In this document: piece by piece, positions 1-64,000 of the stretch | How positions within the stretch are numbered: the stretch's first letter is position 1 | Layout of the letters: each line of letters opens with the position of its first letter | Source of the DNA: an uncultured cyanobacterium | GTDB lineage: Bacteria; Cyanobacteriota; Cyanobacteriia; Cyanobacteriales; Cyanobacteriaceae | Assembly: GCA_963749915.1 (NCBI GenBank) | Contig: CAVVOP010000021.1 | Coordinates: 640,001 to 704,000, forward strand | Length of the DNA stretch: 64,000 nt | Direction of reading: 5' to 3' | Notes under the pieces: generated by a model | Seen by the model: the letters and a program-made list of their open reading frames with translations, nothing else | What the model was told of the DNA's origin: nothing | Databases searched by the model: none | Made by a program: the position numbers and the translations under genes

Positions 1-248
1 TAATCAAAGAGTTCACGTTTTTAATCCTCAATTAGAAGATAGGATTACTTGGGCTAGTGATCAAACAGAGGTTCATATTTTTAAAGACGGCAGTCGCATT
101 ATTACTGGATTTAGGGGTCAATTGAATACTCTAAATAAGGAGCTGTTTGAAAAGTTTAGAAGCAGTCTTAAAAGAAGATCTGCCAAGCTACAGCGTTTAA
201 TGAGTGAGTTTGAAACTGAATTAGCCACTTTAGGTACTCGTGTTAATA
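1..248 (+). pseudogene. 3' part of an unidentified CDS, cut by the 555-bp cassette
   Basis: Frame 2 is open from the window edge (NQRVHVFNPQLEDRITWASD...ELATLGTRVNT) and runs into the cassette, stopping at 293-295. Confidence 0.5.
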
Positions 249-803
249 CTGACTTTTCACGGTATCTTTTCCCTGAGAAAGGGTTTGGGTGTTAGGGGTT
301 GGGTGATAGGGAAAATTCAGTTTTTGTTTTCGAGGGCACGAATCAATGCTGATAATAATCTTCCGAGGGATTCACATCTATTTAAAAGAGAATCAATGAC
401 TTTCCCCTCTCCTAACTTTACCCTTTTCGACAATAAAAGATGAGTTTCTAATTCTTTAAGAGAGCCTTGTGCTATGTATAAAAACTGTATATATTCTTTT
501 CGGGTTTTTCGACCATGCCCCTCAGCGACATTGGCGGGAATAGAGGCTGATGCTCGACGAATCTGAGAAATTAACCCGTAAAGTTCTTCTTTGGGGAAAT
601 TGCGAGTAACTAAGTAGCATTCTTCTGCTAAATCCATGCCTGTTTGCCAAACCTTTAAGTCTCTATAGGATTGTATTCCCATCAGTTTCTAAGTGTTTTT
701 TTTGACTGTTCAACTATTAAAGCTTATCCTCAATCCCTAATCCTAACACCCAACCCCTAACACCTAACACCTGTCAACCGAAAAAGATGCCGTGAAAAGT
801 TAG
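249..803 (-). mobile_element. 555-bp non-autonomous TIR element carrying a four-helix-bundle gene (copy 1)
   Basis: Ends CTGACTTTTCACGGTATCTTTT / AAAAGATGCCGTGAAAAGTTAG (22-bp TIR, 2 mismatches); inverted copy at 47475-48029; no target duplication at this copy. Confidence 0.9.
317..682 (-). CDS. Four helix bundle protein (TIGR02436 / 23S rRNA IVS protein family)
   Basis: YRDLKVWQ...FPKEELYGLISQIRRASASIPANVAEG...FLYIAQGSLKELETHL family signature. Confidence 0.93.
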   Translation of the reverse strand: MGIQSYRDLKVWQTGMDLAEECYLVTRNFPKEELYGLISQIRRASASIPANVAEGHGRKTRKEYIQFLYIAQGSLKELETHLLLSKRVKLGEGKVIDSLLNRCESLGRLLSALIRALENKN

Positions 804-1465
804 ACTGTTTGATGAGTGAACATGCCAGTTTGACCCGAGTAGGATAGTCTGATTGTCGTTGTGGTTTTGAGGGTCTGTCTTTCTTTTTTACCCCTTGTTT
901 AATTAGTTTCTTCTCATTCTTCGTCCATTCTCTAATTACTGGGTCTGGTCGATAAAAGCTCGCTCCGACAGGTATTGTTATTTCCGGTGTTACCAGTACC
1001 AAAAGCACAATATTCTGTGCTTGGTGAAATCCTCCTGTGCCTTTGAGTACTGTTTTATGGGTACCCCATATTCGTTTTGTGTTCTTGGAGCGACCTCTAT
1101 CGCTATCGTCAATAACAAGGACTCCCGAAGTAATATTGAATCGCTTCATGACGATAAGCACACTGGCACAAAGCAGGTAGTCCCAGCACTTGAGACCATG
1201 ATAAAACATTTTACAAAGCGCGCCGTCCTGGTAACGACCACCACTGGCACGTTCTAGTCTTGCCCAACAAAGTGATTGTGTCAGAAGCATTCCCATCAAG
1301 ACAAAGCACAAGAAACTTCCTTGAATTCTCGACAGTGGTTTATGACCTTCCTCTCGAAGTGTTTTGTTCAAGGCATCGACGTATTCGATAATATGTGGCA
1401 GAGGAGTGCCGGGAATCATAAATCTTATGGTAGAATTAAGAAGATTTAAAATGTAGAGGGTCGAG
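804..1465 (-). mobile_element. Truncated DDE transposase element (IS701/IS4-like); CDS starts at 1419
   Basis: VLVIDDSDRGRSK first-Asp motif; ORF is cut at 803 by the cassette; probable IS end CTCGACCCTCTACATT abuts the atpR start. Confidence 0.7.
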
Positions 1466-1791
1466 TGAATAATCTTTTCTTTTTACCGATTACGCTAGCG
1501 TTAGGAATTTTGCTGGGAAATATTTACTTTCAGGGATTGTGGATGACGGTGCAGCAATTGCCGAATGCTGAAAATCCGATTCTGTTGACCCTCGGTAGCT
1601 TTTTTGGACGTTTAGCGATCGCGATCGCAGGATTTGCACTGGTAGTAATGCTCACCAAAGAGAATGCCATCTGGCATCTGTTTATTTGTGTAGGCGCATT
1701 TATGTTGGTACGCAATCACCTCGTTCATAAATTCCAGCCCGAAATTTCATCCAAGATCCAATCGAATCTAGTAATGAACGATGAATATTAG
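1465..1791 (+). CDS. atpR: N-ATPase AtpR subunit
   Basis: Small membrane protein with G-x-x-YFQGLWMTV and SFFGR motifs, immediately before atpB. Confidence 0.8.
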   Translation: MNNLFFLPITLALGILLGNIYFQGLWMTVQQLPNAENPILLTLGSFFGRLAIAIAGFALVVMLTKENAIWHLFICVGAFMLVRNHLVHKFQPEISSKIQSNLVMNDEY

Positions 1792-2446
1792 CCCCGATCA
1801 GATTATCTATTGGCAATGGAAATTTGTGTCGATTAATGCCACTTTGGTCTTCACATGGTTGGTGATGCTGCTGTTGGGGATTGGTTCTTGGCTAGTGACG
1901 CGCCATCTCTCGATTGAGACAAAACTATCGAAGTGGCAAAACGTTCTGGAAATACTGGTGCTTAATTTACAGGAACAGATTAAAGAAACCAGTGGACAGA
2001 CTCCCAATCGCTATTTGCCCTTTATCGGAACCCTATTTATTTTTATTGCTACGGCAAATCTTTTGGCGATCGTTCCCCTTTTTGAACCGCCGACTGGATC
2101 ACTTTCTACTACGGCGGCTCTGGCTATATCGGTATTTTTTGCAGTTCCTTTTTTTGGTATCCGTCAGCAAGGAATCTGTAAATACCTGCATCATTATCTA
2201 GAACCTAGTCCAATTCTCTTACCATTGACTATCGTGAGCGAATTGTCTCGGACTCTAGCTTTGACCGTGCGTTTATTTGGCAATGTGATGAGTGGAGTAC
2301 TGATCGGGGCAATTTTACTTTCCCTCGCGCCATTATTTTTCCCGATTGTTATGCAGGCTTTGGGCTTGCTGACAGGGATCATCCAAGCCTATGTTTTCTC
2401 GATTTTAACAGTTGTTTATATTAGTGCCGCCAGTCATGAAAGCTGA
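1781..2446 (+). CDS. atpB: N-ATPase F0 subunit a
   Basis: SELSRTLALTVRLFGNVMSG and IQAYVFSILTVVY motifs. Confidence 0.95.
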   Translation: MNISPDQIIYWQWKFVSINATLVFTWLVMLLLGIGSWLVTRHLSIETKLSKWQNVLEILVLNLQEQIKETSGQTPNRYLPFIGTLFIFIATANLLAIVPLFEPPTGSLSTTAALAISVFFAVPFFGIRQQGICKYLHHYLEPSPILLPLTIVSELSRTLALTVRLFGNVMSGVLIGAILLSLAPLFFPIVMQALGLLTGIIQAYVFSILTVVYISAASHES

Positions 2447-2741
2447 ATCTCTATATTTATTAGTTACGATTATTGGCACTGTCTCAATCATCATGGCAGG
2501 GCTGACAATGGCAATTGGCACGATCGCCCCATCCCTCGGTGAAGGTAAATCCGTTGCCCAAGCCCTTAGCTCTCTCGCCCAACAACCCGATGCCTCTAGT
2601 ACGATTACCCGTACCCTGTTTGTGGGGTTAGCCTTTATCGAGTCTGTGGCAATTTATTGCTTTGTGATCTCGTTGATTTTGCTATTTGCAAATCCATTTT
2701 GGAACTACGCGATCGCTGCCCTTGAAAAGGTCGGAGGTTGA
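2436..2741 (+). CDS. atpE: N-ATPase F0 subunit c
   Basis: LGEG...AQQPDASSTITRTLFVGLAFIESVAIY; ATG at 2436 overlaps the atpB end. Confidence 0.95.
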   Translation: MKAESLYLLVTIIGTVSIIMAGLTMAIGTIAPSLGEGKSVAQALSSLAQQPDASSTITRTLFVGLAFIESVAIYCFVISLILLFANPFWNYAIAALEKVGG

Positions 2742-2745
2742 ACTA

Positions 2746-3537
2746 ATGGCAATTGACTGGTTCACCTTCTTCGCGCAAATCGTCAACTTTTTGGTGTTGA
2801 TTTTTGTGCTGCAACGTTGGCTCTATAAACCAATTACCAAGGCGATGCAACAGCGCGAAAATACGATTCGCGATAACCTCGATTCGGCATCAAAACAACA
2901 GCAAAAAGCTCAAGAGGAGGTAGAATGCTATCAAGCAAAGAAACAAGAGTTAGAAACTCATCGATTAGACTTACTTGCTCAAGCCAAACTAGAAACAGAG
3001 CAAACTCGTGAACATTTGCTGGAAGAGATGCATGAGTCTGTGGAAACAGAGCGATCGCAATGGCAATCAATGCTCCAACGTCAGAAAGAGTCTTTTTTGC
3101 GCGAAGTTAGCCATCGCACCATGCAGCAATTACAAACAACAGTGCGGCGAGTTTTGGCAGACCTAGCCGAATCAGAACTGGAAACGCAAATGGCGCGGGT
3201 GTTTCTACAAAAATTGCAAAATCTGAATGAGTCAGAGCGTACTGAATTAGTAAAGACTTTAACCGTTGCCACCACGGATGTTATTCCCTTGACCTTGGTA
3301 AGTACATTCGAGCTACCGACGGATATTTGTGGGGAGGTCTCGAAAATTTTGCAAACATACTTTGATGTTTCGAGCAAAGTGGAACTAAATTATGAAATTC
3401 AATCTAATCTCATTTGTGGAATTGAATTGCGCGGCACTGGCTATAAACTCGCTTGGAGCATGGATGCTTATTTAGATGCAATTGCCGAGAATTTAGTTAC
3501 AGTTTTTGCCGAAGAATCGGTTACTGCTATGAGTTAG
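2746..3537 (+). CDS. atpF: N-ATPase subunit b with delta-like C-terminal extension
   Basis: IDWFTFFAQIVNFLVLIFVLQRWLYKPI N-terminus and LICGIELR...WSMDAYL C-terminus; GGAGG RBS before ATG 2746. Confidence 0.92.
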   Translation: MAIDWFTFFAQIVNFLVLIFVLQRWLYKPITKAMQQRENTIRDNLDSASKQQQKAQEEVECYQAKKQELETHRLDLLAQAKLETEQTREHLLEEMHESVETERSQWQSMLQRQKESFLREVSHRTMQQLQTTVRRVLADLAESELETQMARVFLQKLQNLNESERTELVKTLTVATTDVIPLTLVSTFELPTDICGEVSKILQTYFDVSSKVELNYEIQSNLICGIELRGTGYKLAWSMDAYLDAIAENLVTVFAEESVTAMS

Positions 3538-3543
3538 GGCTAC

Positions 3544-3680
3544 TAAGTAGCTAGGCATAAGAAAATTCAAAATGCAGAGATTTAGATCCCCGACTTTTTC
3601 TGTAAATAAACAAACCCCATTGATAGCAAACAAAAAGTCGGGGATCTGTACTTTTACAAGTTGCTTTTACCGCCTACTTA
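3544..3680. repeat. Palindromic intergenic element (MITE/REP-like)
   Basis: Outer TAAGTAG...CTACTTA and an inner perfect 16-bp inverted repeat AGATCCCCGACTTTTT (3584-3599) / AAAAAGTCGGGGATCT (3632-3647). Confidence 0.7.
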
Positions 3681-3705
3681 ATAAACGAACTTTAGAAAAC
3701 TCCCT

Positions 3706-5250
3706 ATGTCTAAAATCGAAGCATCTTTACAGACTGTTTTGGAAGATACCTTTGCCACTTATGCAGAAGTTATCGATCGCCATCCATCACAACTGCGATC
3801 GCAAGAAATTGGTATCGTGGAATCAATTGGACAAGGCATTGCCAGAGTTGTCGGCTTACCCCATGTGCAAGCTGAAGAGATCGTGCGATTTACAGGCGGC
3901 AGTTTGGGCATGGTGTTTAACCTTGATCCCGAAGAAGTGGGTGTGATTTTACTGGATTCTAGCGATACGCTTCAGTCAGGAACGGAAGTAAGGCGCACGG
4001 GTAAAGTTCTGGATGTCCCTGTGGGCGAAACTTTGCTGGGTAGAGTCGTCGATCCCCTCGGTCGTCCCCTTGATGGCAAAGGTTTAATCCGCACTTCCCA
4101 ACGCCGTCCCGCCGAACGTGAGGCTCCTGCAATTATGGATCGCGCTTCCGTCAATGTGCCTTTGCAAACAGGAATTAAAGCGATCGATGCCTTGATCCCG
4201 ATTGGGCGCGGACAGAGAGAATTGATTTTAGGCGATCGCCAAACGGGTAAAAGTGGCATAGCGCTCGATACGATCATCAATCAAAAAGACAAAAATATTC
4301 TCTGCATTTACTGTGCGATCGGGCAGCGCAGTGCCGCCGTTGCCAAGCTAATCGCTGACCTCTACGAACATGGCGCAATGGCATACACCACCGTCGTCAT
4401 GGCAGCTGGAGAAGAACCCCCAGGATTGCAATTTGTCGCTCCCTACACGGCTACGGCGATGGCTGAATATTTTATGGAACAAGGGCGCGATGTACTGATT
4501 GTTTACGATGACCTCACTAACCATGCCCGCGCCTATCGCGAACTATCCCTGCTCATGCGCCGCCCCCCTGGGCGAGAGGCTTTCCCTGGGGATATTTTTT
4601 ACATTCATTCGCGCTTATTGGAACGCTCAACCCATCTCAATGCCGAGCATGGCGGCGGCTCTTTAACTTCATTGCCAATTCTGCAAACGGAAGCCCAAAA
4701 CATCGCGGCTTATATTCCCACAAATCTGATTTCGATTACCGATGGACAAATTTATCTGTCGCCAATTTTGTTTCAAAAAGGTGTATTACCCGCGATTGAA
4801 ATTGGTAAATCAGTTTCACGGGTTGGTGGCAAAACTCAACTTTCTGCCTATCGTGCTGTAGCTGGAGATTTGCGGCTATCCTATTCGCAATTTGAAGAAC
4901 TCGAATCTTTCTCGCGGTTTGGTACGCGCCTAGAAGAATCAACGCGGCTCACCTTGGAACGGGGTCGCAAAGTGCGCGAAATTCTCAAACAAAAGCAATA
5001 TGCACCCATGGCGGCGGCTGTCCAAATTGCTGTATTGCTCTCCGTTACGGCGGGTTTATTCGATCACCTACCGATCTCTAAAATTGCGATCGCCGAACAA
5101 GCAATTGCCGCCGAGATCCCTGCACAATTAGCCGAGCTATGTTTGCAAATTGAAAAGGGTGATGTCTTAGCGGATGAGGATCGCGAAGCTTTGCTTAAGG
5201 TTGCAGAAAGGGCGATCGCCAAGGTTATCAATAAGGCTTTGGAGGAATAA
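3706..5250 (+). CDS. atpA: N-ATPase F1 subunit alpha
   Basis: [43 protein letters not shown]. Confidence 0.97.
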
Positions 5251-5252
5251 TT

Positions 5253-6167
5253 ATGGCATCCCTTGAATTTCTACAGCGACAAATTCATACTGCCGAAGAA
5301 TTAAAGGCGATCGTCAAAATGATGAAAGTTCTCGCGGCGGTGAATATCCATCAATTTGAACATGCTGTTACTTCCCTGTCCGAATATACCCGAACAATTA
5401 GGATGGGTTTGCACGTTGTTCTCAAATCTACCCATACAAATAATAATCTTTCTAGTAATCTTCCTAAGATTGATTCAGACTCACTTTTAATAAGTTCTAT
5501 CGGTCGCTGTGGCGTGCTTATTTTTGGTTCTGAACAAGGGATGTGTGGTCAATTTAATGAACAGATTAGCCGCTATGCGATCGCCGAAATAGAACAATTA
5601 CAAATCGCCCCAGAACAGTTGGCAGTTTTTGCCATTGGCTCACGACTTATCCCACATTTAGAAAGTGAAGGTTATCAGATCGAGCAGAATTTTGCGATGC
5701 CCAGTTCTCTGTCGGGGATCACGTCGATGGTGCAAGAAATGTTACAGCATATTGCCGCATGGCGCGATCGCCAACAAATTACAAAAATCATCTTGTTCTA
5801 CAACAATTTACATTCCAATACATCTTACAAACCATCTCAGCATTTACTGTTGCCGCTCGATCGCACATGGTTGCAACAAATCAAAAGCCAAGAATGGCGA
5901 TCGCGCACCATCCCTATGTTTACGATGCCCAGTGATGTTTTAATCTCTTCTCTCCTACGCCAATATTTCTTTATCTCGCTCTATCGGGCCTTTGGTGAAT
6001 CCCTTGCCAGTGAAAATGCCAGCCGTCTAGTCTCGATGCAGGTTGCCGAAAAAAACATCGAAGAACGGCTCACTGAGTTTAAGGGTGAGTTTCGACAAAA
6101 GCGTCAATCGGCAATTACAGGTGAGTTATTAGAAATTATTTCAGGCTTTGAGTTAAATCAAGGCTAG
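5253..6167 (+). CDS. atpG: N-ATPase F1 subunit gamma
   Basis: GSEQGMCGQFN, ASENASRL, RQSAITGELLEI. Confidence 0.95.
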   Translation: MASLEFLQRQIHTAEELKAIVKMMKVLAAVNIHQFEHAVTSLSEYTRTIRMGLHVVLKSTHTNNNLSSNLPKIDSDSLLISSIGRCGVLIFGSEQGMCGQFNEQISRYAIAEIEQLQIAPEQLAVFAIGSRLIPHLESEGYQIEQNFAMPSSLSGITSMVQEMLQHIAAWRDRQQITKIILFYNNLHSNTSYKPSQHLLLPLDRTWLQQIKSQEWRSRTIPMFTMPSDVLISSLLRQYFFISLYRAFGESLASENASRLVSMQVAEKNIEERLTEFKGEFRQKRQSAITGELLEIISGFELNQG

Positions 6168-6223
6168 TTTTTTAAATATTTTGAAAGCCAAAAGTAAGCA
6201 ATTATCTAATTAAATATAATCAA

Positions 6224-8068
<1,845 letters not shown>

Positions 8069-8072
<4 letters not shown>

Positions 8073-8410
8073 ATAACCCCGATCCTGAATCTCGTGAATT
8101 GCGATCGCCGACCTCAGACTTTACCAAAGCGATCGGTGATAAAGAACAGCGCAAAATTCATGCGCGTGAAACAAAGCCCTATGGTGGAGTTTGGTTTGGT
8201 TTGGGCTTTGCAGGTTTGGTCGGTTGGTCAACTGTTGCGCCAACCATGCTAGGAATGGCAATAGGTGTCTGGATCGATCGCCAATTTCCCAGTCAGTTCT
8301 CCTGGACATTATCATTGATGTTGGCAGGGTTAACCCTTGGTTGCTTAGTAGCATGGGAATGGGTTTCACAGGAAGCAGGAACGCATAGCAAAATCACAAC
8401 CACCCAATAA
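8069..8410 (+). CDS. atpQ: N-ATPase AtpQ (AtpZ/AtpI-like)
   Basis: WFGLGFAGLVGWSTVAPTMLG...WID...SWTLSL...GC-x-x-AWEW. Confidence 0.88.
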
Positions 8411-8530
8411 TGATTCGCAATCCTTAGAAGATGGCGTTGCACATATTCATAATGAAACACCTGTAAAACAGAAAAATGAATAGAGCCTACATAATGAACG
8501 ATTAAAGATTAAGATGGAGGGCAATGTAGC

Positions 8531-8779
8531 ATGACCCTCCAACTTACCAATGCTAAAGTTAAAGCTAAGGCGATCACGAAGTGGCGCGCGTGCGCGATCG
8601 CCAAACTATTACGAGATGAGCATCCTGATTACAATTATCTGAAAAATATCTTTCGCCATCTGCTTACGGAGTTGGACATTCAGGTAACTCATTCAGAGAT
8701 GAAATTACCGAAAGTCCCCACGGAAGAAGAGTTACAAACATATTATCAACTCATCGTTCGCTTAAATAAAATCAGATAA
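8531..8779 (+). pseudogene. N-terminal fragment of a tyrosine recombinase/integrase
   Basis: LRDEHPDYNYLKNIFRHL...KLPKVPTEEEL resembles the region preceding the catalytic domain; the catalytic part is absent. Confidence 0.55.
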
Positions 8780-8838
8780 CTGACAAAAAAAGGTTAAAAT
8801 CTGGACTGGATAAAGCATTAAGCAACATGGAGTCAAAA

Positions 8839-10938
8839 CCCACATTCCGCACGTCAAACTGTATAAATTCAGATTACGAGGTTAGAGATTGAAAAGTGAT
8901 TGACTACGACAAGAAATACTCGGTGATTAGTTCTCTAGCTTATAAAGAGAACTCAGATAAATTAGTAGAAAAATGAGCAACGTTTAAGGGATAATTAAAT
9001 TCAGTTTTTAATTTAATTTTGGAAATGATGTTTTCAGAAGATATACAAGTTCAAACCATTAATCATTTAGGATTAATTGCTGGAGTTATAGATGAAATTG
9101 GCATTGAAGAAATTATTAATGATGCCCTCGGTATTGACGAGAGGGAAATCGTGACAGCAGGTCAAATAGTCAAAGCAATTATTCTGAACGGATTAGGATT
9201 TATTTCCCGTCCTCTTTATCTATTTCCACAGTTTTTTCAAGATAAAGCAACCGAACATTTAATCGGAAAAGGAATACTACCTGAGCATTTGAACGATGAT
9301 AGAATTGGAAGAATAATGGATAAACTTTATGAAAAAGGATTATCTCCATTATTTTTAATTATTGCTTTAGCCATAGTAAAAAAATATAATATCAATATAG
9401 ATTTTTCCCATTTAGATTCAACTTCTTTTGCAGTAGAGGGGAAATATAATCAAGAAAAAATCACCAAAAACTTGGTGAAAGAAAATGCAGAATTAGAGTT
9501 AATTAATCAAATTCCAATTAAGATAATTAAAGGTTATTCCCGTGACCATCGACCAGATTTAAAACAATTTATTTTGGATTTAATTGTGAGTGGTGATGGT
9601 GATATTCCTTTATTTTTAAGAGTAGCAGATGGCAATGAAAATGATAAAGCAGTTTTCGGCAAAATAGCGAAAGAATACAAATCAATGATAGATTTTGAGA
9701 CGATGATAGTGGGTGATAGTGCCTTATATACAGAAAATAACCTGAAATTAATGAGTGGAATAGAATGGTTATCGAGAGTGCCACTATCAATAAAAGAGGC
9801 AAAAAATTTAGTTTCAGAACTATCAGAATCTGATTTGACTCCAAGTAGTTTAGAAGGATATTCATGGTGTGAAGTAAGGAATAATTATGCAGAAATTGAG
9901 CAAAGATGGTTAATAGTAGAAAGTGAAAAAAGAAAAGTATCAGAGCTAGAAAAACTAAGGGAAAAAATAGAGAAAGAAAAAGAAAAAACCGAAGAAATAT
10001 TAAAGAAATTGATGAAAGAAGAATTTAGCTCATCAGAGGGAGCTTATGAAACAGTTGTGAGACTAAATAAGACTTTAAAATATCATCACATAACCGAGCT
10101 AAAAATGACAGAAAGTGAGTTAAATAATCACAAGAAAAAATCGAAAAAGAAAGAAGAAAAATCGGGAAAAACTTATCAAGTTACGGCTATTTTGAAATCA
10201 GATTTAACGAAAATAAACGAATCAAAAAAAAGAGCAGGAAGATTTGTGTTAGCGACAAATAGATTGGATAAAAGTAAATTTAATTCTGATGAAATTTTAA
10301 TTAAGTATAAAGAGCAACAGGCCGCAGAAAGAGGTTTTAGTTTTTTGAAAGATCCATTATTTTTTGCCGATAGTGTGTTTTTAAAAACCCCAAAAAGAAT
10401 CGAAACAATGGCAATGTTGATGGGGTTATGTCTGTTGGTATATTCTTTGGGGCAAAGAGAAGTGCGTCGCTTATTAAAGGAGAGAAAAACGGGGATAAAA
10501 AATCAGCTGGGAAAACTAACGGAACGTCCAACGTTAAGATGGATATTTCAATGTTTTCAGGGGATTCATTTAGTAATAAATCAGAGGAATAAGAACAGAT
10601 AGTAAATCTAACAAATGAACGAAAACTAATTTTAAGTTTTTTCCCGATTTCTTGTCATAATTATTATATTTTATCTGGATAACTTATGGGATTTAAGAGT
10701 CTAAACATTCTCAATTATAATATCATAAATAAAGAATAGAAAACTGATAGATTTGCTCTGTTTATTTATTCTCATTAAAGGTGAAGTTATTGACAATGAG
10801 ATTTTAATTTGAGCAAAGTTCGCGAGCACAAAACGCGAATAAAGAAGATATTGAGTATTATTACTTATATTTTGTCCAAAATAAGTTGCTTGGTTTTAAT
10901 ACTTTTATCATCTTACAAAGTGACGTGCGGAATGTGGG
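8839..10938 (+). mobile_element. IS1634-family insertion sequence (2100 bp)
   Basis: Perfect 18-bp TIRs CCCACATTCCGCACGTCA / TGACGTGCGGAATGTGGG; no target duplication visible. Confidence 0.92.
9019..10602 (+). CDS. IS1634 transposase, C-terminus frameshifted
   Basis: HLDSTSF, GYSRDHRPDLKQ, ERGFSFLKDP; two extra G near 10584-10593 relative to the copy at ~41845 remove the last ~30 aa. Confidence 0.9.
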   Translation: MEMMFSEDIQVQTINHLGLIAGVIDEIGIEEIINDALGIDEREIVTAGQIVKAIILNGLGFISRPLYLFPQFFQDKATEHLIGKGILPEHLNDDRIGRIMDKLYEKGLSPLFLIIALAIVKKYNINIDFSHLDSTSFAVEGKYNQEKITKNLVKENAELELINQIPIKIIKGYSRDHRPDLKQFILDLIVSGDGDIPLFLRVADGNENDKAVFGKIAKEYKSMIDFETMIVGDSALYTENNLKLMSGIEWLSRVPLSIKEAKNLVSELSESDLTPSSLEGYSWCEVRNNYAEIEQRWLIVESEKRKVSELEKLREKIEKEKEKTEEILKKLMKEEFSSSEGAYETVVRLNKTLKYHHITELKMTESELNNHKKKSKKKEEKSGKTYQVTAILKSDLTKINESKKRAGRFVLATNRLDKSKFNSDEILIKYKEQQAAERGFSFLKDPLFFADSVFLKTPKRIETMAMLMGLCLLVYSLGQREVRRLLKERKTGIKNQLGKLTERPTLRWIFQCFQGIHLVINQRNKNR

Positions 10939-11156
10939 TCCTTAACATTGCCAAACTGTAATTGAATACCTACGCGACAATCGAGACATCGCTCTCCCAA
11001 TTCATGCCATAAAAAGGTCAAGGCTTTTATCCCCGTACAATGATTCGCCCCCCTGAAGGGGTGACAACAAGCTTTAACACTAGAGTACATAGTACTTTCC
11101 AGTAAGCTTTATGAGACTTATCAGTGTTACTTGAGGCTAATAAGAAATCATCGCTA

Positions 11157-11396
11157 CTACCAAACGGGATCGGAATATAGATTAATAATAAATTCGGAGG
11201 TGTTAGAAGGAACAGAACTAATACACGCACAAATAAGACTACCGTCCTCCAGTTCAACCTCACAGGCATGACATGAACCCATGACACAACCGGTAGGAAT
11301 AAAGATGCCCCCTCGTTTCGCAACTTCTAATAAAGGTTCCCCCACTTCTGCCATTACCGTCACATCATCGGGTAAAAATTTTACTTTAACACTCAT
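11157..11396 (-). CDS. 2Fe-2S ferredoxin-like protein
   Basis: PTGCVMGSCHACEV...CAC. Confidence 0.88.
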   Translation of the reverse strand: MSVKVKFLPDDVTVMAEVGEPLLEVAKRGGIFIPTGCVMGSCHACEVELEDGSLICACISSVPSNTSEFIINLYSDPVW

Positions 11397-11534
11397 AAAC
11401 TACTTATCCAAGTTTGTTCGGAACAATTTTATTTAGGGATTGCTGAAAAAATTTCGTCGTCAAAATAAACAATCGTTCATTTTCTATTTGTCAATAGTTT
11501 TATCCTGATTAATCTATTTCTAATTACTATTCAT

Positions 11535-12305
11535 TTACCCTAGGGCAGAATCACCAAAATTAAGGGGAATATCCTGTAATCTACCGTCACCAATGGCTTG
11601 TATTGCCTCTTTTAAATCTACTTTACCAGTGTATAAAGCCTTACCGACAATTACCCCATTAACTCCGAAAGATTCTAAAGATAATAAGCTCAGTAAATCT
11701 GTCAATGAACTAATACCACCAGAAGCGATAACCGGAACATGGCTAACTTGGGCTAATTCTCTTAAGGCCTCTAAATTAGGACCGAATAAGGTGCCATCTC
11801 GACTAATATCTGTATAAATAATAGCAGCGGCCTTGTCAGAAATTTGTTGGGCTAAATCTGTTGCTTCGACGGTGGAAGTTTCTAACCATCCTTTAGTAGC
11901 AACTTTCCCATCACGAGCATCAATTCCCACGGCTATTTGATGGGGAAAAGTTTCGCATAACTCTAGTAATAACTCTGGATTTTCTACCGCCACAGTACCA
12001 ACGATCGCTCTTTCCACTCCCAAATTAAAGAGACGTTCAATGGAAATACGATCTCGCAACCCTCCACCTACTTGTACGGGAATAATTAAAGTTTGAACAA
12101 TAGCTTCAATGACATCTAAATTAATGGTTGTACCCTCTTTAGCACCATCTAAATCCACCAAATGTAAACGAGTCGCCCCTTGAGATTCCCATTGTAAAGC
12201 CACTTCAAGGGGATTCTCATTAAAAACTTGAGATTGTTGATAATCACCTTGATATAATCTGACGCAACGCCCTGCTAATAAGTCAATGGCGGGTATAACT
12301 TCCAT
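11535..12305 (-). CDS. hisA: ProFAR isomerase
   Basis: IPAIDL...[31 protein letters not shown]. Confidence 0.97.
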
Positions 12306-12440
12306 AAAATTTGATCATAAACTAAGACAAGCCCAATTATACCATATATATATTTTGAAGTTTTTAGCCATTTTTCCACCAGTTTCTTTAGTGTGTAAGA
12401 GACCTCTTGTTAAAAACCCTGGCTTCAAATAAACTTAAAC

Positions 12441-13592
12441 TTATTTTTTGATCTCTTTAAGATTACGAATATCCCCCTGATAACCAAATACGTTTAAAAT
12501 AAGTGCTGCTTCTTCATAGGTCACGGGTTTCTGAGGTTGAAAGAGGGTCGTATAACTAAATGTTCGTCTGACATTAGAATCTTCTCCATTTTGCCAATCT
12601 ATATACAATTTTTGCCATGCTTGAGGTTTAATTTTAGCGGCATCTTGAAAACCCCATGTTTCTTTTATGGTATCAAGAGTGGCATTAGGTAATTTTTGTC
12701 GAAAATCTAAAGGCACTTTCCATGCAATTAAATCTTCTCTGGTTAAGGGTTTATCAGGCATAAAAGTGATGGCATTGGTATCTTGAGTTAAAGCAGAAGG
12801 AATTAAACCAGCTTCAGCTAAACCTTGAATAATGGCAAAATCAGGATCATTTTGAGGAATATCCGTAAAAACTGGCTTACTATCAGGATTAGCAAGGCGA
12901 ATTAATTTGCTATTTACGTCAGCATAGATGAGATTATTAATTTTAACTAACCAACGGGCATATTCTCTGCGAGTAATAATCTGATGGGGGTTTAACTTTT
13001 CTGTGGTGGGAAGAATCTGTAATCTTACTAATTCATCAAGGCTAGAAGAAGATTTATTGATGTTTGTTGTTGGGGGTAAAGTGACAGTATTTTCAGTCTT
13101 TGGAGAAGTTATAGGGGTTGGATTTTGGCTAGCAATTTCGTAGGTTAGAGAAAATTCTGTTTTGCCATTACTAGGGGTAACAGATAGTTTTAAGGATTGA
13201 TTTTGTTCTGGTTTTGAGGCTATAATTAAATTATCTTCAGACTGGGAAATATTCCATTTTTTAGCAGTCAATTCCTGCTTATAATATTCCACGATTAGGT
13301 TTAAAGGATCAACTGATGTCCAAATAGTTTGTTTTCCATCCACCGTAATCAATTTGGCTTGACTGTAAATGGGTATATCCGAAGGAAAATCATCGGGTAA
13401 TTTTACCGAATTACTACTAGTGTCAGGGTTATCAACAGGATTTTGTGTTTGGGTAGCAACATTAGTGGATGAGTTGCCATTAGACTTAAGTTCAGGATTG
13501 GGAGCAAAACGGGATTCTAAGGCTTGATTACCACTACAACCATTAACGAAAACTATTAAAAATGCAAATAATATATAACGAAATAAAATCAT
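12441..13592 (-). CDS. S-layer homology domain lipoprotein
   Basis: Lipobox VNGC; SLH-like FTDI...AIIQGLAEAGLI and FQPQKPVTYEEAA. Confidence 0.8.
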   Translation of the reverse strand: MILFRYILFAFLIVFVNGCSGNQALESRFAPNPELKSNGNSSTNVATQTQNPVDNPDTSSNSVKLPDDFPSDIPIYSQAKLITVDGKQTIWTSVDPLNLIVEYYKQELTAKKWNISQSEDNLIIASKPEQNQSLKLSVTPSNGKTEFSLTYEIASQNPTPITSPKTENTVTLPPTTNINKSSSSLDELVRLQILPTTEKLNPHQIITRREYARWLVKINNLIYADVNSKLIRLANPDSKPVFTDIPQNDPDFAIIQGLAEAGLIPSALTQDTNAITFMPDKPLTREDLIAWKVPLDFRQKLPNATLDTIKETWGFQDAAKIKPQAWQKLYIDWQNGEDSNVRRTFSYTTLFQPQKPVTYEEAALILNVFGYQGDIRNLKEIKK

Positions 13593-13899
13593 CTAAATTT
13601 GTTTTAATTACGATCAACAGTTAACATAACCACATTTTCACCTCAACTATTGCTTAATATCAAGGGTGGATATTTACCTATTACCTACTGTTTATCGTCA
13701 ATGGTTCAAGCATTGCGTACATTATATCATGGATTGTTTGAAAATTTTATGATGATTTAAAAATAAACAAATTTTTCAACAAGACAAAGAAAAAACAAAA
13801 AATCTGAGCTAAAGTATAGTTAAAAGTTACATTGGAAGTGACGACTTTAAATCTTTTTTTTTGACTCTTGCTCCAACTTTAATCTTAAATTAGCATAAG

Positions 13900-14733
13900 A
13901 TGACTTTACTACATCTATCCTTTGATAAAATTTTAGGTAGTTTTTTTACTGCTTTAATTGCAGAAGGTTTAACTAATAATGGAGATAAAAATATCGTTAT
14001 GTTAGGCAATAACTATTATCCCTTAACTATTGTTTTTGATATCTTAAAAAGTTTAACTGATGATGTAATAATCGATGAACAATTGTTAGTGAGTCAATTT
14101 AAAAATTTAAGTGCAACTGAAATTTCGATCGCCCTTTTCCCCTCAATTATTTATAATTATCAAAGCCCCGAAAAATTGGCGCAACAATTAGCCATAATTA
14201 GTGAGAATGGTTGCTACTCAAAAGTTAGCGAAGATGGTGTCATAGTCTTTATAATTATAGTTAACCTTATACTTAGCAAGCAGTTAGAATTGAAGCAGAT
14301 AACCCCTCAGATAATGCCTTACTTAGAAGATAAAAAACAAGAAACAATTAACCACCTTCAATTAATAGATAAAATGATAATAGATAAGCACTTACTAACG
14401 GAAGTTGACTGTATATTTAGGCAAAAATTTAGAAAAGATTTTCAAGGAATTTATCAGGGCTTATATTCTTTTTTTTCTTACCCATCTAATTTCGAAAATT
14501 CTCTACTAAGAAGCACTTATTTTTCTCAAGAATCTCAATCAACAGCTATTTTAACAGGATATTTATTAGGTTTATATCACGGTTATCTTAATATACCTCA
14601 TCAATGGCGATTGCACAGTTCTCCCCCATCATCGCAAATACAATTAAATCCCAAAATAAAAGAAATAGTAATATTAACTAAAAAACTTGTTGCTAATTGG
14701 CAAGGAAAAATGGACAATCAAGAAAGGAAATAA
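13900..14733 (+). CDS. Divergent ADP-ribosylglycohydrolase-family protein
   Basis: C-terminal TAILTGYLLGLYHGYLNIPHQW motif; catalytic DD motifs not evident. Confidence 0.6.
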   Translation: MTLLHLSFDKILGSFFTALIAEGLTNNGDKNIVMLGNNYYPLTIVFDILKSLTDDVIIDEQLLVSQFKNLSATEISIALFPSIIYNYQSPEKLAQQLAIISENGCYSKVSEDGVIVFIIIVNLILSKQLELKQITPQIMPYLEDKKQETINHLQLIDKMIIDKHLLTEVDCIFRQKFRKDFQGIYQGLYSFFSYPSNFENSLLRSTYFSQESQSTAILTGYLLGLYHGYLNIPHQWRLHSSPPSSQIQLNPKIKEIVILTKKLVANWQGKMDNQERK

Positions 14734-14742
14734 ACAAAAAAA

Positions 14743-15129
14743 TTGACAATGAGAGCGAATTTATCATTAACAGAATTAGACAACGAACTATCGAAAAGAG
14801 GTATACCGTTAGATCCTAAAGGCTACTTTATTATATATTTAAACCGAAAAGATGGATTAATCTGTGCAGATCATTACACAAACACCATTAATGATCGAGG
14901 ATTAGCCGTTGACCCAGATACCGGGGAAGTGATCGCCTGTAAAGGTAGTAAACCGAGAACACCAACTCAAACTTTTACGGGTAGGACAGCGAAAGAAATT
15001 TGTGTTAACTTGCTAGAAAAAACCCAATCTACTCCTTTGAGTCTGTTAGATCATGCCGCTTATTTAGGTAGGGAATTTATGCGTGCAGAATTCGCCTTAA
15101 AAACTGGTGAGGAATATACTCAGGACTAG
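14743..15129 (+). CDS. DUF4346 domain protein
   Basis: LDPKGYFII, GRTAKE, LDHAAYLGRE...YTQD. Confidence 0.85.
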   Translation: MTMRANLSLTELDNELSKRGIPLDPKGYFIIYLNRKDGLICADHYTNTINDRGLAVDPDTGEVIACKGSKPRTPTQTFTGRTAKEICVNLLEKTQSTPLSLLDHAAYLGREFMRAEFALKTGEEYTQD

Positions 15130-15252
15130 ATTTTTAGAAAAATCGAGATAAAAGGAAACAAAACAAAAGTAAAAGTTTCAATATTTAAGAATTAATTTTT
15201 AAGGTTTACCTCACCATATATAAATGTACAAATCCAACAAAATTATTACCGA

Positions 15253-15519
15253 TTGATGATTAAAAAGTTACTAATCTTTCTCATCACCTGTTACCGTCAT
15301 TTGATATCTCCTCTATTTCCCCCTAGTTGTCGATTTCAGCCTACTTGTTCAGAATACGCCTTAACGGCGATCGCACATTATGGCACAGTAAAAGGCGGTT
15401 GTTTAGCCACAAAAAGAATTTGTCGTTGTCACCCCTTCCATCCCGGCGGTTACGACCCTGTTCCTTCTTTGTCAGATAGATTCATGTCAATTTCTGATTC
15501 AGGAGAAATAAATAAATAA
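15253..15519 (+). CDS. yidD: Membrane protein insertion efficiency factor
   Basis: [18 protein letters not shown]...[17 protein letters not shown]. Confidence 0.95.
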
Positions 15520-15582
15520 ATTAAAAGTTAGTAGATCACTAACTCAAATATTAATGGTCAATTGTTAATCGTCAATTATCAA

Positions 15583-17166
15583 TTATTTTCTAAACATTTT
15601 AAGCATTCTCTGGGTAACTAAAAATCCTCCAGAAATGTTAATTGTGCCGACTAAAATGGCGATCGCACCTAGTATAGTCGTAGGAGAAGTTAATTCACCA
15701 GAAATCTGCAACATCCCACCGATGATAATAATTCCACTGATGGCGTTAGTCACACTCATCAGGGGCGTATGTAAAGCAGGGGTGACATTCCAAATCACTT
15801 GCCAACCGACAAACACGGCCAGAATAAAGACAGTAAAATGAGACAGAAAGGAAGAAGGCGCACTAATGCCGATACCAACTAAAGCTAAAACCGCCAAAAT
15901 TGCCCACAATAAATCGCTATTACTTTTCTTCTCTTTCTTACCCTCAGAAGTAACAATTTTTGCTTCCGGTTTAACAGTAGTTGTCGGGGAAGGTTGAGCA
16001 ATTTTTGGAGGAGGAAAAGTCACATCTCCTTGATAGGTTACTAAAGCACCTCTAATTACCTCATCCTCAAGATTAACGGTGTAGTTATCATTACCCCCCA
16101 TATCCTTAAGTAAATGCCATAAATTAGTACCGTAAAGCTGACTAGACTGACTTGCCATGCGACTAGGTAAATCCGTTAAGCCAATAATAGTTACACCTTC
16201 ATATTGATAAACCTCGTTAGGTTTTGTAACCTCACAGTTACCCCCTTGTTCGGCGGCTAAGTCGACGATAACAGAACCTTGACGCATACTACGCACCATC
16301 GGCTCGGTAATTAGTTTCGGTGCTGGTTTACCCGGAATTAAGGCGGTAGTAATAATAATATCAACTTCTTCCGCTTGTTCGGCAAATAAAGCCATTTCCG
16401 CCTCGATAAATTCCTTACTCATGATTTTAGCGTAACCGCCTTCCCCTGAGCCATCTTCAGCAAATTCTAACTCTAAAAATTCCCCTCCCAAACTCTCGAT
16501 TTGCTCTTTTACTACCAATCTAGTATCAAAAGCCCTTACAATTGCCCCTAAACTTTTGGCTGTGCCAATGGCGGATAAACCTGCTACCCCGGCACCGATT
16601 ACTAAAACCTTCGCAGGAGGCACTTTTCCCGCTGCCGTAATTTGCCCTGTAAAAAACCTTCCAAAGTTATTGGCCGCTTCGATTACAGCCCGGTAACCGG
16701 CTATATTTGCCATACTGGATAAGGCATCTAATTTTTGCGCCCGACTGATACGAGGCACTGCATCCATAGCGAATACTGTCGCTTTTTTCTGGCTTAATTC
16801 TGCTAGTAATTCCGTATTTTGGGAAGGGTAAATAAAGCTAATAAGGGTTTTACCTTCGCTTAAAAGGTTAACTTCTTCGGGTTGAGGGGGGCGCACTTTG
16901 AGGATAATATCCCCTTCCTGCCATAATTCTTCTCTATTGTGAATGATTTTACATCCTATTTGCTCGTAAGCTCCATCGCCAAAACTAGCTTTTTTGCCTG
17001 CATTAGATTCTATTAACACAGTGAAACCCAGTTTTTGCAATTTTGTGGCTGTATCTGGGGTAGCAGAAACTCGACATTCGTTGGCATAAATTTCTCTAGG
17101 AATCGCTATTTTTAAGGACTTTTGTTGAGAATCAATTTTTTTCTCATTGGTGAGAGTTGCTGTCAT
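15583..17166 (-). CDS. pntA: NAD(P) transhydrogenase subunit alpha
   Basis: RISRAQKLDALSSM, GAGVAGL, LHTPLMSVTNAISG. Confidence 0.97.
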   Translation of the reverse strand: MTATLTNEKKIDSQQKSLKIAIPREIYANECRVSATPDTATKLQKLGFTVLIESNAGKKASFGDGAYEQIGCKIIHNREELWQEGDIILKVRPPQPEEVNLLSEGKTLISFIYPSQNTELLAELSQKKATVFAMDAVPRISRAQKLDALSSMANIAGYRAVIEAANNFGRFFTGQITAAGKVPPAKVLVIGAGVAGLSAIGTAKSLGAIVRAFDTRLVVKEQIESLGGEFLELEFAEDGSGEGGYAKIMSKEFIEAEMALFAEQAEEVDIIITTALIPGKPAPKLITEPMVRSMRQGSVIVDLAAEQGGNCEVTKPNEVYQYEGVTIIGLTDLPSRMASQSSQLYGTNLWHLLKDMGGNDNYTVNLEDEVIRGALVTYQGDVTFPPPKIAQPSPTTTVKPEAKIVTSEGKKEKKSNSDLLWAILAVLALVGIGISAPSSFLSHFTVFILAVFVGWQVIWNVTPALHTPLMSVTNAISGIIIIGGMLQISGELTSPTTILGAIAILVGTINISGGFLVTQRMLKMFRK

Positions 17167-17469
17167 AAGTTATTTTTCTTTAAGTTTCTATATCTTGACA
17201 TGGTAAAGCCATTATCAAATTTTGGCAGTTAATTTAAACTTCTCTTAGTAATGAAGGGCTTTTTTTAACAATTCTTTACCTTAAGTTTTTGATTTATTGT
17301 GGACCGTAAGGCCTCTAACATTCTATGTAGACTTGCAACAAAGGTTCTGTCAAAAATACTTGTGCATCAGCCCGATTTATTTTGCAACCTATAATCGATT
17401 AGGCACTTCTAGCATTTGAGTACAAGCTTAATAGCACCAGCAACTTAGAAATGACCATCTTCTAAAATT

Positions 17470-17563
17470 AAGTAAGTGGGACAAATCAAAGATAAAATGA
17501 CTGCGCCTGAACCCCTTGCAGTGCATGAAAAGTCTCCTCGGTTTAATTCCCCCTACCTACTTA
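17470..17563. repeat. Short element with TAAGTA...TACTTA inverted ends
   Basis: Ends resemble those of the 3544-3680 element. Confidence 0.4.
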
Positions 17564-17894
17564 AAATATCGTGATTATTTGGAGGTTTTGATCGGATGAC
17601 GGAGAAATTGGTAGCGTAGTGTGGATAACTCCCCATGCAGGAAGGGCGTTGCGGTGGATGGTCTTTCGTTTCGGTGGAGGGTAGTCTACTGGCTGAAAGA
17701 CCTTACGAATGGCATGTGGGAGCGGCAAGTACACGGAATCAACTGCTGACCACTATTGAGACTAATCCAGATAAGGCGGTTAAAGCCTATCAAACGGGAA
17801 ATTTAGTCGGAGGCTTGCCCCATAAAGATCAGCCTTGTCTTCATCATTAAATTGGATATACTTTGAACGGGTGAAAAATGGACTTTTTTTGATG

Positions 17895-18080
17895 TTATTT
17901 AGAGTATCTTTTCAGAGCTTCAGCTTTTTGCAGACGTCTGGGGCAAGTCAGGAAATCCTTATTGAGACATTCCTCCTTTAGACAGTCAAATTCACAAGCC
18001 GCAATATCTGCAGGAACTTCAGTAGCAAAAAAAATACGGATTTTTTCAAAAAGTAAGCGAATCATTAGCTTTACCCCCAA
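17895..18080 (-). CDS. Small Cys-rich hypothetical protein
   Basis: EVPADIAACEFDC-x3-C-x7-CPRRL pattern suggests a real metal-binding miniprotein. Confidence 0.5.
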   Translation of the reverse strand: MGVKLMIRLLFEKIRIFFATEVPADIAACEFDCLKEECLNKDFLTCPRRLQKAEALKRYSK

Positions 18081-18374
18081 CTTTCTATCTACTTATCTTA
18101 TTGGCATTATATCCAGAAACTTTTCGAATATGACCTAAAGCTTCGTAAAATTATACATGGGGATCTACTCCCGCATCTTCCATCCATTGGGCAGCAATGT
18201 CAACTCCTTCGATTATTAGGTTTAGTTGATAAGCGTGGATGTTTCTAAGAAGTAATAAATAATTAACTATCAATTATCAACTGTCAACTATTCGCTACCA
18301 TGACTTGGTATGATTTATTAATTATTATTTAATATTTCTTAAGGTTCATATTTCAATTTATTCTAATTAACACC

Positions 18375-20390
18375 ATGATTGACGGTAAAATAGTAAGTTT
18401 AGGTAAAGGAATTCAAAAATTACTACTTTTAGGGGTTGTTCTTTCCTCTCCTACGGTTGGCGCCCAAAATATTCCTTCTGCATCAGATCTTAGGCCAAAG
18501 CCCATCTCTTTTCCATCGGTTAGGACAGGGAAATCTCGCCCTATCCAAGCCCCTTTACCTTTAAATAGTTCTTCTCAAAAAGAGATTGAGCAAATGGTGC
18601 GAGAATTGGAAGATTTAATCCATCGAGTCGAAAGTACTTTAATTACTGCGGAGGCAAAACAACTTCAATATAGTGAGCCTATGACTACCGTTGCTGATTA
18701 TCTCCTCAAAAATCCCCCTAAATCTAATATCTACAACAAAGAAAATAAAAGTAATCAGCATTTTAGTAATAACAAAGCCTCTGAAGCTATCGCCAATGCC
18801 CGACAAGTAGTTCAGGATTTTCCCATTTTAGCTTTACGAAATTATAGTCAAGCCCGACAAACATGGTTGGATGCCCGTCGTAGTTTATGGGATCATTACC
18901 CTATCGATCGCCATTTTGCCCAACCAGAAGTAAGGGCTATGTGGTTAGATCGAGGTACTATTGTCAAAGCTAGGTCAAAACAAGATCTAGCACCTTTATT
19001 TGATCGCATGGCGGAGGCAGGAATTAATACGGTATTTTTTGAGACCGTTAATTCTAGTTACACTATTTATCCTAGTAGGGTAGCCCCTGAACAAAACCCC
19101 ATGACCAGGGGATGGGATCCTCTTCAGGCCTCCATTGAATTAGCCCATGAAAGGGGCATGGAGTTACACGCTTGGACATGGATTTTCGCCGCTGCCAATC
19201 AAGGTCATAATCGTATTTTAGGACAACCAGAAAATTATTCAGGACCTGTTTTGTCTCGTAATCCTAGTTGGGTGTTAAAAGATCAAAATGGTAAGGGGTT
19301 TAATCGTACTCCGGGATTTAAAAAAGCGTTTTTAGATCCAGCAAATCCCCAAGTTAGACGTTACTTATTGGCTTTATTAGAAGAAATTGCCACTAATTAT
19401 GATGTGGATGGTATTCAACTAGACTATATTCGCTATCCTTTTCAAGATTCAACAACCAAGCAACATTTTGGTTATACAGATGTTAGTCGGGAATTATTTA
19501 AAAAAACTTACGGTGTTGACCCGAAAAAGATTAAACCTTCTTCTCCTGCTTGGGCGCAATGGACTGGTTTTCGGATTCGGCAAATCACTAGCTTTGTGTC
19601 CGAAAGTTCACGAAGACTTAAAGCTAAACGTCCTGATTTAGTTATCTCTGCGGCGGTATTTCCCATGGAACGTCGTCAGCGTTTATTGACTTTACAACAA
19701 CATTGGGAAGATTGGATTTATAATGGTTCGGTCGATATGATGGTATTGATGACTTATGCGTTAAATACAGGCAGTTTTGAAGATCGCACGGCATCACTAT
19801 CTGAATTTTCGGCTAAAAATCCTAGTTTAATTATTCCGGGCATTCGCTTGTTAAATGTACCTAATGCGGAAGCCTTTGATCAAATACAATCAGTTCGCAA
19901 TATGCCTTCTGGGGGTTTTGCCTTATTCGCCGCCGAAAATTTTAATACCGGCTTAGGGACAATGTTCAAACAAACCCAGGGTAATCCGTCAGAAATATTA
20001 GAACCTTTACCCCATCGTCAACCATTTCAAACTGCCGTCGCCCGTTATCAGGCTTTACAAACAGAATGGAATTTTATGTTATTAAATCGTCAAATGACCA
20101 TTGATCCTCGTTCTCTCAAGGAATGGTCTCAACGGGCAGATCAACTAGGCGATCGCCTCAAAACATTAGCGGAAAATCCCACCACTAATAATTTAATAGT
20201 CGCCCAAAAAGAATTATCTTCCTTAAGAGGGAAATTATCAAGCTACTTAGGGAAATATAAACAACAACAACCCTTACAACTAGATACATGGACGAATCGA
20301 CTGATCACCCTAGAAAATTTACTAGAATACGGAGAAAGAACTGTTATTACCAACCAACTCCAAAATAATAGTATTTCCACTATCAAGTAA
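18375..20390 (+). CDS. Glycoside hydrolase-like family 10 (DUF187) protein
   Basis: EVRAMWLD, WDPL...AHERGMELHAW, YDVDGIQLDYIRYP. Confidence 0.88.
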   Translation: MIDGKIVSLGKGIQKLLLLGVVLSSPTVGAQNIPSASDLRPKPISFPSVRTGKSRPIQAPLPLNSSSQKEIEQMVRELEDLIHRVESTLITAEAKQLQYSEPMTTVADYLLKNPPKSNIYNKENKSNQHFSNNKASEAIANARQVVQDFPILALRNYSQARQTWLDARRSLWDHYPIDRHFAQPEVRAMWLDRGTIVKARSKQDLAPLFDRMAEAGINTVFFETVNSSYTIYPSRVAPEQNPMTRGWDPLQASIELAHERGMELHAWTWIFAAANQGHNRILGQPENYSGPVLSRNPSWVLKDQNGKGFNRTPGFKKAFLDPANPQVRRYLLALLEEIATNYDVDGIQLDYIRYPFQDSTTKQHFGYTDVSRELFKKTYGVDPKKIKPSSPAWAQWTGFRIRQITSFVSESSRRLKAKRPDLVISAAVFPMERRQRLLTLQQHWEDWIYNGSVDMMVLMTYALNTGSFEDRTASLSEFSAKNPSLIIPGIRLLNVPNAEAFDQIQSVRNMPSGGFALFAAENFNTGLGTMFKQTQGNPSEILEPLPHRQPFQTAVARYQALQTEWNFMLLNRQMTIDPRSLKEWSQRADQLGDRLKTLAENPTTNNLIVAQKELSSLRGKLSSYLGKYKQQQPLQLDTWTNRLITLENLLEYGERTVITNQLQNNSISTIK

Positions 20391-20504
20391 AAAATGTGAG
20401 TTCGGTTTAAAGACAGGTTTTACTCATTGGTAAGTCGTTTTGTAGGGATTAATCACATGAAAGATGAATAATAAATCACTAAGATAAGCAGTACTTTTAC
20501 GATT

Positions 20505-21272
20505 ATGTTAATACAATTATATTTTTATTTAATTCTTTTTCTATCGATCGCAATCATAACCTTACATTTATTACCAAAACTGGGAGAAGCAGGAAAAACG
20601 GCTTCTGATTTTTTTTGTTGTGCCCCCGGTATTGATTTAGTACTAGTCTACTTTATGCTTATACCCATTGCTGTAGGCTCGATCATTGATGGTTGGCAAG
20701 GCGTCGGTGTGGGTTTACTCGCAGAAATTAGCACTTTATGGATTTGGATTTTTGCCCATGAATCCATACATCGAAAACCAACTACGAACATTCATGGTAC
20801 ACTTAGTCGCATAGTCGGAGGATGGCGAAATCATCTTGCCGTCTGGATTACCGCTTTAGCTATTCCCGTGTTTTGGTTCGTACGTTTTGCTCAAATCATC
20901 GTTTATCCCCCCCTAACTTGGTTGGTAAAATTACCTAAGTATGAAACTAAAGATTGGGTCAATGTTTCTCGTCAAAAATTTGAAGGTTTAATTGGCTATG
21001 ATTTGATTTGGTGTCTATATTGTGATTGGATGACAGGAGTGTGGTCACTGGGGACAGAAATGCTCCGTAATGTAGAATCTTTTTGGTGTCCTATTAGATT
21101 TTACTCTGAGAAGAAGTGTGAAAATTGTCGGATTGATTTCCCTGACGTGCAAAACGGCTGGATTTCTGCCGATGGAAATATTGAAGATGTTGCCAAACTT
21201 TTAGAGAAAAAATACACAGCTACTCAAGAGGAGAGATCTTGGTTTGGTCATTCTTGTCGTGAGGATAATTAA
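20505..21272 (+). CDS. Conserved hypothetical membrane protein
   Basis: Several TM segments, then WCLYCDW...VESFWCPI motif. Confidence 0.75.
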   Translation: MLIQLYFYLILFLSIAIITLHLLPKLGEAGKTASDFFCCAPGIDLVLVYFMLIPIAVGSIIDGWQGVGVGLLAEISTLWIWIFAHESIHRKPTTNIHGTLSRIVGGWRNHLAVWITALAIPVFWFVRFAQIIVYPPLTWLVKLPKYETKDWVNVSRQKFEGLIGYDLIWCLYCDWMTGVWSLGTEMLRNVESFWCPIRFYSEKKCENCRIDFPDVQNGWISADGNIEDVAKLLEKKYTATQEERSWFGHSCREDN

Positions 21273-21495
21273 TTTTTAAATGTAAAATTAACTCCCATAA
21301 AGGTTTATGAAATTTTCCTTCTGAATTTCCCTCTTCACTTCATTAGTTGTACAATACTTATCCAGTCTTCCAAGTATAGAAGAAAGAAGACGAACGTCTT
21401 CAAAAGCAGGGTATTGCCAAAAAAAATGAACTTATCGATTAATTTTATTTTAAAATTAAAATCTCGTCAGTTTTTACTTTTTAGTTGCACATCCC

Positions 21496-23646
21496 GTGAC
21501 TTATCAAAAATTATTTAGCAAAAAAAATCTCAGGCTGAGTATTAAATATATCTTAATTATCTTATTAAGTTTTAGTTTAACTTTAACAATTCCCACTATT
21601 GCCAAAGCTCAAATATCATTGTTAAATGCAGATAGTAATGGGGAAAGTCAATTTTATCCTTGGTGGAAGTTACAAAAAACTAGAGTTTGTGGCAAATTAT
21701 GGTGTTCAGATATTAGTTTTCCTTATTTTCCTTATGCAAGTATCGCAAGCAAATTAAACTTAGAAGACACTTTTACCATTGCCTCAAGATCTAATTTAGA
21801 AGATCCTCAAACTAGTGCTAATGAATTAGAAATTCGTGCCACTGTCATCGAACAAACTTGGTTATCTTTATATCGAAGAATTATCAGAAATGCTCAAAAT
21901 CTGTCTAATCAAAATGAAAAAAATAAACCACAAGAATTAGAACTTAAACCACAAGATTGGCTGGTATTCGAAAATAAACCATTGCATCCTTTAACACCGA
22001 AAATCGAAGTAGGAATAAAAAATGATCAAACAGTTATTTTTGTACCAACACAACCAAAATTAGGTTTATCGACAGAAACCATTGTTACTGTTAACGAAGA
22101 TGATTCCATTTACAATGGCAAACCTATTGATGAGTTAGCTAATCAATGGCGTAATCTTATTCAAGAAGATTTAAGTCAAGCATTATGGGGTTATCAATTT
22201 GATCAGTTTTTTCCTTGGGGAAGACCAAGTATTATCGGCATAATTTTAGTCTTAACAATCATACCTCTTCTCTTCATAACTATTTTTATACATTTAATCC
22301 GGAACTTAGACCGTCAATTTAAGCTAAAAATCAAAGAACTACAAGAATTGGCTAAACAAAAACAACAGGCCTCCTTTTATAATCAATCTGAATCTGATAC
22401 TCCAATAACATTAGATCCAGAACAACAAGAAAGAACAATAATTAGTGAAGAAAAAGATAACATAAACATAAATATTGAGAAAGAAAATAACTTAAATATT
22501 CAACCCCAAGTCCATAATACTAATAACAACAAAGGGTTGTCATTTAGCTCACCTTCACTTGCTAAATTAAATCCTATTTTTCAAAAAATTCAAGAATCTA
22601 TTTTAACCAAAATCCATCATTTAACTGAAGATTTACCAACGATTTCTTTAGGTTATCAAAATCTAATTAAGCAGTTAAGAAATTTAACAGTATTTTTACT
22701 TCAATTTTTAAATTGGCTTCGCTTTTTACTAATGTTCTTGGGTTTGGCATTAATAGTTAGTGTTTATCCCAATACGAGAATTAGTTCCTTCTTTTTTCTG
22801 GCACAAGCAATATTTTTACCTCTGATTTGGATGTTGGTTAGTTTGGGAGATACAATTACTTCTTTTGTCATTGATTATTATCTGAATAGATGGGCAAAAG
22901 AAGCTCAACTAGCAGATCCTAATTCTAATCGTTATACCTTAAGAGTAACCACCTATTCTCCTGCCTTAAAAGGTGCTAGTAGTTTTTTATTTATAGTTAT
23001 TGGTATTGTTCTAACTATTCAACTTTTTGGCATAGATCCCAGTGTACTAGCTGGTGCAGGAGGAGCGGCTTTATTAGTTGGTTTTTTAGCTCGTAATGTC
23101 TTAGAAGATATGCTTAATGGTGTCTTAATTTTATGGACAGATCGCTATGCTATTGGAGATGTTATTAGCGTGGGTAGTGTCGGTGGTTTTGTGGAAAATA
23201 TGAACCTTTATACTACTCAAATAAGAGGAGCTGAAGGTTGTTTAATTACTATTCCCAATGGACAAATTACTCTAGTTGAAAATAAGACAAAAGATTGGTC
23301 AAGAGTTGAATTTAAGATTGAAATTTCTGTTAATTCAGATCCAGTTAAAGCTATTCAAATTTTAAAAGAAGTGGGAGAAGAATTACAACAAGAACCAGAC
23401 TGGAAAGAATTAATTCTAGAGCCTGTTAATATTTTAGGAATAGATCAAGTTTCTCATCAAGGCATATTAATTCAAGTTTGGATCAAAACCCAGCCGATGA
23501 AACAATGGGCTGTGGGTAGAGAATATCGTTTGAGAGTCCAACAAAGATTTAAAACCGAAGGAATTGAATTAGGTATTCCTCAACGTCAAATTCGGCATCG
23601 AGGAAGTTCATCTTTAGAAGATGAGCGAGATAGCGGGTTAGTCTAG
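21496..23646 (+). CDS. Mechanosensitive ion channel (MscS family)
   Basis: DRYAIGDVI...GFVENMNLYTTQIR...ITIPNG; long N-terminal extension. Confidence 0.9.
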   Translation: MTYQKLFSKKNLRLSIKYILIILLSFSLTLTIPTIAKAQISLLNADSNGESQFYPWWKLQKTRVCGKLWCSDISFPYFPYASIASKLNLEDTFTIASRSNLEDPQTSANELEIRATVIEQTWLSLYRRIIRNAQNLSNQNEKNKPQELELKPQDWLVFENKPLHPLTPKIEVGIKNDQTVIFVPTQPKLGLSTETIVTVNEDDSIYNGKPIDELANQWRNLIQEDLSQALWGYQFDQFFPWGRPSIIGIILVLTIIPLLFITIFIHLIRNLDRQFKLKIKELQELAKQKQQASFYNQSESDTPITLDPEQQERTIISEEKDNININIEKENNLNIQPQVHNTNNNKGLSFSSPSLAKLNPIFQKIQESILTKIHHLTEDLPTISLGYQNLIKQLRNLTVFLLQFLNWLRFLLMFLGLALIVSVYPNTRISSFFFLAQAIFLPLIWMLVSLGDTITSFVIDYYLNRWAKEAQLADPNSNRYTLRVTTYSPALKGASSFLFIVIGIVLTIQLFGIDPSVLAGAGGAALLVGFLARNVLEDMLNGVLILWTDRYAIGDVISVGSVGGFVENMNLYTTQIRGAEGCLITIPNGQITLVENKTKDWSRVEFKIEISVNSDPVKAIQILKEVGEELQQEPDWKELILEPVNILGIDQVSHQGILIQVWIKTQPMKQWAVGREYRLRVQQRFKTEGIELGIPQRQIRHRGSSSLEDERDSGLV

Positions 23647-23821
23647 GGTGCGACCTCAATATAATACTCAGAATAATACTTTCAAGAAACAGATTCGCTA
23701 TCCCACAGTTATTTGATGCACGACCGATAACTGTTCACGTTATTTAATCCTGATCTTTTCATAGTAAACTAAGGTTATAGTCGACTCTGACTATTTAAAA
23801 ATATTTTTAGACAAAACCCCA

Positions 23822-25516
23822 TTGGAAAACGTGAATTATTCTTCATCAGATGCACATAAGAGGGATACGGAACCTTTAAGACGTTATTCAGCAGAAGATA
23901 TTGCTAAATATTATAGTTATCGTCCTTGGTTAGCTTTATCTCGCAGTTTTAAAATTATCTTTTATTTTGCGGTTTTTACTACTCAATTAACTTTAGATAA
24001 ATGGTTTAATCAAAGAGAAAATAATAAACAAAAAAGAGCCGAACAATTAAGAAAAATTTTAACAAAATTGGGACCTACATTCATTAAAGTTGGTCAAGCG
24101 CTTTCTACTCGTCCTGACCTAATTCGTAAGGATTTTTTAGAAGAATTAATAAAATTGCAGGATCAATTGCCTCCTTTTGATAGTAAAATTGCCTTTGAGA
24201 TAATTGAGAGGGAATTAGATTTAGAAGTAGAAGAAGCCTATAAAGAAATTTCTGTCAAGCCCGTTGCTGCCGCTAGTTTAGGGCAGGTATATAAAGCAGT
24301 TTTACACACGGGAGAAGAGGTTGCGGTTAAAGTTCAAAGACCCAATTTATTACCTGTTATTTGCTTAGATTTATATTTAATGCGTTTAGCTTCTCGATGG
24401 GTCGCCTTTTTTTTACCCCTTAATTTAGGTCATGATTTGGGGTTAATTGTAGATGAATTCGGGACTAAATTATTTGAAGAAATTGACTATATTAATGAGG
24501 GAAGAAATGCTGAAAAATTTGCCGCCAATTTTCGTGGGGATACTGACGTGAAAGTTCCTTGTATTTACTGGCACTATAGCAGCCACAATGTCTTAACTCT
24601 AGAGTGGATTAATGGTTATAAATTAAATGATTTAGATAGTATTCGCTCGGCAGGTTTAGATCTTAATGAAATCATCAGAATTGGTGTTACATCAGGGCTA
24701 AGACAGTTATTGGAACATGGTTTCTTTCATGCTGATCCTCATCCAGGTAATTTATTTGCTATGGCTGACGGAAGAATGGCCTATATTGATTTTGGTATGA
24801 TGGATCAGCTAACAGAAGACACGAAGGAGACCATCGCCTCCTCTGTAGTACAATTGATAAACGGCGATTATCAGGCTTTAGCGAAGGATTTTGTTAATTT
24901 GGGGTTTTTAACACCAGAAACGGATATAAAACCCATAATTCCTGCCTTAGAAAAGGTTTTAGGTAATGCTATCAGTCAAAGTGTTGGAGATTTTAACTTT
25001 AAAACTATCACCGATGATTTTTCCGAATTGATGTATGAATATCCTTTCAGAGTACCTGCGAAATTTGCTTTAATTATTCGCTCTTTGGTTACTCAAGAGG
25101 GTTTAGCTTTAAGTCTTAATCCTGATTTTCGCATTGTGGAAGTTTCTTTTCCTTATATTTCTCGTCGTTTATTAACAGAAGAATCTCCAGCTATGCGTAA
25201 ACGTCTTATTGAAGTTTTATTTAAAGATGGAAGATTTCAGTGGAAACGATTAGAAAATATGATTGCCATTGCCAGATCTGACCGTCAATTTGATTTGCTA
25301 CCTACTGCTAGTTTAGGATTACAGTTTCTCATTTCCGAGGAGGGAGATTATTTGCGTCGTCAGTTAATCACTGCTTTAATCGAAGACGATAGATTGCACA
25401 CAGAAGAGGTACATCGTTTATGGACGTTAATCCAACCAGAATTAAAACCACAAAAACTTTTTGATGTGGCATTGCAAGCTATTAAACAATTTTCTCAAGA
25501 GTTAGCAACAAAGTAA
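23822..25516 (+). CDS. AarF/ABC1/UbiB family kinase
   Basis: LGPTFIKVGQ, AAASLGQVY, VAVKVQRP, FFHADPHPGN, IDFGM. Confidence 0.93.
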   Translation: MENVNYSSSDAHKRDTEPLRRYSAEDIAKYYSYRPWLALSRSFKIIFYFAVFTTQLTLDKWFNQRENNKQKRAEQLRKILTKLGPTFIKVGQALSTRPDLIRKDFLEELIKLQDQLPPFDSKIAFEIIERELDLEVEEAYKEISVKPVAAASLGQVYKAVLHTGEEVAVKVQRPNLLPVICLDLYLMRLASRWVAFFLPLNLGHDLGLIVDEFGTKLFEEIDYINEGRNAEKFAANFRGDTDVKVPCIYWHYSSHNVLTLEWINGYKLNDLDSIRSAGLDLNEIIRIGVTSGLRQLLEHGFFHADPHPGNLFAMADGRMAYIDFGMMDQLTEDTKETIASSVVQLINGDYQALAKDFVNLGFLTPETDIKPIIPALEKVLGNAISQSVGDFNFKTITDDFSELMYEYPFRVPAKFALIIRSLVTQEGLALSLNPDFRIVEVSFPYISRRLLTEESPAMRKRLIEVLFKDGRFQWKRLENMIAIARSDRQFDLLPTASLGLQFLISEEGDYLRRQLITALIEDDRLHTEEVHRLWTLIQPELKPQKLFDVALQAIKQFSQELATK

Positions 25517-25746
25517 AACAAAGGTGTAATTCGTGCAGGGCATTCGCACACATTTCTTTACATTCAACCCAGGAGGGTGAACCTATTCCCCAAAGACCAA
25601 CTTGACGACACTTAGAAAAAAGACGGAGCCAAAATTCAGGAAAAACAAGCACAACCGCCCTGTTCAATATTTGTCAAAAATAGGTTTCATATGGGATAAT
25701 GAAAGACTGTGTATAAAATTACTGTTATAGTAAATCAGCTAAAAAA

Positions 25747-25941
25747 ATGGCAAGTAAAAAAGGCGTTCGTATAATTATCACTCTTGAATGCACTGAGTGT
25801 CGTACCAATAACGATAAGCGCTCTGCTGGTGTTTCCCGTTATACAACCATGAAAAACAGACGCAATACCACTGGCAGAATGGAACTCAAAAAATTCTGTA
25901 CTCATTGCAACAAACATACTGTTCACAAAGAAATTAAATAG
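25747..25941 (+). CDS. rpmG: 50S ribosomal protein L33
   Basis: ITLECTEC...[10 protein letters not shown]...LKKFC-x-x-C-x-x-HTVHKE. Confidence 0.97.
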
Positions 25942-25991
25942 TTTGATTTCCTAATTTCCTCAAGGTAAAAATAATAGTTTAAAGATAAATT

Positions 25992-26207
25992 ATGGCTTAT
26001 TTTCGTAAAAGATTATCCCCAATTCCTCCCAGTCAACCCATTGACTATAAAGATGTAGAATTACTACATAAATTTGTGACGGAAAGAGGCAAAATGCTTC
26101 CCCGTCGTATTACTGGCTTAACTGCTCGTCAACAAAGAGATTTAACTAGAGCTGTTAAACAAGCTCGTTTAGTAGCATTATTACCATTCTTAAATGCGGA
26201 AGGTTAA
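25992..26207 (+). CDS. rpsR: 30S ribosomal protein S18
   Basis: IDYKDV...[13 protein letters not shown]...ARLVALLP. Confidence 0.97.
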
Positions 26208-26383
26208 TTGGTAATGAACAATTAACAATCAACAATAAAAAAAGGCAAGAGACAAAAGGCAATAAAGAATTAACTGTCAACTCTCAAAATTCCTTTTTCC
26301 TTGTCTTTTTTTGACTCAAATCTCCAATTAACTGATTTTGACTATAGTAGGATGTAAATAATAAAGCGTGATTAGTTAATATA

Positions 26384-27565
26384 ATGCTCAGTAAAATCAA
26401 GGACTTAGCGGTAGATTTAGCACCGAGATTAATCGAAATTCGTCGTCATTTTCATGCTCATCCAGAATTAAGTGGACAAGAATATCAAACTGCCGCTTAT
26501 GTGTCTGGAGTTTTATCCTCCTGTGGGCTTCACGTACAAGAGGGTGTTGGTAAAACAGGAGTAATTGGTGAATTAAACGGTAATGGCAAAAGCACCCTTC
26601 ATTTAGCCATTCGCACCGATATGGATGCGTTACCCATCCAAGAAGCCACTCAATTAGAATTTGCCTCTCGTGTGCCAGGAGTTATGCATGCTTGTGGTCA
26701 TGATTTACATACAACTGTCGGTTTGGGCACAGCAATGATTTTGTCTCAAATCAAAGAATCTTTGCCCGGTAATATCAGATTTATTTTTCAACCTGCCGAA
26801 GAAATAGCTCAGGGGGCTCTGTGGATGGTGAAAGATGGCGTAATGAAAGATATTTCCGCTATTTTTGGGATTCATGTTTTCCCCTCTATTCCCGCCCGTT
26901 GTGTGGGGATTCGTTATGGTGCATTAACTTCGGCCATGGATGATCTGGAAATAATGATTCAAGGAGAGGCCGGTCATGGTGCTCGCCCTCATCAAGCCAT
27001 TGATGCTATTTGGATTTGCGCACAGGTAGTTACGGCTTTACAACAGGCTATTAGTCGAATGCAAAACCCTTTAGACCCTTTAGTATTAACCATCGGACAA
27101 ATTAACGGCGGCATCGCCCCGAATATTATCGCCGATCATGTGAAAATGGTGGGTACTGTGCGATCGCTGAATCCTCACGTTCGGGAAAATTTACCCATCT
27201 GGATTCAAGGTATTGTGGAAGGGATTTGTCACACTTATGGTGCGAAATGTCAAATCAATTATCATCATCGTCTGCCTAGTGTGCAAAACGAGATAGGGTT
27301 AACGAAAATTATTGAAAAATCAGCCTTAGAAGCATTAGGGGAAGAACACGTTATTTCTATTCTTGAGCCATCTTTAGGAGCAGAAGATTTTGCTGTATAT
27401 TTAGAACACGCTCCCGGTACGATGTTCCGTTTAGGTATCGGTAAAGAGAATCAGCACAATTACCCTTTACATCATCCCCGTTTTGAGTTAGATGAGTCTT
27501 CTCTGGTGACGGGAGTTGTAACTATGGCTTATAGTGCTTACAAATATTTTGACGATCAAAGTTAA
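26384..27565 (+). CDS. M20 family amidohydrolase
   Basis: HPELSGQE, RTDMDALP, MHACGHD, FQPAEE, GAEDF. Confidence 0.93.
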   Translation: MLSKIKDLAVDLAPRLIEIRRHFHAHPELSGQEYQTAAYVSGVLSSCGLHVQEGVGKTGVIGELNGNGKSTLHLAIRTDMDALPIQEATQLEFASRVPGVMHACGHDLHTTVGLGTAMILSQIKESLPGNIRFIFQPAEEIAQGALWMVKDGVMKDISAIFGIHVFPSIPARCVGIRYGALTSAMDDLEIMIQGEAGHGARPHQAIDAIWICAQVVTALQQAISRMQNPLDPLVLTIGQINGGIAPNIIADHVKMVGTVRSLNPHVRENLPIWIQGIVEGICHTYGAKCQINYHHRLPSVQNEIGLTKIIEKSALEALGEEHVISILEPSLGAEDFAVYLEHAPGTMFRLGIGKENQHNYPLHHPRFELDESSLVTGVVTMAYSAYKYFDDQS

Positions 27566-27652
27566 GCCTCTTTCTTTTTCTTTATTTTGGGATTAAAAAT
27601 GAGTTCATATCTCAATAATTTCACTTAGGTGCTTAACTCTGAACTTATATTC

Positions 27653-28597
27653 TCAATTTCTTTTGTCTTTAGAAGATGATTTTTCGGTATAACGTTGGTT
27701 ACGAGATTCACCGTCATCTAGTTTGAGGAAACTCATTAACATCTTTAAACCTCGAAAACCAATTTGTCGGCTTAAACGGCTAACTCCCGTTACCACTTCC
27801 CCTTCTTTTGGTTTCGAGAGTTTTTCTTCTAATAACTCCTTTAGTTTTGTACTAGTTAACGGACGATTTAAGACCCCTTTTTCCCCTAAAGAAATTGACC
27901 CTGTTTCCTCAGAGACTATTACACAGACGCAGTTCTCGACTCTTTCGGTAATACCCATAGCGGCACGGTGACGAGTTCCTAACTGTCGGGATGCGGTCCG
28001 ATCAGATAAGGGTAAGATCACCCCCGCCGAGACAATTTCTGAACCCCGAATAAATACGGCACCATCATGAAGTAAAGTTTTAGTTTGAAAAATGGTTTGT
28101 AATAATTCTTTGGTGATTTCGGCATTAAGTTTCACTCCCGGATTGAGAAAGATTCTTTCTTCTATGGTATTGAAAGTTTCTATTATTATTAAGGCACCCG
28201 TACGATTTTGGGAGAGTTCTTTGACCGCATCGACAATTTCATCAATAACACTATCACCTTTCGGTAAGTGAGGATTAGATTCAAAGAAATGTCCAAATTG
28301 TCCTTTTCCTATTTGTTCTAAAAAACGGCGAAAATCGGATTGAAAGAGGATGGCCATTGCTAGAGAACATATTAAGATTAATCTTTCCAGAAAAAAGCTG
28401 AATAAGGTTAATTTTAACAGGCGATCGCTAATGAAAAGGATGACAATAAGGATCATCAATCCTCGGATCATCCATTGAGCACGGCGTTCATTGATTAGGA
28501 GAGAGATAAAATAAAAAGAGAAAAAAACCAATCCGAAATCAATTACCCGTCGCAAAATAATATGTAGATTGTCAGGAAAACCCGACCAAAACATCAA
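27653..28597 (-). CDS. cdaA: Diadenylate cyclase
   Basis: Three TM helices plus LHDGAV and GTRHRAA motifs; follows lysA. Confidence 0.93.
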   Translation of the reverse strand: MMFWSGFPDNLHIILRRVIDFGLVFFSFYFISLLINERRAQWMIRGLMILIVILFISDRLLKLTLFSFFLERLILICSLAMAILFQSDFRRFLEQIGKGQFGHFFESNPHLPKGDSVIDEIVDAVKELSQNRTGALIIIETFNTIEERIFLNPGVKLNAEITKELLQTIFQTKTLLHDGAVFIRGSEIVSAGVILPLSDRTASRQLGTRHRAAMGITERVENCVCVIVSEETGSISLGEKGVLNRPLTSTKLKELLEEKLSKPKEGEVVTGVSRLSRQIGFRGLKMLMSFLKLDDGESRNQRYTEKSSSKDKRN

Positions 28598-28694
28598 TTT
28601 TCAACTCACTATTACTAATATTCTTAATCAAATATATAACAAGGCAATGGGGAATGGGGAATGGGCAATAGAGGGAAGCCAATAGTAAAAATTA

Positions 28695-30110
28695 TTATTT
28701 TATTGTAATAGTTAATCGACTGGGTAATAAATCTTGTTTGACAAGATCATCGTAGGTTTCACGACGGATAATCAAGTTCGCCTCTCCGTTATTGACTAAA
28801 ATAGCGGCAGGTCTGGCTAAACGATTATAGTTAGAAGCCATACTATAGTTATAAGCTCCTGTGGCTAATACTATCAGAATATCTCCCGGTTCGGTGTCAG
28901 GAATTTCAATATCTCTTACCAGAATATCACCTGATTCGCAATGTTTCCCTGCTATGGTTACTTTTTCTGTGTTTTCACTGCACATTTTATTGGCAATTAC
29001 TACCTGATAAACAGACTCATAGGTAATGGGGCGAGGATTATCGGACATTCCTCCATCCACTGAAACATAAGTTCTTATATTAGGAATGACTTTACGTCCG
29101 CCGACAGTGTAAGCGGTTACACAAGCAGTTGCAACCATCGATCGCCCAGGTTCTGCAATTAATTTCGGGAGAGTTAGATTCCGTTGTTTACAGGCTTTGG
29201 TGACAGCCTCAGCCACGGTTTTGACCCAATCAGTAATACTTGGGGGATCATCAGATTCGGTGTAACGAATACCTAAACCACCACCAACGTTTAATTCCTC
29301 TACGGGTAAGCCATAATCAAGGGCTTTTTTAAACCAGTCTGCCAATACTCCGGCTAGGTCGTTATGGGGTTGTAGTTCAAAAATTTGTGAGCCGATATGG
29401 GCATGTAGGCCAATGCAGTTCAATAATTGTTTTTCTTTGACGAAGGTAAATACGGGTTCTAGTTGATTAGCGTCAAAACCGAATTTACTGTCAATGCTTC
29501 CGGTACGTATATAATCATGAGTGTGACATTCAATACCTGGAGTTAAACGAATTAATATATTGACAGATTTTTGTTTTTCAGCGGTCAATTGAGCTAAAGT
29601 TTCCAATTCTAACCAATTATCGACAATTATTTTACATTCACTATCGATGGCTAGTTCCAACTCGCTGACAGATTTATTATTGCCGTGAAGGTATATTCTC
29701 TCACTGATTTCTTCCGGGGTAAAACCGCTTATTTCTAGGGCTTTTGTGGTGGTAAAAAGTTCGCCGCCGGACACCACGTCAAAACCGATTCCCTCACTAG
29801 CGAGAATACTGGCGATCGCCATACAACTCCAAGCTTTAGAAGCGTAAATAACTTGGGATTCTCCGGGGTAAAATTCCTTAAAAGCCTCACGATATTGAGT
29901 AGCACAAGTGCGGAGGGTTTGTTCATCAAGGATATATAAAGGTGAGCCAAATCGAGTTACTAATTCAGGGACATCACAACCGCCGATAACAAGATGATTT
30001 TTGTCGTTAATGGTGGCGGTTAAAGGCAATAACTGTTGATTGGGGGAGGAATTAGAGTTTGATGAGGATTGTATAAATTTTTCTGCTGTAGATTTTTCCG
30101 TTAATAACAT
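28695..30110 (-). CDS. lysA: Diaminopimelate decarboxylase
   Basis: YASKA, HGNNKS, HAHIGSQ, AEPGRS, GKHCESGD. Confidence 0.97.
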   Translation of the reverse strand: MLLTEKSTAEKFIQSSSNSNSSPNQQLLPLTATINDKNHLVIGGCDVPELVTRFGSPLYILDEQTLRTCATQYREAFKEFYPGESQVIYASKAWSCMAIASILASEGIGFDVVSGGELFTTTKALEISGFTPEEISERIYLHGNNKSVSELELAIDSECKIIVDNWLELETLAQLTAEKQKSVNILIRLTPGIECHTHDYIRTGSIDSKFGFDANQLEPVFTFVKEKQLLNCIGLHAHIGSQIFELQPHNDLAGVLADWFKKALDYGLPVEELNVGGGLGIRYTESDDPPSITDWVKTVAEAVTKACKQRNLTLPKLIAEPGRSMVATACVTAYTVGGRKVIPNIRTYVSVDGGMSDNPRPITYESVYQVVIANKMCSENTEKVTIAGKHCESGDILVRDIEIPDTEPGDILIVLATGAYNYSMASNYNRLARPAAILVNNGEANLIIRRETYDDLVKQDLLPSRLTITIK

Positions 30111-30213
30111 TACAAATAATGATTAAAATAAAGTATCTGTTTTTATTTTAGCTGAGATGATGCAGGTTTTAAGCACAACTGCAGACTTGTAATAAATTAG
30201 TAGCGTAAAATAA

Positions 30214-31917
30214 CTAAATTTTCCGAAGCAAAACCACATTATCTTGCACATCAATTACCTTATATTCTTTATTTGCAGTAATCCCCTCAATCAAGCCATT
30301 AATCTCCTCTAGCCAACCTTTTTCTTTAGTAAATACCACCCCATAACGTTCCAATTCCCATAAATCAGCGATAATATAATCAACTTTTTGTGCTTCTTGA
30401 TTATCATTGCGAAACTCTATTATCGGTAAACGCAAGAGTGCCCGACGACCAGAAAGATGAGGGATAATGTTATTGGTGGCGCTAACACTGGCAGAATCGG
30501 GAATTTTCTCTAAAAGTCGGTAAATATACTTAGAATGTTCCCATTGTCGGGGTAAGGAAACATAAACCAGGGGTTGAAAGGAATCAGGCAAGATAAAATA
30601 AAAAGCCCGACTTAGTTCTGTAGTACTATAAATAAAGGTTAGAAGCAGGGATACAAAGACACAAAAAATCCAAAATCTCTGGAATTTGAGAGTTAAGATC
30701 CGGGGTTGCAGTTGATGTACATTTTGAGTAAAATTTTGCCAATTTTGACCTGCCCACCATAAAATCACCCCATAACATAATCCCGGCACCACTGTCATTG
30801 CATAACGAATATTTAGGGCAAATACTGATTTACCCTGTCCTACAAATAATTTTAGCAAAGGAAAACCGGAAATAATCCAAGAAGTCGGTGCAAGAGAAGG
30901 AATAAAAGCAAAGGGAAGCCAATGTCCTATCAGATAAGTAATAGTCTTGTCTAAAGGGGTAAAAATTTCTTTAACTAACCGCCAGGGATTGGTCAACATT
31001 CCTTTGAGAATATCTAGGGTGGAAGCCTCTTTGCCTTCTGCATACTGACCAAACTTTTCTAACATAAATCTTTTAGATATATCCTCAGAAAATAAGGGCA
31101 TAACTAGATTAGTTAACAGTATAAGATACAGAAAACTAAGACAACAAAGCCCAATTCCAAGACGAGGATAACGATGACTAAAAATCAAATATACACCAAT
31201 GCCAAATAAAGAAATAGCACTATCTTCTCTTACCGTCAAAGTGATTACAACTAAGAAACCAAATAACCACCAACAACGTTTTTCTAATGCCAACAGTAAG
31301 CTAAAAATAAATAGAGGAATTTGTGAAAAGTCGTGAAAGTTACATAGTACTGGTCCTAAAGTTGCTGTGGCACAATAAAAGCTCAAAGTAATCATACCCG
31401 CCAATTTGCCATTCAAGTACTCTCGGGCTAAATAATATAGTACGATGCCCCCGGCAGTTACTGTCGTGGTCATAATCACAGTCAAAGTTGTGGCGGAAGG
31501 AAATAAATAGTAAATAGGCAACCAAATTAACAGGGCCGGGGTAAAATGTTGTCCTAATCGGTGATAACTAACATCAGGAATTTCTCCACTGTGAACTACA
31601 TTAGTAGATAACTGTGAAGATAAGGAACTCTGAAACCAATTTCCATGGGCATTATTCCAAAAAACTTGATTAAAAATACCCTGATCGTAAGAACTAAAAA
31701 AAGTTAAATGACGATTTAAACTGAGAAGTAAAACTACACCAAAAAAAACACCTGCCAAAAAAGAAATTACGCGAAAATCATCATTTTTTGTGATATTTTT
31801 AATTTTGAGGAAAACACTAGCCATAAATGGGAAAATTTTCTCAAAGGTATTGTCCAATTTACAATTCACTTCGTTATTTGTCAACTTCTGGGTAGAAATT
31901 TTATTAGAAGCTCTCAA
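30214..31917 (-). CDS. DUF2079 membrane protein; true start may be ATG near 31824
   Basis: SYDQGIFNQVFWN...LGQHFTP motif and many TM helices. Confidence 0.8.
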   Translation of the reverse strand: MRASNKISTQKLTNNEVNCKLDNTFEKIFPFMASVFLKIKNITKNDDFRVISFLAGVFFGVVLLLSLNRHLTFFSSYDQGIFNQVFWNNAHGNWFQSSLSSQLSTNVVHSGEIPDVSYHRLGQHFTPALLIWLPIYYLFPSATTLTVIMTTTVTAGGIVLYYLAREYLNGKLAGMITLSFYCATATLGPVLCNFHDFSQIPLFIFSLLLALEKRCWWLFGFLVVITLTVREDSAISLFGIGVYLIFSHRYPRLGIGLCCLSFLYLILLTNLVMPLFSEDISKRFMLEKFGQYAEGKEASTLDILKGMLTNPWRLVKEIFTPLDKTITYLIGHWLPFAFIPSLAPTSWIISGFPLLKLFVGQGKSVFALNIRYAMTVVPGLCYGVILWWAGQNWQNFTQNVHQLQPRILTLKFQRFWIFCVFVSLLLTFIYSTTELSRAFYFILPDSFQPLVYVSLPRQWEHSKYIYRLLEKIPDSASVSATNNIIPHLSGRRALLRLPIIEFRNDNQEAQKVDYIIADLWELERYGVVFTKEKGWLEEINGLIEGITANKEYKVIDVQDNVVLLRKI

Positions 31918-31962
31918 GAAATACTTTTGTAAAGGCTCAGATGTACTGAGTGTTTATTTTAT

Positions 31963-32031
31963 CGCTCTTCTGGAACTTTAGGTAAAAGAGAAACAAAAAC
32001 TATAGGAAAAAAACTTCTCCAACATAGAATT
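31963..32031 (-). mobile_element. Isolated right-end remnant of the IS701-like element
   Basis: Reverse complement of ~34488-34557 (CGCTCTTCTGGAACTTTAGGTAAA...). Confidence 0.75.
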
Positions 32032-32045
32032 ATAGAATTTATGAG

Positions 32046-32350
32046 CTGTGGGGGCGACAAAGTGGTCATAAAGCTGACTGAATCAAGGATATAGCCCTTA
32101 GTCCTCGAAGATAATGACTCTTTTTCTGGGGAAATTAGGAAACCAAACTTGCTCTATAGTCCATTTTTTCAGGCTCAAAAATCTTTGTAACTTTTTAATT
32201 CTACTTGTTAATTTTATCGGATATGGGAAACGACAAGCTATTTAGGACTGCTATAGTATTACAATAGTCTGAATAAGATGATCTTTTTTGAGGGTAACGT
32301 CTTTAATCCCTTGTTATATCTTATATTGAAGAGTATTGTCGCCCCCACAG
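32046..32350. mobile_element. 305-bp MITE
   Basis: Perfect 15-bp TIR CTGTGGGGGCGACAA / TTGTCGCCCCCACAG; no ORF. Confidence 0.75.
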
Positions 32351-32490
32351 GGAGAGTATACAATCATTATACTCTTTTGATTATAGGAAGCGCGATCGCA
32401 CTCACCTAAGATGCGGCTTCACCGAACGCACTTTGTACCCTAAAAGAGGTTTTGTGCTAATCTGTAATTACCGCAGTAAAAGAGGTTAAG

Positions 32491-33144
32491 GTGATGGTAC
32501 AAATACAACAACCTTCTCAGTCAGCGGTTATCTATCCCGATAGTGATGGCAAACCAATGGCAGATAATACGAAACAGTTTCGTTGGATTGTGGTGATTCA
32601 GCAGAATTTGGAGTGGCTGTTTGCAGATAATCCCAAGGTGTTTGTGGCTGGTGATTTACTTTGGTATCCCCTCAAAGGTGATAATAAGATGCGCACAGCA
32701 CCAGATGTCATGGTAGTGTTGGGTCGTCCCAAGGGGGATAGGGGTTCTTACCGACAGTGGGAAGAGGAAAATATTGCTCCCCAAGTTGTGTTTGAAATTC
32801 TCTCACCAGGAAACAGACGAGCTGAAATGAGCCGGAAGCTTTTATTTTATGATCGTTTTGGAGTAGAGGAGTATTATCTCTACGATCCTGATAAAAATGA
32901 GTTGAGTGCTTGGGTTCGCCGAGAAGGATTTCTCGATTTAATCGAATCAGTGGCTGATTGGGTTAGTCCTCAACTACAAATAAAGTTTGATTTATCGGCA
33001 GAGGAATTACAAATTTTTCGCCCAGATGGACAACGGTTTTTGAGCTATGTAGAAATTGCTCAACGAGCAGAGAAAGCAGAAGCAAAGGTAAACCGCTTGG
33101 CAGAAAAGTTACGGGAGATGGGAATTGATCCCGAGCAGGTCTGA
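32491..33144 (+). CDS. Uma2 family (DUF820) endonuclease
   Basis: YPDSDGKPMADN, APDVMV, FEILSPGN, GVEEYYLYDP; HIP1 sites on both sides. Confidence 0.92.
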   Translation: MMVQIQQPSQSAVIYPDSDGKPMADNTKQFRWIVVIQQNLEWLFADNPKVFVAGDLLWYPLKGDNKMRTAPDVMVVLGRPKGDRGSYRQWEEENIAPQVVFEILSPGNRRAEMSRKLLFYDRFGVEEYYLYDPDKNELSAWVRREGFLDLIESVADWVSPQLQIKFDLSAEELQIFRPDGQRFLSYVEIAQRAEKAEAKVNRLAEKLREMGIDPEQV

Positions 33145-33229
33145 GGAAGATTACTTGAGTTTGTTTGAGGTAGATCGTACTTCAAGCAGTGTAGAGTGCG
33201 ATCGCACTAATTGGGTTCACCAATAAGGA

Positions 33230-34557
33230 ATGAAGAGTTGGTGGAAGGATCAATACTGCGAAATCTATCGAGATTTATTTCCAGAAGTGAGAACATTTGA
33301 GTATTTTAAGTATCTGTATTTGGGACTAATATCAGATATAAAAAGAAAAAGTTTACCAGCAATCGCCAAGGTATTAGGGTTAGAAAATGCTGAGGGAGTT
33401 AAATCACTTTTTAACCGAATCACCTTGGTCAGTGGAAGAGCTAAAAAATAGAAGATTAGAGTTAATTTTACAAGTAATAAATGGAGAAGACATTATCGTA
33501 ATGAACTAGATGAAACAGGAGATAGAAAGAAAGGAAATAAAACCGATTATGTCACAAGGCAATATATTGGAAATTTAGGCAAAGTAGAAAATGGAATAGT
33601 AACGGTAACAGCTTATGGATTAGTTCGAGGAATTACATTTCCTTTACTCGAGGAAATTTATAAACCAAAAGAGAGATTAAAAAAAGGAGATCAATACAAA
33701 AGTAAGCCAAAAATAGGAGGAGAAATGATCAAAAAATTGAAAGAAAAAGGCTTTAAAATTAAGTTAGTGTTAGGGGATAGTGAATATGGAGAAAGTGAAG
33801 ACAATTTTGTCAGTATCTTAAATCAAGAAGAACTAAACTTCGTAAAGCGCAATAAGAAGTAACCATGGGATGTGGTTGCCTTCTGGACAAAGAGTGAGAG
33901 CAAATAAATGGAAAGAATTTGAGAGAATATTTTCCACACAAAAGAAAGAAAAAAGATATGTAAGGGAAATAATTTACGGCAAGAAAAGAGAAACTAGATA
34001 TTGGCAAGTAACAGATGATCAAGAAACATTACCCCCAAATTCAACCTGGTATATAATGACAAAAATACCGGGGATAAAATATCAAGAAGTAGGAAATTTG
34101 TACGGGTTAAGAAATTGGGTAGAATATGGATTAAAACAAAGCAAAAATGAATTAGGATGGGCTGATTTTAGGGTAACAGAATTTAGGAGAATTGAAAAAT
34201 GGTGGGAAATGGTAATGACTGTATACTTAATGGTAAGTTTACAGTCAGAACAATTAAATCAATCAAAAAAAGAAACTGTAGAAAAAGAAAAAAAATTACA
34301 AGAAGAAATGAAAAAACATCCGTGGTGGAATGAGGGAAAAGGCTGGAAAAATATCCTCAATAAATTAAGGCTATTTCTGCAACCATTGTCTTGTTTTAAC
34401 TTGCTAAAGCCTTGGTTATTAATGTTTTTTAAACCTAAGATAGTTGGCTCGTTTTGGCGATTATTTTCCCAAATAAATCAATTCATAAATTCTATGTTGG
34501 AGAAGTTTTTTTCCTATAGTTTTTGTTTCTCCTTTACCTAAAGTTCCAGAAGAGCGT
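33230..34557 (+). pseudogene. IS701-family transposase, multiple frameshifts and a stop
   Basis: RKSLPAIA, (L)DETGDRKKG, QYIGNLGK, DSEYG, YGLRNWVEYGLKQSKNELGW spread over several frames. Confidence 0.85.
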
Positions 34558-35189
34558 TAATTAAATCCTCATTCCTTTGGACATCGTTCAACTTAATGGC
34601 CCACTTGCGTCCCCCCACCCAAATCAAATGCACGGACTGAAAACATTGCAGAACCCAGCGTAGGGTTGGGCGCTCTGTCTGCTTACCCTTTTGATTAGGA
34701 ATCGTTTCTGAGGCGATCGCCAAAGAGGAACTTGTCGCTGTCCGATGCTGTAGACCAGCAAACATAGCCCCATAATCATGGCCAAGGCAGCCACTCGTTG
34801 CGGTAACTTGACAAAGACCCGAGAAGCAAAAAAGAGGGGGTCTTTGAGGAAGCGAAAACCTCCCTCACAGGACTGCTGATTTTTGTACTCTTGCAGCACT
34901 GTACCATTGGACCACAGCTTATCATCAAGTAAGAGCGTAAGTGCTACATACTTCGGCTATGGCGTAGTTGTTGTTCAAGGAACTGACAGTGAACATCTCC
35001 TGGGGGATAGTCTGCATTAACTGTTGCGCCTCGGCAATGGTGGCAGGGACGCGACTAATCCAAGGGGTCTGTCCTAAGGCTATCAGGTTTTCTTCATTGT
35101 AAAGAGCGGCATCAGCCACATAGACTTCCGGCTTGGCGGCTCTCCACTGTTGCTGAAATTGGGCGATTACTTCGGTGAGTACGGCTTGA
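34558..35189 (-). pseudogene. Fragments of a second, GC-richer IS1634-type transposase
   Basis: ADAALY, WISRVP, EGGFRFLKDPLFF, RPTLRWV in separate frames. Confidence 0.8.
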
Positions 35190-36347
35190 TCAGCATCGTT
35201 GCCTTTCTGCTCTTTTTTTAAATTCCTTTATTTTGGTTAAATCTGATTTTAAAACAGCACTAATTTGATAAAATTTTTCAAGTTTTTCTTCTTTCTTTTT
35301 TGTTTTTTTCTTTTGATTATTTAATTCAATGCAGCTAATTTTTATCTCGGTTATTTGATGATATTTTAACGTCTTATTCAGTCTCAATATTATTTCTTCT
35401 GCTCCTTCTGACGAGCTAAATTCCTCTTTCATCAATTTCTTCAATTTTTCTTCCATTTTTTCTTTTTCTTTCTCTATATTTTTTCTAAGTTTTTCAAGAT
35501 TTGATACTTTTCTTTTTTCACTTTCTACTATTAGACATCTCTGTTCAATTTTTGCATAATTATTCCTTACTTCATACCATGAATATCCCTCTAAACTACT
35601 AGGAATAAAATCAGATGATGGTAATTCTGAAACCAAATTGAGGGCATCTTTTATTGATAATGGAACTCTTGATAACCATTCCATTCCACTCATCAATTTC
35701 AGGTTATTCTCTGTATATAAAGCACTATCACCCACTATCATTGTCTCAAAATCTATCATTGATTTGTATTCAGAAGCTATTTTTCCGAAAACTGCTTTAT
35801 CATTTTCATTGCCCGAAGCTACTCTTAAAAATAGGGGAATATCTCCATCACTACTCACAATTAAATCCAGAATAAATTGTTTTAAATCTGGTCTATGGTC
35901 ACGGGAATAACCTCTAATTATCTTAATTGGAATTTGATTTATTAGCTCTTGTTGTGTATTTTCTTTAACAAAATTGCCGGTAATTTTTTCTTGACTATAT
36001 TTGCCCTCTACCGCAAAAGAAGTTGAATCCAATTCCGATTAAATGTTCTGTGGCTTTATCTTCAAAAAACTGTGGAAATAGATAAAGAGGGCGAGAAATA
36101 AATCCTAATCCATTAAGTATAATTGCTTTGACTATTTGACCAGCTGTGACAATTTCCCTCTCGTCAATCCCAAGGGCATCATTAATAATTTTTTCAAGGC
36201 CAATTTCATCTATAATTCCAGCGATTAATCCTAAATGATTAATAGTTTAAACTTGTATTTCTTCTGAGGAAATCATCATCAAAATTCCATTAAAAACTTA
36301 ATTTAATTATCCCTTTAATAGGCTTAGTTTTCTAATAATTTATCTAG

Positions 36348-37701
36348 GAGTCTGTCGGACTTAAGTGGCAGGGAACAAGATATAATACTTTTGCACTGTC
36401 GAATCTATCAGGAGAAGACTCATTAGTAACAAACCCCCTAAAGTTGATAATCCGACAATGGAACCTCCTTGGCATAAGCTTCAGGAAGCATGGTTTCGGA
36501 AATTACTGTTAACATAGCCCCTGCGGCATAGACTCTAAGATAGAAATCGGGACTCAGGGGCATCGGCAAAAAGTTGACTGCCTAATGCTGCCAATATACC
36601 TGTGACAACCATGATCGATGTCCACATTAGCAAAATTCGGGGAATGGAAACTCCTTGTTGTTTCATTCCTTGGGAACTGGATAAGGCTTCAGGATAATTG
36701 GAGATAAACAATCCAGCCAGTAAGGAACTACTGATGGGATTAGTTATTATATGCGCTCCAATAGTAAGGGCTTCAGGAATTCCATCCATTAACAGTCCTA
36801 GCCAAATAGCCACTGGTGCATCTTTATGCTCTGCCATCATGGAACTCATCCGAGTTGCAGAAGGAATTAATTTTCCTTGATTCATGCTTTGGAGAGATTC
36901 TTGTACCCACTGTGCCGCTTTCTGGGAATCATAATGTTGTCGGGTTTGTAGATAATCCTTAAGTTGGGTTGCTCCAGAAAAGTTTTGACACTTTCTTCCA
37001 GAGGAGGAGACTGGTGTAACATTTCTTCAAAGTCCTGTTTTATGAAACTCCACACTTAAACATCAGTTTTGGCGATCGCTGTTACTCGTATGAGAAGCAC
37101 CGGTTACAAAAGTAATTGTCCAAAAGCATCTGCTGTGGTTAAAACCAGCGAGAAGTTGGCCAGGTGACGGGGATAGATAGATTTCTACTTCACCCTGGTG
37201 AATAATCTGAGACGATCGAGCAAAATCATCGGGCTGAAAAAACACAGTGATCATCTTCAAAGGAACTATAGACTAAGCGATCGGCTATATCTTCGTAAAT
37301 CTTCTCCAGGTAGAATAGCTAAATACTGGAAATCGACGAAATTAGCGGGCTAAATTTAAAAAATCACTTCGGCGTTCTGAATATTGTTTACTGCTGGAAC
37401 TTGTATTCTGCATTATTTGCCGGAGGTAACATGGGCTTAACTCGACCAATCTTTATTTGCTACGTGGATTTGAAGCAGTGACAGGGGAGTGGACACTGGT
37501 GTAGTATTGCTTTCAATTTGAAGCGTTTTTGTAGGCTTTCCAGTGTGTAACATAAGTATCGAAATCAGATTCCCCAAAATCGGACGGTCAAATGGAGCGC
37601 TCGCCATGACACGAAATTACCGGCAAAACGATACAATAGTACTATTTTTTTGTCCCTTCAGTTCTTTTTAATTTCAAAGAATTCCTAAGTTCGACAGACT
37701 C
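36348..37701. mobile_element. Non-autonomous TIR element with passenger DNA
   Basis: TIR GAGTCTGTCGGACTTA / TAAGTTCGACAGACTC; CTAG duplicated at 36344-36347 and 37702-37705; IS1634 sequence resumes on both sides. Confidence 0.85.
36415..37425 (-). pseudogene. Fragment of a ZIP-family metal transporter, probably with a cNMP-binding domain
   Basis: DGIPEAL, SNYPEALSS and AAGAMLTVISETMLPEAY motifs in shifted frames. Confidence 0.7.
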
Positions 37702-38161
37702 CTAGGTTCTCTTAATTATTTAGAGAACTAACTTGTAACTGAGTATTTTTACTTAAAAAACATACTGAGAGTTTCTTTTGATAGTCACTTTTCAGTCTCT
37801 AATTTCATAATCTGAAATTATACAGTTTGACGTGCGGAATGTGGGATTAAACTTCCAAGGTACAATTCATCAGTTTCTAGACCAAAGCCGCTTATTGCAT
37901 CCCAACGGCATGAAACACGAACTAACCAAACCTGCGATTAAAGCGATTTACGCAAATAGATTCCAACAGCGTAATCCATTCTTTTCCGATCAATATTATG
38001 CAGTAATTCTCAGGTTGTGCATTACAATAGTATTTCATTGTAAACACAAGGAACATTTTGCTTTTTTTGCGCAGCAGAAGTATTATTATCGTTTATTTTC
38101 GGCATTACGCGGCTCTTCGGGCGCACCCTGCGTGCGATCGCACTACAAGATGGCGATCGCA

Positions 38162-38542
38162 CTATAATAGTACTCGCAATTTAAAAGCTTCTTGAGAATT
38201 AAGTTGACGTTTTCCATTTAATATGTCTAAGATTGTCTGTTCTTGCTCAAAAATATTCAAAAAATCTGTTATGTTTAAATTATATTCTTCTATTAATGTT
38301 TGTAATAATTCTCTATCAGTTAATTTGGGAAGTTGCTCATTTTTTTCTTCATAATCATAGACCAACATACCTAATACTCTTAGATAGTCTTGATCATCTT
38401 GATTAAGATTTTTTCGATCTAATAGATCATTAATTCTTTTTTGAGTTGCTATTAATTCAGCTTCATTTGTGATAGGACGGGGAGCAAATTCTGTAATTAA
38501 ATTAAGATAATAAATACTAGGAGTTGTCAAACCAGTTGTCAT
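38162..38542 (-). CDS. higA: HigA-type antitoxin
   Basis: FAPRPITNEAEL...LVYDYEEK plus C-terminal HTH (ILNGKRQL); overlaps the toxin gene. Confidence 0.85.
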   Translation of the reverse strand: MTTGLTTPSIYYLNLITEFAPRPITNEAELIATQKRINDLLDRKNLNQDDQDYLRVLGMLVYDYEEKNEQLPKLTDRELLQTLIEEYNLNITDFLNIFEQEQTILDILNGKRQLNSQEAFKLRVLL

Positions 38543-38828
38543 TTTTCCACTTCTCCTTATCATAATCTGGGTGGGTTAAAACAGCGCGAATAAAGATGAT
38601 TTGTGCTTGATAATCAATGTAAGTGATTAAGCGATAATTATTACCACTAATATTAAAAATAGTAAAATTGCTAACTAAATCAGCCGAGGAAAATAGTTGA
38701 CGCAATTGAGCAAAATTCTCAAGGGAAGATTTTGTAACTTTTTCATACCATAATAATAAGCTATTTCTAGCTTTTGGGTGCTTTTCCCAAAATTCTCGCA
38801 ATGTCCTCCGACTAATTACTCGCATCAT
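38517..38828 (-). CDS. higB: HigB-type mRNA interferase toxin
   Basis: MRVISRRTLREFWEKHP...FNISGNNYRLI...LTH-x-x-YDK. Confidence 0.9.
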   Translation of the reverse strand: MMRVISRRTLREFWEKHPKARNSLLLWYEKVTKSSLENFAQLRQLFSSADLVSNFTIFNISGNNYRLITYIDYQAQIIFIRAVLTHPDYDKEKWKNDNWFDNS

Positions 38829-39130
38829 CTAAAAAGATAAACACTTTATTAATGATAACTCAATAAACTTAGGTTTATGGATAGCTACTAAGCAAGAATA
38901 AGACAGATAATCATCGATTATTGTAGGTTCTTAAGAGCGGGAAAGAGACGACAATGGTGTTGGGTTTCGCTTAATCAAATTGATAAGTTTTCTCAAAAAT
39001 ATTGATTCGCTCAACCCAACCTACGGGCGAGGCGCACCGCCGAAGGCGGATCTCTTCGAGATCGCACTATGGTGAGGTTATCGCCCGATAAAATAGATGA
39101 AGACAAAATTACGGTTAACTATCTTCCCCA

Positions 39131-39313
39131 ATGCCTAACTACAGACGAGTCAATCTTGCTGGTGGTACTTATTTTATAACACAGGTAACCTATCAGAGAG
39201 AACCTTGGCTGTGTCGTGAAGTTGGACGCAAGGCTCTCAGGGAAGCCATGGAAAAAGTACGAGAGAAATATCCTTTTTCGATTGATGCTTTTGAAGGAGT
39301 TTGGGATGAATGA
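39131..39313 (+). pseudogene. N-terminal fragment of a REP-associated tyrosine transposase (RAYT)
   Basis: MPNYRR...GGTYFITQVTYQR...PFSIDAF, truncated before the HUH motif. Confidence 0.8.
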
Positions 39314-39364
39314 TGTGAAAGTGGGGTGGGTATAGCCTTCGGCATAGCTCCGCTAGAGCGACAG

Positions 39365-39441
39365 CGTAACCCACCGAAATATTATGGGATAGGTGGTGCG
39401 TCACATTTCATTAACGCACCCTACAAGATGGCGATCGCACT
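39365..39441 (+). repeat. 77-bp REP/HIP1 direct repeat, copy 1
   Basis: Matches 40112-40188 with one mismatch; contains hairpin GGTGCGT...ACGCACC followed by CTAC (GTAG foot on the minus strand) and a HIP1 site. Confidence 0.85.
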
Positions 39442-39459
39442 ACAAGATCCGCGATCGCG

Positions 39460-39654
39460 CTACAGGATATTTGATTGCAATTTTTCTCGTTGTAGTAACC
39501 TTGCTCGCTTCTGTTCACGCAATTGGGCATCAATTTGAGCGATCGCATCATCTAAAAACAAATTATATAATTCTAGTTGGTGATTACTTTGTCTTAATCC
39601 TTCCAAACAACGTTTTTTCGTTTCTTCGTCGGGGTAGAGATATTGCTTACTCAT
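39460..39654 (-). CDS. Small hypothetical coiled-coil protein
   Basis: ATG 39654 overlaps the upstream stop (ATGA coupling). Confidence 0.6.
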   Translation of the reverse strand: MSKQYLYPDEETKKRCLEGLRQSNHQLELYNLFLDDAIAQIDAQLREQKRARLLQREKLQSNIL

Positions 39655-39995
39655 GGTAAACTCCAACCTTTTTTGATTTCTTGAATACTAGCATGGGAAG
39701 CTTCTAAATTAGCAGACCCATTGTTAATTGCTTGAGTTAATAACTCAATCATAGCATTTGAGGCTATAGGCTGTGCTTCCAAAATTCTCAATGTTAAAGT
39801 GTTTAGGCGAGAATAGGATTGATTTAATCTTTCTTTGACATTTTGTAATTCTTCTAATTCATTAATTGTCTGAGTAGTTTCCCCGTATTTTTCAAAAATC
39901 ATCCATTCAGTTGCACCAGCATTTTCGATTTCCTCTGCTATTTGTCGCAAGAGGTTGAAAATATTGGTTAAGGCTTCAGGAGATAATTTTGCCAT
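39651..39995 (-). CDS. Hypothetical helical protein (114 aa)
   Basis: Clean ORF with host-like codon use, coupled to the downstream ORF. Confidence 0.7.
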   Translation of the reverse strand: MAKLSPEALTNIFNLLRQIAEEIENAGATEWMIFEKYGETTQTINELEELQNVKERLNQSYSRLNTLTLRILEAQPIASNAMIELLTQAINNGSANLEASHASIQEIKKGWSLP

Positions 39996-40111
39996 TGTTG
40001 CTAAAAACTCTTTTTTTATTCATTTTCACATAATATCTGTTAAGTAGGGCTTGCTTAAAAAGACCAAAACCTTTACATATCTTAAGTCCAGTAGGGTAAG
40101 TTAGCGCTACT

Positions 40112-40188
40112 CGTAACCCACCGAAATATTATGGGATAGGTGGTGCGTTACATTTCATTAACGCACCCTACAAGATGGCGATCGCACT
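40112..40188 (+). repeat. 77-bp REP/HIP1 direct repeat, copy 2
   Basis: Matches 39365-39441. Confidence 0.85.
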
Positions 40189-40248
40189 GCCGCTGCGCGA
40201 TCGAAAATGATATGGGTGCGGTTCTTTGATAAAATAAGAAGAACACAT

Positions 40249-41527
40249 GGGCACCTCGAAAAATTCAAACTACACTCATCAGGTCAGTCTCTGAGGCAAT
40301 TTTTTTGAAAAGCTGAATGTAACATAAATTCATAGCACGAGTCTCTGGGAATTAATTATCGGACTTGCCAACACTTGAAAGCTTTTAACTGAGCTGAATT
40401 CATCAATTTACCTTTCTGTTAACCTCCCTAAGCTGCACGAGTTTCTAGATACACGTATCGTTTCAAATTGTACGCCAGATTTTTCAAGCCTAGATTGGCT
40501 TTGGCTCGCTCAATCCCAATTGAGCGTATCAACTTACCTCCCATCTCATTGACGATAGCTCCAAACACATGCTCTACCTTGGCCCGAGTCTTGGACTTCT
40601 GGCGATTGTTCTCTTTCTGCTCTTCTGTTAACGGGTGATTGCGATACCCTCTCTCATTGATGTGAGAACACCAGTTCAATAACACTAAGAACCATTCAAT
40701 CAAGGCACTGCGATAGGCACTATCGGCCCAAACCCCATCTCCTTCATTATCTTCATCTAAGATCTCGGCTAAGGCTTGGGAATCATGTACGGCTGCATCG
40801 GTGACACTATAGTTACGCACAAAACCGTGTTCAACGTCCACATTGATGTGGTTCTTGTAGCCGAAATGACTCACGTTGTTTTTCTTGGTCCAGGTCGCAT
40901 CAATGTCCCGCTGGGACAGACGATGGGGGTTTTCCTGCCAATTTTGGGGAATTTCCCCTTGGTCTAATTGCTCCTTTTCCTCCTTGCTAATATGCTGCTT
41001 GGGAACCGGAACGATCGTCGCATCAATAATTTGCCCCCCCTGAGCTTGGTAGCCCTGAGCTATTAGGTAGCTCTCAAACTGCTCAAAGAGTGCTTCAATC
41101 AGACCAGCATCCGTTAACTGTTGACGGAACAACCAGACCGTTGTCCCATCTGGGACGGCATCAGCTAAGCTCAAACCGAGAAACTCCATGAAGGAAAGAC
41201 GATCATTGACCTGATACTCTAGTTGGTCATCGCTGAGGTTGTGCAGTTTTTGCAGAATTAGCAACTTGAACATCAACACCACATCGAAGGGCTTACGACC
41301 TGCGTTGCTTTTCCTCGGCTTCTGACGCACCCGCTCTAAAATGGGTCGGAACTCTTCCCAGGGAACAGTTTCGTTGAGTCGCCTCAAGAAGTTGTTCTTC
41401 TGGTTCAGTTTCTGGTATCGTTGAGTTAGTTCTGGTTGTCCGGCTACGTTCATGGTGCTTCACCTCCGTGACATCTAATCTCTAGGATTGCACTATTGAG
41501 GAACTAAATCAATTTTTCGAGGTGCCC
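40249..41527 (-). mobile_element. IS5-family insertion sequence
   Basis: 17-bp TIR GGGCACCTCGAAAAATT / AATTTTTCGAGGTGCCC. Confidence 0.9.
40428..41453 (-). CDS. IS5-family transposase, apparently intact
   Basis: IIDATIV, HFGYKNH, WADSAY, RAKVEHVFG. Confidence 0.93.
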   Translation of the reverse strand: MNVAGQPELTQRYQKLNQKNNFLRRLNETVPWEEFRPILERVRQKPRKSNAGRKPFDVVLMFKLLILQKLHNLSDDQLEYQVNDRLSFMEFLGLSLADAVPDGTTVWLFRQQLTDAGLIEALFEQFESYLIAQGYQAQGGQIIDATIVPVPKQHISKEEKEQLDQGEIPQNWQENPHRLSQRDIDATWTKKNNVSHFGYKNHINVDVEHGFVRNYSVTDAAVHDSQALAEILDEDNEGDGVWADSAYRSALIEWFLVLLNWCSHINERGYRNHPLTEEQKENNRQKSKTRAKVEHVFGAIVNEMGGKLIRSIGIERAKANLGLKNLAYNLKRYVYLETRAA

Positions 41528-42200
41528 TAGAGAAAGAAAAAGAAAAAGCAGAAGAAACATTAACAAAGTTGATGAAAGAAGAATTTAGGTCATCAGAAGT
41601 AGCAGAGGAAATAGTTTTAAGACTGAATAAGACTTTAAAATATCATGAAATAACCGAGATAAAAATTAGAGAAAATGAGTTAAAAAAGCAGCAAAAAAAA
41701 TCTAAAAAGAAAGAAGACAAATGAAGTGCGTCGCTTATTAGAGGAGAGAAAAACGAGGATAAAAAATCAGCTAGGAAAACTAACGGAACGTCCAACGTTA
41801 AGATGGATATTTCAATGTTTTCAGGGGATTCATTTAGTAATAAATCAAGGAATAAAACAGATAGTAAATCTAACAAATGAACGAAAACTAATTTTAAGTT
41901 TTTTCCCGATTTCTTGTCATAATTATTATATTTTATCTGGATAACTTATGGGATTTAAGAGTCTAAACATTCTCAATTATAATATCATAAATAAAGAATA
42001 GAAAACTGATAGATTTGCTCTGTTTATTTATTCTCATTAAAGGTGAAGTTATTGACAATGAGATTTTAATTTGAGCAAAGTTCGCAAGTACAAAACGCGA
42101 ATAAAGAAGATATTGAGTATTATTACTTATATTTTGTCCAAAATAAGTTGCTTGGTTTTAATACTTTTATCATCTTACAAAGTGACGTGCGGAATGTGGG
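41528..42200 (+). mobile_element. IS1634 right-end remnant with an internal deletion
   Basis: Near-identical to ~10460-10938; TIR at 42183-42200. Confidence 0.85.
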
Positions 42201-42402
42201 TTCAACCATTGTTCATCGGTGATATCAGTATCGTAACTTAGGCGCATCATAGAAGAGAATTTTTATCTAATTTTGAGTTCCTTGACTCATTCTAGGATTT
42301 TTCAAACACTCTCTCTAACAGACCCATTAATATTCTCTACTTCCGTCAAGATAGTCGTAATACATCCCACAGCTAAAGCAAGTGGGTCTTCTGAGAAGTT
42401 AT

Positions 42403-43194
42403 CTATCGTAAGTGCTCACATCTAAGTTGGTGATTGGGACTAAGAAGAGTGAGCCAAGCCAACAATACTACACCTAGAGTTCCTAAAGCACTTCCTGAGG
42501 CGATGGCAAAGACAATAACTATTTGATAACGCACTGCATCAATAGGACTAGCCCCTGCTAAAATTTGACCTGTCATCATTCCGGGTAAACTGACTAAGCC
42601 CATCACCATCATCGAGTTAATGATGGGTATCATCCCTGTTTTTACTGCCGCCTGAACTTCTCGGTGGGTGGCTTCCCAACGTGTTGCCCCTAATGCCAAT
42701 AAAGTCTCGATGGCACGACGGTTAGTCACTAATCCTTCCATAAATCGTTCTAAACCTAAAGAAATTCCCGTGAGGGTATTCCCCATTATCATCCCTAACA
42801 TTGGGATTAAATATTGGGGGTTGTACCAGGGTTTTACTTGAATAATTCCCGCTACTGATAAATTGGTAACGATAAAAGCTGCCACCAAAATTGATAGTAA
42901 ACTCTGCCAATATATACCCGGAAATCTGCGAGAAGTGCGATTCACGGCGGAAATTCCCGCTATTCCTGCCATTAATAGTGCGATCGCTAATACCAAAAAC
43001 GGGTCAGAAAGGGCAAATAACCATTCAAGGACATAGCCAATTAATAGTAACTGTACAACCATCCGTATTGATGCTATCAGCAAAGGGCGTTCTAACCCCA
43101 AACGCAACCGGAGGGAGAGGGCGACATTGATTAGAATTAACAAAAAAGAAATAGCAAGTTGTCCGTAACTCAAAGAAAGGTAATTATCCGACAT
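42403..43194 (-). CDS. fetB: ABC transporter permease, UPF0014 (FetB/YbbM-like)
   Basis: RMVVQLLLIG, YLIPMLGMIMGN, GLVSLPGMMTGQILAG...AVRYQI. Confidence 0.88.
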   Translation of the reverse strand: MSDNYLSLSYGQLAISFLLILINVALSLRLRLGLERPLLIASIRMVVQLLLIGYVLEWLFALSDPFLVLAIALLMAGIAGISAVNRTSRRFPGIYWQSLLSILVAAFIVTNLSVAGIIQVKPWYNPQYLIPMLGMIMGNTLTGISLGLERFMEGLVTNRRAIETLLALGATRWEATHREVQAAVKTGMIPIINSMMVMGLVSLPGMMTGQILAGASPIDAVRYQIVIVFAIASGSALGTLGVVLLAWLTLLSPNHQLRCEHLR

Positions 43195-43834
43195 AGACAG
43201 AAAGCATAAGTTGTTGATTGGTGACTCGTTTAATTTGTCTGGGATCATGACTAGTCCAGATACAAGCCCTTCGGGAATCTTGGTCTAACCATGTGGCGAT
43301 GGCTAACTCCACTTGTTTTGTTGTTTCTGGATCTAAAGATGCCGTGCATTCATCTAATAATAAAACCATCGGTTCAAGTTGTAACCCCCGTATTAGTGCC
43401 ATAATTTGACTTTCTCCTCCGGATAAACTGGTAGCCTGTTTTTGAAGAAATTCTGGGGGACGCTTGAATATATCAAGTAGAGTCACAATTCGGTTGCCAT
43501 CGAAATGTCGATGACGGTGGACAGCTAGTTGATAAACGGCTTTCAAATTAGTTTCAACAGTTCCCTCAAACATAATCGGTTGTTGATGTAAATACATAAC
43601 TTGGGAACGGTACAGAGGCAGATTCCAAGCGGACAAGGGGCGATCCTGATAATTAATTTCTCCTTGATCTAAGGGATCAAGTCCGGCGATAGCTCTCAAA
43701 AGTAGGCTTTTGCCTGTTCCCGTAGCACCAATTAATCCTAACTGTGCTCCAGCAACTAAGGTAAAGGAGAGATCTCGCCATAACCAGCGAGAATCAATTT
43801 TACGCCCGATTTTTATGCCCTGAAGAGTGACCAT
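43184..43834 (-). CDS. fetA: ABC transporter ATP-binding protein (FetA/YbbL-like)
   Basis: GATGTGKS, LSGGE, LLLDECTASLD, SHD. Confidence 0.85.
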   Translation of the reverse strand: MVTLQGIKIGRKIDSRWLWRDLSFTLVAGAQLGLIGATGTGKSLLLRAIAGLDPLDQGEINYQDRPLSAWNLPLYRSQVMYLHQQPIMFEGTVETNLKAVYQLAVHRHRHFDGNRIVTLLDIFKRPPEFLQKQATSLSGGESQIMALIRGLQLEPMVLLLDECTASLDPETTKQVELAIATWLDQDSRRACIWTSHDPRQIKRVTNQQLMLSVYVG

Positions 43835-44238
43835 TTGTCTTAATTACGTGTTTAAAAATATAAAATTTGCCAATAATTGATTGTATTTTTTAGTAAAATT
43901 TGATGAAAATTAATTTCGTTAATTATAATAAATTATAGACTATAATAATAACAAAAATCAAGAAGAAAAATTCATATTATCAAGGGTAAAATATGAATAC
44001 TAAATGTTAAAGCTTAGGATAAAATACTATTTGTAAAAGAGTTATTTTTTAGTTAATAAATAGGTTTAAACAACTATATTTATAGTACTTATAAATCGAT
44101 ATTTTATTGTTATTGTTGCCAATTTAATTAGGAAAAATTCTTAACCTATTCTTAATATTAAACTTTTTTTATAAAACAGTTGCAAATATTAAATATCTGT
44201 GATATCCTGAGACACAATTAACATTTTTAAAGATAATT

Positions 44239-46647
44239 ATGGTTCAATCTTTACAAAAACCAAATACAAGTATTTTGGCTGAAGATGAGTTACAGAAAAT
44301 TAACGCTTATTGGCGTGCATGTAACTATTTAGCCGTGGGGATGATTTATCTACGAGACAATCCCTTACTGAAGGAATCTTTAAAGCCCGAACATATCAAG
44401 TATCGTTTATTAGGTCACTGGGGATCTAGTCCAGGTTTAAGTTTTGTTTATGTGCATCTTAACCGCTTGATTAAGAAATACGATCTTAACATGATATATC
44501 TAGCTGGTCCTGGTCATGGTGCCCCTGGTATTCTTGGTCCAGTTTATCTTGAAAATACCTATTCAGAAATTTACCCTGATAAAAGCCAAGATGAAGAAGG
44601 AATGCGCAAGTTTTTTAAACAGTTTTCCTTCCCTGGTCATATCGGTAGTCATGTAACCCCGGAAACTCCCGGATCAATCCATGAAGGTGGTGAGTTGGGT
44701 TATAGTTTATCCCATGGTTACGGTTCAATTTTAGATAATCCGGATCTCATTTCTGTGGTAATGGTGGGTGATGGTGAATCAGAAACAGGACCTTTAGCCA
44801 CTTCTTGGCATTCTAATAAGTTTATTAACCCTATCCGTGATGGTGCTGTATTACCGATTTTACACCTCAATGGTTATAAAATTGCCAACCCCACGATTCT
44901 CTCTCGTATTTCCCATGAAGAATTAGAAGCGCTTTTCATCGGTTATGGTTATGAGCCTTATTTTGTCGAAGGTGATGATCCCATGACAATGCACGAAAAA
45001 ATGGCGGCTACCCTTGAAGAATGCGTTAACAAAATTAAGGCAATTCAAGCAGAAGTGCGTAGTAGTGGTGTTCCTAAACGTCCTCGTTGGCCTATGATTG
45101 TCTTTAGGTCTCCTAAAGGTTGGACTGGTCCTAAAAATGTGGATGGGCATAAAGTGGAAGGTTTTTGGCGATCGCATCAAGTTCCCATGGGTGAAATGCA
45201 CAGTAATCCTGAACACGTCCAATTGTTGGAACAATGGATGAAAAGCTATAAACCCGAAGAATTATTCGACGAAAATGGTCGTTTAATCCCCGAATTAGCA
45301 GAATTAGCACCCGTTGGCGATCGCCGTATGAGTGCCAACCCCATTACGAACGGTGGTTTACTGCGTAAAGACTTAAACTTGCCGGATTTTCGAGATCCTG
45401 CCTATGCTATACCTGTGGACGAACCGGGTAAAATTGAGGTAGAAAATACTAAAATTATGGGGATCTTTTTACGAGATGTTATGGCTCGTAATATGACCAG
45501 TTTTCGAGTATTTGGTCCTGATGAAACCGCTTCCAACCGTTTAAATCCCATTTATGCCGTATCGAAAAAAGTCTGGATGGCGGATTATTTACCCGAAGAT
45601 GCAGACGGCGGCGAACTTTCCCCTGATGGTCGTGTCATGGAAATGTTGAGCGAACACACCTTAGAAGGATGGTTAGAAACCTATCTTTTAACCGGCAGAC
45701 ATGGTTTATTCCATACTTACGAAGCCTTTGCCCATGTTATCGATTCTATGTTCAACCAACACGCAAAATGGTTAGATATTTCTAAAAATCATGTGCCTTG
45801 GCGTGCACCTGTTTCCTCCTTAAATATTTTACTGTCATCTACCGTCTGGCGACAAGATCATAACGGTTTTTCTCACCAGGATCCGGGCTTTGTGGATCTG
45901 GTAACCAATAAAAGTGCAGATGTAACCCGTGTTTATTTCCCACCAGATGCCAACTGTTTATTAAGCGTCATTGATCATTGTTTACGCAGTAAAGACTATG
46001 TAAACGTCATCATTGCCGATAAACAAAACCATTTACAGTACTTAAATATCGATGATGCCGTCAAACACTGTACTAAAGGGATCGGTATTTGGGAATGGGC
46101 GAGTAACGATGATCAAGGGGTGTTACCTGATGAGCCAGATGTAATTATGGCTTGTTGCGGTGATGTACCGACCATGGAATCTTTAGCAGCGACAGAAATT
46201 CTACGCAAAGAATGTCCTGAGTTGAAAGTGCGTTTTATCAACGTGGTGGATATTTTTAAGTTACAAGATGAAAATGAGCATCCCCACGGCTTATCTCACC
46301 GAGATTTTGTTACCCTATTTACTGAAGATAAACCGATTATTTTCAACTTCCACGGCTATCCTTGGTTAATCCATAAATTAGCCTATCGTCATCCCAATGC
46401 TAACCGTCTCCACGTGCGCGGTTACAAGGAAGAAGGCAACATTAACACTCCTTTAGAGTTAGCCATTAAAAATCAAGTGGATCGTTTTAATCTCGTTATC
46501 GATGTAATCGATCGTGTCCCCAGTCTCGGATCTCGTGCTGCATACTTAAAAGAGCGTATGAAAAACGAAATTATTGAAAACCTCAACTATGCACATACTC
46601 AAGGTATTGATAAAGAGGAAATTACTAACTGGAAATGGAATGGCTAG
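44239..46647 (+). CDS. xfp: Phosphoketolase
   Basis: [42 protein letters not shown]. Confidence 0.96.
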
Positions 46648-46683
46648 TTGACAATTAACAATTAACAATTAATTAACAATCCC

Positions 46684-47026
46684 GTTGTTGAAGAGAAAGC
46701 ATAACCCACAGTATTTTGGTGTTTGGGAAACCAAAGGCTGACGCTGGGTTAAATGGCGGTAACTGATAGCCTAAAAAAGGGGAATCCCGTCTAGCAGACT
46801 GACCACGAGTAGGAAGACGAACTCTTATCTGAACCATGGTCACCACGAAATAGCTAAATAGGCCAGGGCAAACGCATCTAAATTCTGTAAGCCTTGCCCA
46901 GCAAGGATTTGAAATTTTAATCACAAAACAAAATAATGGCTGAAACCTTTGTCCACTAAGCCTTCTAAAAATAAGATGCGTTTGCCCTGCTAAATAGGCT
47001 GACAAGCTATACCAAAAGGTAAAAGT
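46684..47026 (+). ncRNA. 5' remnant (domain I) of a group II intron
   Basis: GTTAAATGGCGGTAACTGATAGCC and AAATAGGCTGACAAGC...CCAAAAGGTAA blocks recalled from cyanobacterial chloroplast-like group IIB introns; no RT or domain V present. Confidence 0.55.
46864..46989. mobile_element. 126-bp MITE with 10-bp target duplication
   Basis: TIR CAGGGCAAACGCATCT / AGATGCGTTTGCCCTG; CTAAATAGGC at 46854-46863 and 46990-46999. Confidence 0.9.
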
Positions 47027-47270
47027 CTAAACCGGATTTCCGGCACTTTGAAACTCCTCAATGAGTCGATTGATGTTTTCAAATTGTTCATTTCTGTGAG
47101 GGTTACTGCCTGTAGCTTTTGTTTTCTGTGCCCGACGACGACGAAATTTATGCTGCTCTAGTAATTGGTCGATTACGGTTACACTAACTTTCATGTTTTC
47201 TTCATTCCATAGTAAATCAGCTATTTGCTGACAAGTTAAATAAGTCCATCTAATCTCTTCATCCAATGGA
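47027..47270 (-). pseudogene. ISAzo13-family transposase fragment
   Basis: IRWTYLT...IAD-x-L...HRNEQFENI...GNPV. Confidence 0.75.
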
Positions 47271-47474
47271 CTAGAACGAAAGACCCAGAAGGAAAAGGAT
47301 GGTTTAAGGAAAGATTTTTACAGAGAGAAAGACTCTCAAAGGGGGAATAGTAAAGTGAGTTGTTCTCAAAATGAAAGACAAAGTTTTCATATTAGATTAT
47401 TGAACTTTAGTCCTGAATACATAACCCTTTCAGAAAACTTTTTTTCTACCAAATCTGCCAATGGAAAGGCAAAT

Positions 47475-48029
47475 CTAACTTTTCACGGCATCTTTTTCGG
47501 TTGACAGGTGTTAGGTGTTAGGGGTTGGGTGTTAGGATTAGGGATTGAGGATAAGCTTTAATAGTTGAACAGTCAAAAAAAACACTTAGAAACTGATGGG
47601 AATACAATCCTATAGAGACTTAAAGGTTTGGCAAACAGGCATGGATTTAGCAGAAGAATGCTACTTAGTTACTCGCAATTTCCCCAAAGAAGAACTTTAC
47701 GGGTTAATTTCTCAGATTCGTCGAGCATCAGCCTCTATTCCCGCCAATGTCGCTGAGGGGCATGGTCGAAAAACCCGAAAAGAATATATACAGTTTTTAT
47801 ACATAGCACAAGGCTCTCTTAAAGAATTAGAAACTCATCTTTTATTGTCGAAAAGGGTAAAGTTAGGAGAGGGGAAAGTCATTGATTCTCTTTTAAATAG
47901 ATGTGAATCCCTCGGAAGATTATTATCAGCATTGATTCGTGCCCTCGAAAACAAAAACTGAATTTTCCCTATCACCCAACCCCTAACACCCAAACCCTTT
48001 CTCAGGGAAAAGATACCGTGAAAAGTCAG
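47475..48029 (+). mobile_element. 555-bp non-autonomous TIR element carrying a four-helix-bundle gene (copy 2)
   Basis: Same TIRs as copy 1; target duplication AAAGGCAAAT at 47465-47474 and 48030-48039; empty sites at ~48670, ~49326 and ~49982. Confidence 0.95.
47596..47961 (+). CDS. Four helix bundle protein
   Basis: Protein identical to 317-682. Confidence 0.93.
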   Translation: MGIQSYRDLKVWQTGMDLAEECYLVTRNFPKEELYGLISQIRRASASIPANVAEGHGRKTRKEYIQFLYIAQGSLKELETHLLLSKRVKLGEGKVIDSLLNRCESLGRLLSALIRALENKN

Positions 48030-48071
48030 AAAGGCAAATTAGTCCTGGAGTTAGAATTTTAATTTTATCGG

Positions 48072-48100
48072 GGAACTTTTTGCCAGACTTGTGAGTCCAA
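48072..48100 (+). promoter_or_regulatory. ECF sigma-type promoter
   Basis: GGAACTT-N16-GTCCAA. Confidence 0.6.
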
Positions 48101-48153
48101 ACAATAAATCAATTTAATTCTCCCTAAAAAAAAGAGGAGAAAAGGAAAAAACA

Positions 48154-48543
48154 ATGAAAAACTTATTTATCGCTTCGGGTTTAACTTTAGTTACCGCTTT
48201 GACTATGTCAACTTCTAGCGTATTGGGACAAACACAAATTGATACTGGTACAAAGGCACCAGCACCTGTAACTACTGGAGTAGGGGGTGATGATGGCACA
48301 GTGATCGAATCCGACATGGTCACCATTGTCACTGGAGATGGAAACCGCTCAACTCAAAGAGTTAATATCACTAGCTCCAGACAACGCTATTTTGACGCTC
48401 CGGGCAACGATGGAACCGTAATCCGTAGCTACGTTGATTGTGATGTTATGGGTAACGATAATGTCTGTGAACAATATAAAGTAATCAAGACTACCACGGT
48501 AAGAGGACAAAGACCCGTCAGAACTGACCGCAATAACCGTTAA
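48154..48543 (+). CDS. Secreted protein with curlin-like motifs (paralog 1)
   Basis: Sec signal peptide (VLG-Q); VTGDGNRSTQ and VMGNDNVCEQ; GAGGAG RBS. Confidence 0.8.
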   Translation: MKNLFIASGLTLVTALTMSTSSVLGQTQIDTGTKAPAPVTTGVGGDDGTVIESDMVTIVTGDGNRSTQRVNITSSRQRYFDAPGNDGTVIRSYVDCDVMGNDNVCEQYKVIKTTTVRGQRPVRTDRNNR

Positions 48544-48711
48544 TTCCATAAATAAATGTCGGTAGAGGGAAAACTTTTTTTGTCAAGGGCATAAATGGCC
48601 TCTTTGACTCTAATTCCGAAAGACATCGACCTTTGGGAAAACTTTTCTCTCTGCTGAATCTGCCAATGGAAAGGCAAATTAGTCCTGAAATTAAAATTTT
48701 AATTTTCTGGG

Positions 48712-48740
48712 GGAACTTTTTGCCTTATGGGTAAGTCTGA
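48712..48740 (+). promoter_or_regulatory. ECF sigma-type promoter
   Basis: GGAACTT-N16-GTCTGA. Confidence 0.65.
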
Positions 48741-48794
48741 ACAACAAATCAATTTGATTCTCCATGTAAAAAAATAGGAAACAAAGAAAAAACA

Positions 48795-49199
48795 ATGAAA
48801 AACTTATTTATCGCTTCTGGTTTAGCCCTAGTTACTGCTCTTAGTCTGTCAACCCCTAGCGTACTAGGACAAACGGGAGGAAGTGATCCAGTGATGAAAC
48901 CCGAGGTCATGAACCCCGACCCCGACATGGGAAGAACAGGAGGAGATGATGGCACAGTGATCGAATCCGACATGGTCACTATTATCACTGGAGATGGAAA
49001 CCGCTCAACTCAAAGAGTTAATATCACTAGCTCCAGACAACGCTATTTTGACGCTCCGGGCAACGATGGAACCGTAATCCGTAGCTACGTTGATTGTGAT
49101 GTTATGGGTAACGATAATGTCTGTGAACAATATAAAGTAATCAAGACTACCACGGTAAGAGGACAAAGACCCGTCAGAACTGACCGCAATAACCGTTAA
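48795..49199 (+). CDS. Secreted protein with curlin-like motifs (paralog 2)
   Basis: Same core as paralog 1 with a different mature N-terminus. Confidence 0.8.
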   Translation: MKNLFIASGLALVTALSLSTPSVLGQTGGSDPVMKPEVMNPDPDMGRTGGDDGTVIESDMVTIITGDGNRSTQRVNITSSRQRYFDAPGNDGTVIRSYVDCDVMGNDNVCEQYKVIKTTTVRGQRPVRTDRNNR

Positions 49200-49367
49200 T
49201 TCCATAAATAAATGTCGGTAGAGGGAAAACTTTTTTTGTCAAGGGCATAAATGGCCTCTTTGACTCTAATTCCGAAAGACATCGACCTTTGGGAAAACTT
49301 TTCTCTCTACTGAATCTGCCAATGGAAAGGCAAATTAGTCCTGAAATTAAAATTTTAATTTTCTGGG

Positions 49368-49396
49368 GGAACTTTTTGCCTTATGGGTAAGTCTGA
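49368..49396 (+). promoter_or_regulatory. ECF sigma-type promoter
   Basis: GGAACTT-N16-GTCTGA. Confidence 0.65.
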
Positions 49397-49450
49397 ACAA
49401 CAAATCAATTTGATTCTCCATGTAAAAAAATAGGAAACAAAGAAAAAACA

Positions 49451-49855
49451 ATGAAAAACTTATTTATCGCTTCTGGTTTAGCCCTAGTTACCGCTCTTAG
49501 TCTGTCAACCCCTAGCGTACTAGGACAAACGGGAGGAAGTGATCCAGTGATGAAACCCGAGGTCATGAACCCCGACCCCGACATGGGAAGAACAGGAGGA
49601 GATGATGGCACAGTGATCGAATCCGACATGGTCACTATTATCACTGGAGATGGAAACCGCTCAACTCAAAGAGTTAATATCACTAGCTCCAGACAACGCT
49701 ATTTTGACGCTCCGGGCAACGATGGAACCGTAATCCGTAGCTACGTTGATTGTGATGTTATGGGTAACGATAATGTCTGTGAACAATATAAAGTAATCAA
49801 GACTACCACGGTAAGAGGACAAAGACCCGTCAGAACTGACCGCAATAACCGTTAA
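49451..49855 (+). CDS. Secreted protein with curlin-like motifs (paralog 3)
   Basis: Protein identical to paralog 2. Confidence 0.8.
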   Translation: MKNLFIASGLALVTALSLSTPSVLGQTGGSDPVMKPEVMNPDPDMGRTGGDDGTVIESDMVTIITGDGNRSTQRVNITSSRQRYFDAPGNDGTVIRSYVDCDVMGNDNVCEQYKVIKTTTVRGQRPVRTDRNNR

Positions 49856-50023
49856 TTCCATAAATAAATGTCGGTAGAGGGAAAACTTTTTTTGTCAAGG
49901 GCATAAATGGCCTCTTTGACTCTAATTCCGAAAGACATCGACCTTTGGGAAAACTTTTCTCTCTACTGAATCTGCCAATGGAAAGGCAAATTAGTCCTGA
50001 AATTAAAATTTTAATTTTCCAGA

Positions 50024-50052
50024 GGAACTTTTTACCTTATTTGTAAGTCTAA
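50024..50052 (+). promoter_or_regulatory. ECF sigma-type promoter
   Basis: GGAACTT-N16-GTCTAA. Confidence 0.65.
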
Positions 50053-50061
50053 CAATCAATA

Positions 50062-50243
50062 GGGCCTGCTGAACAAGTCCAAAATCCTTATAGGGAAAGG
50101 CTGTTAAAAAACGCCGCAAAATAGGATTTTCGGGAAAAAACGGACACTCAACACCAATTTATTTAGTAAAACACCAAAATTAAAAGGCATCAAAACTGTC
50201 TTCTATTCACCGTTTCCATGATAACACTTTTTTCAGCGACCGC
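50062..50243. mobile_element. Probable MITE in the 5' leader of 50285
   Basis: Imperfect ends GGGCCTGCTGAA / TTCAGCGACCGC flanked by TA; it interrupts the leader that is continuous in the other three units. Confidence 0.55.
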
Positions 50244-50284
50244 TAAATAAATTTAATTCTCCATCCAAAAAAAAATAGCAGAGT

Positions 50285-50734
50285 ATGAACATGAATAAAA
50301 AAAAATTAACTCCATTTATTAGTATCCCCTTTATGGTAATGGGGATAAGTTCTTTCCTCCCACCTTCGGCTTTAGCACAAGGTTTAAGGCCGGGTAATAT
50401 TATTGTTACCCCTGATATCTGTGTTAATACTACGGGGGGGACTTGTACAAGTGGTACAATCATTGTCGATGATGGTACTTGTAAAAGAAATGTGGTTGTA
50501 CAATCTTCCGTTATTACGGCTACAGGGGACAGTAAAACGGATGCACGATCAACAAAGATTGTCAGTATCGGCGGTTGTGTTTCCGATGATGATGGTTCGA
50601 CTGCAACGGTAATTGCTAATCCTCAAATTATGGTCACACCAAGAAAACCATCGGTGATAGTACCACCAAAATCGCCGACTCCACCAACTATGGTCAGCCC
50701 TGAGGATGTTATGCCTCGTAATATGCCCCGCTAA
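50285..50734 (+). CDS. Secreted hypothetical protein (4 Cys, Pro-rich tail)
   Basis: Signal peptide ending ALA-Q; beta-rich composition. Confidence 0.7.
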   Translation: MNMNKKKLTPFISIPFMVMGISSFLPPSALAQGLRPGNIIVTPDICVNTTGGTCTSGTIIVDDGTCKRNVVVQSSVITATGDSKTDARSTKIVSIGGCVSDDDGSTATVIANPQIMVTPRKPSVIVPPKSPTPPTMVSPEDVMPRNMPR

Positions 50735-50747
50735 TGAGAAAATAATT

Positions 50748-51110
50748 ATGATACCGATAAAATCTCTAATTTTGGGAACGACTTTACTGGGATTGACTTG
50801 TTTAAATGTCAATGCTCAGATTAGAGTACAGTCTCCTAATAGTGGTATCAAAACTCATCCCTCTGGTGGGATGAATATTTATACTCCTAACTCGGCTGTA
50901 GATTTTCAGGGCGATCGCATAATTATCAGAAATGGAGATAATTTTTATTTTCATCCCAACAACCATCATCCAAGGAGTAATACAAGGAGAGATTTTTATG
51001 GAGAGGACGAGTCTCAAAGAGTGACTTGTTCCCAAAATGAAAGACAAAGTGTTCGTATTAGGGGATCTAATCAGCGAGTACAACAACGTATTTACTCTGA
51101 TTGTGAATAA
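50748..51110 (+). CDS. Secreted hypothetical protein
   Basis: Signal peptide ending VNA-Q; Q/N/R-rich C-terminus with a Cys pair. Confidence 0.7.
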   Translation: MIPIKSLILGTTLLGLTCLNVNAQIRVQSPNSGIKTHPSGGMNIYTPNSAVDFQGDRIIIRNGDNFYFHPNNHHPRSNTRRDFYGEDESQRVTCSQNERQSVRIRGSNQRVQQRIYSDCE

Positions 51111-51152
51111 TATTCTTAATAATAAAGTGCTTATCTGAAGAGGTTAATTATC

Positions 51153-51635
51153 ATGTTTATTCTTAAATCATATTGGATGCCTAAACCACTCGTGATAAAA
51201 TCGATTGCTGGTGTTTTTCTGTCGTTAAGTCCATTTTTGCATAGTTCCGCCATAGCTCAAAGTACAAATTATCCCTTGATAAGTCAAAATAATGTGGTGC
51301 AACAAACCCAAGAAGATTATATAAATATCAGAGTTGCTGATTTAAGTAAAGTCAACACCCTCACTATCGCCAAAATCAATAATTTGAATGAGGGTAATTT
51401 GACAGGAGAAATAAAAATTAATGGCCAAAAAATTCAGGATCTAAAAGGTAATGAAACTAATATTAATTTATCTCCTCAACTTAAAAAAGGAATAAATAGA
51501 GTGGAGGTAATAGGACAGTATAATCCAGTTAGTTCCTCTGTCAAAATTGAATTTTCTGGTTCTTCCACTTCTATTAGTCAAGTTACTAGCGGTGGTGATG
51601 CATTAAATTATAATCTAGTTATCAGCGTTGAATAA
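51153..51635 (+). CDS. Secreted hypothetical beta-rich protein
   Basis: Signal peptide ending AIA-Q; GAGG RBS. Confidence 0.75.
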   Translation: MFILKSYWMPKPLVIKSIAGVFLSLSPFLHSSAIAQSTNYPLISQNNVVQQTQEDYINIRVADLSKVNTLTIAKINNLNEGNLTGEIKINGQKIQDLKGNETNINLSPQLKKGINRVEVIGQYNPVSSSVKIEFSGSSTSISQVTSGGDALNYNLVISVE

Positions 51636-51904
51636 TAGTTGTAAAAACTTTATCAAAAAACTTTATCAAACTTATCAAAGTACGAGTTTTTAAAAAGGGA
51701 GTTGCATAAAAATAAAATACCAGTTAAAGAAGTTCTAGCCAAAATAGGGTAATAACTTAAATGGTATATTTTTCCGTTGCAAGTCCCTAATTTTTTTCAG
51801 CATTTATGTTATATTTTTATTGATAATTACAAATTTTGATAAAAGTTAAGCTATCTTTTATGTTTATTATTAGTAATAAAAGATTAATTTAACTATCTTA
51901 CGCT

Positions 51905-54694
51905 ATGCCATTATCTCCAAAAGCCATTCCTCAATTAATTATTCAAGAAGTCGATATTCGTGATGGTATTGAAAATAATATTACTCAAACCATTAACCAA
52001 AATATCACTGTTTATGTGTTAAAATCCCCGTCTATTCCCGATATTAAGGGTGTTCAGGGATTTATTCAAACAGATACTGGCGATAATAATGAAGTTACTC
52101 AGGATATTACTCAAACAATGGGTAATTTTCCTTTATTTTCTAATTATTATAGTCTGGCTAGTTCTGATCCTATTGACACTCGAAATATTAGTTTAGACTT
52201 TCAAGAATTTATTAATAATGATGATATTTTAAGAACTCTTCAGTTTGAAAATCAGCGAGTATTTATCGAAGGAGATGAGGATGATGTTGATCTTTTTTCT
52301 GAGCAAATAATTTATGATCTTTCTTGGTATGAAAAATTGATTTCTGACCCAGATTATTATCTTGATAAAAATATTGATCTGGACTCGTTTTTAAAAGATT
52401 TTGTTGGTGATTTTTTAGTAGATGGTATTCAAGTTGCTGTTCAAGATTTAGTTGTAGATGGTAATAATAATGATATTGTTCAGTCCATAAATCAAACTTT
52501 TTCTACATTTATTTTTCTTGATGATAGTTTCACTTTTGAACCTAGTGATCTCTCTAATTTAGATCCGATTCAGTTTCTTTTTCAAGAAAGTTTCGCCGAT
52601 ACAGAAAATAATAGTATCAATCAAACCGTTAATCAAAATATTAACTTTAACTTTACCTTCGCTGATCCTAATCTTAATTCTTCATTAACCCAGTCTGATG
52701 GGGTCGAAATAACCGATCCTCAGTTCGATATTGATAATTTTATCTTCCCCATTTTAGATAATACTGTACCAGATTCGGATCTGTTTGAAAATCATCAAGT
52801 TTCGGCTAATACAAGAAGTTCGCAAATTACCGATATATTGGGGAATCAAAATACGGATACAAAATCTAGTAGCCAAATTATTTTACTTACCCCAGAAGGC
52901 ACAGCAGTTTTAGATGATCCTGATGACGATATTTTTGATGATTCTTTAAGTAATCTTTTTAGCGAACTTCAAACATTAGTTTTAACGGGAAATGAAAATG
53001 AAGTTACTCAAGATAATTTAGGTGATTTATTTGAGCAAATTCTTGACAGTCAACCTTCCCAAATTTTAGTTTCCAATCCCATAGTAAATGAAGCCGAAAA
53101 TGTTGTTGAATTTACCATCGAACGTTTTGGAGATTTAAGCCGATATGTAAAAATTCAGTATATTACCGAAGATGGTTTAGCTAAGGCTGGATTTGACTAT
53201 TTACCGATTGTTGGGCAAGTTATTTTTACTCCCAATGAAGTTACAAAAACTGTTCAAGTACCTCTTCATAATAGTTCTGAAAATTCGGGGGAATTTAATT
53301 TACTAACTAAAGTTATACGAGAAAGTAATGAAGTTGTTACAGGAGAGTTTAGTCTTTACGGAGATTCAGGCAATGGAGAAATTCCCGTGTGGAGTTATGA
53401 CAAATCTCTCACCGGAGATAGTTTAACTGATGGTTATTTAGGTTTTGATGTAACTACAACTGATAATATTATCGATGTTCAACTTTTTTTAGATGGTGTT
53501 AAAAATGTCAATAGTTATTTTATTTTTAATCCGGAAATTAATCAATATCAGGAGTTTATTTATGATGGTTTAACAGGGGCAAGATTTTTTACCGATAATC
53601 TAAATGATCAAGTTGAAGGGACTATTTTAAGATTAGAAAATGGCGGGAATGGGGATCTTGATTCTTCAGAAAATATCATTGCCAATAAAGGATTTTTTGC
53701 TCGTACAACTCCTGGATTATTTAGCAACAATGGACAGACATTCTTTATTCCTACTCCTTCTGATGGATGGTTACAATCACGCTTAATTAATGCCCCTAAT
53801 AATAGTTATGAGGTGGGTTTGATTGCTGTTGATGATGTTGATGGAAAAATCGGGTCGTTAAATCCCACTGATTTGGGTTATGAAGAGGCGGCGATGGCAC
53901 GAAAAACCATATTATTCGAAAATCAAGATTCTGCCGCAACCCAAGCATTAACTCAGGAGGTGGCAAGGCAAAGTTTTACCAATCCAACAGCATTGGCAGA
54001 AGGGGAAACTACTTTTTTCGGAGATTTACAAAATTCTACGCTTCCGGGTGACGGCTACTATATGCTTTATCTGGAAAATGACGGTGAAATAAGTTTTCCT
54101 GTGGATGCACCTTTAAATATCCTCAGTGAGGGTAGAGGTTATCATCAAATCTCTTTCAATGATTTAACCCTAGAAGTTTCCACGAATACACTGGTGACAC
54201 CATCTTCATTTAATCAGCCTGTAACTGTTAACATTAGTCGTGCAGGGACTTACAATAATATGTTAGCACTTTTTTCGGTAGATACTTTCGAGGGAGGAAT
54301 CGATACCAATGGGGATAGCTTGATTGACGTCAGACCTGGCGATGGAGATTACGCAAGGATAGCCTTAGAAAGGGCAAAAGATCCTTTGAAAGGAACAACT
54401 TTAACCATGCCTGACACTTTTTTGAGTACAACTACTCAAGAAATTACCCTTGAAGAAAACAGTATCTACGGATTTGCGTTAATTCCTAATGCCACTGTTG
54501 ATGATGTGTTGAATAACAATCCTAGCAACGATTTATTCTCAGATTTTGTGGCGTTATTTTCCTTTGGGACGGCTAATCCTGATGGAATAAATCACACAAC
54601 ACGATTAGGCAGTAATTTGTTTGGTTTTGAGGATATATTGGGGGGCGGAGATCTGGATTATAATGATGTAATCTTAGAGTTTAATTTTTCTTAG
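51905..54694 (+). CDS. Large acidic surface/secreted protein: curlin-like repeats, Calx-beta, C-terminal DUF4114
   Basis: YITEDGLAKAGFDY...FTPNEVTKTVQV (Calx-beta); FGFEDILGGGDLDYNDVI (DUF4114); N-terminal G-x-x-N-x-x-x-Q motifs. Confidence 0.8.
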   Translation: MPLSPKAIPQLIIQEVDIRDGIENNITQTINQNITVYVLKSPSIPDIKGVQGFIQTDTGDNNEVTQDITQTMGNFPLFSNYYSLASSDPIDTRNISLDFQEFINNDDILRTLQFENQRVFIEGDEDDVDLFSEQIIYDLSWYEKLISDPDYYLDKNIDLDSFLKDFVGDFLVDGIQVAVQDLVVDGNNNDIVQSINQTFSTFIFLDDSFTFEPSDLSNLDPIQFLFQESFADTENNSINQTVNQNINFNFTFADPNLNSSLTQSDGVEITDPQFDIDNFIFPILDNTVPDSDLFENHQVSANTRSSQITDILGNQNTDTKSSSQIILLTPEGTAVLDDPDDDIFDDSLSNLFSELQTLVLTGNENEVTQDNLGDLFEQILDSQPSQILVSNPIVNEAENVVEFTIERFGDLSRYVKIQYITEDGLAKAGFDYLPIVGQVIFTPNEVTKTVQVPLHNSSENSGEFNLLTKVIRESNEVVTGEFSLYGDSGNGEIPVWSYDKSLTGDSLTDGYLGFDVTTTDNIIDVQLFLDGVKNVNSYFIFNPEINQYQEFIYDGLTGARFFTDNLNDQVEGTILRLENGGNGDLDSSENIIANKGFFARTTPGLFSNNGQTFFIPTPSDGWLQSRLINAPNNSYEVGLIAVDDVDGKIGSLNPTDLGYEEAAMARKTILFENQDSAATQALTQEVARQSFTNPTALAEGETTFFGDLQNSTLPGDGYYMLYLENDGEISFPVDAPLNILSEGRGYHQISFNDLTLEVSTNTLVTPSSFNQPVTVNISRAGTYNNMLALFSVDTFEGGIDTNGDSLIDVRPGDGDYARIALERAKDPLKGTTLTMPDTFLSTTTQEITLEENSIYGFALIPNATVDDVLNNNPSNDLFSDFVALFSFGTANPDGINHTTRLGSNLFGFEDILGGGDLDYNDVILEFNFS

Positions 54695-55031
54695 TTTTAA
54701 GTTATAAAATCAGCTCTGAGTTAAACTATTTCCCATCTAAGTTATCCGTGAAGAAAGGTAATAGGCAACAGGCAAAAAAAATAAGAGGTTTAGCCTTTTT
54801 CAACTAATTCTGAATAACTAGTTTGAATGCGTCTATTCCCCCTTGAGAGGCAATTTTTTTGGTAATTACGAATTGTTGAGTAGGGTATTCCCCCTTAAAT
54901 ATTCCTAGTTAAAATTTTATAATAAATTGTGTTAATAAATGTAATTTTGCCCTCCTGAATTAAGTCAGATGAGTTAGGTATTTATTATTCACACTTATTG
55001 TATAGAATTATATAGGATTATATAGAAGAAA

Positions 55032-57650
55032 ATGCAGCCCACAAATCCACAACAATTTACAGAAAAAGCATGGGAGGCTATCGTTAAAACTCCCGATATT
55101 GCTAAACAAAATCAACATCAACAAATTGAAAGCGAACACCTGTTAAAATCTCTTTTGGAACAAGAGGGATTAGCGGTTAATATCTTTAATAAAGCCAATA
55201 TAAGTGTACCTCGTTTACGGGATAAAGTTGATGAATTTATTAATCGTCAGGCTAAAATAAAAAACATTAGTGATTCCGTCTATTTGGGCAAAAGTTTAGA
55301 TACCCTTTTAGATAGGGCAGATAATTATAAAAAACAGTTTGGTGATGATTTTATTTCTATTGAGCATCTTATCTTAGGTTATGCACAAGATACTCGTTTT
55401 GGCAAGAATTTGTTGCAAGAATTTAACTTGGATGAAAGTAAATTAAAAACTATTATTAAAGATATTCGAGGTAGTCAAAAAGTGAGCGATCAAAACCCTG
55501 AAAATAAGTACGAATCTTTGGCCAAATATGGGCGAGATCTAACTGAATTAGCCAGGTTGGGAAAACTAGATCCTGTCATTGGTAGAGATGATGAAGTTCG
55601 CCGTACTATTCAAATTCTTTCCCGTCGTACGAAAAACAATCCCGTGTTAATTGGGGAACCAGGTGTCGGTAAAACTGCTATTGTGGAAGGGTTAGCTCAA
55701 CGTATTATTAACCGTGATGTACCAGAATCATTACTAGATCGCACCCTCATCGCTTTGGACATGGGATCATTAATTGCCGGGGCAAAATATCGAGGGGAAT
55801 TTGAGGAAAGACTAAAAGCCGTACTTAAGGAAGTTACGGAGTCTCAGGGTAATATTGTCCTTTTTATTGATGAAATTCACACCGTTGTAGGGGCCGGGGC
55901 GACTCAAGGGGCAATGGACGCAGGAAACCTTTTAAAACCCATGTTGGCACGGGGAGAATTGCGTTGTATTGGGGCGACGACCCTTGATGAGTACCGCAAG
56001 TATATCGAGAAAGATGCGGCGTTAGAGAGACGTTTTCAATCGGTGTTTGTGGGTGAGCCTAATGTTATCGATACTATATCTATTTTACGGGGTTTAAAAG
56101 AGCGTTATGAAGTTCATCACGGGGTGAAAATTGCCGATACTGCTTTAGTAGCGGCGGCAATGCTTTCTAATCGTTATATTTCTGATCGATTTTTGCCTGA
56201 CAAAGCCATCGATTTAGTAGATGAATCTGCTGCTAAATTGAAGATGGAAATAACTTCAAAACCAGAGGAATTAGACGAAGTTGATCGTAAAATTTTACAG
56301 TTGGAAATGGAACGTTTATCTCTGAAAAAAGAGGAGGATCAAGCATCTGTTGAAAGACGAGAAAAATTGGAGCAAGAATTAGCAAATTTGAGAGAACAAC
56401 AATCAGCTTTTAATGCTCAATGGCAAAGTGAAAAAGATATTATCGATCAAATTCGTAATTTACGAGAATCTTTGGAGAAAATTAACGTCGAAATTCAACA
56501 AGCGGAAAGAGATTATGACTATAATAAAGCCGCAGAGTTACGGTACGGAAAGTTAACGGATATTCAAAGACAAATTAAAGATCAAGAAGGTTTATTATCG
56601 GAAAAACAAACCAGCGGAAAATCTCTTTTACGGGAAGAAGTTGAAGAAACAGATATTGCTGAAATTATCTCCAAATGGACGGGTATTCCTATTAGTAAAT
56701 TAGTGGAATCTGAGAAGGAAAAATTATTACATCTTGAAGATCAACTTCACGAGCGAGTAATTGGACAAAATGAAGCCGTTACCGCCGTTTCTGAGGCAAT
56801 TCAACGCTCTCGTGCAGGTTTAGCCGATCCCAATCGCCCTACCGCTAGTTTTATCTTCCTAGGGCCTACGGGTGTAGGTAAAACCGAGTTAGCTAAAGCT
56901 TTAGCCGGAATACTCTTTGATACGGAGGAGGCCATCGTGCGCATAGACATGTCAGAATACATGGAAAAACATACTGTTTCCCGTTTAATGGGTGCGCCGC
57001 CGGGATATGTTGGCTATGAAGAAGGAGGACAACTCACCGAAGCCATCCGCCGAAGACCCTATTCTGTGGTGTTATTTGACGAAATCGAAAAAGCTCATCC
57101 TGATGTATTTAACGTCATGTTGCAGATTTTGGACGATGGGCGCTTAACGGATTCTCAAGGCCGCACTGTTGATTTTACTAATACTATCATCATCATGACC
57201 AGTAACATCGGTTCTCAGTATATCCTTGATTTAGCAGGGGATAACTCGAAATATGAAGAAATGCGTGGTCGGGTAATGGAGGCGATGCGCGGTAGTTTTC
57301 GCCCTGAATTTCTCAACCGTATTGACGAGATTATCATCTTCCATAGCCTCGAAAAATCCGAACTCCGAGATATTGTTAAAATCCAAGTAGCATTTTTAGA
57401 AACTCGTTTAGATGAGCAAAAATTAGCCCTCAAAATATCTGATGGTGCCCTAGATTTTCTCGCTGAAATTGGTTATGATCCTGTTTATGGTGCAAGACCT
57501 TTGAAACGGGCCATACAACGATATTTAGAAACTGCGATGGCCAAAGCTATTTTAAAAGGGGAATTCAAGGATGGTGACACAATTTTTGTGGATGTGGAAG
57601 ACGAAAGATTGAGCTTGAAACGGCTTCCTGTAGAACTTTTGAGTAAATAA
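55032..57650 (+). CDS. clpB: ATP-dependent chaperone ClpB
   Basis: Two AAA+ modules ([16 protein letters not shown]) and a coiled-coil middle domain. Confidence 0.97.
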
Positions 57651-57698
57651 GAAGAGAGTGGGTATTGTCGAGTTTTCTCGATGATTGCCCACCTCGAA

Positions 57699-59312
57699 TT
57701 ATGTTTTTGTTTTTTCGTTGTCAATGGTTTTGAGATGTTTGCTCAAAGTTTCTTCTGTTAACGCTGTTTTTAGATGTTGCCAGGGCAAAATTTCTCCTAT
57801 TTGCCAATTTTCATGGACATAATAGTCTAAACTTGGTATTTCTCCTTTTAACTCTTTAAATGCCCGTTTATAACTGCCCAGGCTATCCCCATAATTACGG
57901 GTTAATTCTAACAACTTACTCAAACGGCGATCGCCACGGGAAATAAGAGCTTGAATAACTGACCAATTATAGCTTTCAGGACGAAAATTAACGTCTATTT
58001 TCCGCAAATTTTTCTCTAAATATTGCAATCTTTTTTTGCTGTGAGGGTTAACTCCAAACCATTGAAAGGGAGTATGAGATTTTGGGACAAAAGTACTGCA
58101 TCCGAGGGTTACTTTCAATTTCGGGGCGGCTTTTTTTACCTGTGCCATCATATCAATGGTAGCATCAATATCTTCTAAATCTTCTTGGGGTAAGCCTACC
58201 ATGCCATAAAATTTTATCGCCTTTAAACCCCCAGCTTGGGCATTGATAGCCGCTTCGATTATTTCATCATTTTCGAGCTTTTTATTGATTAATCGCCTAA
58301 TTTTAGCAGAGCCGCTTTCAATAGCTATGGTTATGGAGCGAGTATCCCGTTTTTTGAGAAATTCCGCCAATTTTGCCGTGACAGTATTAGTTCTTACGGA
58401 GGCGAGACTAACCCGTATATTATCGAATTTTGATTGAGATAAATAGTCGATTAAAGAGTCAAATTCAGGGTGTTGAGTGACGGATGCGCCCAATAAACCC
58501 AGGCGATTAGTAACTTTTAAGCCTCTTTCAATGGCAGGAATTAAAGAAGCCTCTAAACTAGCCGTGCGAAAGGGTAAAGTGAGATAACTAGCCAAACAAA
58601 AACGGCACATTTCCGGGCAACTTCTCACCACTTCCACCATATAGATGTTTTCCCAGGCAGCTTTTTCTGTAACTACCATTGAGGCAGATAAAACATTCCC
58701 CCTATAAGTTTGTTTTTCTACTCTGTCAGGAGTGGGATCATTAATAGGTTTAATATTGTTAATTTTGCCATCTTTTTCTTGATAGTTAATTTCGTATAAA
58801 CTAGGGATATAAATGCCTTTTGTTTGAGATAAATTATTTAATTTTGTTAGGCGATCATTTTGCCTAACTCGTTGGTAACTATCGATAAAAGTGCCGATTA
58901 AATTTTCCCCATCACCTAGTAAAATAACATCAAAAAAATCGGCAAAAGGTTCGGGATTAGCCGTAAAAACAGGACCGCCGCCAAAAATTAACGGATGATT
59001 TTCATTTCTATCTTTAGCATAAATAGGAACTTTTAAAAACTCTAGTAAATTGAGAATATTAGTATAATCTAATTCCCAAGAAAAAGAAAAACCTACCAAT
59101 TCGGGATCTCGTGGTAGACTTTCATGGATATCTGTAAATAAACGACTAACTACCACATCCTTTCTTAAGGAAAAATTAGCCCATACTAATTGATAACCTA
59201 AGCTAGTGATACCCACAGTATATTCATTAGGAAAAGCAAAAATTAAAGGGATGGGATTAAGGTTTTTTCGTACGGGGGTAAATAGTAATTTTTCTTGAGC
59301 AAAAAGATTCAT
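57699..59312 (-). CDS. B12-binding domain radical SAM protein
   Basis: EVVRSCPEMCRFC (CxxxCxxC) and FGGGP motifs. Confidence 0.9.
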   Translation of the reverse strand: MNLFAQEKLLFTPVRKNLNPIPLIFAFPNEYTVGITSLGYQLVWANFSLRKDVVVSRLFTDIHESLPRDPELVGFSFSWELDYTNILNLLEFLKVPIYAKDRNENHPLIFGGGPVFTANPEPFADFFDVILLGDGENLIGTFIDSYQRVRQNDRLTKLNNLSQTKGIYIPSLYEINYQEKDGKINNIKPINDPTPDRVEKQTYRGNVLSASMVVTEKAAWENIYMVEVVRSCPEMCRFCLASYLTLPFRTASLEASLIPAIERGLKVTNRLGLLGASVTQHPEFDSLIDYLSQSKFDNIRVSLASVRTNTVTAKLAEFLKKRDTRSITIAIESGSAKIRRLINKKLENDEIIEAAINAQAGGLKAIKFYGMVGLPQEDLEDIDATIDMMAQVKKAAPKLKVTLGCSTFVPKSHTPFQWFGVNPHSKKRLQYLEKNLRKIDVNFRPESYNWSVIQALISRGDRRLSKLLELTRNYGDSLGSYKRAFKELKGEIPSLDYYVHENWQIGEILPWQHLKTALTEETLSKHLKTIDNEKTKT

Positions 59313-59599
59313 ATAAATAATAAAAAGTCTATGTGTTAAGAAAACTTTTAATCATCTTAACAAAATTAAGCAACCTAAAGATCTATCCCAAAGCTAATTC
59401 AATAGAGTGGGAATTTTTGCCTTTTTCGAAGTTATTGGAGTCTATTCAGATTCCGATTTGTCACTTAAACAAGGACGAAAATAGAGATAAAATAAAGTAC
59501 CAATTAAAGGGGTAAAAGTTATTAAAAAATCTAAACTCATAACGCGAATAAATTTACAGGTAGAGATTTTTTCCAGAAAATTACCCTTACTGATTTTTA

Positions 59600-59615
59600 A
59601 GATGCGTTTGCCCTG
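59600..59615. mobile_element. Lone TIR of the CAGGGCAAACGCATCT family
   Basis: Identical to the end of the 46864-46989 MITE. Confidence 0.6.
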
Positions 59616-60180
59616 ACTGGATGGATGCTCTAGCTCCCAAGAGGAGAATATGCTAACTTTTCAGTCATGATGATTTGTCAAGGGGGTAACAGAAATTTTT
59701 TCTTGGGGATTAGGAATTAGGGATTGGGTGAGATGGAGATATTCCCGCTTCGAAGGTCTCTGTGAGCTTTGGCTAGCCTTCCGGGGGGCATGAATGTCTC
59801 AACCGCTTAGGAATTAACAGCCAAAAAACAGCAGCCTCTTTCCCCTATTTTCTATTTCTTTAAGAGAAAAAAGTTTTTGCCAAGTGAGAATCTCTCCCTC
59901 ATGTAATCATTTATAATCACATAATACCCCAAGAAGGGATATAATTCATATTTTAATCAACGAGCTAGTCACTTCCTCTCGAAGGCTATCTGCACTAGCT
60001 AGAGAAGATAGATTGAATAATCCGCAACTCTCAGTCATTCGTGGTCACAGCCATGGCGGTGCCACCTTTTTCTCATTCGGAGTGGATTTGGCTGCACCGC
60101 CAACACGGACGACGTGGTCTATGGTGCATAGCTCACAGAAAAGTCAACGCGGTTACAGCATGAACGCGATGTGCAACTAA

Positions 60181-60462
60181 GGAATTAAGTGGGAATGTAA
60201 TTTAATCGAGTTTAATGGTGAATCAGACCATGTACATTTACTAATTGATTACAAGCCCGATATATCTTGATCTAAGTTGATTGCTAATCTTAAAACTGTA
60301 AGCAGTCGTTTGATTAGAGGAGATTTTCCTGAGTTAGCTAGTAAATATTTCTACAATAAACCTTATTTCTGGACAGGGGATTATTTTGTGGCAAGTTGTG
60401 GTGGTGTCACAGTTAATCAATTAAAAAAATATGTGGAGAATCAAAAAACTCCTCAAGAATAA
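60181..60462 (+). pseudogene. tnpA: IS200/IS605 TnpA fragment
   Basis: EFNGESDHVHLL (HUH), in-frame TGA at 60268, FWTGDYFVASCGG...YVENQ; hairpin at ~60471-60495. Confidence 0.85.
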
Positions 60463-61185
60463 GGATAAGCTCAGACGCACCTAAGCTGCGTTTGTATAAC
60501 CCACAATCCCTTTTTATGCCTAATCCAAGGATGTAAATAGCTTGAAATCGATCTATAAATATAAAATTTTAAAAAAGTTACACAAGATACTTGACTTTTC
60601 TTTAGACCAATATTAACATGTTCTAATATATGTTAAGCATTTTTACTTAATCATTGTTACTTATTAAATTAAAGTGCCTATGGCAAATCATTAAATATAG
60701 TCAGAAATAAGACGACTTGAAATAAAAAGGATAGACCTCGTGCAGCAAACATTTAGTCTATCCCCTTACCTTCCTTGCTTCCGAATCAAAATAAATCAAA
60801 AACAAGTTCGAAGTGTTTTCCTACCATAGCACTTAATGCATAATTGTGTCAAATTTTTGTGGATCTTTCGCAATTGTTAGATCTTTTGCTTGGGGGTCTC
60901 ATAAATTACCCCATAGCAGGTCATAAATTTTGACTTGAGGAATTTATTGGCATAATTTGGGATTTTTTTAGATTTTGGAGCAAGACTATCTTCCATTATC
61001 GTCTCCAAATGGCGATGACATCAAGATCCCCTGCTGAAAAGGGATCTCGTTTTAATTTATTACAGGTCTTAGCTTCAATTAGCTTAAAAAATGAACTTTG
61101 TAGTACTTATAGTTGCGAGGCTCGATTCACCTAAGTGGTGGGGTCAAATAGCAATCAATCCTTTAATTATCTTACTCATGAAACC

Positions 61186-63027
61186 ATGTTGACTTATTTA
61201 GAGTCTTTCCTCAAGCTATCAGGAAAGGAGCTATCCTTTGTAGATCTCTTAAACCATCGAGTACAGAATCAACCCGACCAAATAGTTTATACCTTTCTTC
61301 ATCGTGGAGAAACAGAAGCGTATAAGCTGACTTACGGGGAATTAGATTTCAAAGCACGAGCCATCGCCGCTCGGCTACAATCTTGTCAAGCTCAAGGGGA
61401 ACGAGCTTTGCTATTATATCCCCCTGGACTGGATTTCATTACCGCTTTTTTGGGCTGTTTGTACGCCTCTGTCATTGCGGTTCCTGCTTATCCCCCTAGA
61501 CCTAACCAAAAATTGACTCGATTACAGGCGATTGTCGCCGATGCACAACCAAAAGTAATTCTTACCACTAGCTCCCTGTTAGATAAGATAGAGCATCGTT
61601 TTAATCTCGATAGTACCATAGCGGTAGATCACTGGTTGGCTACGGACAATCTTAACCATGAGTTGGCATCACATTGGCAGAAACCAGTGATCAGTAGCGA
61701 TAATCTTGCCTTTCTCCAGTACACTTCTGGTTCAACGGGAAACCCTAAAGGTGTAATGGTCAGTCATGGAAATCTGTTGCACAATTCAGAGACAATTTAT
61801 CAGGCCTTTGGGCATACCCCCGAAAGTCGAGGAGTCATTTGGTTGCCACCCTATCATGACATGGGCTTAATTGGCGGTATTCTTCAGCCTCTATATGGAG
61901 GTTTTCCAGTGATCTTTATGTCACCAGTGGACTTTCTACAGAAGCCTTTGCGGTGGCTCAAGGCAATTTCTCACTATCGTGCTACTACCAGTGGCGGACC
62001 AAATTTTGCCTACGATCTTTTGATTCGCAAAGTGACTCCCGAACAGTTGGAGAGCTTGGATCTCAGTAGTTGGGAATTGGCTTTTACTGGGGCTGAACCT
62101 GTCCGTGCTGAGACACTAGAAAAGTTTGCCTGCACTTTTGCACCCTGTGGCTTCCGTAAAGAAGCATTTTTCCCTTGCTATGGAATGGCAGAAACGACTT
62201 TAATAGTTAGTGGAGGATTGAAATCGGCTACTCCTGTCATTGAGCAAGTAGAAAAAATAGCTCTTGAACAAAAGCAAATAATAGTAACCAAAGACGAAGA
62301 AGATTCTCGCAAAATTGTCGGTTGCGGTCAGAGCCTCCCAGGTCTAAATATAGTGATTGTTGATCCCCAATCTTCGACCTTAGTTCCCCATAACCAAGTA
62401 GGAGAAATTTGGATATCTGGTTCTAGTGTCACTCGGGGCTACTGGAACAAATCGGAGGAGACCCAGGAATCTTTTCATGGTTATTTAGCCGATACTAGAG
62501 AGGGTCCGTTTCTGCGTACGGGGGATTTGGGTTGCTTACAAAATGGGGAGTTATTCATCACCGGACGAATCAAAGATACAATTATCATTGGCGGTCAAAA
62601 TTATTATCCCCAGGATATTGAACTAACAGTTGAGAACAGCCATCCGGCTCTGCGTCCGAATTGTGGAGCGGCGTTTGCTGTAGACATAAAAGGTTCAGAA
62701 AGACTCGTGATCGTTCACGAAGTCAAACGTAGCTACCTGCGAAAGTTAGACGTTAAAGAGGTAGTTGACAATATCCGTCAGGCTATCACCGCAGAATACA
62801 ATTTGCGAATCTATGCCACAGTTTTGGTCAAAACTGGGAGTATCCCTAAAACATCGAGTGGCAAAATTCAGCGTCATGCCTGTAAAGCTGGATTTCTTAC
62901 GGCTAGTTTGAATGTAGTGGGAGACTGGAGCGAAAATCCCCGCCACAAAACCTCTTTTTTGCATCTTCAAGCTGAAGTTGAATCTATCTTAAAAAAGCTT
63001 GAGATGGTCCAACAATCACCCAAGTAA
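61186..63027 (+). CDS. Fatty acyl-AMP ligase (FAAL)
   Basis: AFLQYTSGSTGNPKG, WLPPYHDMGL, CYGMAE, IPKTSSGKIQR; ATG 61186 preferred over GTG 61135. Confidence 0.93.
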   Translation: MLTYLESFLKLSGKELSFVDLLNHRVQNQPDQIVYTFLHRGETEAYKLTYGELDFKARAIAARLQSCQAQGERALLLYPPGLDFITAFLGCLYASVIAVPAYPPRPNQKLTRLQAIVADAQPKVILTTSSLLDKIEHRFNLDSTIAVDHWLATDNLNHELASHWQKPVISSDNLAFLQYTSGSTGNPKGVMVSHGNLLHNSETIYQAFGHTPESRGVIWLPPYHDMGLIGGILQPLYGGFPVIFMSPVDFLQKPLRWLKAISHYRATTSGGPNFAYDLLIRKVTPEQLESLDLSSWELAFTGAEPVRAETLEKFACTFAPCGFRKEAFFPCYGMAETTLIVSGGLKSATPVIEQVEKIALEQKQIIVTKDEEDSRKIVGCGQSLPGLNIVIVDPQSSTLVPHNQVGEIWISGSSVTRGYWNKSEETQESFHGYLADTREGPFLRTGDLGCLQNGELFITGRIKDTIIIGGQNYYPQDIELTVENSHPALRPNCGAAFAVDIKGSERLVIVHEVKRSYLRKLDVKEVVDNIRQAITAEYNLRIYATVLVKTGSIPKTSSGKIQRHACKAGFLTASLNVVGDWSENPRHKTSFLHLQAEVESILKKLEMVQQSPK

Positions 63028-63116
63028 ATACAAACAATAAAAGCAGTTTAGCAAAACTGTCAATATTTTTTGGTTCTAAGCCATTATTAACCATTAACTT
63101 AAATCAAGGAGTAACT

Positions 63117-63386
63117 ATGAACCTTCAGACTCTTACTGTAAAAGACAAAGAGATATCTGCTACAGAGATTCAAGATTGGATCGTCACCTATTTAGGAGAA
63201 TTACTGGAAGTAGATCCCGACGACATTGATGTCACCATTCCTTTCGATCGCTACGGTTTGGATTCTTCAGCCGCAGTCGGTTTGACGGGCGACTTGGAAG
63301 ACTGGCTAGGCAAAGAGATAGATCCGACTCTACTCTACGATTACCCAACCGTTGAGGCTTTGGTTCAACATTTAAGTCAGCATTAA
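63117..63386 (+). CDS. Acyl carrier protein
   Basis: FDRYGLDSS...PTLLYDYPT; AAGGAG RBS. Confidence 0.93.
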   Translation: MNLQTLTVKDKEISATEIQDWIVTYLGELLEVDPDDIDVTIPFDRYGLDSSAAVGLTGDLEDWLGKEIDPTLLYDYPTVEALVQHLSQH

Positions 63387-63473
63387 GCTGTCTATCATCA
63401 AATTCTCACAAAATCAATACCCTAGATGAGGTTAATAATTCTCAATTTACGATGACACTTACAGGAGAACTTT

Positions 63474-64000
63474 ATGACGGTTACCATTAAACCATCTACG
63501 ATAAAACAACAATTTTCCACTTACAGTGAGAGAAAAACTAACAAACATCTCAAACTGATTGAAACCACTTATCGCAGTAATACATCTTCCGACTACACTG
63601 AAAAAATTGAGGAGTTGACCAATAACTTCAACTACAACAGTAATAGTGGTAGTTATTGGAGTGAGCCTAGGCAGTCAATGCTATATGGTAGTCCACTCTA
63701 CGAAGTGGCCTCTCCCTCACAGAAGTTAGCCCTCAATCACCTTCACTGGTTTGCCAACTATAACTATATCTCTAATTCCGAAGCGGAAACCGTTATTTTC
63801 AACCAGATCACATCTAGCGTTTTTGAAGCGATCGGCGGTTACCAAACTCTCTCTAAGGAGTTAGCCATGGAAACAGAACAAGAATATTGCCACATCAAAG
63901 CTTTTCGCAAAATAGGTTTAATGACGGCAAAGGCTCTTATAGGCAAGGAAGGACTTAATAAACTCCTCAAATGGAACTCCTACAAATTAGTTTTAGGACA
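63474..64000 (+). CDS. CylC/AurF-like dimetal-carboxylate halogenase (partial, runs off the window)
   Basis: Translated by hand: YWSEP...LYGSPLYEVASPSQKLALNHL-x-W...EAETVIFNQIT...ETEQEYCHIKAF; AGGAG RBS; absent from the ORF track. Confidence 0.8.
   Translation, partial: MTVTIKPSTIKQQFSTYSERKTNKHLKLIETTYRSNTSSDYTEKIEELTNNFNYNSNSGSYWSEPRQSMLYGSPLYEVASPSQKLALNHLHWFANYNYISNSEAETVIFNQITSSVFEAIGGYQTLSKELAMETEQEYCHIKAFRKIGLMTAKALIGKEGLNKLLKWNSYKLVLG

What the first reader, a model, noticed from the sequence alone, without database searches (positions are those of the whole stretch)
47465..48039. Transposase-free mobile cassette that carries only a four-helix-bundle gene
Seen: a 555-bp element with 22-bp TIRs occurs twice (249-803 and 47475-48029, inverted) and encodes an identical 121-aa protein. 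Copy 2 has a perfect 10-bp target duplication (AAAGGCAAAT), and the uninterrupted target TGGAAAGGCAAATTAGTCC survives three times in the adjacent tandem array, giving a filled-versus-empty site comparison. Known: this family (TIGR02436, 23S rRNA IVS protein, related to DGR Avd) is scattered in genomes with unclear function; duplications of about 10 bp are typical of IS4-family enzymes. Inference: a MITE-like vehicle mobilised in trans spreads this gene, which may itself act in mobility or in RNA binding.
Basis: partly seen in the sequence, partly recalled or inferred. Interest (0 to 1): 0.85.

Follow-up and report, generated by a model that had tools for sequence, protein, structure and literature searches.

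The report
Transposase-free cassette spreading an IVS-type gene
A 555-base piece of DNA with no jumping enzyme of its own lies in 12 nearly identical copies in this cyanobacterial genome and carries only the unexplained four-helix-bundle gene known from ribosomal-RNA "intervening sequences"; it is likely moved by an IS4-family transposase encoded elsewhere, which would give a workable test of how that gene spreads.

Summary
Confirmed and extended. The 555-bp element has 12 full copies in the genome (10 identical, 11 with an intact gene). Eight carry perfect 9-10-bp target duplications, and the empty site survives three times beside copy 2. Its ends match IS4-family (Tn5/IS50-like) elements: one in this genome (19 of 22 bases) and a sister element elsewhere (21 of 22). 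It fits the definition of a mobile insertion cassette (MIC). The cargo is an older unit: the gene between mirror-image 7-base repeat arms, as in 82 of 88 homologous loci, only 2 of which have these IS ends. A diverged cassette with the same ends keeps the gene under purifying selection (dN/dS 0.22). Other lineages of the gene ride IS701- and ISL3-type ends, and in one relative 11 of 12 copies are broken yet multiplied. The protein is therefore probably a passenger, not needed in cis; its function is untested. I found no paper describing this (9 searches). The scan reported the same kind of cassette before in other genomes (e1-2394295, e1-4888477, e1-4865265). New variant of a known kind.

The parts
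47475..48029 (+). Cassette copy 2, 555 bp, no transposase gene
   Evidence: one of 12 full copies in the genome
47465..47474 (+). Target-site duplication, left copy (10 bp)
48030..48039 (+). Target-site duplication, right copy (10 bp)
47475..47496 (+). Left terminal inverted repeat (22 bp), IS4/IS50-like
   Evidence: 19 of 22 to the left end of the IS at G000 C20, 21 of 22 to the left end of L188
48008..48029 (-). Right terminal inverted repeat (22 bp)
   Evidence: 20 of 22 to the left repeat
47506..47547 (+). 5' arm: purine-rich heptamer tandem array
   Evidence: period 7, 4.4 copies; pairs with the 3' arm
47596..47961 (+). Four-helix-bundle gene, 121 aa (PF05635, TIGR02436, NF008911)
47967..47998 (+). 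3' arm: complementary heptamer array
   Evidence: period 14, 2.3 copies
249..803 (-). Cassette copy 1, identical, no target duplication; it truncates the 220-aa frame at 757-1419, whose flank recurs on contig C26
317..682 (-). Four-helix-bundle gene of copy 1
48667..48685 (+). Empty target site, tandem unit 2
49323..49341 (+). Empty target site, tandem unit 3
49979..49997 (+). Empty target site, tandem unit 4

Best explanation
This is a 555-bp transposase-free cassette, present in 12 copies, that is likely cut out and re-inserted by an IS4-family (Tn5/IS50-like) transposase made elsewhere, and its four-helix-bundle gene is likely a hitch-hiking passenger that the jump does not need. SHOWN: copy number, 9-10-bp target duplications, filled and empty sites, ends shared with IS4 elements, and heptamer arms around the gene in most homologues with or without IS ends. 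INFERRED: (1) the arms-plus-gene unit, built like an ORF-bearing 23S rRNA intervening sequence, existed first and was captured once between two IS4 ends (its nearest relatives lack those ends); (2) the transposase binds the 22-bp ends and makes a 9-10-base staggered cut, and copy number rises when excision follows replication (established for IS4-family cut-and-paste elements; the copy-gain route is recalled); (3) copies without a duplication come from deletions next to an end (one is mapped: 227 bp); (4) when transcribed, the arms pair into a long stem that loops out the gene, and the basic protein, a likely pentamer like Xcc0516 and Avd, binds that RNA and serves the unit's own persistence; (5) cassettes later lose the gene and remain as MITEs with heptamer arrays. 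Step 4 is the weakest and has no direct evidence.
For: 12 full copies, 10 identical; duplications of 10 bp in 6 and 9 bp in 2. One IS with these ends in the genome, C20:161811-163312: NF033590 IS4 transposase 335 bits (cut-off 160), Tn5-type DNA-binding domain (PF14706, NF049926), DDE and YREK motifs. Perfect 10-11-bp duplications in 4 of 8 such elements examined. Gene-less 125-189-bp elements with the same ends, one with a 10-bp duplication. Filled site in L048 is empty in G000. Inverted arms in 82 of 88 homologous loci against 1 of 88 in the reversed control; true IS50-like ends in 2 of 88. Fold z = -3.86, 0 of 100 shuffles as stable. Three gene lineages sit in three kinds of end. In G015, 1 of 12 copies of the IS701-type cassette is intact and 10 of 12 share one nested insertion. 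Model pLDDT 93, TM 0.86 to Xcc0516 and 0.78 to Avd; pI 9.4.
Against: The only candidate partner in the assembly is single-copy, has no target duplication, has a right end only 15-17 of 22 like the cassette's, and has a frame break; the best-matching ends (L188) belong to a sister clade not found in this assembly. dN/dS of 0.22 (bootstrap 0.11-0.38) between two cassettes shows the gene stays under selection while riding, which a purely inert passenger would not. The gene-bearing cassette (12 copies) outnumbers the gene-less elements with the same ends (4). No expression evidence: no sense-strand promoter-like site in the leader, 5 sites against 3.3 expected in the region, and only one 124-base diverged RNA contig over the gene in 3 metatranscriptomes. 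The broken G015 copies could have been served in trans by the one intact copy.
Confidence: 0.65

Rival explanations
1. The protein is an accessory mobility factor. Like Avd with its reverse transcriptase, it helps the cassette spread, by aiding the transposase in trans or by a separate RNA-based route that uses the arm stem.
For: dN/dS 0.22 between two cassettes with the same ends; 12 gene-bearing copies against 4 gene-less elements; same fold as Avd; a mobility role for the IVS ORF is an old hypothesis (PMC4990558).
Against: The gene rides IS4-, IS701- and ISL3-type ends, and 86 of 88 homologous loci lack the IS50-like ends. Broken copies multiplied in G015, and gene-less elements in G013 are numerous. 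No copy lies within 15 kb of any of the 5 reverse-transcriptase matches. PF22296 is below its cut-off.
Confidence: 0.18
2. The gene benefits the host (stress, defence or regulation), and the cassette is an ordinary MIC that spreads a useful passenger, as MIC231 does.
For: Purifying selection; 11 of 12 copies intact; a large family, 3611 proteins at E <= 1e-20 among 3940 candidates.
Against: No full-length copy in 40 relatives, including 6 of the same genus. Parallel cassettes decay quickly. One copy splits a phospholipase-D-like anti-phage gene. The Coxiella homologue had no growth effect in E. coli and is decaying (PMC4990558).
Confidence: 0.14
3. The copies are assembly artefacts or segmental duplications, not transposition.
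For: 4 of 12 copies have no target duplication; no read bridged the copy-2 junction in the runs laid.
Against: 8 different perfect duplications; filled and empty alleles; element contigs in independent runs end at the element's termini with flanks unlike the 12 in G000; a diverged cassette with its own 9-bp duplication (L074).
Confidence: 0.02

Closest known systems
Mobile insertion cassettes (MIC231 of the IS231 subgroup, IS4 family; PMC6199540, passages read)
   Same: Two inverted repeats, no transposase, a passenger gene, about 10-bp duplications, a related IS in the same genome.
   Different: Tn5/IS50-like ends starting CT rather than IS231 ends; a cyanobacterium; 555 bp, below the 700 bp to 3 kb quoted; the cargo is a repeat-armed unit of unknown function; very recent burst.
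ORF-bearing 23S rRNA intervening sequences (S23p of Coxiella and Leptospira; PMC4990558, passages read)
   Same: Same protein family (PF05635), ORF in the loop of a long stem, heptamer repeats before the start codon.
   Different: Not in an rRNA gene; bounded by IS ends and target duplications; 12 dispersed copies; RNase III processing untested.
DGR accessory protein Avd (PMC6182149, PMC10053308, passages read)
   Same: Four-helix fold (TM 0.78 to 4DWL), basic protein, likely pentamer.
   Different: 12% identity, bAvd model below cut-off, no neighbouring reverse transcriptase.
Cyanobacterial MITEs (for example Anabaena sp. 90, PMC3542288, passages read) and heptamer STRR arrays (name recalled)
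   Same: Short, multi-copy, inverted-repeat-bounded, moved in trans; gene-less relatives carry heptamer arrays.
   Different: This element keeps an intact gene under selection; the passages read do not link such MITEs or arrays to this gene.
IS4-family, Tn5/IS50-like elements with a split N-terminus (NCBIfam NF049926 IS4_FS_Nterm, NF033590)
   Same: The candidate partner scores above both cut-offs and shares the ends.
   Different: The cassette keeps only the ends; both resemble the IS left end.

Membership tests
Mobile insertion cassette (MIC) | Two terminal inverted repeats | tested here: met
   20 of 22 bases
Mobile insertion cassette (MIC) | No transposase gene | tested here: met
   Only long frame is the 121-aa gene
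Mobile insertion cassette (MIC) | One or more passenger coding sequences | tested here: met
   Intact in 11 of 12 copies
Mobile insertion cassette (MIC) | Ends shared with an autonomous IS | tested here: met
   19 of 22 to the C20 IS left end, 21 of 22 to L188
Mobile insertion cassette (MIC) | Moved in trans by that transposase | not testable with these tools
   Inferred from shared ends and duplication length
Mobile insertion cassette (MIC) | Size about 700 bp to 3 kb (descriptive range in PMC6199540) | tested here: not met
   555 bp; I treat the range as descriptive, not defining
IS4 family (vehicle) | Target duplication of about 10 bp | tested here: met
   10 bp in 6 and 9 bp in 2 of 12 copies; family table
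IS4 family (vehicle) | DDE transposase with YREK motif in the partner | tested here: met
   Motifs; NF033590 above cut-off
IS4 family (vehicle) | No frameshift in the transposase gene (PMC2266710) | tested here: not met
   The C20 element and 7 of 7 close relatives share one break; sister elements L185 and L188 read through; NCBIfam has a model for the split N-terminus
IS50 subgroup | End consensus and 8-9-bp duplication (Table 1 of PMC2266710) | tested here: inconclusive
   By my reading 5 of 7 consensus positions fit, and duplications are mostly 10 bp; the Tn5-type N-terminal domain is present
MITE | No protein-coding gene | tested here: not met
   Intact gene with dN/dS 0.22
23S rRNA intervening sequence | Lies inside a 23S rRNA gene | tested here: not met
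   No Rfam match in the window; the copies lie in protein-coding or intergenic DNA
23S rRNA intervening sequence | Long stem enclosing an S23p-family ORF | tested here: met
23S rRNA intervening sequence | Excised by RNase III without ligation | not testable with these tools
   No raw RNA reads were available
DGR Avd | Next to a DGR reverse transcriptase and template repeat | tested here: not met
   Nearest reverse-transcriptase match on the same contig is 15 kb from a copy; template repeats were not searched
DGR Avd | Sequence family bAvd (PF22296) | tested here: not met
   22.3 bits, cut-off 40
DGR Avd | Four-helix fold; pentamer | tested here: inconclusive
   Monomer fold matches; the oligomer was not tested

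The most novel reading that the evidence does not exclude
The four-helix-bundle gene with its mirrored heptamer arms is a selfish element class of its own. Its Avd-like protein acts on the stem formed by its own arms, it is repeatedly captured by the ends of unrelated IS families (three in this one genome), and its gene-less remains are a source of the heptamer arrays of cyanobacterial genomes and of ORF-bearing rRNA intervening sequences. This 12-copy, still intact cassette would be a living model of that cycle.
Probability: 0.25. Interest if true: 0.85.

Novelty: new variant of a known kind. Interest (0 to 1): 0.55.

Why it matters
The origin of ORF-bearing rRNA intervening sequences and the function of their protein are open; transposition remnants and a mobility role for the ORF were both proposed long ago (PMC4990558). 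Here the same gene-in-a-stem unit is caught in a recent transposition burst, with a known kind of enzyme, defined ends and an intact gene under selection. That allows a direct with-gene against without-gene mobility assay and an RNA-binding test on a defined stem. The cassette is also a mutagen in this host: it splits an anti-phage gene. The vehicle itself is a known kind.

Tried and rejected
Horizontal transfer to a distant cyanobacterium: L048/G505 holds an identical cassette although its phosphoketolase DNA is only 73% like G000's. Rejected as evidence, because the whole 17.6-kb contig is 97-99.9% identical to G000 DNA, so mis-binning of a near-identical strain is as likely; used only as a filled-versus-empty comparison. 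dN/dS among the 12 copies: no signal. Protein-transposase complex prediction with L188's transposase: no answer, score 0.00, controls not folded; no evidence either way. Expression: 3 metatranscriptomes and one unlabelled run, contigs only, cannot show transcription; the one raw-read DNA run laid 0 reads. Exact 26-base end pattern in metagenome contigs: 0 matches. Promoter and terminator scan: not above chance. Target preference: no consensus by eye among 8 duplications; flanks in multi-copy DNA for 7 of 12 copies against 37 of 300 random 200-bp windows, not tested statistically and not claimed. The IS50-end pattern also flagged L004 and L007, which were chance matches; L008 was mislabelled ISL3 in the tree by a chance right end and has an IS701-type left end. 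Reading the C20 transposase as a dead pseudogene: disfavoured by the conserved break. Beggiatoa heptamer papers: no mention of this protein in the passages searched; PMC3697557 is not held. A passenger gene inside sister IS4 elements (L195, L196) is not a four-helix-bundle gene.

Full report
Observation. The two window segments (249-803 minus, 47475-48029 plus) are identical over 555 bp and encode one 121-aa protein. The ends are 22-bp inverted repeats that differ at 2 positions. Copy 2 is flanked by a perfect 10-bp duplication, and the uninterrupted 19-base target occurs three times in the genome, all in the adjacent 656-bp tandem array. The protein is PF05635 / TIGR02436 / NF008911 above cut-off. 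Its model (pLDDT 93, four helices) matches Xcc0516 (TM 0.86) and BT_0352, and more weakly Avd (TM 0.78, 12% identity). Homologues point to a cyanobacterial host.

Copies. The 4.69-Mb assembly holds 12 full copies: 10 identical, one with a single substitution, one with 6 differences including a frameshift. Six have 10-bp and two have 9-bp perfect duplications, all different; four have none. One of the four, on C19, equals the C25 allele less 227 bp next to the left end, which I read as an adjacent deletion. One copy splits a phospholipase-D-like anti-phage gene: the two halves match NF042964 positions 1-181 and 180-630. Two more split frames of about 490 codons. A contig from another assembly (L048) has an identical copy with its own 10-bp duplication at a site that is empty in G000. 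In run X1 the element's contigs have depth 59-67 against about 3 for the flanks, a figure the tool warns is no copy number; loose ends in X1, X9 and X13 show junctions unlike the 12 in G000, judged by eye. None of 40 relatives searched has a full copy; one genome of another family has a deleted remnant with the same end.

The mover. A search for the end motif paired only one long element in G000: C20:161811-163312, 1502 bp, plus four gene-less elements of 125-189 bp. Its protein scores 335 bits on NF033590 (IS4 transposase, cut-off 160), has a Tn5-type DNA-binding N-terminus (PF14706; NF049926 100 bits, cut-off 27) and has DDE and YREK motifs. Its left end matches the cassette at 19 of 22 bases, its right end at 15-17; it has no target duplication. 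The gene has a frame break near codon 55, at the same short T run in 8 of 8 elements examined, this one included, and in 4 more in G505. A sister clade about 53% identical reads through in one frame (L185, L188). I infer programmed recoding; the NCBIfam model name IS4_FS_Nterm suggests curators know the split, and frameshifted transposases are common (PMC3711429, passages). Four of those 8 elements have perfect 10-11-bp duplications. L188's left end fits the cassette best (21 of 22), but no L188-type gene was found in this assembly. Which enzyme moved the cassette is therefore inferred, not shown.

The cargo is older than the vehicle. Inside the IS ends the gene sits between a purine-rich heptamer array and its complement. 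The RNA is predicted to close into one long stem (z = -3.86; 0 of 100 shuffles as stable). I examined 92 loci: the 80 best metagenome hits, 5 genome hits, 6, and this element. Four were dropped for short flanks. Of the other 88, 82 have significant inverted arms, against 1 of 88 in the reversed control. The set holds several near-duplicates and is biased to close hits. True IS50-like ends occur in 2 of 88: this element and L074, a 537-bp cassette with an intact gene (85% identical protein) and a 9-bp duplication. These two are sisters in a tree of 29 chosen proteins (support 95/80), and their nearest relatives L059 and L075 have arms but no such ends. dN/dS between the two cassettes is 0.22 (dS 0.38; bootstrap 0.11-0.38; 115 codons). 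Pairs with non-cassette genes give 0.07-0.13 where dS could be computed (5 of 9; near saturation). The gene is thus under purifying selection while riding, perhaps somewhat relaxed.

Other vehicles. A second gene lineage lies between ends that also bound IS701-like genes (L027, G000 C27, L010; NF049921 hit on L204, below cut-off because partial). A third lies between ends like those of an ISL3 element on G000 C22, with 8-bp duplications (L005, L006, L036). G000 itself has all three: 12 IS4-type copies, one intact IS701-type cassette, and an ISL3-type remnant on C8. The tree was rooted at its midpoint and I ran no clade test, so 'three captures' is an inference. In G015 only 1 of 12 IS701-type copies has a whole gene, and 10 of 12 share one nested insertion, so broken copies multiplied. 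In G013 and G006 many elements of about 200 bp keep the same ends and arms without the gene (3 aligned).

Mechanism. Best reading (0.65): an IS4-type MIC moved in trans, with a passenger that the jump does not need in cis. The protein is basic (pI 9.4). Its solved relative Xcc0516 is a pentamer (PMC4990558), and Avd is a positively charged pentamer that works with RNA and a reverse transcriptase (PMC6182149). I therefore infer that it binds the stem formed by its own arms; nothing here shows that. Against a wholly passive reading stand the selection on the gene and the 12-to-4 excess over gene-less elements. An accessory role in mobility (0.18) and a host benefit (0.14) remain. I have no expression evidence.

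Known kinds and novelty. The element meets the MIC definition in PMC6199540 (passages) except for size, and differs from MIC231 in end type, host and cargo. It is built like an ORF-bearing 23S rRNA IVS, heptamer repeats included (PMC4990558, passages), but is not in an rRNA gene. It is not a DGR part. Nine literature searches listed no paper that places this gene in an IS-derived cassette; the library lacks most subscription journals. I read passages only of PMC10053308, bioRxiv 2024.02.27.582315, PMC4679880, PMC2266710, PMC3711429, PMC4990558, PMC6199540, PMC3542288, PMC4853749 and PMC6182149, and no supplements; MITE tables in supplements could hold such elements unannotated. The original MIC231, IVS and STRR papers are cited second-hand or recalled. 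Earlier notes of this scan describe the same kind of cassette in other genomes; I reached the MIC reading before seeing them, took the 'IVS-type cassette' framing and the ISL3 lead from them, and did not check their loci.

Verdict. A real and recently active element. The vehicle is a known kind; the cargo, its repeated capture and the selection on it are not described in what I could search. New variant of a known kind; interest 0.55.

Noticed in passing
G000:C20:161811-163312 (L038, L044) and L045, L046, L052, L054-L057, L182, L184, L186, L189: Conserved frame break at a run of 4-5 T near codon 55 of a Tn5-like IS4 transposase, just after the DNA-binding domain; a sister clade reads through. 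Likely programmed recoding; the second frame alone would resemble the Tn5 inhibitor protein (recalled).
   Followed up: partly
window 46864-46989: 126-bp element with perfect 16-bp inverted ends and a 10-bp target duplication (46854-46863, 46990-46999); a third end at 59600-59615. The ends resemble ISAs1-family ends (recalled). High contig depth over part of it in RNA run X17.
   Followed up: partly
window 48154-49855: Tandem array (656-bp unit) of three near-identical 129-134-aa genes with hydrophobic N-termini and no Pfam match; related sequence is present in RNA contigs of three metatranscriptomes. Copy 2 sits 115 bp upstream of the first gene.
   Followed up: partly
G000:C10:10414-12908 (L065): Phospholipase-D-like/helicase anti-phage gene (NF042964) split by a cassette copy.
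   Followed up: yes
L195:322-2415 and L196:1-2092: IS4 elements of the sister clade (Halotia and Nostoc plasmids) carry a 133-aa passenger gene of no known family inside their ends.
   Followed up: partly
G000:C27:123849-124373; C8:831008; C10:28451-28804; C8:328.4-329.1 kb and C8:767476: Other four-helix-bundle genes in the same genome: one in IS701-type ends, a remnant behind an ISL3-type end, one with arms only between two genes, and an arm of another subfamily next to an IS50-like end.
   Followed up: partly
window 1465-8410: Alternate (N-type) F1F0 ATPase operon.
   Followed up: no
window 9019-10602 and 40428-41453: IS1634-family and IS5-family transposase genes.
   Followed up: no
window 757-1419: 220-aa frame cut by copy 1; the same DNA lies on C26, where another cassette copy interrupts it at a different place; no Pfam or NCBIfam match.
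   Followed up: partly
L194 (G505:C132): A 17.6-kb contig 97-99.9% identical to G000 DNA in a genome otherwise distant from G000: likely mis-binned, or a large recent transfer.
   Followed up: partly
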